A stretch of 63,744 nucleotides of DNA, the filler included, from Reticulomyxa filosa (taxonomy: Eukaryota > Protista > Foraminifera): assembly GCA_000512085.1 (NCBI GenBank). It is 21 parts of 21 records of this genome, joined end to end, with 100 filler letters (N's around TTAATTAATTAA, not from the genome) between each part and the next. Parts side by side here need not be neighbours in the genome. Positions count along the whole stretch, not along the records: positions 10,421 to 13,197 come from ASPP01024011.1; 20 more parts are not named here. The stretch is one strand, 5' to 3'. Position numbers and translations under genes: made by a program. The notes below the pieces were generated by a model. The model worked only from the letters and a program-made list of their open reading frames with translations, searched no databases and was not told the DNA's origin. Below, piece after piece: positions 1-63,744 of this stretch (the stretch's first letter is position 1; every line of letters begins with the position of its first letter).

Positions 1-135
1 CTTCCAGATATCAATGTATTGTCCCTTTCAATGAAACAATTCATCATTGGGGATCGATCATGGAAACCAGATGTCAAGATCAAAGTTGTAAAAGCAGCAG
101 CCAAGTTCGTAGTCGATACCAAGAGAAGGATTTGA
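1..135 (+). mobile_element. Probable 3' end of a non-LTR retrotransposon ORF
   Basis: Frame 1 reads LPDINVLSLSMKQFIIGDRSWKPDVKIKVVKAAAKFVVDTKRRI*. This resembles the terminal 'sl..llg...a..fl..t.r.*' helix that ends many RNase H-containing LINE ORF2 proteins. An RT relic lies ~1.5 kb downstream. The segment is short, so the call is weak. Confidence 0.45.
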
Positions 136-1659
136 ATAATTGTCAAGTTTCTTCAAGAAATCTCAATTTAAATTGAAATAACTTTATTGTTTTTCTTTTG
201 ATTATTTTTTGCATTGCCACTGCAACCCATCTAAAAAAAAATCAATTTTCAATTTAAATGGAATAACTTTAAGTTTCTTTTAATTATTTTTGTGTGTTGT
301 AAAAGTTTGTGAGGTTCTTTCTTTGTTTTTTGTCTTCTTTTGTTTACTTTGTTCTATTTCTTATAACGATTTGATCTTTTTTAACTTGAAAGAGCTGAGT
401 TTGTGCATGTAGAGAGGGCAAAAAAGATTGCAAATTGAGGATGAAGCGATATAGTAGTCCTACACTTGACATGCCCCCACTGCAACCTAAAAAAAAAACA
501 ATACTTTTCTGGACAAAGTATTCTTGTTTCTTAATCCAATGAATTTAATCACCGATGTTGTCGTCGAACTTGCATGTTTTTCTTCTTTGTAATTTCGTCC
601 TTTAATCCATCATCTCGCTTCTTTTGTTTTATGGCTATCCGCCTTGTGCCATTTGTGTCGACGTCCATGTCATTATTCGATGTCATTTTGGATTGTCGTT
701 GTTTTTTTCTGGTATCATGCATATCAATACCCAATTCCATTTCCAACTCCATATCTATTACCAATGCAACCATACATACTGGCATTTGATAATTCACTAG
801 TGTCAGACATGTTCGTAAGTGTAGTTAACATGTCTGCCTTACCATTATATTGGATTATTGATCCAATTCCAAGTGGTGCATTTTGTCCCAACATGGCTTG
901 CAGTATAGCCGATTAGTGTAAAACACCTTGCCTCGGCCTTCCTGATCGCCTTCACAAGCCTTGTTATCAGTTCTGCCAAACACAAAAGCATGTATGTGCA
1001 TCGAAATTGCCAATTTTTCAAATGCGTCGAACACTCTTAAGGCATGCAAGGTTCAATCTTCTCCCGCAAGCCGTTTCCAGTAAAAGGGCCACTATCCCGG
1101 CTACTATGAGTTTGTACCTTGTTACTCTTAAGGCAACTGATGTTAATATACGATGGAAGTTTAAAATACACTTCTACCTATTGAAGTTACACACATATTG
1201 CGAACAGACGACACCCGAAAATAAATTACAACAAAATACGTTGCCAAAAACAATAACAAATGGAAGAAATCACAATATTACAAAATCCAACTACTATAAA
1301 AAAATTTTTCACTAGTTGAAATTTATTTGGATTTTGTCTTGCGGTATCTGGTTAGTTTCAAAATTGTCAATTTTTTCATGATCTTTCAATATATTTCGAA
1401 ATATCTAGTTGATATTGCTTTGCTTTCTAGATCTTGCTAATCTTTCACGATAATCGTCGATTATTATGATATATATTTTTTTTTTGAACAAGTAGGTGGA
1501 TTCAGCTGCAAATCAGATGTCGATAAATATATTTACTGTCAAAGATATTTGCAGAATCTCATTAGCCTCCAAAAGATGTTAATGAAAAAAATTGAAGATT
1601 ATATTATATTTAAAGTTATATTATCAAGCCTTGGAATTTGATTATAATTACATCGGGGT

Positions 1660-1905
1660 AAATGATATCAATCAGAGTAATATTACAAAAGAAAAAGTTA
1701 TTGATGCTGTTATACATTATCACCGTACAAAGCTCGATGTCCAGATGACATCTATAATCAAATGTTAAAGAATAGTGTTAATGCGAATCATTTTTATTCC
1801 TATTTAGATGTAGTTTCCGAATTGGATAGAAAAAGATAAACATTGTGCATATTCACAATCCTGAAAGATCACAGTTAGTACAAGAATCATAGATCGATTT
1901 TACTG
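1660..1905 (+). pseudogene. Degenerate non-LTR (LINE) reverse transcriptase fragment (RT subdomains 0-2)
   Basis: Across frameshifts it reads NITKEKVIDAVI / LSPYKARCPDDIYNQMLKN / KINIVHIHNPE / DHS*YKNHRSILL. This matches the LINE consensus 'IT.eEv..ai..L...KApGpDgI.n.mLK ... a.ivpIpKp.kd....nYRPIsLL' in the correct order and spacing. Confidence 0.8.
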
Positions 1906-2380
1906 AATTTTCTAATGTGATTTCTTCCTATTTTTTTCTCTATTGTAACTTGAACACTAGATTGCATTGTGTATTCTTTAAATCGTCAAATAACTTTATG
2001 TTGCGCTGTATTTTATTACATTCCATAAACATTCTATTTAAATATTTATTTATAAAGAGATAACATTGATTTTGAAGAATAATTGGGATTTCTAACATCA
2101 ATCATATCAATACATGCATACCTTAGCGAAAGATTTTTTGTAAAAGAGTTGAATTGTTATCCTTCAGCAGTCTTGCTTTACTTTTTTTAGTCAATTCATT
2201 TATGTTTTTCATTAAATTTTGTCAGAAAGTATTATGTTTTAGGCCTAAGATCAGATTTTCTTCATTCATTGTGTTAATTTCAAAATTTATTATTGATAAC
2301 ATGGCTTAAGTTTGTATCTTATATTATGATATGTGTATATGATACTTGATTGTGTTAAAAAAAGGAAAAATTAAAAATCT

Positions 2381-5008
2381 TCAAATAATGACAATTCCTT
2401 CATATTTCTTTTGCGAAGGAAAAGGAAAGTCATCAAGCCATACATTTCCAAAAATATCAAAAATGGTAAGGTAAGACTTGAGAAAAGAATGATCATAATT
2501 TGAATTAGTGTTCCCCCTCTGACGGGAACCATCATGCTGAAAAAGGTTTGGATAAGAATTGGCAATATCTGATTCAATTTCTTCGGTTTTGATGGCGCAG
2601 ATGACCGTATCATTTGTGTTTGGCAAAAAAGTCAAGGTAGAGAAACCTTTGGTTGAGTGTTGCAGATGTTTTTTCATCGATTCTTGCATATATTTCAAAT
2701 GTTGAAATTCATCGCCGTCCAAATCACTAACACGAATAATGTCAGATTTCACTGACAGTATCCTTTGACCGAGAAATATCTTTTCATTGTTTGAGACATT
2801 TTCATCATTTGAAAATTTTTTTTTTTTCTGTGAATTCTCCTCGTTTTCATTTGTCTCCGCTGACCCGATCTCAATTGTTTTTTCATTTGTCGTTTCTCTT
2901 TGTTTCTCTTTTTCTATGGAGGATTTTCTTCAAATAAAAGCAACACAAAAACACGATGCAAATGTAAACGAACTCCAAGCTAATAGATTCGTTTTGATAT
3001 ACTAAACAGAGTTTGGTTGTTGTTACTGTTAGCACCAGCACTGGCATTGACATGGATATTTCGAGCTCCATTTGTATTAACATTAGAATCATTTTGATTT
3101 GATTCAGATTGTGGTTGTAATGTTTGTGTTTGCGATTGTGGTTGTGATTGTAATGGTTTTTCAATAAGCGTGGGCGAGGGTGGATGGTTGTATTGAATCC
3201 AAACCAAGCGGATGTCTTCAAAATTGGCAGACGCAATGATCAACAAATTAGCACCTCTGAAGCTGGTTCGTTTGGCATGATAAGGCTCAAAGCTGACATA
3301 TCGCGGCAAAATGAACCATTGTTGATGAATATCACTCCACTCAACAGCCTCAATCCACAAATAACCAGGATATATTGTCCCAGTAGCAATTCGCAGTCGA
3401 TTATAATAAGTGCTCCAATTTTCATATTGAATCGTTCCCTTTTCGTTCATTTTGGCAATCCACAAAGGAGCAAGTGTTACAATTTCACTGCCGTTGTCAT
3501 TGGTATATCTATTCTAACATTTGTTTTGTTTTTGCAAAAACAAGTAAGTTTGACAGAGGAAATAGCATCCATCAAATAAGGTCAAACAAAACTCGCGACC
3601 GAAAGAGCCAATGTATAGCCAATTTTGAAGGCGTTTTTTCGAATCAAATCGACTAGAAGACGGTCTTTTGACGGTAGTTGCCCATTCGATTTTCATTCCT
3701 TTCGGATGATCGCCGAATCCCTCCATTATTATTTGTTGAGGAATTACCTCAAAGCGACTGCTAATGCAACTGACTGCTCCAGTTCGATCGTCAAATGTTA
3801 ATAGTTGGCCGTTGAACCAAACCAGCTCACTTAATTCCATACCTCGACCCATTTCATTTAAACCACTGCGTAGTATTACTGATTGATCCAATGAATCCAG
3901 TTCGATTTCTTTTGCCTTTTGTTTTTGATTTTGATTTTGATTTGCATTTGCATTTGCATTTCCCTTGTCATTGTTATTATTGTCATTATCATCATCATGT
4001 TCAAAAGGCGGTTTAATCCACTTCACCGTCACGGAATGATTGGCAGTGATCGTAACAACGGCGTGTTGCAAATACGATATCCATTGATAGTCTGCGACTT
4101 TCGAAGATTTGTCCATATCCGTGATGGCTGCAATGTAATAAATCCCTTTCTCGGGTTCGGAATAACCATTTGGATATTTCTTACAGCCTTGTCCTTGCAA
4201 ATGACCTTCTTTTATATCTGTTTTCTCCCATTCGTTTTTTCTTTTTTTTTTTGTCCAATGACACATACACACACTCTGCAACTTATACACATATGTATGT
4301 ATATATATATGTATATATATATGTATATATATATGTATATATATATGTATACATATTACACAGCATCTCACTCGCCAAATAGTTTTTCTTGCAACAAAAA
4401 CAAGTCAACTCTTGTTCGTCTGGAATCAAGTCGGACGCAGGCAATTGGAATTGCTCTTGTTTCGAAGATGGCAACGGCGGTTGAATGACGATGGGTGGGC
4501 CTTTGACCGATGGCTCTTTTGGCAGAGGGTGTGGTGCATTGGCACGGTTGGACTTACTCGACAAAGTATTATTTGTTAGGAACAGGTAGCGAAAGCCGAC
4601 CATTGCGATAACAAAGTAGAACACATACGAGAGCAACGAATGCTTTGGAGATAGCACGTATCGATATTTGTGAAAACAAAAATGTAAGTACGGACAACTT
4701 TTCCGTTTATCGTTGGCAATCATTGCGTTATCATAGGATTGCCAAGATGTCACTGTCATGGGATTTGCCATATATACGTCATTATCAACTACACTAGTTT
4801 CATGCGTTATCACATTAATCAGTCCACTATGAATGCCACTACTCTCATCACACAATTCGTTGCTTCCAGTCGCTTCCGCGTTTCGATCTACTGCTATCGT
4901 TTTCGGATCAAGTCCGGTTTTATTCACTTTTCGCCTTTTTTGATGTTGTTTGCTAGGAACAGAGGTTTTCAAACCGAGCTGTTTATTACTTCGGAGCTGC
5001 ATTACCAA
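2381..5008 (-). CDS. CANT1: Ca2+-activated nucleotidase/apyrase (CANT1 family), multi-exon, with N-terminal membrane anchor
   Basis: Motifs IAAITDMD, GRGMELSELVWFNGQLLTFDDRTG, GMKIEWAT, LYIGSFGREF, PGYLWIEAVEWS..WFILPR, KGFSTLTFLPNTNDTVICAIKTEE and terminal KYEGIVII occur in order across ORFs 4283-5008, 3514-4371, 2980-3465 and 2381-2752. Hydrophobic anchor YVFYFVIAMVGFRYLFL. Exact start uncertain. Confidence 0.92.
4285..4356. repeat. Intronic (TA)n/TATG alternating purine-pyrimidine microsatellite with ~12-bp period
   Basis: ATGTATATATAT repeated inside an apyrase intron. It produces the spurious YIHI/MYIY ORF tracts. Similar tracts occur at ~7830-7880, 9340-9410, 57875-57920 and 58228-58275. 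Confidence 0.9.
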
Positions 5009-5300
5009 GAGTTATTTTTTTCTTCTACGATTTCTCTTCCCCTTTTATTCGAACCTAAGCTCTGACGTCTCCTTTCCATTTCTCTTTAGTTATTTCAGTT
5101 CACAAGGATCGGAACTGTTTCATACGATAGTTGAGAATTTTTGACATTAAAACAAAAGACAATATACAAAAAGTTTGTCATCTTTGTGATAATGCAAAAA
5201 TGTTTAACATAACAAAAATTTACATTCGATTCAAAACTGAACAAAAACATTGCGACACAAACAACAACAACAACAAAAGAAATTAGAATTTACATTACCG

Positions 5301-6348
5301 TCAAATGGCATCAGTAACAAAGGGAGGCTGAGCTGTTGGTGGTTTTGAACGAGAGGATGCAACACTAATCGTTCGGGTAGTCGATATTACGTGGGGTACA
5401 TCAGCTCCCGTATTAAACAATGTTTGACAGGTACATATGCACCCAGCACACAAAACATGAAACATTTTTATAAATCTTTTGTCCATCAACAACAAGCAAA
5501 CGCAATTAATAGCCTATGGGACATCAATATACAATTTAAAAAAGAAATATCTATATGTGAGTTGCATTGTCATCTTATTTTTTTTTTAACAAAGCCTCAA
5601 CGTCGTCGATACGATTAACATGAAATAAGTCAGTTTGAAAGGCTACTAACAATGTGGCAACAAATGAAGACAAAATTGCAGTACTGGTCAAAATGGCGTA
5701 TTTAATCGCCACTTCTTTCAATGACATATCATTTTTCTCTTGTAAAAATTGATTCAATGGCCTTTCGAAAGTTTTTTTCCCCCTCCTTTCCAGTAAAAAC
5801 AAAAACAAAAAAGAAAAAGGTACATACCTCAAGAACATGAATAAACATAACGCGCTAATGGCAAAATCAATGACAGCAAAGAAGGTAAGATACCAACGAG
5901 GGCCAGAAAAAGTACATTGACTCAAACGTGTAGGCTTATTTTCGACTACAAAAATTCCGACAACGAAAAAAAGGGTCATTGTTCCACCAATAAATACGAA
6001 TAGTAGATTGATAATGGTAGAAGAATACCCAAACGAAGCGCCTCTAAAACTTACACTAACCCGTTGTATCAATAAAAAGTACATGCAGAGTTTCGACCCT
6101 GCATATGAAAAGGTTGACACCTGCAATCGAAAATAACAGTGTTTTTCTTGATTATTCATATAAATAACTATCACCATTATTTCTTCTATTGAATACGCAA
6201 CAAAACATCCAATTGTTAACAAAACCAAAGCTCTGTTTGTTTTGTCTGGACGGAGCCATACTGTTGTACTATACAATATCAAGATACTCACGATCAGTGC
6301 CAACACCACACACGAGATAACGAAATATGATAATCTATACGAGTTCAT
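5301..6348 (-). CDS. Seven-transmembrane GPCR-like receptor (3 exons)
   Basis: Seven hydrophobic segments appear after splicing. Cys at the top of TM3 (KHCYF) and in the TM4-5 loop (SQCTF). TM7 reads DD|AINCVCLLLM. The tail has a Cys cluster CAGCICTC. Confidence 0.7.
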
Positions 6349-6598
6349 TAGGTGTTTTGACAGTTGCTCAACTAAAAGATGTCACTGCAAACGTTCGAAT
6401 ATTCCCCCATATTGAAAGGCGCAAACTCAGTTTTTTTTTTGCTGAAATTGATTTGTTGTAACATAAGTGTAACGAAATTCACAAGGTATAGAAAGGGTAT
6501 TCGATTTGCATTTTGGAAAAGTCCAAGTTAGTATTGGAAAAGGAAAGGGACAAAGAACTAAAGAAGAATCAAATAAATATTGTACAGCGTTTTTGATT

Positions 6599-7016
6599 TC
6601 ACCGAAAATTATCTTCCCAACGTCCACCACTTCTGCTTCTGCTAACGCTCCTCTCTCTGTGTCTACTGTTCGCGCGCCTTGTGTATTCGCTGTCTCTGCT
6701 TCTGCGTCTCCCTCTACTATATCTATCCTTGTCGACATCCCTGTCTGAATCTCTATCTCTCTTTCTGCCCATGTAACTGTCCAAGTCTCCATCTAATCTT
6801 CTCTTCAATTGGTATTTGTTCGATTTCGGATAGGCGAAGTTCTCATGAGCATTGGTTTGATGAGATTTGAAATGATGCAGTTTTTCAAAATATTTAAAAT
6901 TGCCTCTTCCTTTCATCATTTGACCATGAATTCCCAATTCCCCTGAGTTGTTGTGTGTCCTTTTGCCCTTTGCAGGTTTTGCATTGCTATCCGAGACACT
7001 TTTGTTGTTATTTTTG

Positions 7017-7051
<35 letters not shown>

Positions 7052-7428
7052 TTTGTTATTATTACTGTTAGTATTATCACTATTATTGTTATCATTATTG
7101 TTATTATTATTGTTATTATTGTTATTGTGTTCAGTCCCATTGTCGTTGGAATTATCTTTTTGTTTCTTTTTATGTTTATTTACTTTCTTTTTTTTGATTT
7201 GTCTTTGTTTTTTCGCTTGCGTTTTTTGTGATTGTTTTCGCTGTTGCTGCCACTATCCGCGTCGTTATGGCTTTCATTTTCGCTTGCATTTTCACTACCA
7301 CTGGCACTGTCGCTGTTTTTGCTAGCATCACTAGCGCTGTCGCTGTTGCTGCTATCGCTATCGCTATCGCTATCACCCCCATCTGTGTCATCATTTTTAT
7401 TCTTGCTCTTGCTTTTGCTTTTGCTTTT
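6599..7428 (-). CDS. 3' part of a low-complexity nuclear protein with an LDxDLDxYM motif and RS/RD tail (5' truncated)
   Basis: K/S/D/N-rich reading, with one frameshift at an A-run near 7190, leads into RRLDGDLDSYMGRKRDRDSDRD...RSVSRSRS. Confidence 0.65.
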
Positions 7429-7653
7429 NNNNNNNNNNNNNNNNNNNNNNNNNNNNNNNNNNNNNNNNNNNNTTAATTAATTAANNNNNNNNNNNNNNNN
7501 NNNNNNNNNNNNNNNNNNNNNNNNNNNNAAAAAAAAACAAAGTAACACTATTCGAAGAACTGATGGCCAAGAAAGATAACTTACTTTTGGTTGTTTTCAA
7601 ACGAACAAACAAAAAAAAAATAAAAAAACAAGCCAAACACAATTTACTTCCTT

Positions 7654-8526
7654 TTAGTACCACGTACAACACTGATTATTTTTCTTTGCTTTTTGGTGAA
7701 ACATTTTGGAAACTTCTCCAATATCTTCTGACTTCAATACCAAATGGTCCAATGTTTCGCCCCGTCTCAAAACCTAGGAAAGTGGACGTTGCAAATTGTG
7801 ATTGGACAACATATTGAAACAACAAACACATATCCATATGTATGTATATATATATAGTATATACATATATGTATATGCGTATAAATGATGTATTCTGTAT
7901 GTACAACAAAACTTCTTCGATATTTTTATGCATAATTTCTTTGACTTCGTCCAAGTTTTTTTGAACAGACAAGTATTTATCAGCTTTTTCGGGATCGGCA
8001 TATTCTTTTAAAAAGTCCTCCAATTTTCCAAACGCAAAATCCTCGTCTTTTTGAGCTGATTTCCAATTGCCTTTGCAAGCTTTTTCAAATTCGGCCAAAA
8101 ACTTGGTAATCAATGAATGTGCGACTCTTTCTGGGTATTCATTGTCTGCAACTGCTATTCCTGTTAATCCATCTGTTCGACGAAACACCTTGATCATTTT
8201 TGTTTGTTTTGTTTGTTTATTGTTTTTTGAAATTGCTCAGATGTTTCCAGTTGAACAACACAACAGTGTTTTTTTAATTGAACCCTTTCCTCTCTTCCTC
8301 ACTCCGTTAATAACGTAACATGGCATTTAAATGGTACTTCTTTTAGACTGATCGTGATTCGCGTTCCAAGAGGACATCGGGCTGCAGAAGTACGGGATGC
8401 AAACTTCAGGTGTTCTCTGACTGTCGAGCGTTGCCAAAGGCTAAACGACGACAAATCTTCAGCATTGCTTAAAGCATACGCATCTTCTTTTGGTACCGAA
8501 AAAATATGAAGCCAAATTAATTTCAT
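7654..8526 (-). CDS. YKT6: Longin R-SNARE YKT6 (3 exons, complete)
   Basis: Longin domain (DLSSFSLWQRSTVRE, DNEYPERVA), ADPEKADK, SNARE core VLRRGETLDHLV and C-terminal prenylation motif NQCCTWY*. Confidence 0.95.
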
Positions 8527-9044
8527 CGTTCTGCTATAATTGGAAGTTTGATGGATGCTTAAATTAGAATAATCAATTTGCTCAAATAAATTGAACGCTT
8601 TACTCCAAGTGAACTTTACTTAAAACTGTGTAAATGACAAAGATTTGGTAAAGATTTATTAATTCATGCGTTTTGTTACAAAAATGGCGTGCCATTTGCA
8701 TAGAAGGTAGTTACGCTCAAAATATGGGATAATAATATTAAAGCAGCCATTTTTATTGGCAGTATTTTCTATTCTTTCTAACCACAAAATACAATAGTTT
8801 GTTTCAATGAATACATTTAAAATTTTAACCAATTAAAAGCAATTTTTCTCAAGGCAATGCAAAGAATTACAAAACTTGATTCTAAAGAAATATTTTGTTT
8901 TTTTGTGTAATTGTTGACATTTTGAATTTATTAAATTGTTGATCGACTCATCCCTTTTTTTGTTTACTTCTCAAAGTTATCGCTATACACGCTATACAAA
9001 AAAAGGGAAAAGAAGAAGAAAAAAAAATATGCTGAAAAGACGTG

Positions 9045-10320
9045 TTAATCAATATTGCCTTCAATGAGAAGAGGTTTTTTTCGTTTGGAAGATGTTTCAC
9101 CGGTGGAGTCTTGGTTGTTTTTGTGTGTGCTGTCAAATAAATTTTTGTTGCTATGCCATTTTTGTAACTCCTCTTCTTGAGTTCTACTAATTTCAGCCCG
9201 TAGCGTTTTAACCTCTTCATTGACTTGTGTAAGCTGTTTTTTATATCTGGCCAATCGCACTTGTGAAATGACCCAATGAGCAAAGACCCCTTTTGCACAA
9301 AGCATGCATACACACAGACACCATGTGCATGTACAATTTCCCAATGTATACATATACAATATACAGATGTATGTACATGTATATGTTGTATATACATATA
9401 TATATATTGTCTCTCTCTTACAATGCATTTATTTGTATTGACAAAAAACAAGAACAAACCCGCAGTTTTATTTTGCTGCGAAATGATATTAAATTTAAAA
9501 TTTTCGCGATTCATATATAAGCGATTAAGTGTTTCTAGCATGTCATCGCTGATGTAATCATTTTTGAATTTGATAATATTAGGAATGAAAAAGGGTTGCG
9601 ACAAAAATTTTGGAAATTTCTTTCCACGATCGTTGTTGTTCTTTTTTTTTATTTGCTTGTGCTTTTTTTGAAGCCTTGTTTTTTTTTTGTTATTATTATT
9701 ATTATTGTTAACATTTTTATTGGAATTGTTCGTATCGGTGCTGACAGTACTTTCGTCTCCAGACATGACCATTTCAGGTTCCGTGGTCGACGGTGTATCC
9801 TCATCGGTGGGGGACACGCCAGGAAAGTGTGGCGAGTGGAGCATATTTTGTTGTGTCATGAACATCAGCGCTTCGAACGTCATGCAAATTTCTTCGCTGA
9901 CATTTGTCATATTTTGTAGATCTTGGATTTCTTTCATTCGAATGTTCGTTATTGCCATTCGTGCTTTTTCACAAACATGTTGTGCTTGTTCCACCTTTTT
10001 TTTTTTTAAAAAAAAAAAATTTGCAATTGAAAAGAGTTATACGTTTCTTCTCCCCCCCCTTTTTTTTTATTTTATTATTATTATCAAAAAAAAAAAAAAA
10101 GAACCTTTGGCTGGTACAAATTTTGCAATTGCTGTGCGGCGACCAACTGCTGGACTAATTCTTGTGGAACGCCTCGTTGAGCCAAGAACTTGGTCATATC
10201 GGCAACGTACTGTTCTTCCAATTTGCCGAATTGGGCAATGTCTTGACACAGCTCAGAATAGCTGACCCACAAACTCTTTTTTTTGCTTTGGTCGCCATTT
10301 CTGCTGTCCCCGTCGTCGTC
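9045..10320 (-). CDS. Protein with a dynein stalk/microtubule-binding-domain-like module and short C-terminal tail (5' truncated)
   Basis: EQAQHVCEKARMAITNIRMKEIQDLQNM..ICMTFEALMFM, FIPNIIKF..YISDDMLETLNRLYMNRENFKFNIISQQNKTAG|VFAHWVISQVRLARY followed by coiled coil. This follows the CC1-MTBD-CC2 pattern of cytoplasmic dynein. A stop codon follows at 9045. Confidence 0.7.
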
Positions 10321-10420
10321 NNNNNNNNNNNNNNNNNNNNNNNNNNNNNNNNNNNNNNNNNNNNTTAATTAATTAANNNNNNNNNNNNNNNNNNNNNNNN
10401 NNNNNNNNNNNNNNNNNNNN

Positions 10421-10457
<37 letters not shown>

Positions 10458-11257
10458 GAGAAGATCAAAAGGTGAGACAAAGAACAATGCCTGACTCCAA
10501 CAATTTCCATTCTCAACTTTGGTGAGTTCTTCACAAATGGAGTCAAATTTACTCTTCCATGGGTTGCACTGCTCTTGCAGCTGCCCGTCTGTTTTGAGTG
10601 ACTCTTTCGTTGCTACCCTTTCGTTTGTTAACACCTCCAAATTGCTTTGCAATCCCTTCATCTGCTTATCTTGCATCTCTGTCTCCGCTGTTTTGCACGT
10701 TGCAATTTGTTCCAATTCTGCGCATCGCAACTCGAGAGCTTGGCGTTCGCTTTTTTTTTTTTTTTTTTTTGATTGAATTGTTTTGTTTGTTTGTTTGTTT
10801 TGTTAACTTTTCAATGGCTTCGATCTGCTTATTCAACTGCTTGTTTTCATCAACCAACTTGGCTTGTATCAGTTCAGAGTGTTTTTCACATTCTTTGATC
10901 CGTTGCTTGCTATTGGCTTCTGTCTCTGCCAGCAAGGCTTTAAGACGACTCACTTCGCTACGTCCCTCTTTTTCATAGCGCACAAACAACTCCAAACGCT
11001 GGCTCAAGTCACGCATTGTACGCTTCTCTTCTATATGCTGCAGCTGCGTGGATACATATTCCCTGTCGTAAAAATAAAACAAAACAGAAATGCACAACCT
11101 CCCGATTTGCTCCTTGTGCAAAGTGATACGTCTGTCGATTTGTGTTTTCAGTAAACAAAATAAAAACTCACCCTTTAATACCCGGAGTAAATTGATTGTG
11201 ACCAAGCTTAGGAATTGCAGAGATATTTGTGGTGTCTTTGTTTTCAGAACCAGACAT
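10421..11257 (-). CDS. Coiled-coil protein with lamin/intermediate-filament-like N-terminus (3' truncated)
   Basis: Spliced start MSGSENKDTTNISAIPKLGHNQFTPGIKG|EYVSTQLQHIEEKRTMRDLSQRLELFVRYEKE, then continuous heptads. Frame-preserving GT-AG introns at ~11063-11171 and 10750-10807. Confidence 0.6.
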
Positions 11258-11876
11258 TTTAAATAGTGGACAAGATTTTTTTACTATACTTTTTCTGGTA
11301 CAGGGGAGATTTTTTTTTAAAAAAAAGCAGCACAGTACTGTCTAAATTGGAAAAGGTATATTTTGTCGAAAGGACTTTTTATATCCTCATAGCTGAAGCA
11401 CATTACATTTTTTCAATATCAAATGTATTCGAAACGAAATTAAAAAAGTAAAGAATAAAAAAAAGGCAAGCAGTCTCTCACACAATATCAACAGGGATTA
11501 CATTTTCAAGAAAGGTATTTCAATAGTGTTTTTTTTTAGTTAGATATGATTCAAACATGACAATACAGACATGCACACATCACATCTCTCGTAGCTGACA
11601 ACTGCTATAAAAAAAATTAAAACAGTAATTTGCACACGTATTTTCACTACGATTTGTCCACTTCTACTTAAAATAACTATCGTTATTTGTCAGTTTCACA
11701 AAGAGGAAAAAAAAAAAAAAAAAATGGAAATAATAAAAAATCCAAAGACAGAGGAGAGTGATAGCAACAGTAAAATAAAAATAAAAAATACGCACAAAAA
11801 AAAAAAAAAAAAAAAAAGACAAAAACGGAAAGAACATCATACGCACACACAACACAAGAAAATAAATTTCTTGGAT

Positions 11877-13197
11877 TCATAAACGAGTTTTTCTGAAAAA
11901 GGGATGCCATATTAAATCCTTTGAAGTCAATCTCTGCGAAGGATCCCAGGCTAAACACTTAACGATTAGATCAATGAAGTGATCGAGAGCCTCTGTTTGT
12001 ATGGATTCTTTATCCAACTCCGAAGAAGGAACGGTTTGCGTGCAGTTCTTAGAAGAGTCACTTTCATCTTGCTGTCCTTTCTCCTCTTTTTCTTTGTCCT
12101 GCGTTTCCAAAGATGGTTCAGCAGTAGTTTTTGTGCCTTCATTGAGAGGATGATCTTCCGGTTTCTGCTTAAGGTTTATATCGGTGTTATCAGCAGGACT
12201 AGGATTCGAATTAGTATTAGTATTATTGGAATTGGAATTGGAGTTAGGAGGAGTAGTGGCATGTTCATTAGCATTGGATATCGTGTTTGAGGCTTTCTGA
12301 CTTTCACTCGGTTTTGAAAATACGGGTAAGTCAATAACGCAAGCCAAAGATTGTTTCAAGTGTTCAATACCTTTCCATGCTATCTGTTGGGGTACTCTTT
12401 TTTTAAATTCGACTTGTAGTACATCCTCGAAGCCATCGGATACGTAGTACTGTTTTCGCAAAGGGCTCACTTCTAAAAGATACTTGGGACACTGTCTTTT
12501 TTTTTTCGCACAAATTTTTTGTTTTAAATTGAAACAGTCAAAAAAAAAATTTAAAATAATAAATTATTACGTATACAAACCTACCCAATCAAAGACATCA
12601 TATCGAAATGGTCAAAGCCATAAAAGAGTGGAAAGCCAATCAGCATTTCGACCAATATGCAAGCATAGCTCCACACGTCCCATCGATCACTCACACACTG
12701 TGACAAGTGTAGTATTAGTTCTGGTGAATGATACATAATGGTGCCTAGTTCGCACCAACTGCTATACGTCATTTCCATCAGGGAAGTGTCACACAATCGT
12801 AGTGAACTGCCCAGGTCAGCCACAAATATTTTCCAGCATTTGTCCTTTACGCTCTGGATCAAAATGTTCTCTACCTTCAAGTCCATGCACTATCTGCCGA
12901 GAATGCAGCAGCCGCAGGCCATGTGCGATTTGAAACCCGACCTTTTTCACCGCTGCCAATGGCAATCCTCGTCGTGATCGGCAATAACACCCCGCAAGCA
13001 CATGATATAGCGTCGCGTCGCACTACAACCGAAACCAACCACTTAAAAAAAAATTTTCTAACTCTGAAAAAAAAAAAATTTGTTTTTTTTTTTTAAGTTA
13101 GGAAATTTTCTCTTTTTTTTTTTAGTTAGAATTTTTTTAACTTTTGGAAACACCAAGCATAAATGGTCTCCGTACATGAAATATTCCAATAGTGGAA
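11877..13197 (-). CDS. Ser/Thr protein kinase, CMGC (DYRK/CLK-like), 5' truncated, with a frameshift in the catalytic loop
   Basis: GLPLAAVKK..LHSRQIVH / DLKVENILI, ADLGSS, GTIMYHSPE, DVWSYACILVEM..GFPLF, a long insert, then DLIVKCLAWDPSQRLT..HPFF. Confidence 0.85.
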
Positions 13198-14386
13198 NNN
13201 NNNNNNNNNNNNNNNNNNNNNNNNNNNNNNNNNNNNNNNNNTTAATTAATTAANNNNNNNNNNNNNNNNNNNNNNNNNNNNNNNNNNNNNNNNNNNNGGA
13301 AACGTTTTTTGAAGTTGTGCAAGCATGATGATAATATAATTCAAAGCGAACCCTTCAATTGAACTGGAAAATTTTTGTGGTGACAGCTCTAATTGCGTTA
13401 GGTATCAAAACAATTGTTTATACAAAAAAGTAAAAGAGATTTGCATAATTTTATTTGAAATAAACCATTTATAAAAAAAAAATTCCGGGTTCATAAGTAC
13501 AAAAGTATTGTACTACATGTTTGAAGCAAAAAAAAAGCATGTTTATTCAAAACTGCATTATTTTCATTATAGCTTTCTAATGTCTTTGTCAATCTTAATT
13601 TCCACTTAAGCTGTTTTAATTTGATTCATAAAGTGCTTCAAGCATTCACAATGTTAGATCATGTTGAGCATAATACAACAAACGTTTCTTTAAGTTTATT
13701 GATTTACCTGCTGAAGAACCAGATACTTCATAACTTATCACTAAATATTCAAACGCATCCTTTTGTTGAGAAAATTTCGTTTTTTAAACAATTCCTGATT
13801 TAGAAAAAAAAAAAATAAGAAACTACGTTACAGTCTATTTCAAAAATTATGTCTTTGAGAAGTGATTTCGGAAAAACTAAAGAATACTAAAAAGAAGGAC
13901 AAGCATAGCTTGCAAATCGTTTAGCTTTCATTTTACTTTAATCAAAGTCAGCTTTTTGAAACGATCACAATTTTATGAAATAGTTGACTACTGTGTCGAC
14001 TCAAAGAAGACGGTTGAATGATTAAGTGAAGTATGACAACTAGATTGAAAATAAAAATGATGGTAAATGAATAAAGTAGTAAAAAAGAATGAATAAAATA
14101 AAGTAATGTTAATTTTTATGACTATATTTAACACTGATTGTATATGGTGTTATAAAAAAATATTACTATTCATATCATAAACTCAGAAATGAGTACAAAT
14201 TGGTATGTTCGCAACATAGTTTGCATTTAATAGTAAAAATAACTTTTTTAATTAATTTTTTTTTCAAATAGTGTGATTTTTGTACTAAAAAAAAAATTAG
14301 AATTGCCAAAAAAAAAAAACTCCAGAATAAATTACTCTACATCATCTAATTAAGAAACCAAGAACCAAAAGGAAGAAACAAGTAAG

Positions 14387-15166
14387 ATGGAAGAAGAGAA
14401 AAGCAAAGACAATGCGGAAATGGAATTGCAGTCAATTCCCGAACAACAGTCTTGCTTTGACAAAAATTGGATTTTACAATTGAACAAACAGGAACCCATT
14501 CGCGATGTTATTTGTTTGATTTGCAAACAAGTGGCCAACAACCCAATGGAAATTAATTGTACTCAACATAAAAACATGGATGAATCATTGATCGTTGGAG
14601 AGAATTGTTTGAATATCAGGTATCATTATTTATTCACGATATCAAATAAAACAATGTATGTCCATCTTGAAAAAATACAAATAGGATGAAATTAGAAAAT
14701 TAAATTGGAAAATGAAACATTCAAAGTGGAGTTACAATTGAAAGGCAAAAAAGATGAAGAGATTGCACATTTGAAACAACAATTGGATCAATATCAAAAA
14801 GAAAATTTACAATTAATTTTTGCTCAGGCTTGTTACATTTTTATTTTTGTTTTCATTTGATTCAAAAATATGAAAGCAAAAAATGACAATATAATAATAA
14901 TGATTAAACAGAAAACAACATTTGTTGAAATTGAAAAATTAAAAAAAGATATCGAATCAAAGGACAATGAAATTAATAAAATAAAACAAGAAATTCAATG
15001 GAAACAAAAACAAATAATTCAACAAATTCATGAAAATAAAGAAGAACAAACACAAAATATTATTGACACATCATCCACTTTAGATTTTCAATTACTACGT
15101 TCTTTTCAATTACTTAATACATTCACTGGACATACAAAAGCTGTGTATAGTATTGATTATTCAACA
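14387..15166 (+). pseudogene. RING/TRAF-type zinc finger + coiled coil + WD40 family member, internally deleted and 3' truncated
   Basis: SCFDKNWIL..ICLICKQVANNPMEINCTQH..IVGENCL breaks off before the finger is complete. A K/E/Q coiled coil follows, then the WD40 start LLNTFTGHTKAVYSIDYS. Confidence 0.75.
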
Positions 15167-15266
15167 NNNNNNNNNNNNNNNNNNNNNNNNNNNNNNNNNN
15201 NNNNNNNNNNTTAATTAATTAANNNNNNNNNNNNNNNNNNNNNNNNNNNNNNNNNNNNNNNNNNNN

Positions 15267-15742
15267 GAAGGACTACTGCTTTTTCTAACACATTTCAATA
15301 GACCATCAAAAAAAAAAAAAATAGAGTTTCAAGAGCGAATGGCTGAAGAATTGGAGCCAAAAAAAAAAAAAAAAATTCTTTTTTGAACTTTGCAGCTTTT
15401 TTTTGTCAACTTTTTGGGGGCAACAACATTTTGCCGCGTTAGCTTTACTTTCGATTTGGCTCCGCAATGCTCTGTCTCTTTTTCCATTGCTTCCGCTTTT
15501 AAATACTTTTCTTCTGAAAAACCAAAGGTCATCACTATTTTACAAGATATCATGTCCTTCTCGATGTTTTCCATTTGTGGGAAAATCTGGTTCAACCAGT
15601 ACATCAAAGGCTTTGTTATTGGATTATTAGGGTCTTGTGGGTTTTCACATTGTTTGTTCTTTGTTTGCATCCATACTGTCGCTTCAACATTATTATTTGT
15701 ATTTTTGCTTGAGCCATGGGATATCAAACCAAGACTTGCCAT
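15267..15742 (-). CDS. Hypothetical protein, 5' part, divergent from ICMT
   Basis: 137-aa ORF with an AAAATG start context and normal composition, running into a T-rich probable intron. No recognisable motif. Confidence 0.5.
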
Positions 15743-16130
15743 TTTGAACTAACAAATTTTCAAAAAGGGAGAAGAACAAATATAAACGACGTCTATCTAT
15801 CCTTTTACATCACTACAATTAAGATACGTGGTTGCTGCAAAAAATAAATTTAAATTTATTTTTAGTAAATCACAGTTTATTCCTTTTTTGTATTTCGGAG
15901 TTCAGCAATTTCAATTTTGCTTCATCTAACAACAAAACTATTCTTAGAAGCCAAAATTACTTGATTGAAAAAATAATAGCGCTGGAAATATTTTTTAACG
16001 GGTGTGGCACTTATTAGCTGTTACAAAAGCGAAGAAAACGTTGCCTGACTCCAAGTTGAAAAAATCCTCTAACAAAAGGAAAAAATAAGTTTTTTGTTTG
16101 TATCATCCAACAATGAACATATAATCAAAC

Positions 16131-17132
16131 ATGTCTTTTCAAGAGGATATAAGTACAACACAATCCAAATCTTTACATAATGGCAGCAGTCAAAATAATA
16201 ATGAACTCCGACCAGTGACGTTACTGCAAAGGATCAAAAACAACCGGCAATTTGCAAGTCCTACCGGTTTAGCAAGAAACACGATAGGTGGATGGCTGCT
16301 AGGATTTATATTTGCATGTGGAATAGCATTAATGATAATAGGAGTGAACACAAATGAATGGGGTGTAAAAGAGAAAAATAGTTCAAATGCGGCAACAAGT
16401 GAGCCAAATGTTTATTATTATTTATTACCTTTCAGCGTGTATTTAATAATTTCCAGCGTTTTTTATTCAAGTGAATTTTTATGGCATGCCATATTTCATC
16501 CAATGACGTTGGATTTTGATGCATTTATCTTATATACACATAGCAAGGCATTTCATTATGCATTATTGGCATCAATGATTGAATATATGCTTGAATTGAA
16601 ATTTTGCCGAACCTATTTGAAATCATTCAGTATTATTCACGTTATAGGATTAGTTTTAGTTTGTGCCGGGCAAGTGACGCGCTCCGTGGCAATGTATACT
16701 GCTGGAAACAACTTTACCCATTTAATTGCCACCGAAAAGCAGACCAATCACCGTTTGGTTACACATGGCATTTACAAATATTTTCGGCATCCATCTTATA
16801 TGGGCTGGTTTTATTGGAGCATTGGGACACAATTACTCTTGTGCAATCCCATTTGTTTCATCGCCTATTCGGCTGCGTCTTGGAATTTTTTCAAAGCAAG
16901 AATTCCGTTTCGTATATTTTGAACTGTTGTTCGATACAATACAAAACATAATATAATTTTTGTATTTTTATTTTATTTTTGCAATGTAAATAGATACGAG
17001 GAAAAATATCTACTTCAGTTTTTTGGAAGGGAATACTATGATTATAAACAAGTTACTCCTATCGGCATTCCTTTTCTGGAAGAAAGCATTGAAAAAGAGA
17101 ATCAAGCAGAAAATGCAGGAAAATCGTCTTAG
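16131..17132 (+). CDS. ICMT: Isoprenylcysteine carboxyl methyltransferase (2 exons, complete)
   Basis: AMYTAGNNFTH, HRLVTHGIYKYFRHPSYMGWFYWSIGTQLLLCNP. After a GT-AG intron (~16907-16993) it continues YEEKYLLQFFGREYYDYKQVTPIGIPF, with a stop at 17130-17132. Confidence 0.96.
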
Positions 17133-17652
17133 GAGATGCAATTTCATTCAAAAACAAAACATCAGTTACATCTTTGGGAATTTTTACGAATTCGTGTTTG
17201 TACTGTTGTTTTGATTCAAGTTGCAGTCATACTTTTTCATTTACCTACTTTTGAAAAAATATGTTATTTTCCATGGTTTGTGATTAACATTCAACAAAAA
17301 ATAAGCTCCCAAACTTCTTTAAAAAAAGTTCTTACTGTCATTGGACGTTCTTCTTACTATTTTGGTTGCAAATTCTTTTTGACAGATGCTATTTACGTAG
17401 TTTAGCTGATTTTCTTTATCATTGAAGAGTTTTGCAGTGGTCAGCTGTGCAGTCGACTCAACAATATAAGAATGAGGAAAAAAAAACCAAAAAGTAACAA
17501 ACAAAAAGTCATGGCACATCACAAAAAAACACACAAAGCAGATGGAAGGGAAAAAAAAAGCAAAAACTAGTATGTCCTCACATTTCAAAAAAGTCTTCTA
17601 ATTTTTGCCTGGGTAATCTCTACAAATCATGAAAGTAAGTAAACAAAAGACT

Positions 17653-20640
17653 TTAAAATTTATCATCCCAATTCAGCAACGAGGGATTATCGACTGCTTC
17701 ATCAACTTCTTGAGGTGGTGTTACTCTTGGAAAATATCTTAAGTCAGTGTCTGAAGTTAGAGTTGGAACATAAGGCGCAGGGATCTCTCTTCTTTCCATC
17801 TTTTCCCAATCAAAGCCCTGAACAGAAGAAATTTAAAAAAATGTATCTTTTTTTTGAGGTTTCTTTCCTTTTGGTCAATTTTTTTTTTTTTTTTTTGCTC
17901 CAAACTTTGAAAAAGGAATGTTTTTTGATTTCCTTTGCGCCTTGTGCCGAACCCAATCTTCGATAACAATTTTTTTCCAACAATTTTTCAACGAGATCCC
18001 TAAATTCGGCGGAACAACTTTTTGGAAATGCACAATTGTGGGCAATAATTTTTGATACATTTTACGTGCTCATCGTCTTCAAAGGGTGGAGAACCCGCAA
18101 CCATTTCGTATAGTAACACGCCTAACGTCCACCAGTCTACTGCAAATCCTTGGACCCAGCCGTGAAGTAATTCAGGCGCCAAATATTGTGGTGTTCCGCA
18201 AAGAGTCGTCGTGCTGACGAAAAAACAACAAACATTAAATTTTATAAAAAAAGAAAAAAAAAAAGGTAAATTTTTTTTAGCAACGTACACATTTCTTTTC
18301 TTTGCAAAGCCGAAATCGGTAAGTACAAGATAACCATTGGAATCAATTAAGAGCTGTGTGACACATAAAAAACGCTGGGTAAGTTTAGAATGACAAGATT
18401 TAAAAAAGGCATGAATGTGTGTATAATGTGATAGTAAAGAAAAGGAAGAAACAAACAAATCAAAATCAAACCAAACAAAAAACAGACATTCTCAGGTTTT
18501 AGGTCTCTGTAAATGATATCCTTGGAATGGATATGTTCAAATGCCAAAATGACACAAGCGGCATAAAAGCGAGAAGTAGTTCATCAAAATTCTGCTGTTG
18601 TCTCATAATTGTATACAATTCCCCACCCAACACCATTGTCTGCAAAAAAAAATACTGAAGTTTCGGTTTTGTACGTAGCATATCTATGTAACGCGGCCAT
18701 TCATTGTTTGTCTAAATCGAAACCAAATTTTGAAAATTGATAAATGGTGCATATGCACTATACACAAAACAAAAAAAACAACAACAAAAATAACAAAAAA
18801 CTCAACAGCTTGACGCAAAAGGGAGAATCCAATAGGCTCATGACTCTCTTTTCATTGAGAATGTGCCCAATTTGACCGGTATTGACAACCCTGACTTTGG
18901 ACACTTCTTTTAAAGCAAAGATTTGCTTGGTTTCGTTTTCACGCACTAAAGACACTTTTCCAAATGAGCCGAAGCCAACTAAAGCAATACTTTGCAAATC
19001 TCGCAATTGAAACGGAACTCGATTTTCAAAGGTCGAGGGGAGTTCGGAGTCGACCACTTCCTCATCTACGTGAATGTGTGTTCCCTGTGAAGCCATTATC
19101 AATCGAAAATCGTCGAGAGCGATACGCAGTAATTTGACCTCTGCTCCTTCCGCGCGTGCAGAGGAAAGCACCAATTCTTCGTCTGATACTTGGTACAGTT
19201 TTCGTCCAAACACGTCCCCAGGATTCAATTCGCTTGACACAATGTCCAACCCAAATTCTGATCCCTTTACGCGCTCTTTCTCAATCATCACACATCCCTA
19301 TGTGATCAATACGACACCAACGTAAAAAGTGGCCCACGAGTCATGTGACACACAAATAGAAACACAGAAAAAGGGGAGGGATCATCAACTGATTGAACAA
19401 TAAAAATGTCATTACACACAATATCGGGTGTTAAAATTTGTTGTTCGTGATGGTATACTTGTGTCCAGCATGCATGTGTCAGATTTAGCAATTCGTGATC
19501 TTCCAGCTTGGCTGTTTTTTTTTTTTTTAAAAAAAAAAAGGGGGAGACTTAAAAAAAGTTTTTTTTTTTTTTTTTTGAGAATGAACGAAACCCGCACGTA
19601 CAGATGAAACGAAGGAACAGTATTTTTTTTTTTTTTTAAGAAAAAAAAAATAAATAACTGAAAAGGGGAATTCTTCGCAAAAATCTCCTCTCTTTGTAAA
19701 AATCGATCTACATTCCATTGCGCCATTTTTGTACGAATGGCGTTGAAATCCATGGCTTCCAGCCCCCAGGCAGTGGAGGGCTGTGTGGCCTTTAACGTCG
19801 CGGTTCTGGGGGTACGATACATGAGTGCATATTCACCAACAGCATCTTTGGGTCCCGCCTCTCCAACTTTAATTTCAATGCCATCGTCCTCTTTTACAAG
19901 TATGTCGAACATACCTTTTTCAATCAAATAAAACGCGTCACCGACCTCACCTTGGGCGATCAGTATGTCATTGGGTTGCAGTTGCACTGGTTTCATCAAG
20001 CCGACCAATTTCGTCAGCATTCGTTCTCTTTGTTCGTCATCAACACTAGAGAAAAGATCGTTGGTTCGCAATACGTCTTTCAAAAACTTATTCAATTCGC
20101 CAATACAAATTTCATACATTTTATAAATTTACAAACACAAAAAAAAAAAAAAATACGACTTTTTTTTTTTACGTATAACTCAAACGAATAGCAAACACAA
20201 CAGCGCGTCATTTTACTAAACTTCGACTGGTTTTTCTACGCCTTCTCTAACCAGGTCACCAAACGCCTTGTTCACAGACAACACGCTGCTGCCACACCTC
20301 TCCAAGAGCGGGGGTTTGGTGCTGGTTAACGTATTGCGCTTTGCCAGGGTGAGATTAAAGTATCTTGTGTGTCGCCGTTTGTGAAACTTGCTAAGTTCAG
20401 CTCCATCCACAGGGCTAGGAGAGGTTGTTGCTATTCCCGCCTACACAAAAAAAAAAAAAAGATTTTTGCTGAGTAAGCAAAATTTTCATCTTTGTGTTCT
20501 CTAATTTTGCCTTTCTTCTCTTGTTTTCTCTATTTTATTGTATTCATACCTGATCTTGATTTCGTTCTTTCGACGCTTTGGCATATTTAGGTGCGTCACT
20601 CGATTCTTCTTTTCCGTCTTCGCCAATTCGCCCTAACTGG
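17653..20640 (-). CDS. PKG: cGMP-dependent protein kinase (two cNMP-binding domains + AGC kinase), multi-exon, 5' truncated
   Basis: cNMP cassette [14 protein letters not shown] (the Thr after Arg favours cGMP). Kinase motifs [42 protein letters not shown] tail GFDWEKM..PAPYVP..WDDKF*. Several 1-nt frameshifts. Confidence 0.9.
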
Positions 20641-20872
20641 AAAAGGGGAAGGGGGCAATGATAAAGTTCAAAAAAAATATATATATGTATATGTATGTTT
20701 ATATAAATATGTAAATGTGTATATGTATAAGTATGTAAAAAAAATTAAACTCAAAAAAAAAAAAAAAAACGANNNNNNNNNNNNNNNNNNNNNNNNNNNN
20801 NNNNNNNNNNNNNNNNTTAATTAATTAANNNNNNNNNNNNNNNNNNNNNNNNNNNNNNNNNNNNNNNNNNNN

Positions 20873-21895
20873 TTTTTTTTTTTTTTGAAGACAAAATCAA
20901 ACCTGAAAAAAGGTAAAATACGCATTGAACAGCTTAGAACGTACAACAACTCACGACGTGTTTGGAGTTCTTTGTTGCTGATAACCTCATGACGCCAAGG
21001 TATTGTGGAGATATTTGTCACACCAAAAAAGTGATCACGAGAATTTAAGCCTGTATTATTGTAATTAATCAATTCATTAGATTTTTGTTCTTTTTGTACA
21101 TGCATTCACACTGGAGATATTTGCATGTAGCGCATGTACCAAAAAGAAAAGTGAAAAGATACGTCAATGTACACATTATAACAGACCAAAGCTTGAGTTG
21201 AGGGATTTGGTTTCAATATTTTCATCCGACTTTCCGAACAATGCCATAAAATGGGTGTCACTAATACCAAATTCGTCACAAACATTTTCCAAAACTTCCA
21301 AAAATAATTTTGTTGGAACAAAATAAAATCCCAATCTTCTCTTTCGAACCAAATGGAACCAACGCAGCGCGAAAATTAGACTTGCTTCAATGGGTAAATC
21401 TAGAGCCAATGCAGCTTTCGTTTTTATTATTATTATTGTTTTTGTTTTTTTTTTACTTTGGCTCAATTTGTGCCATTTTGCTTTTTTTTTTTTTATGTAT
21501 ACATTGTGAAGGTATTTCTATCATTTGTATTTCATACATGACGTTGTTGCACCGGCTGACACTCCTGCAAGATCAACATTGGAAAGATCAAATTGATCTT
21601 GCAAATATGCTGCAACACCTGTTACATTGTTTTTATTCCTTTGCAGACATAAATTAGATGCTCTTGTTCTTCTTTTTTTAATTTTGCCTTTTTTTTTACC
21701 TTGAAAATAAAAACCGCGAAATCCTGCTCCTGAGAAAGAAAGAAGAACCTTATTTTTTGATTGGAGAGGTTGAAAGTCGTTTCGAGTTTTCTTTTTACGC
21801 CGAAATAGCTTTATTAAAAAGATGCTTAATAATAAAACGAACAGAAATGATGCTGAACGAAGTCGTAACAAACTTATTGCCTTCTGAAACCGCAT
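20873..21895 (-). CDS. Patatin-like phospholipase/lipase (PNPLA family), 3' truncated
   Basis: Oxyanion loop LSFSGAGFRGFYFQG, nucleophile motif AGVSAG (GxSxG), GVTN and LSCSMRILPFF. Hydrophobic N-terminal segment. Confidence 0.88.
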
Positions 21896-22146
21896 TTGCT
21901 GCGAGTTTTTTTTGTATCAACGCAAGTTCCAAAGAGTTATACTTCAGCAAACTAGATCAAAACAAAGGATTTTGCATTTATGTCGCAACTATTATAAAAC
22001 ATTGTTAAATTGCTTTGGTCTCACTGAAAGAAGAGCACACATGTAATTCCGTATGAACTAAGGTTCCGTAAGTATGCAGACGTTCACTTTCAAAAACGGA
22101 AACCCCCCTTTTCCCTTCCCCCCCTCAAAATAAGCTACATTATAAA

Positions 22147-23530
22147 ATGGCACAGCCCAACAAGACAAAATCTGTCATCTTGAATGAGAACGTAATCAAG
22201 GCATTCGGTATGAGCAAAGTGTTTCGGAATCTACCAACTGTGGGAACTTCAACCAACAACAAATCCAAGGAAAAGGAGAAGCAATCAACATCAGGAAATG
22301 AAGAACTGAGAATAACCGGGATGGACATAGACAACAGTGGGCAATATATTGTAACGTGCGACAATGACAATTGTATCAAATTTTATGATTGTTTAATCCC
22401 CAAGTTTGTGAAACCTCTTTGAAACAAACAGCACCATAATCTTATTTCATTTTCTCTGATCACGTGGAAAAGCTCCGTATTTTCGCACTTTTTTTTCCCA
22501 GTTTTTTTTTTTTTTTTTTTTTGTGTCTTGCAAAAGAAGACGAAAACAGAAGAAAAAAAAAAAAGAAAAACAAAACAGGTTACAGAAAACGGTGTACGTA
22601 AAAAATTTCGGTGTGGAATGCATTCAATTTACCCATCATAACAAATGTATATTAATGGGCTGCACGAAAGACCACGCAATACGATATCACAGTTTGCACG
22701 ACAATGTGTACTTGCGAACGTTTAGTGGACACACGGAAAAGATAACACACGTGAATATGCACCCGTTATCAGACCAATTCATGTCCTGTTCATTTGACAA
22801 AAGTATTAGGTTTTGGGATTTGAGGACGAGCGATTGCATAGCCAAACTGGAAGTTCCACAGAGACCAACCTGCGCGTACGACCGGGAAGGGTTGGTATTT
22901 GCCATTGGGACAGGAAAAAACGAATTAAAGTTATATGATAGTCGGCAATACGGAAGTGGCCCCTTTCAGACATTCAGTGACTTTCCAACTGAACCGAGTC
23001 ATGGTCGCGGTGACAATGCTCATAACCACAATGGCCATGGCGCAAACGAAAATGATAAAAGTCATTCCACCAATATACCAGGGACTCAGAGATATGAATG
23101 GAGCAATTTGGAATTTTCCCCCAATGGCAAACAAATATTGATCTCCACTCGCACAAATATGCTTATCTTAGTGGACGCTTTTGAGGGTAATGTGATACGT
23201 ACGTTAGAGTCGTTCGATAATAGCGAAAATAAAGACAGCTATGGCATATTCACTCCTGATAACTCTTTTGTATGCGTTCCTGAAAACGGGGATATTCATT
23301 TTTGGGACTTGAACAAATATCGAGATATTATTTGGAGAGGACATCCAAAGAAAATTGAAAGATTTCTATTTAATCCAAAATATTGTATGGCTGTCAGTGC
23401 GGCACAACATGTTGCCATTTGGTTGCCTGACGCCAAAAAAGTTCAACCACAGGTTCAAAACAAAGACGGAACTACCAATGAAAACATGAGTGTAATCAAG
23501 TCTTCGTTGAAAGGGAAGGGTAAAGACTGA
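22147..23530 (+). CDS. WDR82: WD repeat protein 82 / Swd2 (COMPASS and 3'-end/termination complexes), 2 exons
   Basis: CIQFTH, IRYHSLHDNVYLRTFSGH, SFDKSIRFWDLR, AYDREGLVFA, LYDSRQYGSGPFQTF, EFSPNGKQILIST, DAFEG, FNPKY. Intron 22404-22578. Confidence 0.95.
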
Positions 23531-24708
23531 TTTATCATCGCGCTGTTCTGCATGCTTGTCTCATGTTTGTTGAATTTTGGTTTGGCTCTTCTTTTCAAAT
23601 GTTGCATCACGAATTTTTTAAATTTTTTTTCTTGTGGTTGAAGAATAACCCTTTCTTATCCTTCTTTTGAAGTCATAACAGATGCATTAGTTTTTAACAT
23701 GAGGGTTTCGTGAAAATTGTATAATCGCATATTATACATCAAAGTAATGAGAATTTATTATGTACTTGATTATAACAACTATTGCAATTCAAAAAGTTTT
23801 TAAATATTATCCCAAATAAAGCACAAACTTCACAATGGTGAAAAAACACATCTGTAACGACTTCTAGTGTTAAAATATTTTTACTTTGATTTTTATGTTT
23901 TATTACCTTGATGCAAAAAAAACCACAAATTTTTTTGGTGATTTACTGCACAAGTCGTTCGTATCTGCTCAAGAAACTGACTTTGTTTCCCAAAACTGGC
24001 AAAAAGAGAATGTAAGGTTTCACTTGTATTCATAGTTTGGTTTTTTGAACTGTTTTTGATGAATCAATATTTCATTGGCTAATTAAAACCAAATTTTTTG
24101 GGTTATTTTTTGCAAGAAATAATAAATATGAAAGTTTTGCTGTTTCTTATCTCTTGAAGTAATTGGATATCGTTTATGAATTCTGCAGACAAATTTGTGA
24201 TATACACATAAAAAAAATATTAGTTATGGTTTTGTTAAAAAATGTATGCAATGGCAGAATTTCCATAAAAGAGAAGAATTTTAGAGAACAGCAATACAAT
24301 TTACTCTTCCTACATCAATTTTAATTTTTCTATACAATTTTTGAGTATCCCTAGTTTTACTTTTGGCCTTTTTTACCTTTGAATAAACAAAAAAAATCGT
24401 TAACTAACTTTGTAACATTTAGGGTATTCCACAATAAATAAGCTTACGTGGATTTTACACGCAAAATTTTGGCCGTTTTCTGAAAGAAAAGAGACGTTTT
24501 TCCAAACTCTTCAACAGTGTTTCTACTTTCATGTGGTAGCTGATTTTCTTACTTAAAAAACCTATGTACACGTACGGAAATAGTTATTTTCTCTGATAAT
24601 GTTGCTATTTCGGATTCAATTTGCTAAACAACCAAAAAAAAAAGGCGCTGACACCAAATCCTTGAGTAATAACGAGTATAGCAAAACAAAAAAGTGGTAT
24701 ACTCACTA

Positions 24709-25461
24709 TTAATCAATAAGAAATTGAAACGATTGATGTTGTTCTGCTTGAGCATTGGACTCAACATCATGAGTATTTTTTATTGGAGAATACAAATACT
24801 TCGCCAAGCCACAATAAGGTATGCGAGTACGACCCAGACGATAATCTAAAAGTCGGATACCTTCTCGGTGTGTGATACAAAGAACAAATTTGTGAGAAGT
24901 ATTATCTTTGAGAATATTTTCTACTGACTGTTGAAAATTTTCATGAATATATTGATCATCATAACAAAATTGCCATGAAATGGAGGTAGAATCTTTCGAA
25001 TCAAGACAAAGTTGTTGTAAAACTTCTTTTTTTTGTAAAAAACGAAAATGAATTGTTTCTTGAGATACTTGTTTCAAGTATAATTCACCATGGTTTGATT
25101 TTTCTATTCCTCTATCTTGTACTGCAGTTGCACATTCACTTAAACCTGGTCTTACTTGCAAAGTAATAGTTGTAAGTTGATCAGAAAGTAATTGTTTAGC
25201 AATTTCAAATGCTGTTTGTAATGTTCGTTCACAAGGACTAACATAAATTATATGTGACCAATCATTTGTCCAACCTATTTCTTCTAAATGTTGTCGTAAT
25301 AATTGTCCTCTTAAACAAGCTTGTAATTTTCCATTTTTTGTTAATGGAGGATCAAATAAACGATCTATTGCAGAAGTACTTTGCCATTCTTTATATTCTT
25401 CTGTTTCATCTGCACGTTCTCCATGTCGTATTAACCATAATTGATTATTTGATAAAGACAT
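24709..25461 (-). CDS. Histidine phosphatase (phosphoglycerate mutase superfamily), intronless
   Basis: LIRHGERAD, DPPLTKNG..QA, VSPCERTLQTA, GLSE, ITHREGI. Confidence 0.92.
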   Translation of the reverse strand: MSLSNNQLWLIRHGERADETEEYKEWQSTSAIDRLFDPPLTKNGKLQACLRGQLLRQHLEEIGWTNDWSHIIYVSPCERTLQTAFEIAKQLLSDQLTTITLQVRPGLSECATAVQDRGIEKSNHGELYLKQVSQETIHFRFLQKKEVLQQLCLDSKDSTSISWQFCYDDQYIHENFQQSVENILKDNTSHKFVLCITHREGIRLLDYRLGRTRIPYCGLAKYLYSPIKNTHDVESNAQAEQHQSFQFLID

Positions 25462-25977
25462 TGATTTTGTAAATGAGAGATGAGCATTAGAATTCGTAAT
25501 TTTAATTGGTCTATTTATATTTGAAAAGATTTCAAATTAAATAATTTATTTAAATTATTATCATTGTTAATTAACTCATAGATACAAGCAGTTGCATTTG
25601 GGTCTGGTTTTTCGATGGACGACATGGTTACAGCATCTTGCGAAAGTATTTTTGAGGTTGGTTCAGTAGTAGTTCTACTTGTTTTGCAACAAAAGCACGC
25701 CCACATTTGTAAATATGTGTACACTTACTTGCAAGTTTTTTTTTTTTTGTAAAGTAAAAGTGTTTTTGAATCTCTTAGAAACAAATATATCCTAATTTGG
25801 CTTTTTTTTTTAAACATTTTATAAATGATGATAATGTTAATAGATAACTTTAAAAACAAATTTGAATAAAATTGAATAGCTGGTTTTCATTTTGGAAAAA
25901 AAAATATAAAATATTCAAGAACTGGAAAAAGTAAATGGGATATGTATTATATATATATTCTTTTTTGTTTGCTTATT

Positions 25978-26651
25978 TCAAATAGGCCCTTCTTCTTCCT
26001 TTTTGAAATCTGTGGATTTGATAATATTAGCTGATTCGAACACTGATGCTGGTGATTCATACATATCTAAAATTTTGGAGCAAATTTCTATAATATTTAT
26101 TAAAACAATAATAACAAAAATATAAAAAAAAAAAAAAAACAATATAAAAAGATAAAAAAATACCATTAAGAGTGCTTTCAGAAATATCAAATTTTTTCCA
26201 CCATTGAGGAAGTAGCGTTCCACATACAATTTGATGAATTTTTTTGGAGCCATGATTTGAATTTCTATTGGTAACAGTAGTACCAACGGTAGTTCCAACA
26301 GCATATTCATATTCGTGAATATATGTCGGAGCAGTACAAGCACCAGCATGAGTAGAAGTTTGGTGTTGATCTTTTACATTTTTGTGTTTGCGCTCACAAC
26401 TAAAGTGTTTGAGTTCATCAGGAGTTATTTGTTGGATTAGTTCAGATGCGACACGAATTGCAGCCACTGCAATTTCATGTGCTTTGTAGGTCAATACAAT
26501 CATACTATCATACATTACATCATTGCAAATGGCCCATGACAACCAAACTACTTTTTGAGATGCTTTTGATAAGTTCATATCATACATAAATAGGATATGT
26601 ATATTATAATGTAATATTTGATACCGTTATTATTATTTTTTTTTTTGTTTG
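25978..26651 (-). CDS. Transcription-type cyclin (K/T/L family), C-terminal cyclin box, 5' truncated
   Basis: SWAICND..LTYKAHEIAVAAI..A, PQWWKKFDIS, EICSKILDMY match the second cyclin fold of cyclin K/L/T. Confidence 0.75.
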
Positions 26652-26906
26652 NNNNNNNNNNNNNNNNNNNNNNNNNNNNNNNNNNNNNNNNNNNNTTAAT
26701 TAATTAANNNNNNNNNNNNNNNNNNNNNNNNNNNNNNNNNNNNNNNNNNNNCCAATGTCTCGAAACAATTGACTAATGAGTAGAATAAAACATGGTCTGC
26801 ATTTCGTCGTCATTATCATCATTTTAATCATAATTGGACACTATCACACCAGTCAAGCAGCTTCTATTGAATACTCTTTTTTCTTTTCATCCACGATATT
26901 TTCCGA

Positions 26907-27846
26907 CTACCAAATCCATCTGCTATTGTCATCGCCCTTATGATGAGGGATACATCTTGGCCTTGTCAAATGGACGTATGGTCCTGGACGCGAGTATTTC
27001 GAATAATGACCATTATCCAACATTTGGATTGATGATCCAATGAGTGAAGTTTTTTTTTTTTTCATTATTGAGTGTATTTGTTGTTGTTGTTGTTTTTGGT
27101 ATGAGCTTCGTCTTTCTTGCTCTTTTGGATGCCGTGTCTCAACTTGTTTTTTGAGTGTGTCAAAGGTCACTACGCATTTCTGAGTTTCGATTGTTGGTTC
27201 TACGCCATAAAATTAGCGCCAATTTCACAACGATCGAGTTTCCCTTGTTTTCTGCCATTATCTTTCTAATGCTTCGGGTTTTCACTTGATATTATCAGTA
27301 GCTTTCATTGAATTCAATAATATCTTTGTAATATCAGATGAACGGTGACTGGAGGAATTAGCAGTTTTCTGTTGAATTGGTATGCTTTGGACATTTCTTG
27401 GAATGCTGACATGTTGGCATGTTTTAATATTCCATCCTCGTCTTGATCAAAGAAATGAAACACGTTCTTGAGATGTGAATCAAAGTTGGAGAATGTCTTT
27501 TCATTGACATTTGTCTTTGCATTTTGATCTTTTTGAGACAGTTTGGATATTGCATTGTCAATATCGATTTCCTCAAAGATTCATTATCCGTTCATCTAAC
27601 AATACCGAGATTGAAGATTGTGGATATCCTCTTCGCGATTATAATTCGACAAAATGTAATTGCAGCAATGCAATCCAAACACAAATTGACTTACTCACTT
27701 TTTGAGCATTGAAAAAACCATTCTCATTTGGTGGAGTTGCTCCCATAATGATAGCAGTGTCACTCACCATGCCGATGCTTTTGTAGACTTCAGTAGGATT
27801 TCATAACTTCACATTATGGACATCGTCCTTTCAAATATTGGAGACT
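26907..27846 (-). pseudogene. Degenerate coding relic with an EF-hand-like motif
   Basis: Short coding-like readings broken by stops, including HLKNVFHFFDQDEDGILK near 27430-27480. No long intact ORF. Confidence 0.4.
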
Positions 27847-27946
27847 NNNNNNNNNNNNNNNNNNNNNNNNNNNNNNNNNNNNNNNNNNNNTTAATTAATT
27901 AANNNNNNNNNNNNNNNNNNNNNNNNNNNNNNNNNNNNNNNNNNNN

Positions 27947-27980
<34 letters not shown>

Positions 27981-30288
27981 TCGAACCCGCAAAATCGAAA
28001 GTGAACGGCGACGTTCGAGTTTAACTCATCTCGACGTTCTCGGCTTGAAAAACGAAGCCAAAAAGTTGAAGCAGGACATAAGGGAAGTGAAATCGGACCT
28101 GGTATATCGCAGCAAAGAGTTGGCGACTGATCAGGACATTACAGCCGTGAAGAAGTTGAAAATGGGTAGCCCGGCCTTTGGCGTGAAAGACGTGGAGCAA
28201 ACGCCAGCTCCCAGTCCCAAATTGCAAGCACAAAAGAATAACAATAATAATGATGGTGATGGCAATGATGATGCTGGTGATGATGATGACGACGACGACG
28301 AGGATTGGAAACATACAGAAGAATATGGCAATTATAATAACCAAAACGTTGGAGTGCCTAATGAATTTGGAAACGGCAGTGACGAGGAAGAGCAAGATGA
28401 ACACCCCGGGCCATTGTTATCTGTCCAGCACGGAACATCGAGCTTCCGACATCGCGAATCGAAAATAACCATTGAGGAACTGCAGTCCATGTTTGATGGC
28501 AAAACTCAATTGGTGCAAGATCTGCAACGACAGATGGAGACCTTGCGGCAGTCGAGGCAAACCGAAATCTACACCTTGCAAAATGGATTGAAGCAAATGA
28601 TCGAACAATGTCGCTTGTGGTGGCAAAAGCTATTGCAACGATATCAACAATTGGAAAAAAGAATTCCTTCAGTACAATAGCAACAACAGTGGCATTCCAT
28701 CTAATGGTTATACTTTGTTTATTTGTTTGAATAAATAAAAATTTTTTAAAAATCAAAATCAAATATATATATGTATATGTATATGTACTCCTTTTTTTTT
28801 TAAAAAAAAAAAAAATAAATAAATAAATAAATCCAGAAAAACTCAACCATGAACTCGAAACTTCGAAAAAAGAATTGGAACAGGTGTTGAATGTCAAGAA
28901 CCAACAAATAAACGAGTTAACGTCGCGAATGAAAGAATTGGAGCATCAAAAGTATCAATATGAGCATGATGAAACAGAGATTCGAAAAGAAACCCAACAG
29001 TTGAAAGAGTCATTGTCGAGACAAGAAAGTGTGTTCATCGGTTCGTTGGACACGTTTGCCAAAGTATCCTTCCAAAAGTTGGACGAAATTGAAAAGTATT
29101 ATCGTCAACATATTGGCGAATTGAACCGTCCTCTTAGTCAAGAACAACTGGCGACTGCAATGGCCAATCGCAAAGATGTCTTTGAAAAGATCAAGCTTGC
29201 CTTGGAACAAGAAAGACAACAAGCTCTGTTTGTCGTGTCATCGATCAGAAATAGTCCCAATCCTGTTGCCATTGCTATTGCTCCTGCTGCACGTTCTCTC
29301 AATGTTGCCAATCAAGGTCTCTCAATAATGTAAAACGTATCTCTCTTTCTTTCTTTCCCTCCTCTCCCTATCTTTTTTTCTATTTGTTTACTTTATACTC
29401 TATTTTTATCATTGGTATGGGTAATATCTTTTTTTTTTTTTTTTTGCTTTTGTATATTTCCACACAGCAAATAGTGCCAATCCGAAAAATAAAGATTTGA
29501 TGGATAATGAAGCTATAAAACAATTGGATGTGGAAAATAAACTGCTGAAACAAGTGAATGAAGACTTGATAAATAAATTGAACGCGTTTCAAAATGACTT
29601 CACCGAAAAGAAGGAAAAGTTTCAGCAGAAACTCCACAACTACGAACAGGCGTGCCAAGATTTGGCTCAAAAATTAAAAGATTCGGCGGTTGCCTGTGAC
29701 GAAATGCAAAAGAAATTTGACAAGGCTCAAAAAGCTACTGTCAAGCACAAACACAAAAAAAATAAATTAAAAGAGCAGCTCAAAGAAGTTAAAGAACAAG
29801 TTCAAAATTTACAATCTGTTCAAGTCGATATTGTCAATGCCAAACAAACACTGAAGTCGTCACAACAAGAGTGGGATACCACGTTAATCATTGCATATCA
29901 TTATCACAGAACAATACTTGTTGTCAACTTCGTCATATTTGACATCTTGTTTATTTTTTTTTTTAACAAAATAAATCCAGAAAAGGACAGTTAGAATCAA
30001 CAATTAAAAAATTGGAAGAGGAGACAGAACTTTTACGCAAGGGCAAAGTAGAAATGGTGAAACAAACAATGGTCGAAATTAACAATTTGAGAGATTATAT
30101 CAAACTATTGCAGAAACAGTTACAAACACAATTTTATTCACTTATTATGAATAACACCTAAAAAAAAATATTTTTTTTGCACTTTTATATCTTACAGGAT
30201 CAAACAACGCAAAGAAAGCGGTGAAGCAGCGTCTGCAGTAGCAGGAACAACGATAATGAGTGGCTTTATCTCTTTATTTGGAAAGTAG
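27947..30288 (+). CDS. Long coiled-coil protein, multi-exon, 5' truncated
   Basis: E/K/Q/L heptad-rich ORFs 28045-28680, 28875-29333 and 29497-29994 plus short exons ending ..TTIMSGFISLFGK* at 30288, separated by AT-rich introns. Confidence 0.8.
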
Positions 30289-30795
30289 CTGAGGGAAAGA
30301 GTAGAAAGTCACCTTGTACCCTCATTACAATGAAATAACATCTTGTAGTGTTTTCTCTCCACAAAAAAGTTTTTGATTCGTTGTTCCACTGTCCAAACGA
30401 TATTTTTTATGTCTTGAGATGAATTGTACCGTTGATTTTTTTTTGTTGTGTTGAAGATTGAAATGCCAGACGGTGATTTACTCGTTGAGCATTGGTTGTA
30501 AGATTTTTTTTTTCTTTTGATGTTTACTGAAGCATTCAATTCTTTTTTGCGCATTGTGCGTTTTTTTTGTGTTTTCGATGAAAAATTTGAAGTTAAACCA
30601 ATCGCAAAAAAAAAGAGGAATATAGGCTTGAAAATATTAATTCTTGCAGCTGTTATGCACGAAAAAACAGGAGGATGCTTTTGATTCTCATCAAAAGCAA
30701 CTTGATTTGTGAATACACTACATTTTAAATAATTTTGTTCAATTTTATTTTTTTTTGTATGAACAAATATAATAATCCCTTTTGAACAAATTGAT

Positions 30796-32503
30796 TTAGT
30801 CTGTACCGTGAACCATAACCTTGTAAACGCACAAGTGATCAGCACCTCCGTTGGTCAAGAAACGGAATACGAGAAATTTAAATTTCAATGGATCTTTGTC
30901 ATTTTTATCTTTAGCAAAATGTTGCATGACATCAAACGTGTGCATTCCTTTGGGGCTACCTGGATTGCTTTGCCTTGTATCATCATAATCATAAACAAAG
31001 ATTCCCAAATTGTACCAATTTTCGCTGTCATTACTGGCCTGATCCAATGAAACAAAGATCATACATCAATATAACGCTCGATTTTTTTCTTTTTTTTTTC
31101 TCTCAAAAATTGCTCAACTAAGACATGAAACAGCCTCGGAGAAGAGTGTTTGGTAATATCTGAGACAAGGACTGATTGCAAATGGAATAAAGACACTTTC
31201 TCAACAACAATAGACCGATACAATTCAACTTGCACGTAGGCATATTGTAAATAGGGATCACGCAAAGTTTCTGCGATCCATAGTGTGTGCTCGGATTCTA
31301 ATGGAATAAGTAGTGAGTTTTGAGTGGAGGAGTCAATAATATCTTTTGTTAATTTGAGCAACTGCGGATTTTGGTTATTGAGAAGTGCATGTTTAAAACT
31401 CAAGGGGATGCATTCCCCTGGCCTTTTTTTTGAACACTCGCCAAGGACAGCATGTTGTCGATACATTTTGAATATATTCAAAGCCAAGAAACTCCAAAAT
31501 CGATCGGATATTGTTTCTGTCAACAAACTGGAATGTTTTACCACTTGGTAGGCCCAATCTTTGTTTTGGAAATACCATTCCAGCATCCCATTTTCACTTC
31601 CCGTTGTACCAGTCTGTTTTCTTTCCGGTCTTTTTTCTAAATTATTCACTTGATTTTGAATTTGGGTTATCGATTGTCGTAATTGCTCAATCGATACCGT
31701 TATTGTATTGATTGACAACTGTTGATCAGCGTTCATCTGTTGAAAATATTTGGCTGCCTTTTACACACCAAACCCAAATTTTTATCTTTCAATTTGTTTG
31801 GAATGATTGATATAATAATAATAAAAATTGGCTGACAGCGCAAAAACGCGAAACTGCTTCTTGAAAATTTTTTTCAAACCTTTCTTCGATATCTTTGAAA
31901 TTGACATCCTTGCTTGCATCTTTGCGCCCGTCACTATCAGTAGGTGATGATGAGCCTTTTTTACCGATTGAGTTTGTGTCTAATATGGACTTTTGTACCA
32001 ATGAATCAACGGATTTCTGCAGAGTCTTCAATGTCTGTTGCTGTTCTGCCACCGTTGCTTTCAATGTTTTTATATCCACTACTTCTGCTGTGCTATCATC
32101 TATTCTAGGTGATGATATCTTTGTTTGTTTAACCAAATTATCGACCTTATGTTCCAGTTGCAGCATGCTGCTAGAAAGACCCGCCAATTTCCTCTCTTCT
32201 TCTTTTTGCTGAGTTATCAAATTCTTTTTTTTTTGTTTTTCAACCCCAAAAAAGTTATGTGATGTTTTCTTTTTTTTCTTAAATTTGCTGACTAATCAAA
32301 AAAATAGGACTCTTTTTTTAATATTGTTTTATGTAACTGAAATTTTGCCATTCAACTCCTTATTTTGGTGTTCAATGCTTTGAAAGAAAAAATCTTTATT
32401 GTTAAGCTCAGGACCATTGTTATTTTGTGTTAATAAACGACCCGAATTTCTGAATTTTTTGTATTGCTGCTTTGTCTTAAAAAAAAAAAAAAAAAAAAAA
32501 AAA
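30796..32503 (-). CDS. SUN-domain (Sad1/UNC-84) nuclear envelope protein, 5' truncated
   Basis: Coiled coil followed by RPGECIPLSF, SSPRLFHV, LGIFVYD, HTF and terminal FRFLTNGGADHLCVYKVMVHG (SUN consensus SNwG..tClYrfrVHG). Confidence 0.88.
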
Positions 32504-32732
32504 NNNNNNNNNNNNNNNNNNNNNNNNNNNNNNNNNNNNNNNNNNNNTTAATTAATTAANNNNNNNNNNNNNNNNNNNNNNNNNNNNNNNNNNNNNNNNN
32601 NNNAAAAATGACAAGGCCGATAAACACTTTTTTTTTTTTTTGCTTTACGGCTTTTGGAAGAATGATGCTTTAGTTTTAGTCTGAGATGAATGTCAGAATG
32701 TGGTTTAAAAAAAACAAAAAAAAAACAAGGGT

Positions 32733-33712
32733 TTGACAAACAAAGTGAACTCACAAATGTTGATGTTAGGTCTCAGTTTATTATTGTCAAGCCGTAGAAA
32801 ATCCAAATCGATGAGCAACGTGTTGAGAGGAGCAGAGAAGATGAACCTCACCCCAAAGGGCAAGCACCAAACGCCAAAGACAGAATTGCTTCGATCTCAT
32901 CACAAAATCGGTGCGAATTGCAACAGAGCCAGAATGACCCCAATTGGCACTTGCAAGCCACCGTTTCCGGAAAGTACTTTGAACAATGGCGGTATTCAAC
33001 ATAGCCACTTGCACTCGCGCAATAGCAGCTGCAGCAGCACAAGCAGTACGGCCAGCAGTTCCAACAGCAATAGCACTAGTAATAGCAATAGCAATAGCAA
33101 TAGCAACAATAGCAATGGTAACAATAGCAATGGCAGTGCTTGCGTTGATCGCAGCAAGTCTGTACTATTCTCTTCCGAAACGTTCGATTTGCGTCACTTT
33201 TTGCAAAAAAAAGTAAAACCAAAGACCCGTGTGAGACAAAAGAGAAAGGATGTCCAGTCAATAAGTCAGAGACACAAGGCAAAAAAGACAACGACAATGT
33301 CAGCAACGATAGCAACGACAATGACAAAGGAAACAAGATCAACAGTAACAATCTTTCTATCGAAACCAATGGATCGAATCATGGTAATAGCAATAGCAAT
33401 AACAATAGCAATAGCAATGGTAATGGACATGACAATGACACAGATATCGATATTTCCATTGAGGTGGATACCGATGTCGACGTTGACGCTGATATTGATG
33501 TTGATGTTGATGCTGACGCTGACGTGAACGTCGACCAGAAAGCAAAGACGAATGGAAAGGCAGCGGATGATCAAAGAAAAGATAGTTCCACTAACAAAAT
33601 GGAACAAAATAATGAAAAGCCAAATTCCACGCTGCAAACAAATACGGCAGAGATGGAACAAAGTCACACCGATTTGATCTCGCGAGCATTCAGTCGACAC
33701 CAAATGTTGTAA
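32733..33712 (+). CDS. Low-complexity S/N/D-rich hypothetical protein, 3' part
   Basis: Coding-like sequence with AGC/AAT and GAT/GTT codon repeats. Frame change at the A-run near 33210. Stop at 33712. Confidence 0.55.
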
Positions 33713-33871
33713 TCAATCATTTTGTTATATACGTCACAAATACACACTAGAACGTACAGAAACATCCCCTTNNNNNNNNNNNNNNNNNNNNNNNNNNNNN
33801 NNNNNNNNNNNNNNNTTAATTAATTAANNNNNNNNNNNNNNNNNNNNNNNNNNNNNNNNNNNNNNNNNNNN

Positions 33872-34092
33872 TCTCCAATCCACCACCATGTATGGACAGC
33901 AAGGAGGACAAACAATTCCGCAGTCCAACCCTTATCAAACCACTATGATGCAGCAACAGATCACTCAACGTTTTGTTTTTTTTTATTCTCTCTTTACTTG
34001 GGTCTTATTATTATTTGTGTAAATGTGTGCTTTTGTCTTTGTGCTGAACAGCAACCAATCCATACTACGGTGCAAGTGCCCCACCTCCATAA
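33872..34092 (+). CDS. Q/P/Y-rich C-terminal fragment of an unknown protein
   Basis: ..MYGQQGGQTIPQSNPYQTTMMQQQITQ|PTNPYYGASAPPP* across one GT-AG intron. Confidence 0.55.
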
Positions 34093-34433
34093 ACTCTTTT
34101 AGTTTGTGTTTGTTCTGGAAATTTTTTTTCCGTAGAGAAACAAATGGGAGGATGTACGTGTTTGTCAATTACAATTTTTTTTGCCTTTTTTGGGAGCGAA
34201 ATACACTTGTCACAAACGAGTAGTTAAAAACCGAAGATATTCATTGTTGAGTAAATCCTTTCCTTTTCACTTTGTCATTAGCAAAGAAACTTAGTAAAGA
34301 ACTCAAAAATGCAGTCCGAAAATAGAGACACATTAACCAAGCTTTAGTTGTACAAACGTCAACTAAGTCTACTTGAACCAAGGTATAAAGTTGGAATTTT
34401 TACAACTAACAGAGAAAATCAACACCGAGTGAG

Positions 34434-35538
34434 ATGACATATCATGACATGATCGATCCAAATGTGCCTCCAGGTGTTTATTTTACTGGCACAGCACTTA
34501 TCTCTCTGGTATTCGTGATAAATATTCAACAGCTGTGTGTGTCGAATCTCCAAGACCAACCTCAAACTCAGTATCGATGCACAATTTTTTATATTCTTTG
34601 TTTGTGTTCATCAACCATTGGTTGCTAGTGGCACATTACGAACAACGTTTCGTAGTAAAAAAAAGGACCTACCTACACTTTTTCTTAAAAAAAAAAAGAG
34701 AGAAAGAGAAGAGGAGGCTTATCATATTTTTTTTTGAAAAAAGTGGTATGCACGTGTGTATAAACACTAGCGTATGATGCAGGTTTGGTATTGGTATTGC
34801 GCCTAAGTACCTACTTCAGCGTTGTAAGTTTTCTCTGGGCTTCCTATTTATTCATAGTCGAATCAATCCGTGTCTTATTCAGCAAACAATCACACTTGGT
34901 TTGTGTAAAATGACTGTATTGTTATTGTTGTTTGTGTCTCTTTTTAACATGCAGTCTTTTCTTAAGAACACACGTATACAACATTATTGGGGGGGGGGGG
35001 AAAAAAAAAAAAATTTTTTTTGTTTTGGAACGTTTGAAGAAAGAGCCCCCGAGGTCGTTCACTAGGCCTTTTTTGCTACTGTTAGTAGTGCACTTCATAA
35101 CAATAACGCTGTGCTACGTGATATCGTTTTCGTTGTCCAATAAGCCGTTGTTTCCGATTGCCGTGGTATATTACAGCTATCAAAACTTCCACTTCATCTG
35201 CGGTTGTCTGCTGTGCATATATTGTATACTAATTGTTCGTGGTGAAGTGAAGACAATATTGAACAAGGCTCAAAGTGCGGGTAATCGTGTTCCGCAAAGC
35301 TTGGAACTGGAAGCAAACTCGAGCAACAGTAGGAAAAGCAAGGAGAAAGAATCTTCCAGCCAAAACACAAAAGACCGCACTACCACTAGCATTGATGACG
35401 AAACCAAAGGCTCTTCATTTCAGGATAAAACGAGGTTATTGATAAGTGCAAAGAACAAATTGGATTTGTTACTTTTGGTCGCGTTTGTTCTTATCATATT
35501 AGGAGGTCGCTTTTTTTTTTTTTTTTTTATACGTATTA
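34434..35538 (+). CDS. Multi-pass (probably 7TM-like) membrane protein, 3' truncated
   Basis: About six hydrophobic segments across exons, with a long polar loop before the last visible one. One apparent 1-nt frameshift near 34622. Confidence 0.6.
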
Positions 35539-35638
35539 NNNNNNNNNNNNNNNNNNNNNNNNNNNNNNNNNNNNNNNNNNNNTTAATTAATTAANNNNNN
35601 NNNNNNNNNNNNNNNNNNNNNNNNNNNNNNNNNNNNNN

Positions 35639-36315
35639 GGTTGCTGTGGTTGTTGTTGCTTCAGACCTTCATTTTGATTCACATTCACATTTGCATTCGC
35701 ATTCGCATTCACATTCGCATTTGAATGTTGACCTTGACTTGAACTTTGACTTTGACTTTGACTTTGACTTGGGTGTTCATTGTTGCACAATAGGTCTGAC
35801 TTGTCATCCTCACTTTTCACTTTGTTTTCTTTGCTCTTTATCACCCCGGTTTTTACCTTTATTTAAAAAAAAAAATAAAATACAAAATGACCCTTCAAAT
35901 AGCACGCGAATATGTATGGCACTTTTTTGAACCGCTCTTGTATGCGCACTTGCCGAAAGAAAAAAATGGAGGACAAAAAAAATGAACCAGTTTTCTTTTT
36001 TAAAAAAATAATAATAAACTTTGTAACAATAAGTTATGTTCTTAAACACCAAGCGCTCATATAACCAACCAAATGTGATACAACTGATCACTACTAATAT
36101 CCCTAATGTCCCAATGCCCTCCATTTCGAATGATGGTGTTGCTGTTGTTTTCCAAGTTTGGATGTTTGTTTAATTTGATTTTTTTTTTTTGGTTTAAAGA
36201 GTGACACAAAAATAAAAAAAAATAGAGGTCAGTAGTTTGTACTATGGGCAAGTTCTGAGTGCTGTGCTGAAGTAGACGAGCGTTCTTGCGAACAAGATGA
36301 CCGTAGTGTCGACAT
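35639..36315 (-). CDS. Hypothetical protein with one transmembrane segment, 3' truncated
   Basis: Short exons MSTLRSSCSQ.., MEGIGTLGILVVISCITFGWLYER, then an (SQ)n/(NA)n low-complexity exon. Confidence 0.45.
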
Positions 36316-37058
36316 TAAGCTGCTTAATGTTTAATTTTCCGGGAGCGTACCGTAGAGCTCACAAAAAACGTAACTGTTCAAAGCAAGTGTAACAGCAAAT
36401 CCAACTTATTATGCTGTTGTTTGTTAAAAGGAGACAAAAGTATGTCATAACCTTCTTACTTTTTTGTTTTTTTTGTGTAAGTCTCTTTATCTTTTCAACA
36501 AACAGCAAACCATTGAAAAGAAGTCTTGTAATCCAGTTCATTCAACAAATTTTGTATTCTTGCAATATGAAATACATTAACATCACGTTGCAATAAATCT
36601 TTTTTATTTTTTTTAAGAGTAAAAAAAAATTGGTTTATCTGAGAAAGAGAAAAAAAATTACTCGCTCCTGATCATGGGCCAATTACGACAAGGAAGATCC
36701 TCCTAACATCAAGATTCCACAATTGAGGAGTTGGTAAATAATTAATTTTATCGGATACTTCTCACAAAGATAGAACGAATGTAATTATTGTTTAAGTTGT
36801 ATACATTACACAACTTTTCGTGCACCTACTTCTTTTTTCTTTTTGTTTAAAGGGATACAACAAAAATAGGACTAAAGTTCTGTCGGAAGAAAAAGATTCG
36901 TGTTATTTGCAACAAAGTTACAAGTGTTAGCCTCTTGTTGCAATACTTGAAAAAAAAANNNNNNNNNNNNNNNNNNNNNNNNNNNNNNNNNNNNNNNNNN
37001 NNTTAATTAATTAANNNNNNNNNNNNNNNNNNNNNNNNNNNNNNNNNNNNNNNNNNNN

Positions 37059-37930
37059 TTATTTGTTTCTCCACATTTTGCATACACATTCAACATTGAC
37101 GAATCGAAATTATATCAACATCAATATTAAAATCATGTATCATTTTATTCCAAATCAATTCAGCACTTTGAATATCACGTGCATTTGCACAAACTGATAA
37201 TAAGGATGTACAAGTAATCAAATCTGGTTTGATGTTATATTTATCAATCATCAAATGGAGATAATATAGTGCCTGTTTAAAATCTCCTCTCTTTGCACAT
37301 CCTTTAATCATTGTATTAAATGTAATTATAGTAGGAACCAATAATTGATCAATATTTTGATCTTGTTGTTTTTCAAACCATTGTTGAAAATAATGTTTTT
37401 GTAAATCAAATTTATTCCATTTACCCAAATGATTTAAAATTGTGTTATTAAATATGATATCTGGATGAATATGTTTGCTTTCCACAATTTCAATAATTCG
37501 AATGATTAAATTGGGACATTTTAATTCTGAACATCTTTTAACAGCTGCAGCATAGAGAGACGTATCTTGAGATGAATTCTCCTTGAGATATTGAAGAATC
37601 TCTGTACCAAATTTCATTTTCTGAATTAACAATCGCTCATATTGTGTTTCCAGGGGAAGATATGTTTTTAATAATGCACCTTGTTGTCCCTTTAGCTTTT
37701 TCTTGTATTGAGCCATTTGATGTTCTTCGTCTAATGCAGCTTGACGTGAGTCGGGTTGACGGAATCGTCTGATGAGAATATAAGGAACAAGATTCCAGTT
37801 TGGCCTCTTGTTCAGTGCTTTTTGTCTAATGCTAGCTCTTCTGAGAGTTGTAATAATCATTGTTATCATTTTTTTTATTATCAATTTCAAAACTTGAACA
37901 TTGAGTTTTTGGGAGAGATTTTACACATGA
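37059..37930 (-). CDS. Pentatricopeptide repeat protein, 3' truncated
   Basis: Tandem ~35-aa motifs PDIIFNNTILNHLGK, PTIITFNTMIKGCAKRGDFKQA, PDLITCTSLLSVCA, and after a 1-nt frameshift SMLNVYAKCGE. Confidence 0.9.
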
Positions 37931-38255
37931 AACAAATTAAAAGTGACGAATAAATAATTCCCAATGGAAGACTGTTTTTTTTAAATTGTGAAAGTTGATA
38001 TAATCTTAATATATATATTTATTAAAAATTGAAAGCTTATTTAAACTATTGAAAATTGACTGATATCATTTTTCAACGGAGAGTTTTCTTTTTCACCCAA
38101 TTACTGCCTTAAGATTATTTTGTTTTTTAATGTTTGTGTTAACAAAACAATATAAATTGTGATGATTGTTATTTTTAGCATATAGAATTAATAAATTAAT
38201 CAAATGATGTTGTTATCTGAATTGTTTATTTCCATTTTCAAAAAGAACTTGAAAA

Positions 38256-38975
38256 ATGACTACCCTTCTCAATAACAAACAAATTTCAACTCAATTACCA
38301 TTGATAAGCTTTATTTCAAGCTTTGAGAAGTTTCTTTTTATTATATTTGTTTTGATTAATTTAGTCAGAAGAAAAAAAGATTAAAATTATTATCCAGCGT
38401 TGGATTCGAATATTATGCATTAAATTTGGATGGATAAATGATTTCGATAAACTGGTTTTTAATTATGTTATGTTTTTTTTTATTTAATTGTAATAAATAA
38501 AATACATATCATCATTGTTAACACAGGCAACTACTTTTTTTATATTTGATATATTTCGTTTATCATCCAAATTACTTCATATATTCAATGGACATACCAT
38601 TGGTGTGAATAGTATTGATTATTTAACATTTGATGATCGTCAATTTATTTGTTCTGGATCAGATGATAATGAAATTTGTGCATGGGATATTGAAACAACA
38701 AAAAAATTGAATGCATTCAAAGGACATGAAAATATAGTAAAGAGTGTAAAAATATGAATCAAATGAATTATTAAATACAATATTATCTGGATCACAAGAT
38801 AAAAGCATTCATTTGTGGGATATTCAATTTTATCAACAAATTCAAGTGTTCAATGGATATACAAGTATTATATGGTCTGTTGAATATTCACCATTTGTAA
38901 TAAAGAATAGTGAAATTGATGGAAATTCAAATGTGATATGTTCTGAATCATTGGATAGTACAATTCGTTTTTGGG
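38256..38975 (+). pseudogene. Member of a lineage-expanded WD40 family, frameshifted and 3' truncated
   Basis: IIQRWIRILCIKFGWINDFDKLV lead-in, then FNGHTIGVNSIDY..ICSGSDDNEICAWD, FKGHENIVKSVK, frameshift near 38750, SGSQDKSIHLWD, SLDSTIRFW. Confidence 0.85.
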
Positions 38976-39132
38976 NNNNNNNNNNNNNNNNNNNNNNNNN
39001 NNNNNNNNNNNNNNNNNNNTTAATTAATTAANNNNNNNNNNNNNNNNNNNNNNNNNNNNNNNNNNNNNNNNNNNNAGCTACTGCATAAGCCCCGTCGATG
39101 CGCCGCCGGCTTAGCCGGGCAACGTTGCAGCC

Positions 39133-39160
39133 AAACAAAAAGCGGCCCGCAGGCCGCTTT
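39133..39160 (-). terminator. Rho-independent terminator downstream of ridA
   Basis: Minus strand AAAGCGGCC-TGCG-GGCCGCTTT-TTGTTT: a 9-bp stem, 4-nt loop and U-rich tail, ~24 nt after the ridA stop. Confidence 0.88.
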
Positions 39161-39183
39161 GCTTGTTGCTACCAGGTAGCAGC

Positions 39184-39570
39184 TTACTCGCCCAGCACCA
39201 TCACGGCGTCGGCTTCTACCTGTACGCCTTTGGGCAGGCTGGCCACGCCGATGGCGGCGCGGGCCGGGAACGGCTGGCTGAAGTACTGGCCCATGATTTC
39301 GTTGAAGGTGCCGAAGTTGGACAGGTCGGTCAGGAAGGCATTCAGCTTCACGATCTGGTCCAGGCTGCCGCCGGCGGCTTCGCACACGGCTTGCAGGTTC
39401 TTGAACATCTGGTGGGTTTCCGCAGCAAAACCGCCTTCCACCACGGTCATGGTGGCCGGGTCCAGCGGGATCTGGCCGGACAGGTACACGGTGTTGCCAG
39501 CCTTGACGGCTTGCGAGTAGGCGCCGATTGCGGCCGGGGCTTTGTCGGTATGGATGATTTCTTTAGCCAT
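39184..39570 (-). CDS. ridA: Bacterial RidA (YjgF/YER057c/UK114) enamine/imine deaminase
   Basis: [41 protein letters not shown] (catalytic Arg present). AGGAG RBS and TGATG stop/start overlap with the upstream gene. High GC, no introns. Confidence 0.96.
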
Positions 39571-40078
39571 CAGGCTTCTCCTTCTTCGTGCAGGAACAGG
39601 GTTAACAGTTCATTCAGGAAGCGCTGGCCCTTCAGCGTGGGGCGGATGTGGGTGAGGTCCTGTTCGATCAGGCCCTCGGCCAGTGCTTGCTGCAATTGTG
39701 ATTGGATACAGGATACCGGCAAACCGGTGCGCTCGGTGAACAGTCTGCTTTCAAAGCCACCGGTAAGGCGCAGCAGGTTCATCATGAACTCGAACGGCAG
39801 GTCTTTGCGGCCAACCTTGTTACGGGTTTGCACCGGCTGGCCGTCGGCCACCGCCTGCATATAGGCTGCCGGCTGCTTGTAGCGCATCTCGCGCACGATG
39901 CCGTCGTGGGCGCTGATCTTGCCGTGGGCGCCGGCGCCGATGCCGACGTAGTCGCCAAACTGCCAGTAGTTGACGTTGTGGCGGGCAAAGCGGCCGGGCT
40001 TGCCGAAGGCCGAGGTTTCGTAGTGCACGTAACCGGCGGCCTCCAGCCGCGCCTCGATGGCTTCCTGCATGTCGGCCG
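39570..40078 (-). CDS. hemW: Bacterial radical SAM heme chaperone HemW (HemN-like), C-terminal part
   Basis: [39 protein letters not shown] and the HemN_C tail [13 protein letters not shown]. Confidence 0.93.
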
Positions 40079-40643
40079 NNNNNNNNNNNNNNNNNNNNNN
40101 NNNNNNNNNNNNNNNNNNNNNNTTAATTAATTAANNNNNNNNNNNNNNNNNNNNNNNNNNNNNNNNNNNNNNNNNNNNGCGATCCTTCTGGCTATGTGGT
40201 CATATATATTGAACCTTTTCATATATGCAAGATCTTTGCAATTACTACCCTTTTCCCTTTTGTGCTTGTGTCATGTGTTATACATTATCCTTTCTTCGTT
40301 GGGTGCTAAGTTTTTTTTTTTTTTTTTTTTGTCAGTTTTTTTGAGATGAATTGTACGCAAACTTCTTTCTCAAACAACAAAAAAAGATTTGCCATCGACT
40401 TCAAATTTTTATCATAAAAAAAAAGCTATAACGATTTTTTCTTAAGATTTTAAAGTGTTTGAAAAGTACAAATGAAACGACGAACGGTTTTGTTGCTAAA
40501 CTCGGACTCTAAAATTTTTTCAAATGTGAACATTTTTGTTCGTTTTTTTTTTCCACGTCCCCTCAAAAAAAACTGCAAAAGAACTCGAAATTTTTCAGAT
40601 GATCAAGAAGCAAATAGCAAAAAAATCAAACAATTTTTGGCAA

Positions 40644-42000
40644 TTAAAGAACACGGCCCAATAGAATCTCCAAACAAATTTTTTCTCGAAAATATTGAAT
40701 GGAGCTCGGATCACTGGAAAAATTAGGAAAGAAGCCGTGAGCAATCCAATACATAAAATTACAAACAAAGACACCACAGTCATAACCATTAGATTGTCGA
40801 GGGGCGCTCATGACGCATGTATCCATATTTTGGATCAGTGTGACCAATTCCAAGGCATGTTTGGAAGCCCGTGTATCCAGCTGCTTGTCCTCCCATTCTT
40901 GGAACAAGTAGAGCTTCATACATTTTGCAAAGTGTTGAAAATCGGGCTTAGAGTTTTTTGGATGGAACAGTGAGTCGTAGTATTCGATCTGACGATCTCT
41001 CAAGTTTATCACACCACACGCCCAATGCAGTTTGCCTTTCAAATGGATCGGAAATATTATCTTATCCAAAATTAAATATTGTGTCGATTATTTTTATTCT
41101 ACCTTTTATGTAACTAAATTTTATTTTTTTTTAAGTAAAAAAAAAGTGTTACTTTTACTTTAACTTTAACAAAAAAAAAAAAAAAGTGGCATACAAGTTC
41201 AGAGCGAGTCCACCTTTGGACTTGTTTATATTGAAAGGTGTCATTTTGTTCGCCAGTTAATTTGGAATAAAAAAAGGAATTCAACAGCAAGATGGGACGA
41301 TTGAACTCGACACATCTTTGCTGTAACATGTCTGTGTACATGTTTACCAACTCGTCATTCAGCCATTGGTCCTTTCGACATCTTTGCAAGGTTTGTAATG
41401 GAATATTCCCCATTGGTGTGTCAATTATTACTCTGCCTTCATTCCATTGACTTTCCACTCGTCCGTACATCACTTCGTTCATTACTTTTCTCTCTTGGCA
41501 TTGTGGAAACAATGGAAAAGACCCCTGTTTTCTTTTCGGCTCCCTTTCGTCATTTTTGTCAATTCTTCTGAACGTAGGTTCCCTTTAAAGATAATAACAA
41601 TTTTTTTTGTCGGCATTTTAAAAGGATGCAGTTTATAGTCAATCAATAAAATTGGCCATTGAAATAAAAAAGCCCATCAAATGTTTGCTTGTTTGTTTGT
41701 TTTTTACAAGACGCATAAAAAGAAACAGAAGACGTAGGGGGGGAGGGCGGCAGACAACCAAATTTAATATCAACTCAAACTGAACGGGGCTATTTTCTCG
41801 GATAGTTGCTCTTTGGTAGCGTGTGGATTATTTGTGGTGCTTGCTTTTTTTTCCAGTTCCAGTTCACGGACTCTAATTATAACGATATTATATACGCAGA
41901 GAACACTTAGCAGAAAGAGTAGGATAAAAAGAAGCAATTGGAATGATGCCATTTGTTAGTTTTTTTTCGCGTTAGTGGCACCCTTTTTTTCTTGGCGTCA
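40644..42000 (-). CDS. Ulp1/SENP SUMO protease (peptidase C48), multi-exon, 5' exon uncertain
   Basis: WLNDELVNMY, LNSFFYSKL, VQRWTR, catalytic His (HWACGVI), Asp (YYDSL) and Gln/Cys (RQSNGYDCGVFVC). Confidence 0.92.
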
Positions 42001-42104
42001 TTTTTGTTCTTACTTATACGCTGAAAACTGGAAATATATTATCATTTTTAACCGAAAAGACGCAGTCACTGGCTAATAAAAATACTAAGATCTTTTTTTA
42101 TAAA

Positions 42105-44205
42105 ATGTCCAGGCTTGCGCGTGGTTTAACTCCGTCCAAAAAAACTCTTGTCTGTCAGAATTTGCACATATGATGTGGAAGCTGGAAGAAAAGAGCGATG
42201 AGGGCGTAGTATTACGGGTAAATCCCGTATCTTTGCTTTTTTTTTTTTGCGTGCATACATGTATATTTGTTTTTGGCTCCAAAAATCCAATATACAAAAA
42301 AAAAATGAAAGCTCTCAGAAACCAATGCCACGAAGATAGGAAAAGTGTTGTCCTCTTATGGCATGCAAACAAATGGACGACTGTCGCTGTACTTTATTGA
42401 GATCGACAGCAAAGAGGAGATAAGCGTGTCAGTAAAGTCAGGGGAGATTTACATCCATTGTAAATCTCGTGAGAAGAGTGTGGGACAAATGATCGGCGAC
42501 GCGCTTGTGATGGCGTCGGACGAGAAGAGATTGCAATCGACAATAAAGTTGGACGTGTGCAATTGTGAGATAGCGAACGTGTTGCAAAGCAACGTCGCGA
42601 ATAAAGCGTTGAAAGGACAGTTGTCCCTCCAAAACCTGAACGTGAGCGATCAATCCACGTTGGATCAGGTGTTGCAGTGGATTCAAAATGACAAGATTGT
42701 CTCCATTCGAAATCTCCGCTTTCGAAAAAACACGAAGCTTTCGTTTAAGCATTTCGGAAAGGCGCTGCTCGCCACGACGGCGTTGAAAGAATTGACGTGG
42801 TATCGCTGCGAAGAAGAAGGCATGGATATGAACCTCGACCAATTGAAACGACACGTCAAAGTCGTCAGTCAATTCAATTTCTCTTTGCTCGAGTTCGGAT
42901 GCATGTATTGCTCCTCTCGTCAGTGCAAGTCCTCTGTTTCTATTTGGTGGGAGTCAGTTCGAATACGCAACCTGGAGGGCCCGTCGGAGGATGATATGTC
43001 TTTGCGTGCCATTGCCATCGAGCCCAAGGAAGACATTAGAAAATCCTCGTTGAGTGAGCGGACGTCGCACGTGTCCAAGGTCGAAAGAAAAGAAACTGAG
43101 GCTGTTGTGCATCGAGTTAATTATATACGTTACATCTCTATATTTTGTTGACGATATAATATATATATTTGAAAATGGCAAAAAAAAAGACTTCCGAAGT
43201 TGGCTTCGCAAAGATAAGCGATATGCTGTCCTTGTACGAGTCCAAAGTGAAGGTGTCGCTTTCACTTAGCTCTTCTTTGGCTGAGAAGAAACAACAACAA
43301 CAACAACAACAACAATCACCTTGGCGGAGTGGAATGTGTCCAGCGCAACTTGCCAAACAAATCCTCTCCAAAAATTTTGCCTTGTCCCAGGCCCACTTTG
43401 ATGCTGAACAAGACTTGTGCTATTGTAACGAATGCTGCGCCAAACGAAACGACAAAGACTGTTATTTCCGAGGCAAGCCTCCCATGAAGTATGTCATTCC
43501 AAGAGGGTGGGTTCGCGTCGGACTCCAAGTCCCCAAAGGCAAGGTCTTGGACAATAAAGTTTTTGATGAGTGGCATGTCGCATTTCATGGAACTGATGTC
43601 GATGGAGTGCGTGGCATTTTCAATTGCGGCTTGCAATTGCTCAAACCTGGCGATGTCAAATTGGGTGGAGATAAAATTTCCATTTCAAGAGGACATATTA
43701 TGAGGCCTTTTCAAAGAACTAATCTATATACCAATGAAGAGGAGTTATTTGATCCAAATCAAATCTTTACAAGTCCATCCATCAAGTTCAATTTTATTTG
43801 TATACGCTTGTACATATTTGTCTATGCTTGCACTTGTTTATACGATAGATATGCCGCTCATGGCTGCTATGCCAAGTCATTCTATTGTGAGCATCCTCAA
43901 GATCGCAATCGCTTTTTGCGGGTGGAGTTTGGCTTTCAAGTTATGTGAAACTCCATTTTTTTTTGTGCTGCTACTCTACTATATACACGCCGCACATTAT
44001 AATGTATTTTTGTTCCCAGGTGCGCCAAAGACCAGGATCGTATTCAATTGGTCAAGAAACGGTTGGGGCGATGCGTGATGGGATTGTACTGGACGAATAT
44101 TTTAATAATAGTGAATTGGAATGGTATACACAAGAAAATGTTGGTATTGTTGTTTATGGGCTGTTGATGAAAATCAGAGAAGCAGATACCAATCCTTCAC
44201 CCTAA
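42105..44205 (+). CDS. Protein with a C-terminal NEURL4-type ADP-ribosyltransferase domain, multi-exon, start uncertain
   Basis: CYCNEC..RGKPPMKYVIPRGWVRVGL, WHVAFHGT, LLKPGD, IFTSPSIK|YA, FQ|VRQRPGSY, ELEW, VYGLLMKI reproduce the NEURL4 C-terminal ART pattern. Confidence 0.85.
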
Positions 44206-44583
44206 AAATAGACATCTCTTGCAAGAAAAAAAGTGGGAATTACTCAAAATAGAAATAGTCAATGTTTTGTAACAATATGTTGAAATTGCGTATTGCAATC
44301 TCACCGTCTTTTTCTCTTTTGGCTTGTTTCAATCGGCGAATAAAATTTCATCTTGATGCATACAAAAGAAAAACGCTCTTTCTGCTAAAAGAAAACAATT
44401 GAAACAAAACGAATAAATGTAGGGCAATACTTGTGACAAGGTACTGCGTTGATTGAATTACAAATAAAAGGATAAAAAATGTTGTTCCTCCGCTCCCCGC
44501 CCAAATACCAAAAACTTGTCACAAAGCAAGTATATCGTAACAAGAAGAGAATTAAGCTCAAAAAGAAAAAAAAGAAAAGAGAA

Positions 44584-44841
44584 TTACACAATCAAATTAG
44601 AAATCAATCCTATAACAAAACCTTTTTCAAAGGGATGATTTTGCATGAGAAGAATAGGATCTTCAGAAGGACACCTTAAAATAGTCGGTGCAAATACAAT
44701 GGCAATGTTTTCCAAATTCATTTTCGTTACTTCAATATATTCGGGGGCCATCCATTTTTTCAAAAAGTTCACCAAATATCGGAGTGTCTCTTTGTTCACC
44801 TCTGTTCAAATACCAATTACACAAGGATGACCAATGTGATA
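44584..44841 (-). CDS. RhoGAP domain, C-terminal fragment
   Basis: NKETLRYLVNFL..TKMNLENIAIVFAPTILR is the conserved RhoGAP C-terminal block. Confidence 0.88.
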
Positions 44842-46127
44842 NNNNNNNNNNNNNNNNNNNNNNNNNNNNNNNNNNNNNNNNNNNNTTAATTAATTAANNN
44901 NNNNNNNNNNNNNNNNNNNNNNNNNNNNNNNNNNNNNNNNNACGTGAGTTCAACAGCGGCGAGTGCGTTTAGCGTGCTGAAAGGCGCCTTCACGGAGGCC
45001 AAGTTGTTCACGAAGCATTTGACCGGCAAGATTATCGAAAGCAACGACGACCCCCGTGTTTCGCTTGCCTTGCAAAAACTTGACAGTTTTTTTTTTTAAA
45101 AAAAAAAAAAAATTCCCTTTCAAAAAAAAATTTTTTTTTTTTTTTATTACGATTTTTTTTTTTTTTTTTTTTTTAAGAAAGGATGAGTGTGTAAAATTTT
45201 TTTTTTAACAAATTTTTAATAATTTGTAAACACAAGTTTTTCCTTTTTGTTTGGCTTGTGCTGGTCACAGAGCTTTCCATTTGTTTTATTTTATATTTTT
45301 TTTTGCATTGATAGTAAAGTTAGAAACAGAAAAGGAAAAAATATTGAGAATATGCTCAGATTGGAGTGCGGCTTTTGGACAATAAAATTTACTATGTTGC
45401 TTAAGATCCGTCACTAAAGAACAATCTGAAATAGAAAAAGAAACACAGTAATTTGGTATGAAATTATTATTCTTTTTTTGTTTTTTGTTTTTGCTTGTTG
45501 GTTGGGTCGTTATTACCCTGCTAAAATCTGATTGCCGTTGTTGGATTGTTATATTTTGCTGTGACTTCCTTCATCTTCTAAAGTAGTGTGTCTTTGCCTG
45601 ACCTTTTTTGGTTTTGTAGCACACTTTGCAGATTTTTACATAATTGCATTGGATTTATTCACTGTGAAAAAAAGAAAAGAACAATATAAGTGAAAGGTCA
45701 AGGAATTGTCTTTTTCTGCTCAAAGGAATTTATTGATTTTACATATACATTTTTTTAAGGATATATTGGTAATAATTAACGTAGGATATGCAATCTTCAA
45801 TTTATTTGAAGTTTTTAAATTTATTTTTATCAATTATCACTAACTTTAGTTTGCAGTAATTAATAAGCTATGTTTCCACTTTGAATTAGTCAAGATGGGT
45901 TCACAACAATTGATAATGTTGCAACTATCATTTTGTTAGCTGTTGATTAGTTACATTATTTTTTCATTAAAACGGCAACAAATTTAAGTGTTATTTAAAA
46001 AATTTGTTATATTTTAACATCTGGTTGAAAAAGTAGTGTATACATTTAAATAAATTTTAACAAACTGATTGAAAATTTAATTTAAAAAAGTTATATAAAG
46101 ATTGACGTTAATTTAGTAAAACATAAG

Positions 46128-49100
46128 TTACTCTTTTGGCAGTTTGAAACCCAATATATTTTCCAGCAAGTATTGAAAATTTATTTTTCCAGGTATTTGT
46201 TTCATCAGCTCTTGTCTTGAATATCCGGTCAATTTTTCGAAACTCACTAAGAGTTCTTCTCTTGTCATCTTTTCCCCTTTATTACACATATCAAATTTCA
46301 GTTTTTAAACAACACAAAATACTCGAAGAACTTACCACACGTTTGCAATATGTCCAGAAATGTTCCACGATTTATGCCTTCACAGTCTTGACTTGTAAGA
46401 CTGCCTGAAATTAAGTGGAAAACATCTTCCATTTCTGATTCACCAATTCCATATGTCCATCGATAATTGACAAATACTATTGCGATAAACATTTTTAGAT
46501 ATAATTAAAAGATACTAATAAAATAAAAATAAAAATAACATTGAATCAATTGCTTTAGGTCTACTGTTGCATTCTCGCCATGTGGTAAAACTTTTTTACC
46601 AAACCTATATTCGATTTCTTGTGACAAATGCTCTATTTCGATTTGGGATAAATAAAGTCCCATTGACTGCATTACCATAACAACTTGTGCAACAGACAGT
46701 CCATTTGACAAATTTTCGTTGACAAGCGTTGCTCTATACGACAAAAAATTTCTTCATCAGAAAGCAAATAAAGGAAAGTAAAATTTTTTTAGTTGCACTT
46801 TTTAATCTGAGCATAATAAAAGTAATCGCTAATTGTTTTTAATGCGTTTTCATTACTGCATTGAGCCAATAGTTGTTCAAATGCCTCATTATCTTGTGGA
46901 GAAAGTCGGATTTGTTCATCCAATTTGTTATGTTCAAACTGCCAGACAGCAACACAGCCATGATCATCTTCTGTACTTCCACTAGTTACAACATAACGAC
47001 CATTGAATGTACATAAATTGGAAATTGCATTTGGATGGGCATTAACAGCATTGCATCGATACGGATTTCCACTCCAAGGCCACTTAAAGACGCCAATGAT
47101 CTGCTGAAATGTCATAAAAGCATAGTATTCACTCAATTTATTTCGTATTCGTATCGGAACGATCCTATTTTTTGGATATGTATGTCAGCTCTCAAATGTT
47201 ACAATTTATTTTATTTTTCCTGTTCGCGCTATTGCAAATAATTCTGTCTTGGACATACTTTTTAATGGGTAAATCATAAAATGGACCTAATACGGTTCGC
47301 CGAAATTCGACACTGCCAAATGCTTCATCTGGCTCGTTTTTGAGTTTGTTTTTACCACTGCTTCCATCACTCATACTTGAAAACTTATTGGAATTGACAC
47401 AAGTGTCATCAGATTCATTATCGTCCTTCTTTGGTTTGACCCTTTCGGCACCAAATATATGAAATTTCAAGTCGTCGTCACAAACAATTAACAAATCTGT
47501 TTGCAACATTATCATACAATTTTAAATATTTGTTAATTAATTTATTCACATTGATTCAACCTATCCAAATTTTTGAAAAGACATAATGTAATTTTAAGAG
47601 TTTGTAAAAAACCTTCTTTATATTTCCATTCTCCATCAGCAAAATATGGCTCTCTTTCTGCATCTGAAAGTTCCACAAACTTATTACTTTCATCCAGTAC
47701 AATTCCTGGAATAAAGCAGCACGTGGTCGGCACACTTCGTTGCGTCACTTTTGTAGATTTCTTTTTTTCCAAACGACAAAAAGCACCAGATGATTCATTT
47801 TTAGTTTGCAAAGAGTAGTTCATCGGAAAAAGGAAAAGGAAAAGGAGAAGAAACAGTCTTTGACCAATAAATTAAGGCCATTTTCCAAAGAGCTGTTTAG
47901 CAAATCATATTCTTGTAAGAGTCGGTCTTTTCCAACAGAAAATAATCTTGGCATATCACGAAACAATTTTTGGTCCACTTGAGAGGGTTCTCCAAACTGG
48001 ATGTCCATTATTTTGTCCACATGTGATTGGTAATTTCCAATGCTCACCCACTCTTTTTCATTGGAGCGTTTATCCCAATTTTTATAATAATACCTGTACA
48101 CACAAACTGTCTGCCCAAATCGAAACGCAAAAAAGTTTCCATCTGGAGAAAATTCCAACTGTTCCAGCACTTCACTTCGATTGAATCTGTTCAATAACAT
48201 TAAACGATGTATCCGTACGTATACGTTACAACTGAGTGAAAAAATCAAATATTTTTTTTTTTTTTTTTGCAACTAACCGAAACATTTGTATTTCTGTTAG
48301 TGTATCTACAACATATAATTTAATAACGTTGTTTTGAGTGACAACCGCCATCCACTTTCCAGTGGGATCAATCTTGAGCAACTGAAAACCAAAATATTAT
48401 GGTTACGCTTTAGCATTTTTCAAAAAAGAGTGAGAAGATAGAGGAGGAAAAGGAGCAAGGAAGAGATTTTGTTTTAAGACAGTTTTTTTTTTTTTCTTGT
48501 CATTCGTGTTTGGTATGGTTGAAGCAATTTTTAACAAGAATTTGCTTGTTGTTGATAACATTGACAGTTGATAAACACTTTTTATCAAGTAAATAATCCC
48601 AAATTTCAATTTTGCCATCGTAAGTGCCAATATAAATTTTCGGTTCTTTTGGATGAATATCAAAACAAGCGGGAGTAATAATTAATGTTGAAAGAAGGCA
48701 TTGTTGTATGGCCTCCGTGTCAAACTTGACAATTCTCCCTTCACCATCGGATACGTCTTGCTGTGTTTGGAGTGACTTTTTCGAGTTCACCCAGAATATA
48801 CTGGAGTTTTTTGTGCACAGCAGCATACTCGGTAAGACAAATGTCTCGATTTGATTGCTCAATTTTTGCTCGGCCGACAATGGAAAAGAAATTGATATAA
48901 CTTCATCCGCCAATTTGTCAACCCACCCAATGACTCGAAACTGAACACATATTGCAAAAGTGGATATAATAGAGCAAGATCAGAACCACCCTTCCCCCCC
49001 CCTTTTTCCCCCTTTGCAGGACTTTCAATAGCAACAATAAGCAGAAAACGTATTGTTTAAGGCGAAATATTTGGACAAACCTCAAAATCGAAAAACTTGA

Positions 49101-49360
49101 CCGATCCATCTTTGCATCCCACAACGATAATATCGTCATTAATGATTTGCAAGCAATTGACACAATCACGGACCAATCGTATTACTTTAATGAGGCTTCT
49201 ACAAGTTTGAGGCAACGTATGCCCATTCTGTTCGGTCGAACTTTGTTCATCAAATTTCCACAACAACAAGTCTCCTAATCTGTTGCCAGAGAGAACTGCG
49301 TTGAAAACACCAGGCAAAAATACTGATCGTGTCAATCCTCCGAGTCCATTGCTTCTACCC

Positions 49361-49399
<39 letters not shown>
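46128..49399 (-). CDS. CFAP251: Cilia- and flagella-associated protein 251 (WDR66), multi-exon, 5' truncated
   Basis: WVSIGNYQSH, PRLFSVGKDRLLQEYDL, RRTVLGPFY..P, WSGNPY..AHP, DYFYYAQIK, MQSMGLYLSQIEIE, LQTC|GEKM and terminal ENILGF match the WD40 + degenerate EF-hand layout of CFAP251. Confidence 0.88.
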
Positions 49400-49499
49400 N
49401 NNNNNNNNNNNNNNNNNNNNNNNNNNNNNNNNNNNNNNNNNNNTTAATTAATTAANNNNNNNNNNNNNNNNNNNNNNNNNNNNNNNNNNNNNNNNNNNN

Positions 49500-50070
49500 A
49501 AAAAAAAAAAAAAAAAAAAATTAATGTATTTGCCATTTCTTCATCATTGTCATTATGATTATCATCCTGATCATCTTCGTTGTTTTCAACTTTTTGACAC
49601 AAAGGCACAGGCAAAGTGTCAGCGATAACGTCTAAAAAACGTTGCAAGCTCTCTTCATTGATGAAAATGCTGTCACAGTTGTTAATGATTGCATAGACAG
49701 TAGGAGGATTTATTGGCCGCAAATTGGCAGTGTGCAACTTTTCCAAACGTGATAATTTTAATGTGCCCTTGAGTTCGGTGTCATTGTCGTGCGTAGGAAG
49801 AGGCATTTTGTCTAACGCGTCAAAAAGTGCTTTCAGATGCTCGCGTTGGCATGCTGCAGCTGGTGACTCTTTCAAATAGTTGTTCACCTCTTTCGTTATC
49901 CACACACTCGCTGCCAATGCACTGACTTGCCCTGCTGGAGTCCCTTTAGTTGATGCTGGCGGCTCAAATGCCGACTTTAGTAATGTATTTTTGTTGAACT
50001 CCAGTATGTCCAATACTTCTCGATTGGTCAATGCGCCGACATGACTATTTAAACTTTTTAAACATTTTTT
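49500..50070 (-). CDS. RPC9: RNA polymerase III subunit RPC9 (C17/CRCP), 3' truncated
   Basis: [57 protein letters not shown] (Rpb4/RPC9 HRDC-like fold). Confidence 0.85.
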
Positions 50071-50842
50071 TTTTTTAACTCTTAAAACCTTTTCTTGGTC
50101 AACCAAGTTTATTTTTGTTTTTTTTTTGAAAGAAAGGTTACATTTCCATGGATCAAAAAAAAATTGAGTTGGACCTGATGATGAATAAAGTTGATATATC
50201 TCCTTTTTTGGTTTAATAGAACAATGTACCTGAAATTGAACAATAAAAAAAGGGGTACACTTTGAAAGGTTGTCAGGTGATCAAATCCTACAGTTGTTTG
50301 TTTTATTGCTGATTATTCCTCTGCCAAATCATCATAAACAGAACAAAGGAAGCAAATATGTAAATCCTCAAAAATTTTATTAAATAAAATTAGCGTCCTG
50401 ATTTTGCTGATTGAAAATCGATTGCTAACTGTGAGCACAGCAATGTTAAATAATAGAAAAGCTTGTGTTATTTTCAAAATTATTGTCTTTAGTTCACTTC
50501 AACATACAAAAAATTTGAATTTTAGTTAACAATTATTCAAAATTTGTTTAAAGTTATTGCAGCACGCAAAGTACAACACAATAAATATAACTAAAAACAA
50601 AGAAATTTGATTGCAATTGTTCAAAGTTAAAACACATTACAATTGTTTTGAAAAATTCAAGATAGAACTTTCGTTTATATGAGTTTAACAACGATAATGA
50701 TAAATATCAAGGTTTAATTATATATTTTGCACGTGTCTAGATTGTTCTGCATTGTATTACAAGAACACATTTCAATCAATGGTGTCCACATAAAAAAAAA
50801 AAAAAATTAATAATAAAATATCGTTGTTTGTATCTGTTGTGG

Positions 50843-52413
50843 TTAGTTTTTGTTTTGGAATAAGTTTCCTGTGCATAAATCTCGAATCCGATTCGCAATA
50901 GTTTGTCTGTCATTCCTATCGGTGACCCCTAAAACAAACAAATCTTCTCTGTCTAAATTCATTAAATCATCACCCTTAAAAGGTTGTGAGTGTTCTTTAG
51001 CCCACCGAGTTTTGAGATCATCTACTGTTGGAAAATATCTTGCAAACTGCTGATCGTCAATTCGAATCAAGTAAGCGTGTAAATCATCAATGTACCATTT
51101 CCTCCAATTTTCTAAAAAATATTTCCAAGCTTCTAGCTGTTCATGAATTTTGCGTTTGAGAATTTGCTTTTCTTGCATCTGCTCAAACATCTTTTCATAG
51201 GATTGATTATTTTTGCTCTCATCATCCATAATTTTGGCCAATTCTTCTTCGATCATTGATGCAGGTAGTAATGACAAGTTTGAAGCATTTTCATTGGATT
51301 CGCTTGAGTCCATGCTATATGCTTTCTCTTGAGTGGTTGTCATAGATTTACTTTCATTTGTCAAAATGTCTTTTTTAGCCTTTGGCATTGAAGACTTGGA
51401 TTGATTAGCATTAAGCTCAAAAATTTGAGGATTATTCACGATTGTATTTTTTTTCTCTTTTTCTATGGCCAAATGTAAATCTGCAGATCCATTTTCTTGT
51501 TTATTAACATGAGCAAAATTGTGATTATTCCATGGAAATATAGTGCGTTTGTTTGCTACAAGTTCGGCTTCACTGTTGCCATTGGTTTTGTTTGTTTTGC
51601 TTTGATTCATCATTTTCTCAGTCTCACCAGAATCTCGGTGAATATCTGTCATTCCAACAAGACCAAACAGCTGCAAGTTATTTTTCCTCGAATCAGTCTG
51701 TTTGGGAACAGATGATCCTGGTGTAAGCAGCAAAGGGAAACTCCCAAAATGTGGTGGAATTGGTGGATCATCACACTCACGTAACATTTTTGGTGCCAAG
51801 TTTTTCATACCCATTGGAAGAATATCATATCTTGCACATGAAGAAGGCAACATCGGATCATTTGGTGGTGCTGATTCTGAATGAATCAATTGTGTCTTCA
51901 TTAATGCTTGAGACAAATCAAAATTCAAATTTGGCAGACTCATCATTGAATTAATTGGTGCCATTGGAGGAGATGCAACTTTCTTGATATTGTTGCCTAA
52001 ACCATCAAACACATTTGAAATTTTGTCATTCTTTTTGTCAATGTCATTCAACAAATTGCTCTTTTCCAGAGGGAAATTTATGTTTATTGATTCTTTCTTT
52101 TTTGATTGCATTTGCTGCATTTGCCGGTTTTCTGTCAGTTGCACATTTTTCCAAACCCAATTTATTTACATACTTTTAAAACACAAATTACAAAAAAAAA
52201 AAAAAAAAATTTTGAACTTAAAAAGATATAACCATCATTTTTTAAATAAAAATCAAACAAGGTAACTTGGGTTTTGGTCATTTGAATTATTTTGTGTGCA
52301 TGCTCTCGATTGTGGCTAAGAAAAAAGTGTCAACATTTTCATTCATTTGGTTTTTTTTAAAAAAAAAAAAAAGATCATTTAGATAAAAGTATATAACTAT
52401 CACAGCACAGCAG
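50843..52413 (-). CDS. Disordered protein with C-terminal SAM domain
   Basis: 433-aa exon ending W..DDLHAYL...FKGDDLMNLDREDLFVLGVTDRNDRQTIANRIRDL, a sterile alpha motif pattern. Confidence 0.75.
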
Positions 52414-52559
52414 NNNNNNNNNNNNNNNNNNNNNNNNNNNNNNNNNNNNNNNNNNNNTTAATTAATTAANNNNNNNNNNNNNNNNNNNNNNNNNNNNNNN
52501 NNNNNNNNNNNNNTCATATTTAAAAACTACAAGACTTTTAGATATTTTTTAAAAAAACA

Positions 52560-52860
52560 ATTAGGTCTAAATGTTGATTTTTCATGGAGAAAATCAATTA
52601 TCATCATAAGATATGTTTTATGCGTTCAGTTTTCTTTGCAACCTACTGTATGATGTGAAATCAGGAAAAGAAATTGCAACCTAGAAAGGACATAGCAAGA
52701 CAGTAAAAGAAATTGCAACCTAGAAAGGACATAGCAAGACAGTAAAAGATTTTAAGTCACTTCCAGATTGACAAACTGTTGTTTCCTGCTCCGAAGACAA
52801 AACAATTCGATTTTGTGATGTCAGACTATGTGTGGAAAAACAACAATTAAAAGGGTATTA
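52560..52860 (+). pseudogene. Decayed WD40 fragment
   Basis: YDVKSGKEI / KGHSKTVK / VVSCSEDKTIRFCDV with frameshifts and an internal duplication. Confidence 0.7.
52666..52743 (+). repeat. Perfect 39-bp tandem duplication
   Basis: AAAAGAAATTGCAACCTAGAAAGGACATAGCAAGACAGT x2, followed by AAAAGA. Confidence 0.95.
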
Positions 52861-53494
52861 TTGTATCGGTTTTATATGATGAATCGATTCGACTTTGGGA
52901 ATTGTTTCAATAACATAAAATCCTTTTTAAAAGTTGTAAAGTGAATTTTTTTGTTATTTCAAGTAAATAATACATGTTGTTACTTTTAAAGAACTGTTAT
53001 TACACTTTTCTTTCAAACATAAACAAAATCTCTATTTTGGAAAACTTGGAACGGATTAATTTCTTTTTGTTCTGTCTTTTGAAACGTAGTCTTTCTCTAA
53101 ATGCGCAACAATCAAAAGGGTAGCAAATCCCATTACCAAATATCAATACTTGTATTTTGAAACGGTCATTTTCTTTAACAAACAAGTTTTGAGTGATTTG
53201 AATAAGAATGTTATTAGCTTGTGAAGTTAACTTTTCCTCTTTGAATAAGAAAATCCACAGAAAAAAAACAAAAAAAAGAACACGAACCAATTTGAGAGTA
53301 ATTGTCTTGTGTGTGTGGCACTGGTCCCAAAATATGTACAGTTTGGCAACACACAAAGAAAGATGAAGACGGGCAACAAAAAACACACACACAGTAGCAA
53401 CGACGAAATAAAAAAAGATATCACAACAACAACAACAAAAACAAAACAAAATAAAACAAAAACACGCACAAAAAAAAGTGTGCGAGCTAACATT

Positions 53495-54283
53495 TTAAAT
53501 GATACCAGTATCCTTAACACTGTTAATAAGAAAGACAGACTTTGCAGACGCTGCCCGTTCGTGCGCAGGTCTGGGACCAATGGACGCTTTGCCATCTGGC
53601 ATAAGTACAACAGTGTAGCTGCTTTTGACGTGCTTTTTCAAATCAGGAGGTAATACTTTTCGATGAAGTTGTTTGGACTCGTCGACAATAACAGATTTTC
53701 CAGTTTTCTTGTCAACATAGCCATTGTCGCCGGGCTCAATATCTCGCATAGTTAAATGTGCGTCGCTCAATACTATTTCTCCATTGCTGCCAATTCCTGC
53801 AATGCCTTGCAATTTTTGTTCTTGCAATTTCCTTAATCCTTCCATTCGAATCGGGAATTTGTTTTCGTCATCCTTTTTAACAATATACTATATATATATA
53901 TTATATATTTGAGAGATTGACACAAGACAACGGAAAAACACTCATGTTTCTCCAGTACGAAACGCTTGGGGAATCGGCATCAAAATTTAGTTCGATTCGT
54001 TCGAATTGCGTCGGACTCTTAAGATTGACAGTGGTCGGAGCACGAGAGGAAGCCTGACTCGGAGCCATCATCGTTGTGACTGATCTGCCAAACACGGTAT
54101 CAAAAAAATAGAATAAGAACCTGGCTCTCTCTTCTACTGACTGAAGTATTGAGACATTATCAAGCCAAAATTCATATTTTTCCCATTACAAAGACGTTAA
54201 AAATGGTTTCATCACATCATTATGCATATATATATATATGTATATATGTGTATATAATGTATGTATTATAAAAAGTTGTTGTT

Positions 54284-54326
<43 letters not shown>

Positions 54327-54837
54327 TTCAAATATCGTTCATCGTCTTCTCGAAAAGAGGTATGGGTGCGATGATAAGTTTCGGTTTGCGTTTTCTTTTG
54401 AAGCGAAGGATGGGAGACAACATTGGTTAGTTCCACATGGCTTGGGTCGGTACTGATCATTTTGCCGGCAATGGTGGTGATGGGGGACGAAGTAGCACCG
54501 GACAGTTGATGTCCGTGTGTTGCGCCAGAAGAGGTATTCGGGTCAGAATGGACCACGGGCGCGCCAGAAGTCTGCGAGTTGCGATGCGAACTGCGATTGC
54601 GCAGCAACAAGCCGTCAGTGTGATGACGCTTCAACTTTTCACGATCTTCTTTGCTCAGTTTTTGCGCGCGAATGTCCTCCGCGGCTTTATTTAATAAGTT
54701 ATGAAACTGCGGCATATTTTCGAGTTCCTCGACCGTCGGCTGGTGTCCAGACATCCGAGCAGTTAGTTGTGGGTCGTCCGTATTCGATCGCATGCGGGAA
54801 GCTATTTGCAGGTCTATTTTCTCATCCGATTGATTCT

Positions 54838-54876
<39 letters not shown>
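53495..54876 (-). CDS. Hypothetical protein, multi-exon, 5' truncated
   Basis: Coding-like exons 54266-54793, 53901-54095 and 53495-53845 separated by homopolymer/TA-rich introns. No family recognised. Confidence 0.65.
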
Positions 54877-55394
54877 NNNNNNNNNNNNNNNNNNNNNNNN
54901 NNNNNNNNNNNNNNNNNNNNTTAATTAATTAANNNNNNNNNNNNNNNNNNNNNNNNNNNNNNNNNNNNNNNNNNNNTATAAGAATTCGTAAAATGTAGAT
55001 ACAAAAGAAAAAAGAATAGATAAATATGCTGAATTACCAAGAATAACAACTAACTATAAGTGCGAAAGTGCAAGTGTAAAAAAGTTTACTAGTTGTGTGA
55101 ATTATTTCAAAAGTTTAAAGCGAAAATAAATTTATAAATAAACTTGAATAGCTTTGAGTCCACGAAAGTACTACTGCAAATGGATCTTAAAACAATCAAC
55201 TATTAAAAAAAATTTTTAACTAGTAAAATAATTATTACCGAAAATAGCAACTACAAAAAAATATATAAAGAAATACAAAGATATATCAAAATATGGATAA
55301 ATACCTAGAAGAAAGAAAAGAAATAATTGAAATAAAGAAAGAAGATAAAAACAAAATAAAAGAAATAGCATAAAATCAAACAATTACAATAGTT

Positions 55395-55790
55395 GAATTG
55401 CTTTCAAAGATAACAACAATAATCAAATTGTAATTGGAGAATATGAACGTTACTACGGATTGCGTAAATTAGTTGGTGGAAGCAAAAATTATTTGTTATT
55501 TATCAATTATTTTGATAAATTTATCATATTTATTTAAATAAATTCTAATTTATTAAAAGTGAATTTTACCAAATGGAATTTGTTTATAATACATGTCTTA
55601 TATTAAGATTAAAAAATAGACAATCACAAGAAATGGTGGATCAAGAAAAAAATCAAATTATATTTTCATTTGATGCAATGATTTTACTTGAATATAATGA
55701 AAAAGATAAAACTATTAAATATAATAAAATACATATTTGCCAAAGTATTAATCAATTTATTCACATTTGGATGGATAAATGAATTCAACA
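55395..55790 (+). pseudogene. Decayed kelch-like beta-propeller family member
   Basis: DNNNNQIVIGEYERYYGLRKLVGGSKNYLLFINY and LEYNEKDKTIKY..IC resemble the expanded foraminiferan kelch-type family. Interrupted by stops and frameshifts. Confidence 0.55.
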
Positions 55791-56051
55791 AAATTATTAT
55801 TGAATATGGTAAAAAATGTTACTGATTTTGATTTTTATTTCGTAATCATGAAATTTTTTAATTATTCTCAAAATATATTGTAAATAAATATTTTAATTTG
55901 AGTTACTTTGTTTTTTGGATATCATACATTAAAATTCTAAATGGATGCGTTTAAAGAGTTTTTAGACTAACAAAAAGGAATAAATATTTCATTAGAAATG
56001 TCTTTCATTCTAAAAGAAAAAAAGATAACATTGACAAAAAGATATAGGGCC

Positions 56052-56276
56052 TGTGGGACGTCTGCTTCTAACAGTCCACACTGACTGTAATACTAGATGT
56101 TTGCTAATTAAAGAAAGTGTAAATCCCGTGAAACGAAATCAAATTAAATAAGTAAAACGTAAATTGAGAAGAAATGAAAGGAAAGAGATAAAGGAGAAAG
56201 AAGTAAGTTGTGAATAAAGTTTATCCTACATCAGTTCCATTTACGTTCAAGTATTTATAGTGGGACTTGTCCTACA
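56052..56276 (-). repeat. 3' long terminal repeat (225 bp)
   Basis: Minus strand starts TGTAGGAC and ends GTCCCACA (TG..CA, 7/8 inverted match). It contains TATAAATA and is immediately preceded by the purine tract AAAGAGGGTGGAA (56277-56289). Confidence 0.8.
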
Positions 56277-56712
56277 TTCCACCCTCTTTGCGCCATCTGG
56301 CAACATAAGCATCTTAACCGTCTGTTACGTGACAGTTGTCGTTAATGTGTTCGTTTATTTGTTCATTATCTTTTTTACGTTATATGACTACCACTTCATC
56401 GACATCATTCAATGATCCCAACGGTGGAGGTGACTCGTTTAATGGTTCCAACGATTGAGTTGACTTACGATTGTTTCTAATGGTGGTAACGGATCAGTCT
56501 GTTCCATTGGCGGATTTGACTTGTCTATTGGTTCCAATGGACGAAGTTTTTGTTCGTGCAATGCTTCCGATTCTTTGTCTTCATTTTCAATGTAAAGCTT
56601 CCGCAACTTCGACACATGCACAGCCTTTTCAAAACCATATTCACTCTTGATCTTGAGATTATATAACGAATCAAAATTGTTGCCGAAATTTGTTGGCCCT
56701 TATACAATTATT
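56052..56712 (-). mobile_element. 3' end of an LTR retrotransposon (Ty3/Gypsy-like integrase tail, PPT, LTR)
   Basis: Reading ..NFDSLYNLKIKSEYGFEKAVHVSKLRKLY.. resembles the integrase C-terminal 'vHVs.Lk.y' motif and ends at 56439. PPT and LTR follow in the expected order and orientation. Confidence 0.75.
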
Positions 56713-56911
56713 NNNNNNNNNNNNNNNNNNNNNNNNNNNNNNNNNNNNNNNNNNNNTTAATTAATTAANNNNNNNNNNNNNNNNNNNNNNNNNNNNNNNN
56801 NNNNNNNNNNNNTTTTTTTTTTTTTTTTTTTTTTTTATTTTTAAAAAAAAAAAACTAATAATAATGAAAAAGCAAGCAAAACTTTGTCGTTTGCAGTTGC
56901 ATAGTTACATA

Positions 56912-58681
56912 TCAAAAGTGCAACACATCCGCGCTAGCACGGACAGGATAGCTGACTCCAGTTGCGCGCAAAGGATAAGCCGGACGATACAAACAAGGGG
57001 GGTTGTTAAAAACAAGAGGCGACAATTTGTTCCAAGCTGCAGGCGCTGTTACCTGTGTTGGTCTCACTGTCGTTGTTGTCATTGTCGTTGTCGTTGACAC
57101 TTGTGGTCCGATATAAACACGAGTATTGCATGTGCTCATCTTTTCCACATCCTTGCACATTTCTGTCCTTGCATCTTGGTGCACGTGAATGTGCAAGGGG
57201 TCACTATTGTATCTTGCCGTCGTTGGCACGTGCAAATGCAAGATATCATCGCTATTGTTATTGTTATTATTATTATTATTATCATTATTATTGGTATTGG
57301 TATTGGTATTGGCATCTGCATCGTTGATAGTGAAACATCGACGAGGAGGGGAAGGGGAAGGTGTCCTCGGCAACGTATCCAACGCTTCCGATTTGTTATG
57401 TGTTCCAAAGGCTGCGCCCAGTGGCTCACTTTGCGCACGCAACAACAACAAGCCATCATTCAAGTCTCCACTTGCCATCGACTCCGTTTTTTGCAAGCTA
57501 TTGACATTACGCTCCATTTTGCAACCCATTTGTTGCTGTTGCTGTTGCTGTTGCTGATTTGATGGCTCGCCTTTTCTCAAACACACTTTTCTCAAATCAA
57601 GGAAGGGCGACACTTCATTACACTTGCGTCTACGCGATGAAAATGGCGACGGGGTCAAACACTTTTGCGTCCCATCCTTATCGTCCAACGCTTTCAAGTT
57701 CATGTTGCACAGTACCTTAAAGTCTTTCTCAATGTCCTTGTTTGGAAATACCACGTCTATTCATTCACAATCCCCGCGCGCAAGACATTTGTTTTTGCTG
57801 AGTGTGTAAATCACGGACTTTTTTTTTTTTTTTTAAAAAAAGTGTTATTTGCAAACTCATTAAAAATATTAACAAAATATATATATGTGTATATATACAT
57901 ATATATATGTATATATACCTGGCTTTGACGGCGACGTAGCACAAAGTTGATCGACACAGCCCACACGATTTGCTTCCATCTCCAACTCCATCTCTCGGAT
58001 GCGGTCTTTGCCGACAGCGTCAATGGCTTGAATGTTGGCCGTGCGGTACATGCACGAGTTGTCGTGCGTCAATCGGGTCGTTTGTGAAAACAGGCGTCGT
58101 CGAGGTGAAACCTCCTTCAGCAATTTATGTCCGTTATGTCCGTGTTTCACCACAAAGTTCGAACGGCGAGCTATCCATTTGTCGTTTTGTGTTTGCAAAT
58201 TTTGAACACACCAAAAAAAAAAAATTATTATATATATACATATATATATATATATATGTATATATGTATATATACTCTCAACGTTGCTCTCCGACACATG
58301 CTAATGTTACATTTAATACTTGCGAACCAATTCGCAACTGAGGCAGTGCAAATACTTTTTGTACGCTACTTTGGTCCACAAATGTTACGAAACCGTACCC
58401 TCGGGAACGGACTCGAAATCTTTTTTTTTTTTTTTTCGGAGTTTTGGTCACTCTGAGAGTGTTACCAACAAGACTTTTTTTTTTTAGGGAGAAAAATATT
58501 ACCTGTCCGCAATAATAACTGCTTCTCGGATCGCACCAAACACTTTAAAAAAATCAAACAACTTTTGTGATGTGACGTCGTGAGGCAGATTGCCCACAAA
58601 CAGCTTCAGGTCTCTTGTGTCGACGTACTTGGTGCCTCCAACGCCAACTGGACAAAAATCTTGGGGATTGAAGTGGGTCAT
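56912..58681 (-). CDS. Single N-terminal RRM RNA-binding protein (RBM24/38-like RRM) with long disordered tail
   Basis: DTRDLKLFVGNL (RNP2), FGAIREAVIIADR|FRVRSRGYGFVTF (RNP1), LNVTLAC. Downstream exons carry polyQ, polyN and T tracts. Confidence 0.82.
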
Positions 58682-59548
58682 TGCGTTCGTCAAGAGGATC
58701 GAAAGCTCTACTAAGCAAAACAAAATCAACACAAGTTGAGAAAAAGATAGCAATGAAGCAATACTCGCAAAGGGGAAAAAGCTCAATCTCAACAAAAAAA
58801 GTCTTTTGAAAGAACGTCTAGGGTTAAAAACAATCTGCGCTCTGATTTTGTGGAGATTAGACGGATAATTGGTTGTGGTAAGTACTAACATTAAAACAGA
58901 CAGAAACTTCGTTGAAAAAAAGTTTGTCAGCTCCTTTACACAGCAAATGTCCTCTTATCATAATGTGCAAATATTGTGTCGATGTACAAAAGTTGTTTTC
59001 TTTTGTATACTTGCGAGGATCAACTTTTTAAAGTTGTAGCCAATTAGTTTCTTCTACCGAAGTTAATTGAAGAAGCGGTTACAAAAATGTAAACGAAACA
59101 TAAGTACCAATACAAAAAGAAATGAGATCGATCACAAAAACAAAAAAGGGAGTGCAAAAAAAATGCGTAGAACGCTTCAGTGAGGAGACAAAGAATGAAA
59201 TTGAAATGTACTCACACATTAAAGAAGCCACCAAAGCAAAGGAACCAGAGAAATTGTAAAAAGACGATACCTTTTCCAAGAGAGAAAAATCTTTAGGAAG
59301 AAAAAAAAAAAAGAAGCGTAATTGTGACAACAAAAAAGAGGTAGTACAAACAATTTTTAAAAAAGAACAGTGCTATACTGTACGTAAGTGTATGTGAAGT
59401 AGAAGCAGAAGATAGAAAAAAAAATAGAAGAGAGCATTGACTATTATGAAAAAGTAAGAAACTGGTTTATTTGAAAAGGATTGGAATGGTGTAAAAAAAA
59501 AAAAAGTAAAGTGAGTATCGAATATATAAAAATTGTCCAAGGGAAGAT

Positions 59549-59897
59549 TTACTTTCTTCTTTTGCCTCTTCCACGGCCTCTTCCAGATTGTTTTTTGTCG
59601 CGCTGTTTCTTTTCCTGTTTGATCTGTTTATTTGTCTTTGTTTTTTTCCCTTCGACCGCCTGTTTCTTTTCCTGTTCCATTCGCTCATGCATTTCTTGCT
59701 TCATTTTCTCTTGATGTTCTAATCTAGCTTTTCGACTTTCCAATTTGGGTATCATTTTCCCCAAAGCTATTAACAGATGATATCTGTTGGGAATATCTTC
59801 TCGGTATAATGTACCGTCTTTTTTTTCCAACAACACTCGTACACGCGAAGGGGGTCCCCAAAAATCTCTTGGATGTTTTTTTCCCATCTTTTTTTTT
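59549..59897 (-). CDS. SRP19: Signal recognition particle protein SRP19, C-terminal part
   Basis: KKHPRDFW..SRVRVLLEKKDG..IPNRYHLL..MIPKL followed by a basic tail. Confidence 0.88.
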
Positions 59898-59997
59898 NNN
59901 NNNNNNNNNNNNNNNNNNNNNNNNNNNNNNNNNNNNNNNNNTTAATTAATTAANNNNNNNNNNNNNNNNNNNNNNNNNNNNNNNNNNNNNNNNNNNN

Positions 59998-61858
59998 AAA
60001 AATAAAAAAAAATTTATGTATATACATACCACCCCTACTTTGACCAGCATTCCATCACTATTGCTGGACAAGAATTCTTCCATTACCTCGTCGGAATCTA
60101 ATTGATACAGCATGCAATTGTCCGCCTCCAACAAAATGCCATGATTATAGCTTTTGAGAAAATCGTCCAAATCGGGTAATTGTTGATGTTTGCTGTAAAC
60201 CCATCGCATATATATATATATGTATATATAAAAGTCGTCCTATCTCCCTCCCCGCATCAACGCAATATATCAAATAGACACACAAACAAACTGCAAAATA
60301 GAAGTTTTATGATGCTTTGGCGCATGCAAATATCGCTGTCGAACATCATCTTCAATATCCTCGCTGTCAGTCCCCACACTACCAAATTTTTGCAATTGCC
60401 GTTCGGACCCATATTGGTTTTGGCTGTTGGGATAAATGGACAGAAACGATTCGCGCTCATTTTTTTCGACTGCAGGAGCGCCTGCGAAATGATCTTCAGA
60501 AGCCACGTCATACATATCTTCCATATCGCTCTCTCCAAGAGATGGCGAAAGTTCTTTCTTTTCACTGCCCGTGATGCGCTTTTTATTGGAGAACATGCTG
60601 CCTTTCTCCCTCCCTCCACCATTGTTTGCATTTTTTTTTGGAGTAGCAGGAGACGAGCTACTCTCATTGCCAGCCTGTTTTTGATCCGGATTTTTTTTAA
60701 AAAACCACACAAATTTGTAATCCAAAAAGTCTTTGTCCTCTGGCTTTTTATAATTGTGATACGCCTTTGTCAGGTCCTGTGGAAAGTGGTCCAATACCTC
60801 GTTTGCATGAAATACATACATTTCCAACTCGGATGTCCATTCTGGTCTCCACACAATCCACTCTTCCGTGAATTCCAAATCAAAACAACTATTTTTTTTT
60901 TTTAATATATGTATATACATATGTGTATATCAATTGTTACGAGTTAGAAGTAAAAATAAATCTGATAACACTTAACGCTTCTGGCTCTTTTTGCTTTTCC
61001 ACTGTCGCGGCAGCTCGCATTCGTTGTCTTACTGTCGTTAATTCTGCATTCAGGTTTTTCATTCGCTTTTCTTTTTCGGCTTTTTTCTCTTCTTTCACCG
61101 GACTTGACACTGATTTGGATCTCGGCTCGATTCCGACATTGTCCTCTATCTTCACTTCTACTCTCATTCCTACCTTCACTGACTCTGCCTGCTTTTCTTG
61201 ATTCTCCAGTTTCTGTTCGACTTGTGCTGGCTGCGCCGCTGGTACAACTTGTATTGGTTGAATTGGCTCTATTGACTGAATTGGCTGTATTGGTTGAGTT
61301 GGTTCTATTGGTTGAGTTGGTTCTATTGGTTGAGTTGGTTCTGTTGGTTGAGTTGATTGAATCGGTTGAATTGATTGAATCGGTTGAATCGATTGAATTA
61401 ACTGTATTGGTTGAGCCTGATCTATTGGTTGAGCCTGCTCTATTGATTGAGTTGGCTCTATCGGTTGAACTGGTTGAATTGGCTGTGCTAGTGGCAATGC
61501 CTGTTGTGATTGTGATCGCGCTGGTGGTTCCACTGGTTGTTGCTGTTGCTGTTGCTTTGCTGTTGCTGTTGCTCTTGCTGTTGCTCTTTGTTGTTGTTGT
61601 TGTTGTTGTTGCTGCTGTTGTTGTTCAGCTAACTCTTGTGGTGATCCGACAGTCTCAGGAGTGGGTCCCATATCTGTTTGTTCTTCCATTTCTTCTTCCG
61701 TTTCTTGCACATCGTCTGGTTCTGATGGCTGAGTCTGCTCTGGTTGTTGCGAATGTTGTGGTGGTTGTTCGGGTGATTGCATGTGTGGAGGTTCTTCTCC
61801 CATTGGAGTTGCTGTTTCATAGAGCAACTCGTTGGGCTCAGCATCGGCATCAGCATCG
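59998..61858 (-). CDS. Hypothetical protein with Q/P tripeptide-repeat region, truncated at both ends
   Basis: Exons 60937-61827, 60270-60920 and ~60030-60209. PolyQ, then (P/S)(I/T/V)(Q/E) repeats, then an aromatic-rich globular segment. Confidence 0.7.
61245..61495 (-). repeat. Coding 9/18-bp minisatellite (PIQ/PTQ/PIE/SIQ units)
   Basis: CAACCAATAGAACCAACT-type units repeated in frame. Confidence 0.88.
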
Positions 61859-61958
61859 NNNNNNNNNNNNNNNNNNNNNNNNNNNNNNNNNNNNNNNNNN
61901 NNTTAATTAATTAANNNNNNNNNNNNNNNNNNNNNNNNNNNNNNNNNNNNNNNNNNNN

Positions 61959-63744
61959 TTTTTTTTTTTTGCAACATGTGCAAAGTGGAAACTCAACTCT
62001 CTGTCATCAACAAACGCTTTGATTCCAACTTTCTTCAGGCGTTCAACAAAGTCGTGACACAATTGATTGGTTGCATCTTGCTTGTTATCTGTGGTCTTAA
62101 AATGAATCGGAATAATAACTACTTGCCATTGAGCAACCCGAGGAGGCAATACAAGTCCTTTGTTATCCGAGTGCGACATAATCATGACCCCGATCGATCT
62201 TGTTGTGAATCCCCAACTATTTTGAACCACATACTTGGGTTCATTTTTCTCATCCAAGTATTTAATGTTGAACATTTTGGCAAAGTTCTCTCCTAAGCAA
62301 TGGCTTGTCGCGCCTTGGATTCCCCTTCCAGAGCCAGAAATATATGCCTCTACAGTTGTGGATAAGTCTGCGCCAGGAAACGTTTCCCCTTTTGTTTTTT
62401 TTCCTTTAATGGTTGGAATTGCGCAAACGTCTCTGTACGTGCGGGCATACATATCCAATATTTCGTACACTTCTTTCAATGCTGATTCCATAGTGGGATG
62501 GGCTGTGTGGCCTTCTTGCCACAAAAACTCTCGCGTTCTCAAAAATGGAGTCGGGTTTTTAAACTCCCATCGCACAACATTGCACCACTGATTGATTTTC
62601 AACGGTAAATCTCGGAATGAACGGATCCAACGGCGAAACATTGGATACATGATTGTTTCCTTTTCATATGTTTATATATGTATATGCACATGTATATAAA
62701 TAACAACATATGAAAACGTTTTTAAATCACTTGCTCTCCTTGCCCTCTTTTTTAAAATTTTAATTCTAATGTTGAAGTGCAACTGGTTATAATTCGGATT
62801 TGTTTTACAAAACTGAGGTCGGTCGAACAGCCAATTTCTTTTCCAAGGGCGTGTTTCCAGAGTGTGTCACCCAAGCCACCTCGGGACTGAAATCTTCAAA
62901 GTGCTTGGCCTCACTTTTGAGCGCATCTTCGGAGACGAACAAAGGAAAGTATGTGTTGGAGACTCCCATTTTTTTGATTTCCTCGTCCATAAAGTTTTTG
63001 ATGCATTCCCACATGAAATACGAAGCAGGACGCAAGACATAGCATCCACTGATATCAGTGTAATCTATCAACTCACATTTGATCACCAGCTCTTTGAACC
63101 ATTCTCCAAATTCGGTGAATTTGTCATGGGTTATTCCTTCTTGTTCACTACTCCCTGTCTTTTGCTCTTTCGCATCTTTCACCACGGGTTGTTGTGATGC
63201 TGCCTTTTTGGGCTTTTGTGTTACCGATGCTGCCTTTGCATCGTCCAAGTACTTCTTCGCATCTTTTTTTTTTTTTTTTTAAGTCAATCACAACAATGCG
63301 TGTTTTTTTTTTCTTTATTTATTTTCATAACGCATTATAAATATATAATATAATGCATATTGTTACAAACGTTTTCTGGACGCAACTTTCTCCAAAGAAA
63401 TTGTCCATGTCGACATACTGAAGGGGATTACCATAAGCGGCACAGTATTTCTCAAGGTCGCTGGGCTTAATCCCGACTGTGGCTTCATTGGTTCCAGGAT
63501 AAATGTTCAAATACTCTGCGTTTTGCAAAGCAGTGTCAACGATGACTTGAACTTCTTTGTGTCCGTCAAATATCACTGCCAATGGAGTCACGCATCCATG
63601 AGGCATTGACAAGTAATATTCCGCATCCGCACTTCTCAGTCCACCTCCGACTCCCTTATTATTATTATTATTTCACATTTGGTTTTCTTCCATTGGTGTT
63701 GCTGCATTAAAAAAAAAAGAACACACAAACATAGACAAACCAAA
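61959..63744 (-). CDS. ProRS: Prolyl-tRNA synthetase (eukaryotic/archaeal type) with N-terminal YbaK/ProX editing domain, truncated at both ends
   Basis: [21 protein letters not shown] (ProX). Catalytic motifs [80 protein letters not shown]. Confidence 0.97.

What the first reader, a model, noticed from the sequence alone, without database searches (positions are those of the whole stretch)
10750..10807. Introns with poly(A)-AG acceptors and no polypyrimidine tract: candidate unusual 3' splice-site system
Seen: many frame-restoring GT-AG introns end in an adenine run directly before AG. The extreme case is this 58-nt intron, GTTAAC(AAAC)n..A20-G, which has no pyrimidine tract at all. Others are 9995-10104(-), 22404-22578(+, WDR82), 43116-43189(+, ART), 58420-58502(-, inside an RRM where conservation fixes the junction), the acceptor at 63263(-, ProRS), YKT6 intron 1 and a PKG intron near 19510. 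Conventional pyrimidine acceptors coexist (~44020; YKT6 intron 2). Established: U2AF65 normally reads a U-rich tract next to the AG. Inference: this lineage may define many acceptors in another way, for example divergent U2AF, AG scanning through AG-free A runs, or an A-binding factor.
Basis: partly seen in the sequence, partly recalled or inferred. Interest (0 to 1): 0.8.

Follow-up and report, generated by a model that had tools for sequence, protein, structure and literature searches.

The report
Intron with poly(A) before its AG
A 58-base intron in a lamin-like gene of the foraminifer Reticulomyxa filosa ends in twenty adenines plus G with no pyrimidine tract. Comparison with three sister genes shows it is a genuine intron, and similar A-run acceptors recur nearby, but no RNA data were available to show how, or whether, it is spliced.

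Summary
Window 10807-10750 (minus strand) is a 58-nt GT..AG intron, GTTAAC-(AAAC)n-..-A20-G. It has no pyrimidine in its last 21 nt and no other AG or GT inside.

The piece is a whole 2777-bp contig of Reticulomyxa filosa. Three paralogues in the same assembly have an intron at the same position and phase. Removing the 58 nt restores the 44-residue spacing seen in a paralogue. The paralogous introns end in ordinary T/C-rich tracts, so the A-run is interchangeable with a pyrimidine tract.

I curated 19 complete introns on four contigs by frame and homology.
- Five end in A5 or more plus G. These include a kinase intron in this piece (A10G, the only in-frame AG).
- A GET4 intron ends A10TA6TA3G.
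- A at -3 is as common at acceptors as at internal AGs (47% vs 48%).
- Six of eleven intronic A-run-G sites are not acceptors.

Enrichment of A next to acceptors is significant but rests on a small sample.

Best reading: an ordinary intron whose 3' site is chosen without a pyrimidine tract, probably as the first AG after an AG-free stretch. Homopolymer slippage would supply the A-runs. A dedicated A-tract recognition system is not shown. No RNA evidence could be obtained.

The parts
10750..10807 (-). Index intron (intron 2 of the lamin-like gene A), 58 nt, phase 2, GTTAAC...A20-G
   Evidence: Searches give the sequence, composition and frame. One search shows an intron at the same position and phase, after GAAAA|GTT, in all four paralogues. 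Searches show that the spliced spacing equals that of the paralogue P0004.
10750..10770 (-). Acceptor tract: A20 (10770-10751) followed by G (10750); the last A and the G form the AG
   Evidence: homopolymer of 20. (no pyrimidine in the last 21 nt).
10782..10800 (-). (AAAC)n microsatellite inside the intron
   Evidence: TRF finds period 4, 4.8 copies, 100% matches (TTTG on the + strand).
10808..11062 (-). Exon 2 of gene A (coiled-coil start, ...EEKRTMRDLSQRLELFVRYEKEGRSEV...)
   Evidence: three paralogues with E 7e-11 to 7e-14; alignment.
10518..10749 (-). Exon 3 of gene A (ERQALELRCAELEQ...CEELTK)
   Evidence: The donor AAA|GTTGAG at 10517 sits at the intron position the paralogues share after EELAK.
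10421..10517 (-). Intron 3 of gene A, cut by the contig end; GTTGAG...CTCC-T19-A17
   Evidence: Its 3' end is unknown.
11063..11171 (-). Intron 1 of gene A, GTGAGT...TTTTGTTTTATTTTTACGACAG (conventional T-rich acceptor)
   Evidence: Exon 2 has no in-frame ATG upstream of conserved sequence, so exon 1 is needed.
11172..11257 (-). Exon 1 of gene A with ATG at 11257
12496..12584 (-). Intron of the neighbouring CMGC-type kinase gene, GTAGGT...GCG-A10-G; second A-run acceptor in the piece
   Evidence: Only this AG keeps the frame (LIG|QCPKYLL); the ACAG at 12494-12491 leads to a stop.
13023..13141 (-). Upstream kinase intron, GTTAAA...GGTTGGTTTCGGTTGTAG; it contains a skipped CTAAC-T-A11-G
   Evidence: One search reports an internal 28-nt duplication.
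11877..12495 (-). Last exon of the kinase gene (ends at stop 11877-11879)
12585..13022 (-). Kinase exon with a frameshift in the catalytic loop near 12886-12890
   Evidence: frames abut at Pfam Pkinase positions 121/122..

Best explanation
Window 10807-10750 is a genuine GT-AG spliceosomal intron of a lamin-like coiled-coil gene of Reticulomyxa filosa. The stretch where a polypyrimidine tract would normally lie has been replaced by an A-rich microsatellite and a 20-A homopolymer.

Shown:
- The intron position and phase are inherited and shared by four paralogues.
- The tract before the AG is free to vary between pyrimidine-rich and pure A.
- A-run acceptors recur in unrelated genes (kinase, GET4).

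Inferred:
- In this organism the 3' splice site is chosen without need of a U-rich tract next to the AG. It is most likely the first AG downstream of a degenerate branch region.
- An A-run is compatible with this because it cannot contain an AG. It is not sufficient to mark an acceptor, since several A-run-G sites inside introns are not used.
- The A-runs arise by replication slippage in a genome full of A/T homopolymers and are tolerated, perhaps mildly favoured, next to acceptors.
For: Identity:
- The contig is ASPP01024011.1 of GCA_000512085.1.
- The paralogues are named Reticulomyxa filosa by NCBI.

The intron is real:
- It has GT..AG ends and restores the frame. Read-through terminates.
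- All four paralogues carry a phase-2 intron after GAAAA|GTT.
- From the E before the junction to LTNE is 44 residues both in the spliced window gene and in P0004.

The tract is interchangeable:
- Paralogous acceptors at this position are C/T-rich, T/G-rich, or T-rich plus CCAAAAG.

Recurrence:
- A5-or-more-G acceptors occur in 5 of 19 curated introns: A20, A10, A10, A7, A5.
- GET4 intron 1 ends A10TA6TA3G, with 2 pyrimidines in 20 nt.

Enrichment:
- Binomial test against 5.3% of all AGs: P 0.003; 0.014 without the index intron; 0.005 for the high-confidence set without the index.
- A fraction at -3..-12 is 0.43 against 0.32 in interiors, Monte Carlo P 0.018.
- 23 A-runs placed at random in 2084 nt of intron would abut an acceptor 0.2 times; 5 do.

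First-AG rule:
- The AG-free stretch before the acceptor is 12-121 nt in all 19 introns.
- The index intron has no other AG at all.

There is no pyrimidine preference at -3: A 9, C 6, T 4, G 0.
Against: - No RNA evidence: no sequencing run could be listed, so splicing at this AG is inferred, not seen.
- The sample is 19 introns from four contigs, and 11 of them come from paralogues of one gene family.
- Conditional on being an AG, acceptors are not clearly richer in A-runs than internal intronic AGs (5/19 vs 6/61). Fisher one-sided P is 0.08, or 0.16 without the index intron.
- AAG is equally frequent in both classes.
- L002 intron 4 uses a TAG 14 nt downstream of an A10G, an exception to a simple first-AG rule unless the branch lies in or after that run.
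- No yTnAy branch motif lies within 40 nt of the AG in the index intron or in several others, so the branch site is unknown.
- The assembly shows frameshifts in conserved coding sequence, so the homopolymer length and the integrity of some copies are uncertain.
Confidence: 0.6

Rival explanations
1. Instructive A-tract. R. filosa has a factor that reads an A-run next to the AG as an acceptor signal. This could be a diverged U2AF large subunit or another RRM protein. Poly(A)-AG would then be a second, lineage-specific class of 3' splice site.
For: - A-runs abut acceptors about 25 times more often than random placement predicts (5 observed vs 0.2 expected).
- In the high-confidence subset, A5G acceptors are 5/15 against 3/49 internal AGs (Fisher P 0.014).
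- A-runs lie towards the 3' part of introns and T-runs towards the 5' part (median relative positions 0.69 vs 0.35, Mann-Whitney P 0.003). This is the reverse of the usual polarity.
- The 5' splice sites are also atypical (A|GTT), so the machinery may be diverged.
Against: - The A-run is not conserved at homologous intron positions.
- Six of 11 intronic A5-or-more-G sites are skipped. One of them is CTAAC-T-A11-G in the kinase intron, which has a perfect branch-like motif.
- Pyrimidine-rich acceptors are just as common.
- No splicing factor of this organism could be examined with the tools and caps available.
Confidence: 0.15
2. Decaying paralogue. Gene A is one of four redundant copies. Its ancestral pyrimidine tract was overrun by an expanding A-rich microsatellite, and the intron is now spliced poorly or not at all. 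On this reading the copy is a pseudogene in the making.
For: - The other three paralogues keep T/C-rich tracts at this position.
- The contig's neighbouring kinase has a frameshift in its catalytic loop.
- Other frameshifts occur in GET4 and at L002 intron 6.
- There is no RNA evidence.
Against: - Exons 1-3 of gene A are open and conserved as far as the contig end.
- A-run acceptors also occur in the apparently single-copy GET4 gene and in other paralogues at other intron positions.
- The GT, the AG and the exact length needed for the frame are all intact.
Confidence: 0.12
3. Pure composition effect. The spliceosome of R. filosa is ordinary and uses upstream T-runs as its pyrimidine tract. A-runs before AG are only what a 35% GC, homopolymer-laden genome gives, and the index intron is an outlier of no general meaning.
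For: - 44% of all AGs in 17.4 kb are AAG and 5.3% are AAAAAG.
- There is one A/T run of 8 or more per 290 bp.
- The AAG share is identical at acceptors and internal AGs.
- Positions -13..-22 are T-rich (47% T), so many introns have a displaced T tract.
Against: - The index intron has only 5 T in 58 nt and no run longer than TT, so it has no tract to use.
- GET4 intron 1 has 2 pyrimidines in its last 20 nt.
- The enrichment tests are significant in most formulations.
Confidence: 0.1
4. Not an intron. The stretch would be a lysine-rich low-complexity coding insert whose frame is broken by a homopolymer length error in the assembly.
For: - The read-through frame is open across the stretch (KLTKQTNKQNNSIKKKKKKK).
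- The assembly has indel-like frameshifts elsewhere.
- A prokaryote-style gene call (P0001) reads through it.
Against: - No paralogue has an insert here. All have an intron at exactly this codon position.
- Removal reproduces the 44-residue spacing of P0004.
- The boundaries are GT and AG.
Confidence: 0.03

Closest known systems
Branch-point-to-first-AG selection of 3' splice sites in budding yeast, where the pyrimidine tract is dispensable (established knowledge, from memory)
   Same: - The acceptor is the first AG after an AG-free stretch (12-121 nt in 19 of 19 introns).
- No pyrimidine tract is needed in at least the index intron and GET4 intron 1.
- Introns are short.
   Different: - Yeast has a rigid UACUAAC branch site and GUAUGU donors. 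Here no branch consensus is visible and donors are A|GTT.
- Yeast acceptors still prefer YAG. Here A at -3 is the commonest base (9/19).
Entamoeba transformed splicing signals: GUUUGUU...UAG with a co-evolved U1 snRNA (PMC3561952; bioRxiv 10.1101/2022.06.08.495308)
   Same: - AT-rich short introns.
- T at intron position +3, which is rare in eukaryotes.
- Atypical 3' intronic sequence.
- Branch motifs that are hard to tell from background.
   Different: - Entamoeba has a strict extended consensus at both ends (GUUUGUU, UAG) and few introns.
- R. filosa shows only GTT at the donor, with variable +4..+6.
- Its acceptors range from pyrimidine-rich to pure A.
- No R. filosa U1 gene was available to examine. 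Rfam found nothing on the four contigs.
AG-dependent introns with weak pyrimidine tracts in animals, which rely on the small U2AF subunit reading the AG (established knowledge, from memory)
   Same: A weak or absent U-tract, with the AG itself as the main 3' signal.
   Different: Those introns still have some pyrimidine enrichment and YAG. An uninterrupted A20 abutting the AG is not, to my knowledge, a described natural acceptor class.
AG-avoidance model of the 3' intron region (PMC10946897)
   Same: That paper attributes part of the composition of the tract before the acceptor to selection against premature AG. An A-run satisfies AG avoidance as well as a pyrimidine run does.
   Different: The paper also finds selection for pyrimidines in Drosophila. 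Here pyrimidines are not favoured at -3..-12 (T 0.32 vs 0.42 in interiors).

Membership tests
Major (U2-type) GT-AG spliceosomal intron | GT at the 5' end and AG at the 3' end | tested here: met
   GT at 10807-10806, AG at 10751-10750.
Major (U2-type) GT-AG spliceosomal intron | Removal restores the reading frame and colinearity with homologues | tested here: met
   the junction reads IEAIE-N-ERQALEL, and the 44-residue spacing equals that of paralogue P0004.
Major (U2-type) GT-AG spliceosomal intron | Intron position and phase shared with homologous genes | tested here: met
   phase 2 after GAAAA|GTT in L001-L004.
Major (U2-type) GT-AG spliceosomal intron | 5' splice site complementary to canonical U1 (GTRAGT) | tested here: not met
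   The donor is GTTAAC. Across 23 donors, +3 is T in 19 and -1 is A in 19.
Major (U2-type) GT-AG spliceosomal intron | Branch motif yTnAy 10-40 nt upstream of the AG | tested here: inconclusive
   no strict match in the index intron. TTCAA, 24 nt upstream, is the nearest approximation. Motifs are degenerate in the other introns too.
Major (U2-type) GT-AG spliceosomal intron | Polypyrimidine tract between branch site and AG | tested here: not met
   0 pyrimidines in the last 21 nt, and the longest pyrimidine run in the intron is 3.
Major (U2-type) GT-AG spliceosomal intron | Spliced RNA observed | not testable with these tools
   no run was listed. The read-laying tool therefore could not be used.
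Minor (U12-type) intron | RTATCCTT donor and TCCTTAAC branch site | tested here: not met
   The sequence contains neither motif.
Yeast-like first-AG selection without a pyrimidine tract | The acceptor is the first AG after an AG-free zone downstream of the branch | tested here: met
   AG-free stretches of 12-121 nt before all 19 acceptors. The index intron has no other AG.
Yeast-like first-AG selection without a pyrimidine tract | Strongly conserved branch sequence that anchors the scan | tested here: not met
   no consensus among the 19 introns.
Yeast-like first-AG selection without a pyrimidine tract | U2AF large subunit absent or dispensable | not testable with these tools
Fused branch-acceptor motif of diplomonads and parabasalids (ACTAACACACAG) | Conserved motif ending in the acceptor AG | tested here: not met
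   acceptor contexts are heterogeneous. ACAG endings occur in 4 of 19, without the motif.
Low-complexity coding insert (not an intron) | Open frame continuous with both flanks, and an insert present in homologues | tested here: not met
   read-through shifts the frame and stops at 10666; the paralogues have introns here, not inserts.

The most novel reading that the evidence does not exclude
Reticulomyxa filosa, and perhaps Foraminifera more widely, has a remodelled intron code. Donors are A|GTT instead of G|GTRAGT. Acceptors carry no pyrimidine requirement. An adenine run abutting the AG is a positively recognised acceptor element, read by a diverged U2AF-like or other A-binding factor. T-runs are displaced to the 5' part of introns.
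Probability: 0.15. Interest if true: 0.8.

Novelty: new variant of a known kind. Interest (0 to 1): 0.5.

Why it matters
The U-rich tract read by U2AF65 and the YAG acceptor are among the most general rules of pre-mRNA splicing. An organism in which about a quarter of sampled introns end in an adenine run, and in which A is the commonest base at -3, would be a natural test case. The same holds for its donors, which are A|GTT. It could show how the 3' splice site is found when the usual tract is absent. It would also matter for gene prediction in Foraminifera. The GenBank models on these contigs read through real introns and invent 25- and 32-nt ones.

If the pattern is only tolerated slippage, it still shows how little sequence between branch site and AG is needed in a short-intron eukaryote.

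Tried and rejected
RNA evidence:
- The look-up of sequencing runs listed no run, so read laying could not be used.

Homologue and database searches:
- The read-through ORF found only the contig's own ORF call.
- The alignment search found only the four R. filosa paralogues.
- The kinase exon shared no words with any candidate, which ended the route to more R. filosa contigs.
The single-protein metagenome scan was blank.

Gene models:
- GenBank gene models proved unreliable as evidence. P0002's model reads through intron 2 and contains 25- and 32-nt introns. All junctions were therefore curated by frame and paralogue or Pfam colinearity.

Kinase junction:
- PDB alignments did not reach the LIG|QCP junction.
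- That junction rests on frame logic and on a remembered similarity to HIPK2 (G-x4-YLL).

Structure and motif ideas, both rejected:
- Hairpin idea: a 5' T-run pairs with the 3' A-run. It holds for L002 3950-4043 (z -3.4 to -4.1), but not in general (mean z -0.18), and not for the index intron (MFE 0).
- Branch-motif idea: yTnAy sits just before the A-run. No consistent motif was found.

Other blanks:
- Rfam scan of the four contigs for snRNA genes found nothing.
- The R. filosa genome paper is not in the held library.
- No held paper describes R. filosa acceptors.

Step left out:
- The joined (spliced) protein was not sent to any search tool. Only a 17-residue junction peptide was printed, inside a script.

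Full report
**What the piece is.**
Places 10421-13197 are one whole contig, ASPP01024011.1 (2777 bp), of assembly GCA_000512085.1. NCBI names the related proteins of that assembly as Reticulomyxa filosa. Published tables give this assembly 101.9 Mb, 50,809 contigs, N50 3.6 kb and 35% GC, with about 2 introns per gene of mean length 87 bp (PMC13746701, PMC10245619). Both genes on the contig lie on the minus strand.

**The observation.**
On the minus strand the stretch 10807-10750 reads GTTAAC AAAAC (AAAC)3 AAAAC AATTCAATC A20 G.
- It is 58 nt: 43 A, 8 C, 2 G, 5 T.
- It has no pyrimidine in the last 21 nt and no pyrimidine run longer than 3.
- It has no AG before the terminal one and no GT after the first.
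- TRF reports the 20-base homopolymer and the 4-nt microsatellite.
- Reading through gives ...IEAIEKLTKQTNKQNNSIKKKKKKKRTPSS... and a stop at 10666.
- Removing the 58 nt joins ...NKQIEAIE-N-ERQALELRCAELEQ... in frame.

**Is it a real intron?**
Exon 2 (84 aa) finds three paralogues among 1.84 billion representatives: P0002, P0003 and P0004, with E 7e-14 to 7e-11. All three are on other contigs of the same assembly.

In all four genes the coding frame breaks at the same codon position, phase 2, after GAAAA|GTT.

| Copy | Donor | Intron end |
|---|---|---|
| window copy | GTTAAC | A20G (58 nt) |
| L002 | GTTGAA | TTGTTTTTTTATTTAATCCAAAAG |
| L003 | GTTGAT | TTTTTGTTGTTGTTCCGAACAG |
| L004 | GTTATG | CATTCTTTTCCTCTCCTCGCAG |

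The GenBank model of P0004 is spliced here. In it, the distance from the E before the junction to the conserved LTNE is 44 residues. The spliced window gene gives the same 44, with matching residues along the way. P0002 and P0003 show F/Y/I/V-rich junk at this point because their models read through T-rich introns.

The position and the exact boundaries, or boundaries of the same length, are therefore fixed by comparison and not by frame alone. The alternative of a lysine-rich coding insert with a homopolymer error is excluded for practical purposes.

**What the paralogues say about the A-run.**
The same inherited intron carries a textbook C/T tract in one copy and T/G-rich tracts in two. It carries a pure A tract in the window copy. 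The tract before the AG is thus not conserved, and pyrimidines and adenines are interchangeable there.

**Recurrence.**
I curated every intron on the four contigs (17.4 kb) whose ends could be fixed by frame plus paralogue or Pfam colinearity. This gave 19 complete introns and 4 further donors. GenBank models were not trusted. P0002's model reads through intron 2 and contains 25- and 32-nt introns.

Five of the 19 introns end in A5 or more plus G:
- the index intron (A20);
- the kinase intron in this piece, 12584-12496 (GCG-A10-G);
- L002 3950-4043 (CCCT-A10-G);
- L004 2405-2536 (T6-C-A7-G);
- L004 2092-2185 (ACATAC-A5-G).

In the kinase intron, A10G is the only AG that keeps the frame, giving LIG|QCPKYLL. 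The ACAG four bases on leads to a stop.

Three further cases are close to this class.
- GET4 intron 1 on L002 ends GTGATT-A10-T-A6-T-AAAG, with 2 pyrimidines in 20 nt. Its junction reproduces the SH(G)QQ...DL spacing I recall for GET4 proteins (Pfam GET4 on the flanking exons).
- L002 intron 2 ends CCAAAAG.
- L002 intron 6 ends T7-A7-G but has a boundary problem, described below.
- Gene A's intron 3 runs T19-A17 into the contig end.

Conventional acceptors coexist: gene A intron 1, L002 intron 1 and L004 intron 2.

**Is this more than composition?**
The background is extreme.
- There is an A/T run of 8 or more every 290 bp.
- 44% of all AGs on both strands are AAG, and 5.3% are AAAAAG.

Against that 5.3%, the binomial tests give:

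| Set | A5G acceptors | P |
|---|---|---|
| all introns | 5 of 19 | 0.003 |
| without the index intron | 4 of 18 | 0.014 |
| high-confidence, without the index | 4 of 14 | 0.005 |

The other tests point the same way, but less uniformly.
- The A fraction at -3..-12 is 0.43 against 0.32 in interiors, and T falls from 0.42 to 0.32. Against random windows of the same introns, P is 0.018 for all introns, 0.04 without the index intron, and 0.0001-0.0004 for the high-confidence set.
- Twenty-three A-runs placed at random would abut an acceptor 0.2 times; 5 do.
- Conditional on being an intronic AG, the contrast is weaker. It is 5/19 against 6/61, with Fisher one-sided P 0.08, or 0.16 without the index intron. 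For the high-confidence set P is 0.014 to 0.038.
- AAG is exactly as common at acceptors (9/19) as at internal AGs (29/61).

At -3 the counts are A 9, C 6, T 4, G 0. The near-universal pyrimidine preference at -3 is therefore absent.

The enrichment of A next to acceptors is real in this sample, but the sample is small. Eleven of the 19 introns come from one gene family, although their tracts are not alignable.

**Limits on an A-signal model.**
Six of the 11 intronic A5-or-more-G sites are not acceptors.
- One is CTAAC-T-A11-G, 30 nt into the upstream kinase intron.
- One is an A10G lying 14 nt before the frame-correct TAG of L002 intron 4.
- One is the T16-A10-G at the start of GET4 intron 2.

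An A-run followed by G is therefore not sufficient. What acceptors do share is a preceding AG-free stretch of 12-121 nt. No yTnAy motif is consistently placed.

Pairing of 5' T-runs with 3' A-runs makes L002 3950-4043 a strong hairpin (MFE -22.4, z -3.4 to -4.1). The index intron, by contrast, is unstructured (MFE 0), and the 19 introns average z -0.18.

**Mechanism proposed.**
- Shown: an inherited intron whose pre-AG tract varies freely among paralogues and can be pure A.
- Inferred: 3' site choice in R. filosa does not need a U-tract next to the AG. It most likely takes the first AG downstream of a degenerate branch region. TTCAA, 24 nt upstream, is the nearest branch-like sequence in the index intron.
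- Inferred: A-runs arise by slippage, cannot create premature AGs, and end in AG whenever the next base is G.

A diverged U2AF or an A-binding factor remains possible (about 0.15) but untested.

**Comparison with known systems.**
- The nearest functional analogue is yeast-type first-AG selection. It differs in having a rigid branch site and YAG acceptors.
- The nearest lineage-level analogue is Entamoeba, with GUUUGUU...UAG and a co-evolved U1 (PMC3561952; bioRxiv 10.1101/2022.06.08.495308).
- The AG-avoidance view of the 3' tract (PMC10946897) fits an A-run as well as a pyrimidine run.
- I found no paper in the held library that describes R. filosa acceptors. The genome paper itself is not held.

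**Verdict.**
- A-run acceptors recur and are enriched in a small sample.
- The claim of a distinct 3' splice-site system is not established.
- No RNA evidence could be obtained.
- The joined spliced protein was not sent to any search tool. Exons were searched apart.

Noticed in passing
23 donors on window 10421-13197 and loci L002-L004 (e.g. window 10807, 10517, 13141; L002 3629, 3950, 4206, 4536): The 5' splice sites are A|GTT, not G|GTRAGT. The -1 base is A in 19 of 23 donors and +3 is T in 19 of 23, that is at 9 of 13 independent intron positions. Positions +4..+6 are variable. T at +3 is rare in eukaryotes. Entamoeba (GUUUGU, with a co-evolved U1) is the known precedent.
   Followed up: partly
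L002 3276-5888 (+); paralogues at window 10421-11257 (-), L003 752-1778, L004 1072-2764: The host gene family looks like a foraminiferal lamin. The coiled-coil rod begins EKRxxRDLNxRLxxFVR and ends QLDNEIA(V)YRTIL. It is followed by a KRK-rich linker and a weak Pfam Lamin Tail Domain hit (E 0.05, below threshold). An ORF ends in the CaaX-like CLIM. GenBank names P0002 'condensin, SMC5-subunit'. There are four paralogues in the assembly.
   Followed up: partly
window 12886-12890 (-): There is a frameshift in the kinase catalytic loop. ...LHSRQIVH and MDLKVENIL are in different frames that overlap by 'AT', and they abut at Pfam Pkinase positions 121/122. This is either an assembly indel or a pseudogene.
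   Followed up: partly
L002 about 8050-7985 (-) and L002 4799-4889 (+): Two more frame problems occur in conserved coding sequence. GET4 changes frame within an exon. Lamin intron 6 gives EIA|VYRTIL only with GT..AA or TT..AG ends or a missing G. A canonical GTGCTT donor would insert 11 residues into the conserved motif. Either way the acceptor is T7-A7-G.
   Followed up: partly
L002 3950-4043: This 94-nt intron is a near-perfect hairpin. The T11 near the donor pairs with the A10 of the acceptor, and GGTTGCAAATC pairs with GATTTGCACC. MFE is -22.4 kcal/mol, z -3.4 to -4.1. It could be a palindromic insertion inside an old intron.
   Followed up: partly
19 curated introns on L001-L004: Homopolymer polarity inside introns is reversed. 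T-runs sit towards the 5' part (median relative position 0.35) and A-runs towards the 3' part (0.69), Mann-Whitney P 0.003. T(n)A(n) blocks are frequent: window 10421-10456 and 11310-11326; L002 7605-7580 (-).
   Followed up: partly
L002 3276-5341, window 12886-11683: The GenBank gene models are unreliable here. P0002's model reads through a real intron and contains 25- and 32-nt introns. The 347-aa kinase model extends past the natural stop at 11877 into poly-T-encoded sequence.
   Followed up: partly
L002 9432-10059 (+): An arginase-family gene (Pfam E 3e-22) is cut by the contig end just after a GTCTAAG donor and a T33 run. Several contigs end in long A/T homopolymers, which probably break the assembly.
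   Followed up: no
window 13085-13145: The upstream kinase intron contains a 28-nt tandem duplication carrying a CTAAC-T(T)-A(11-12) module twice.
   Followed up: no
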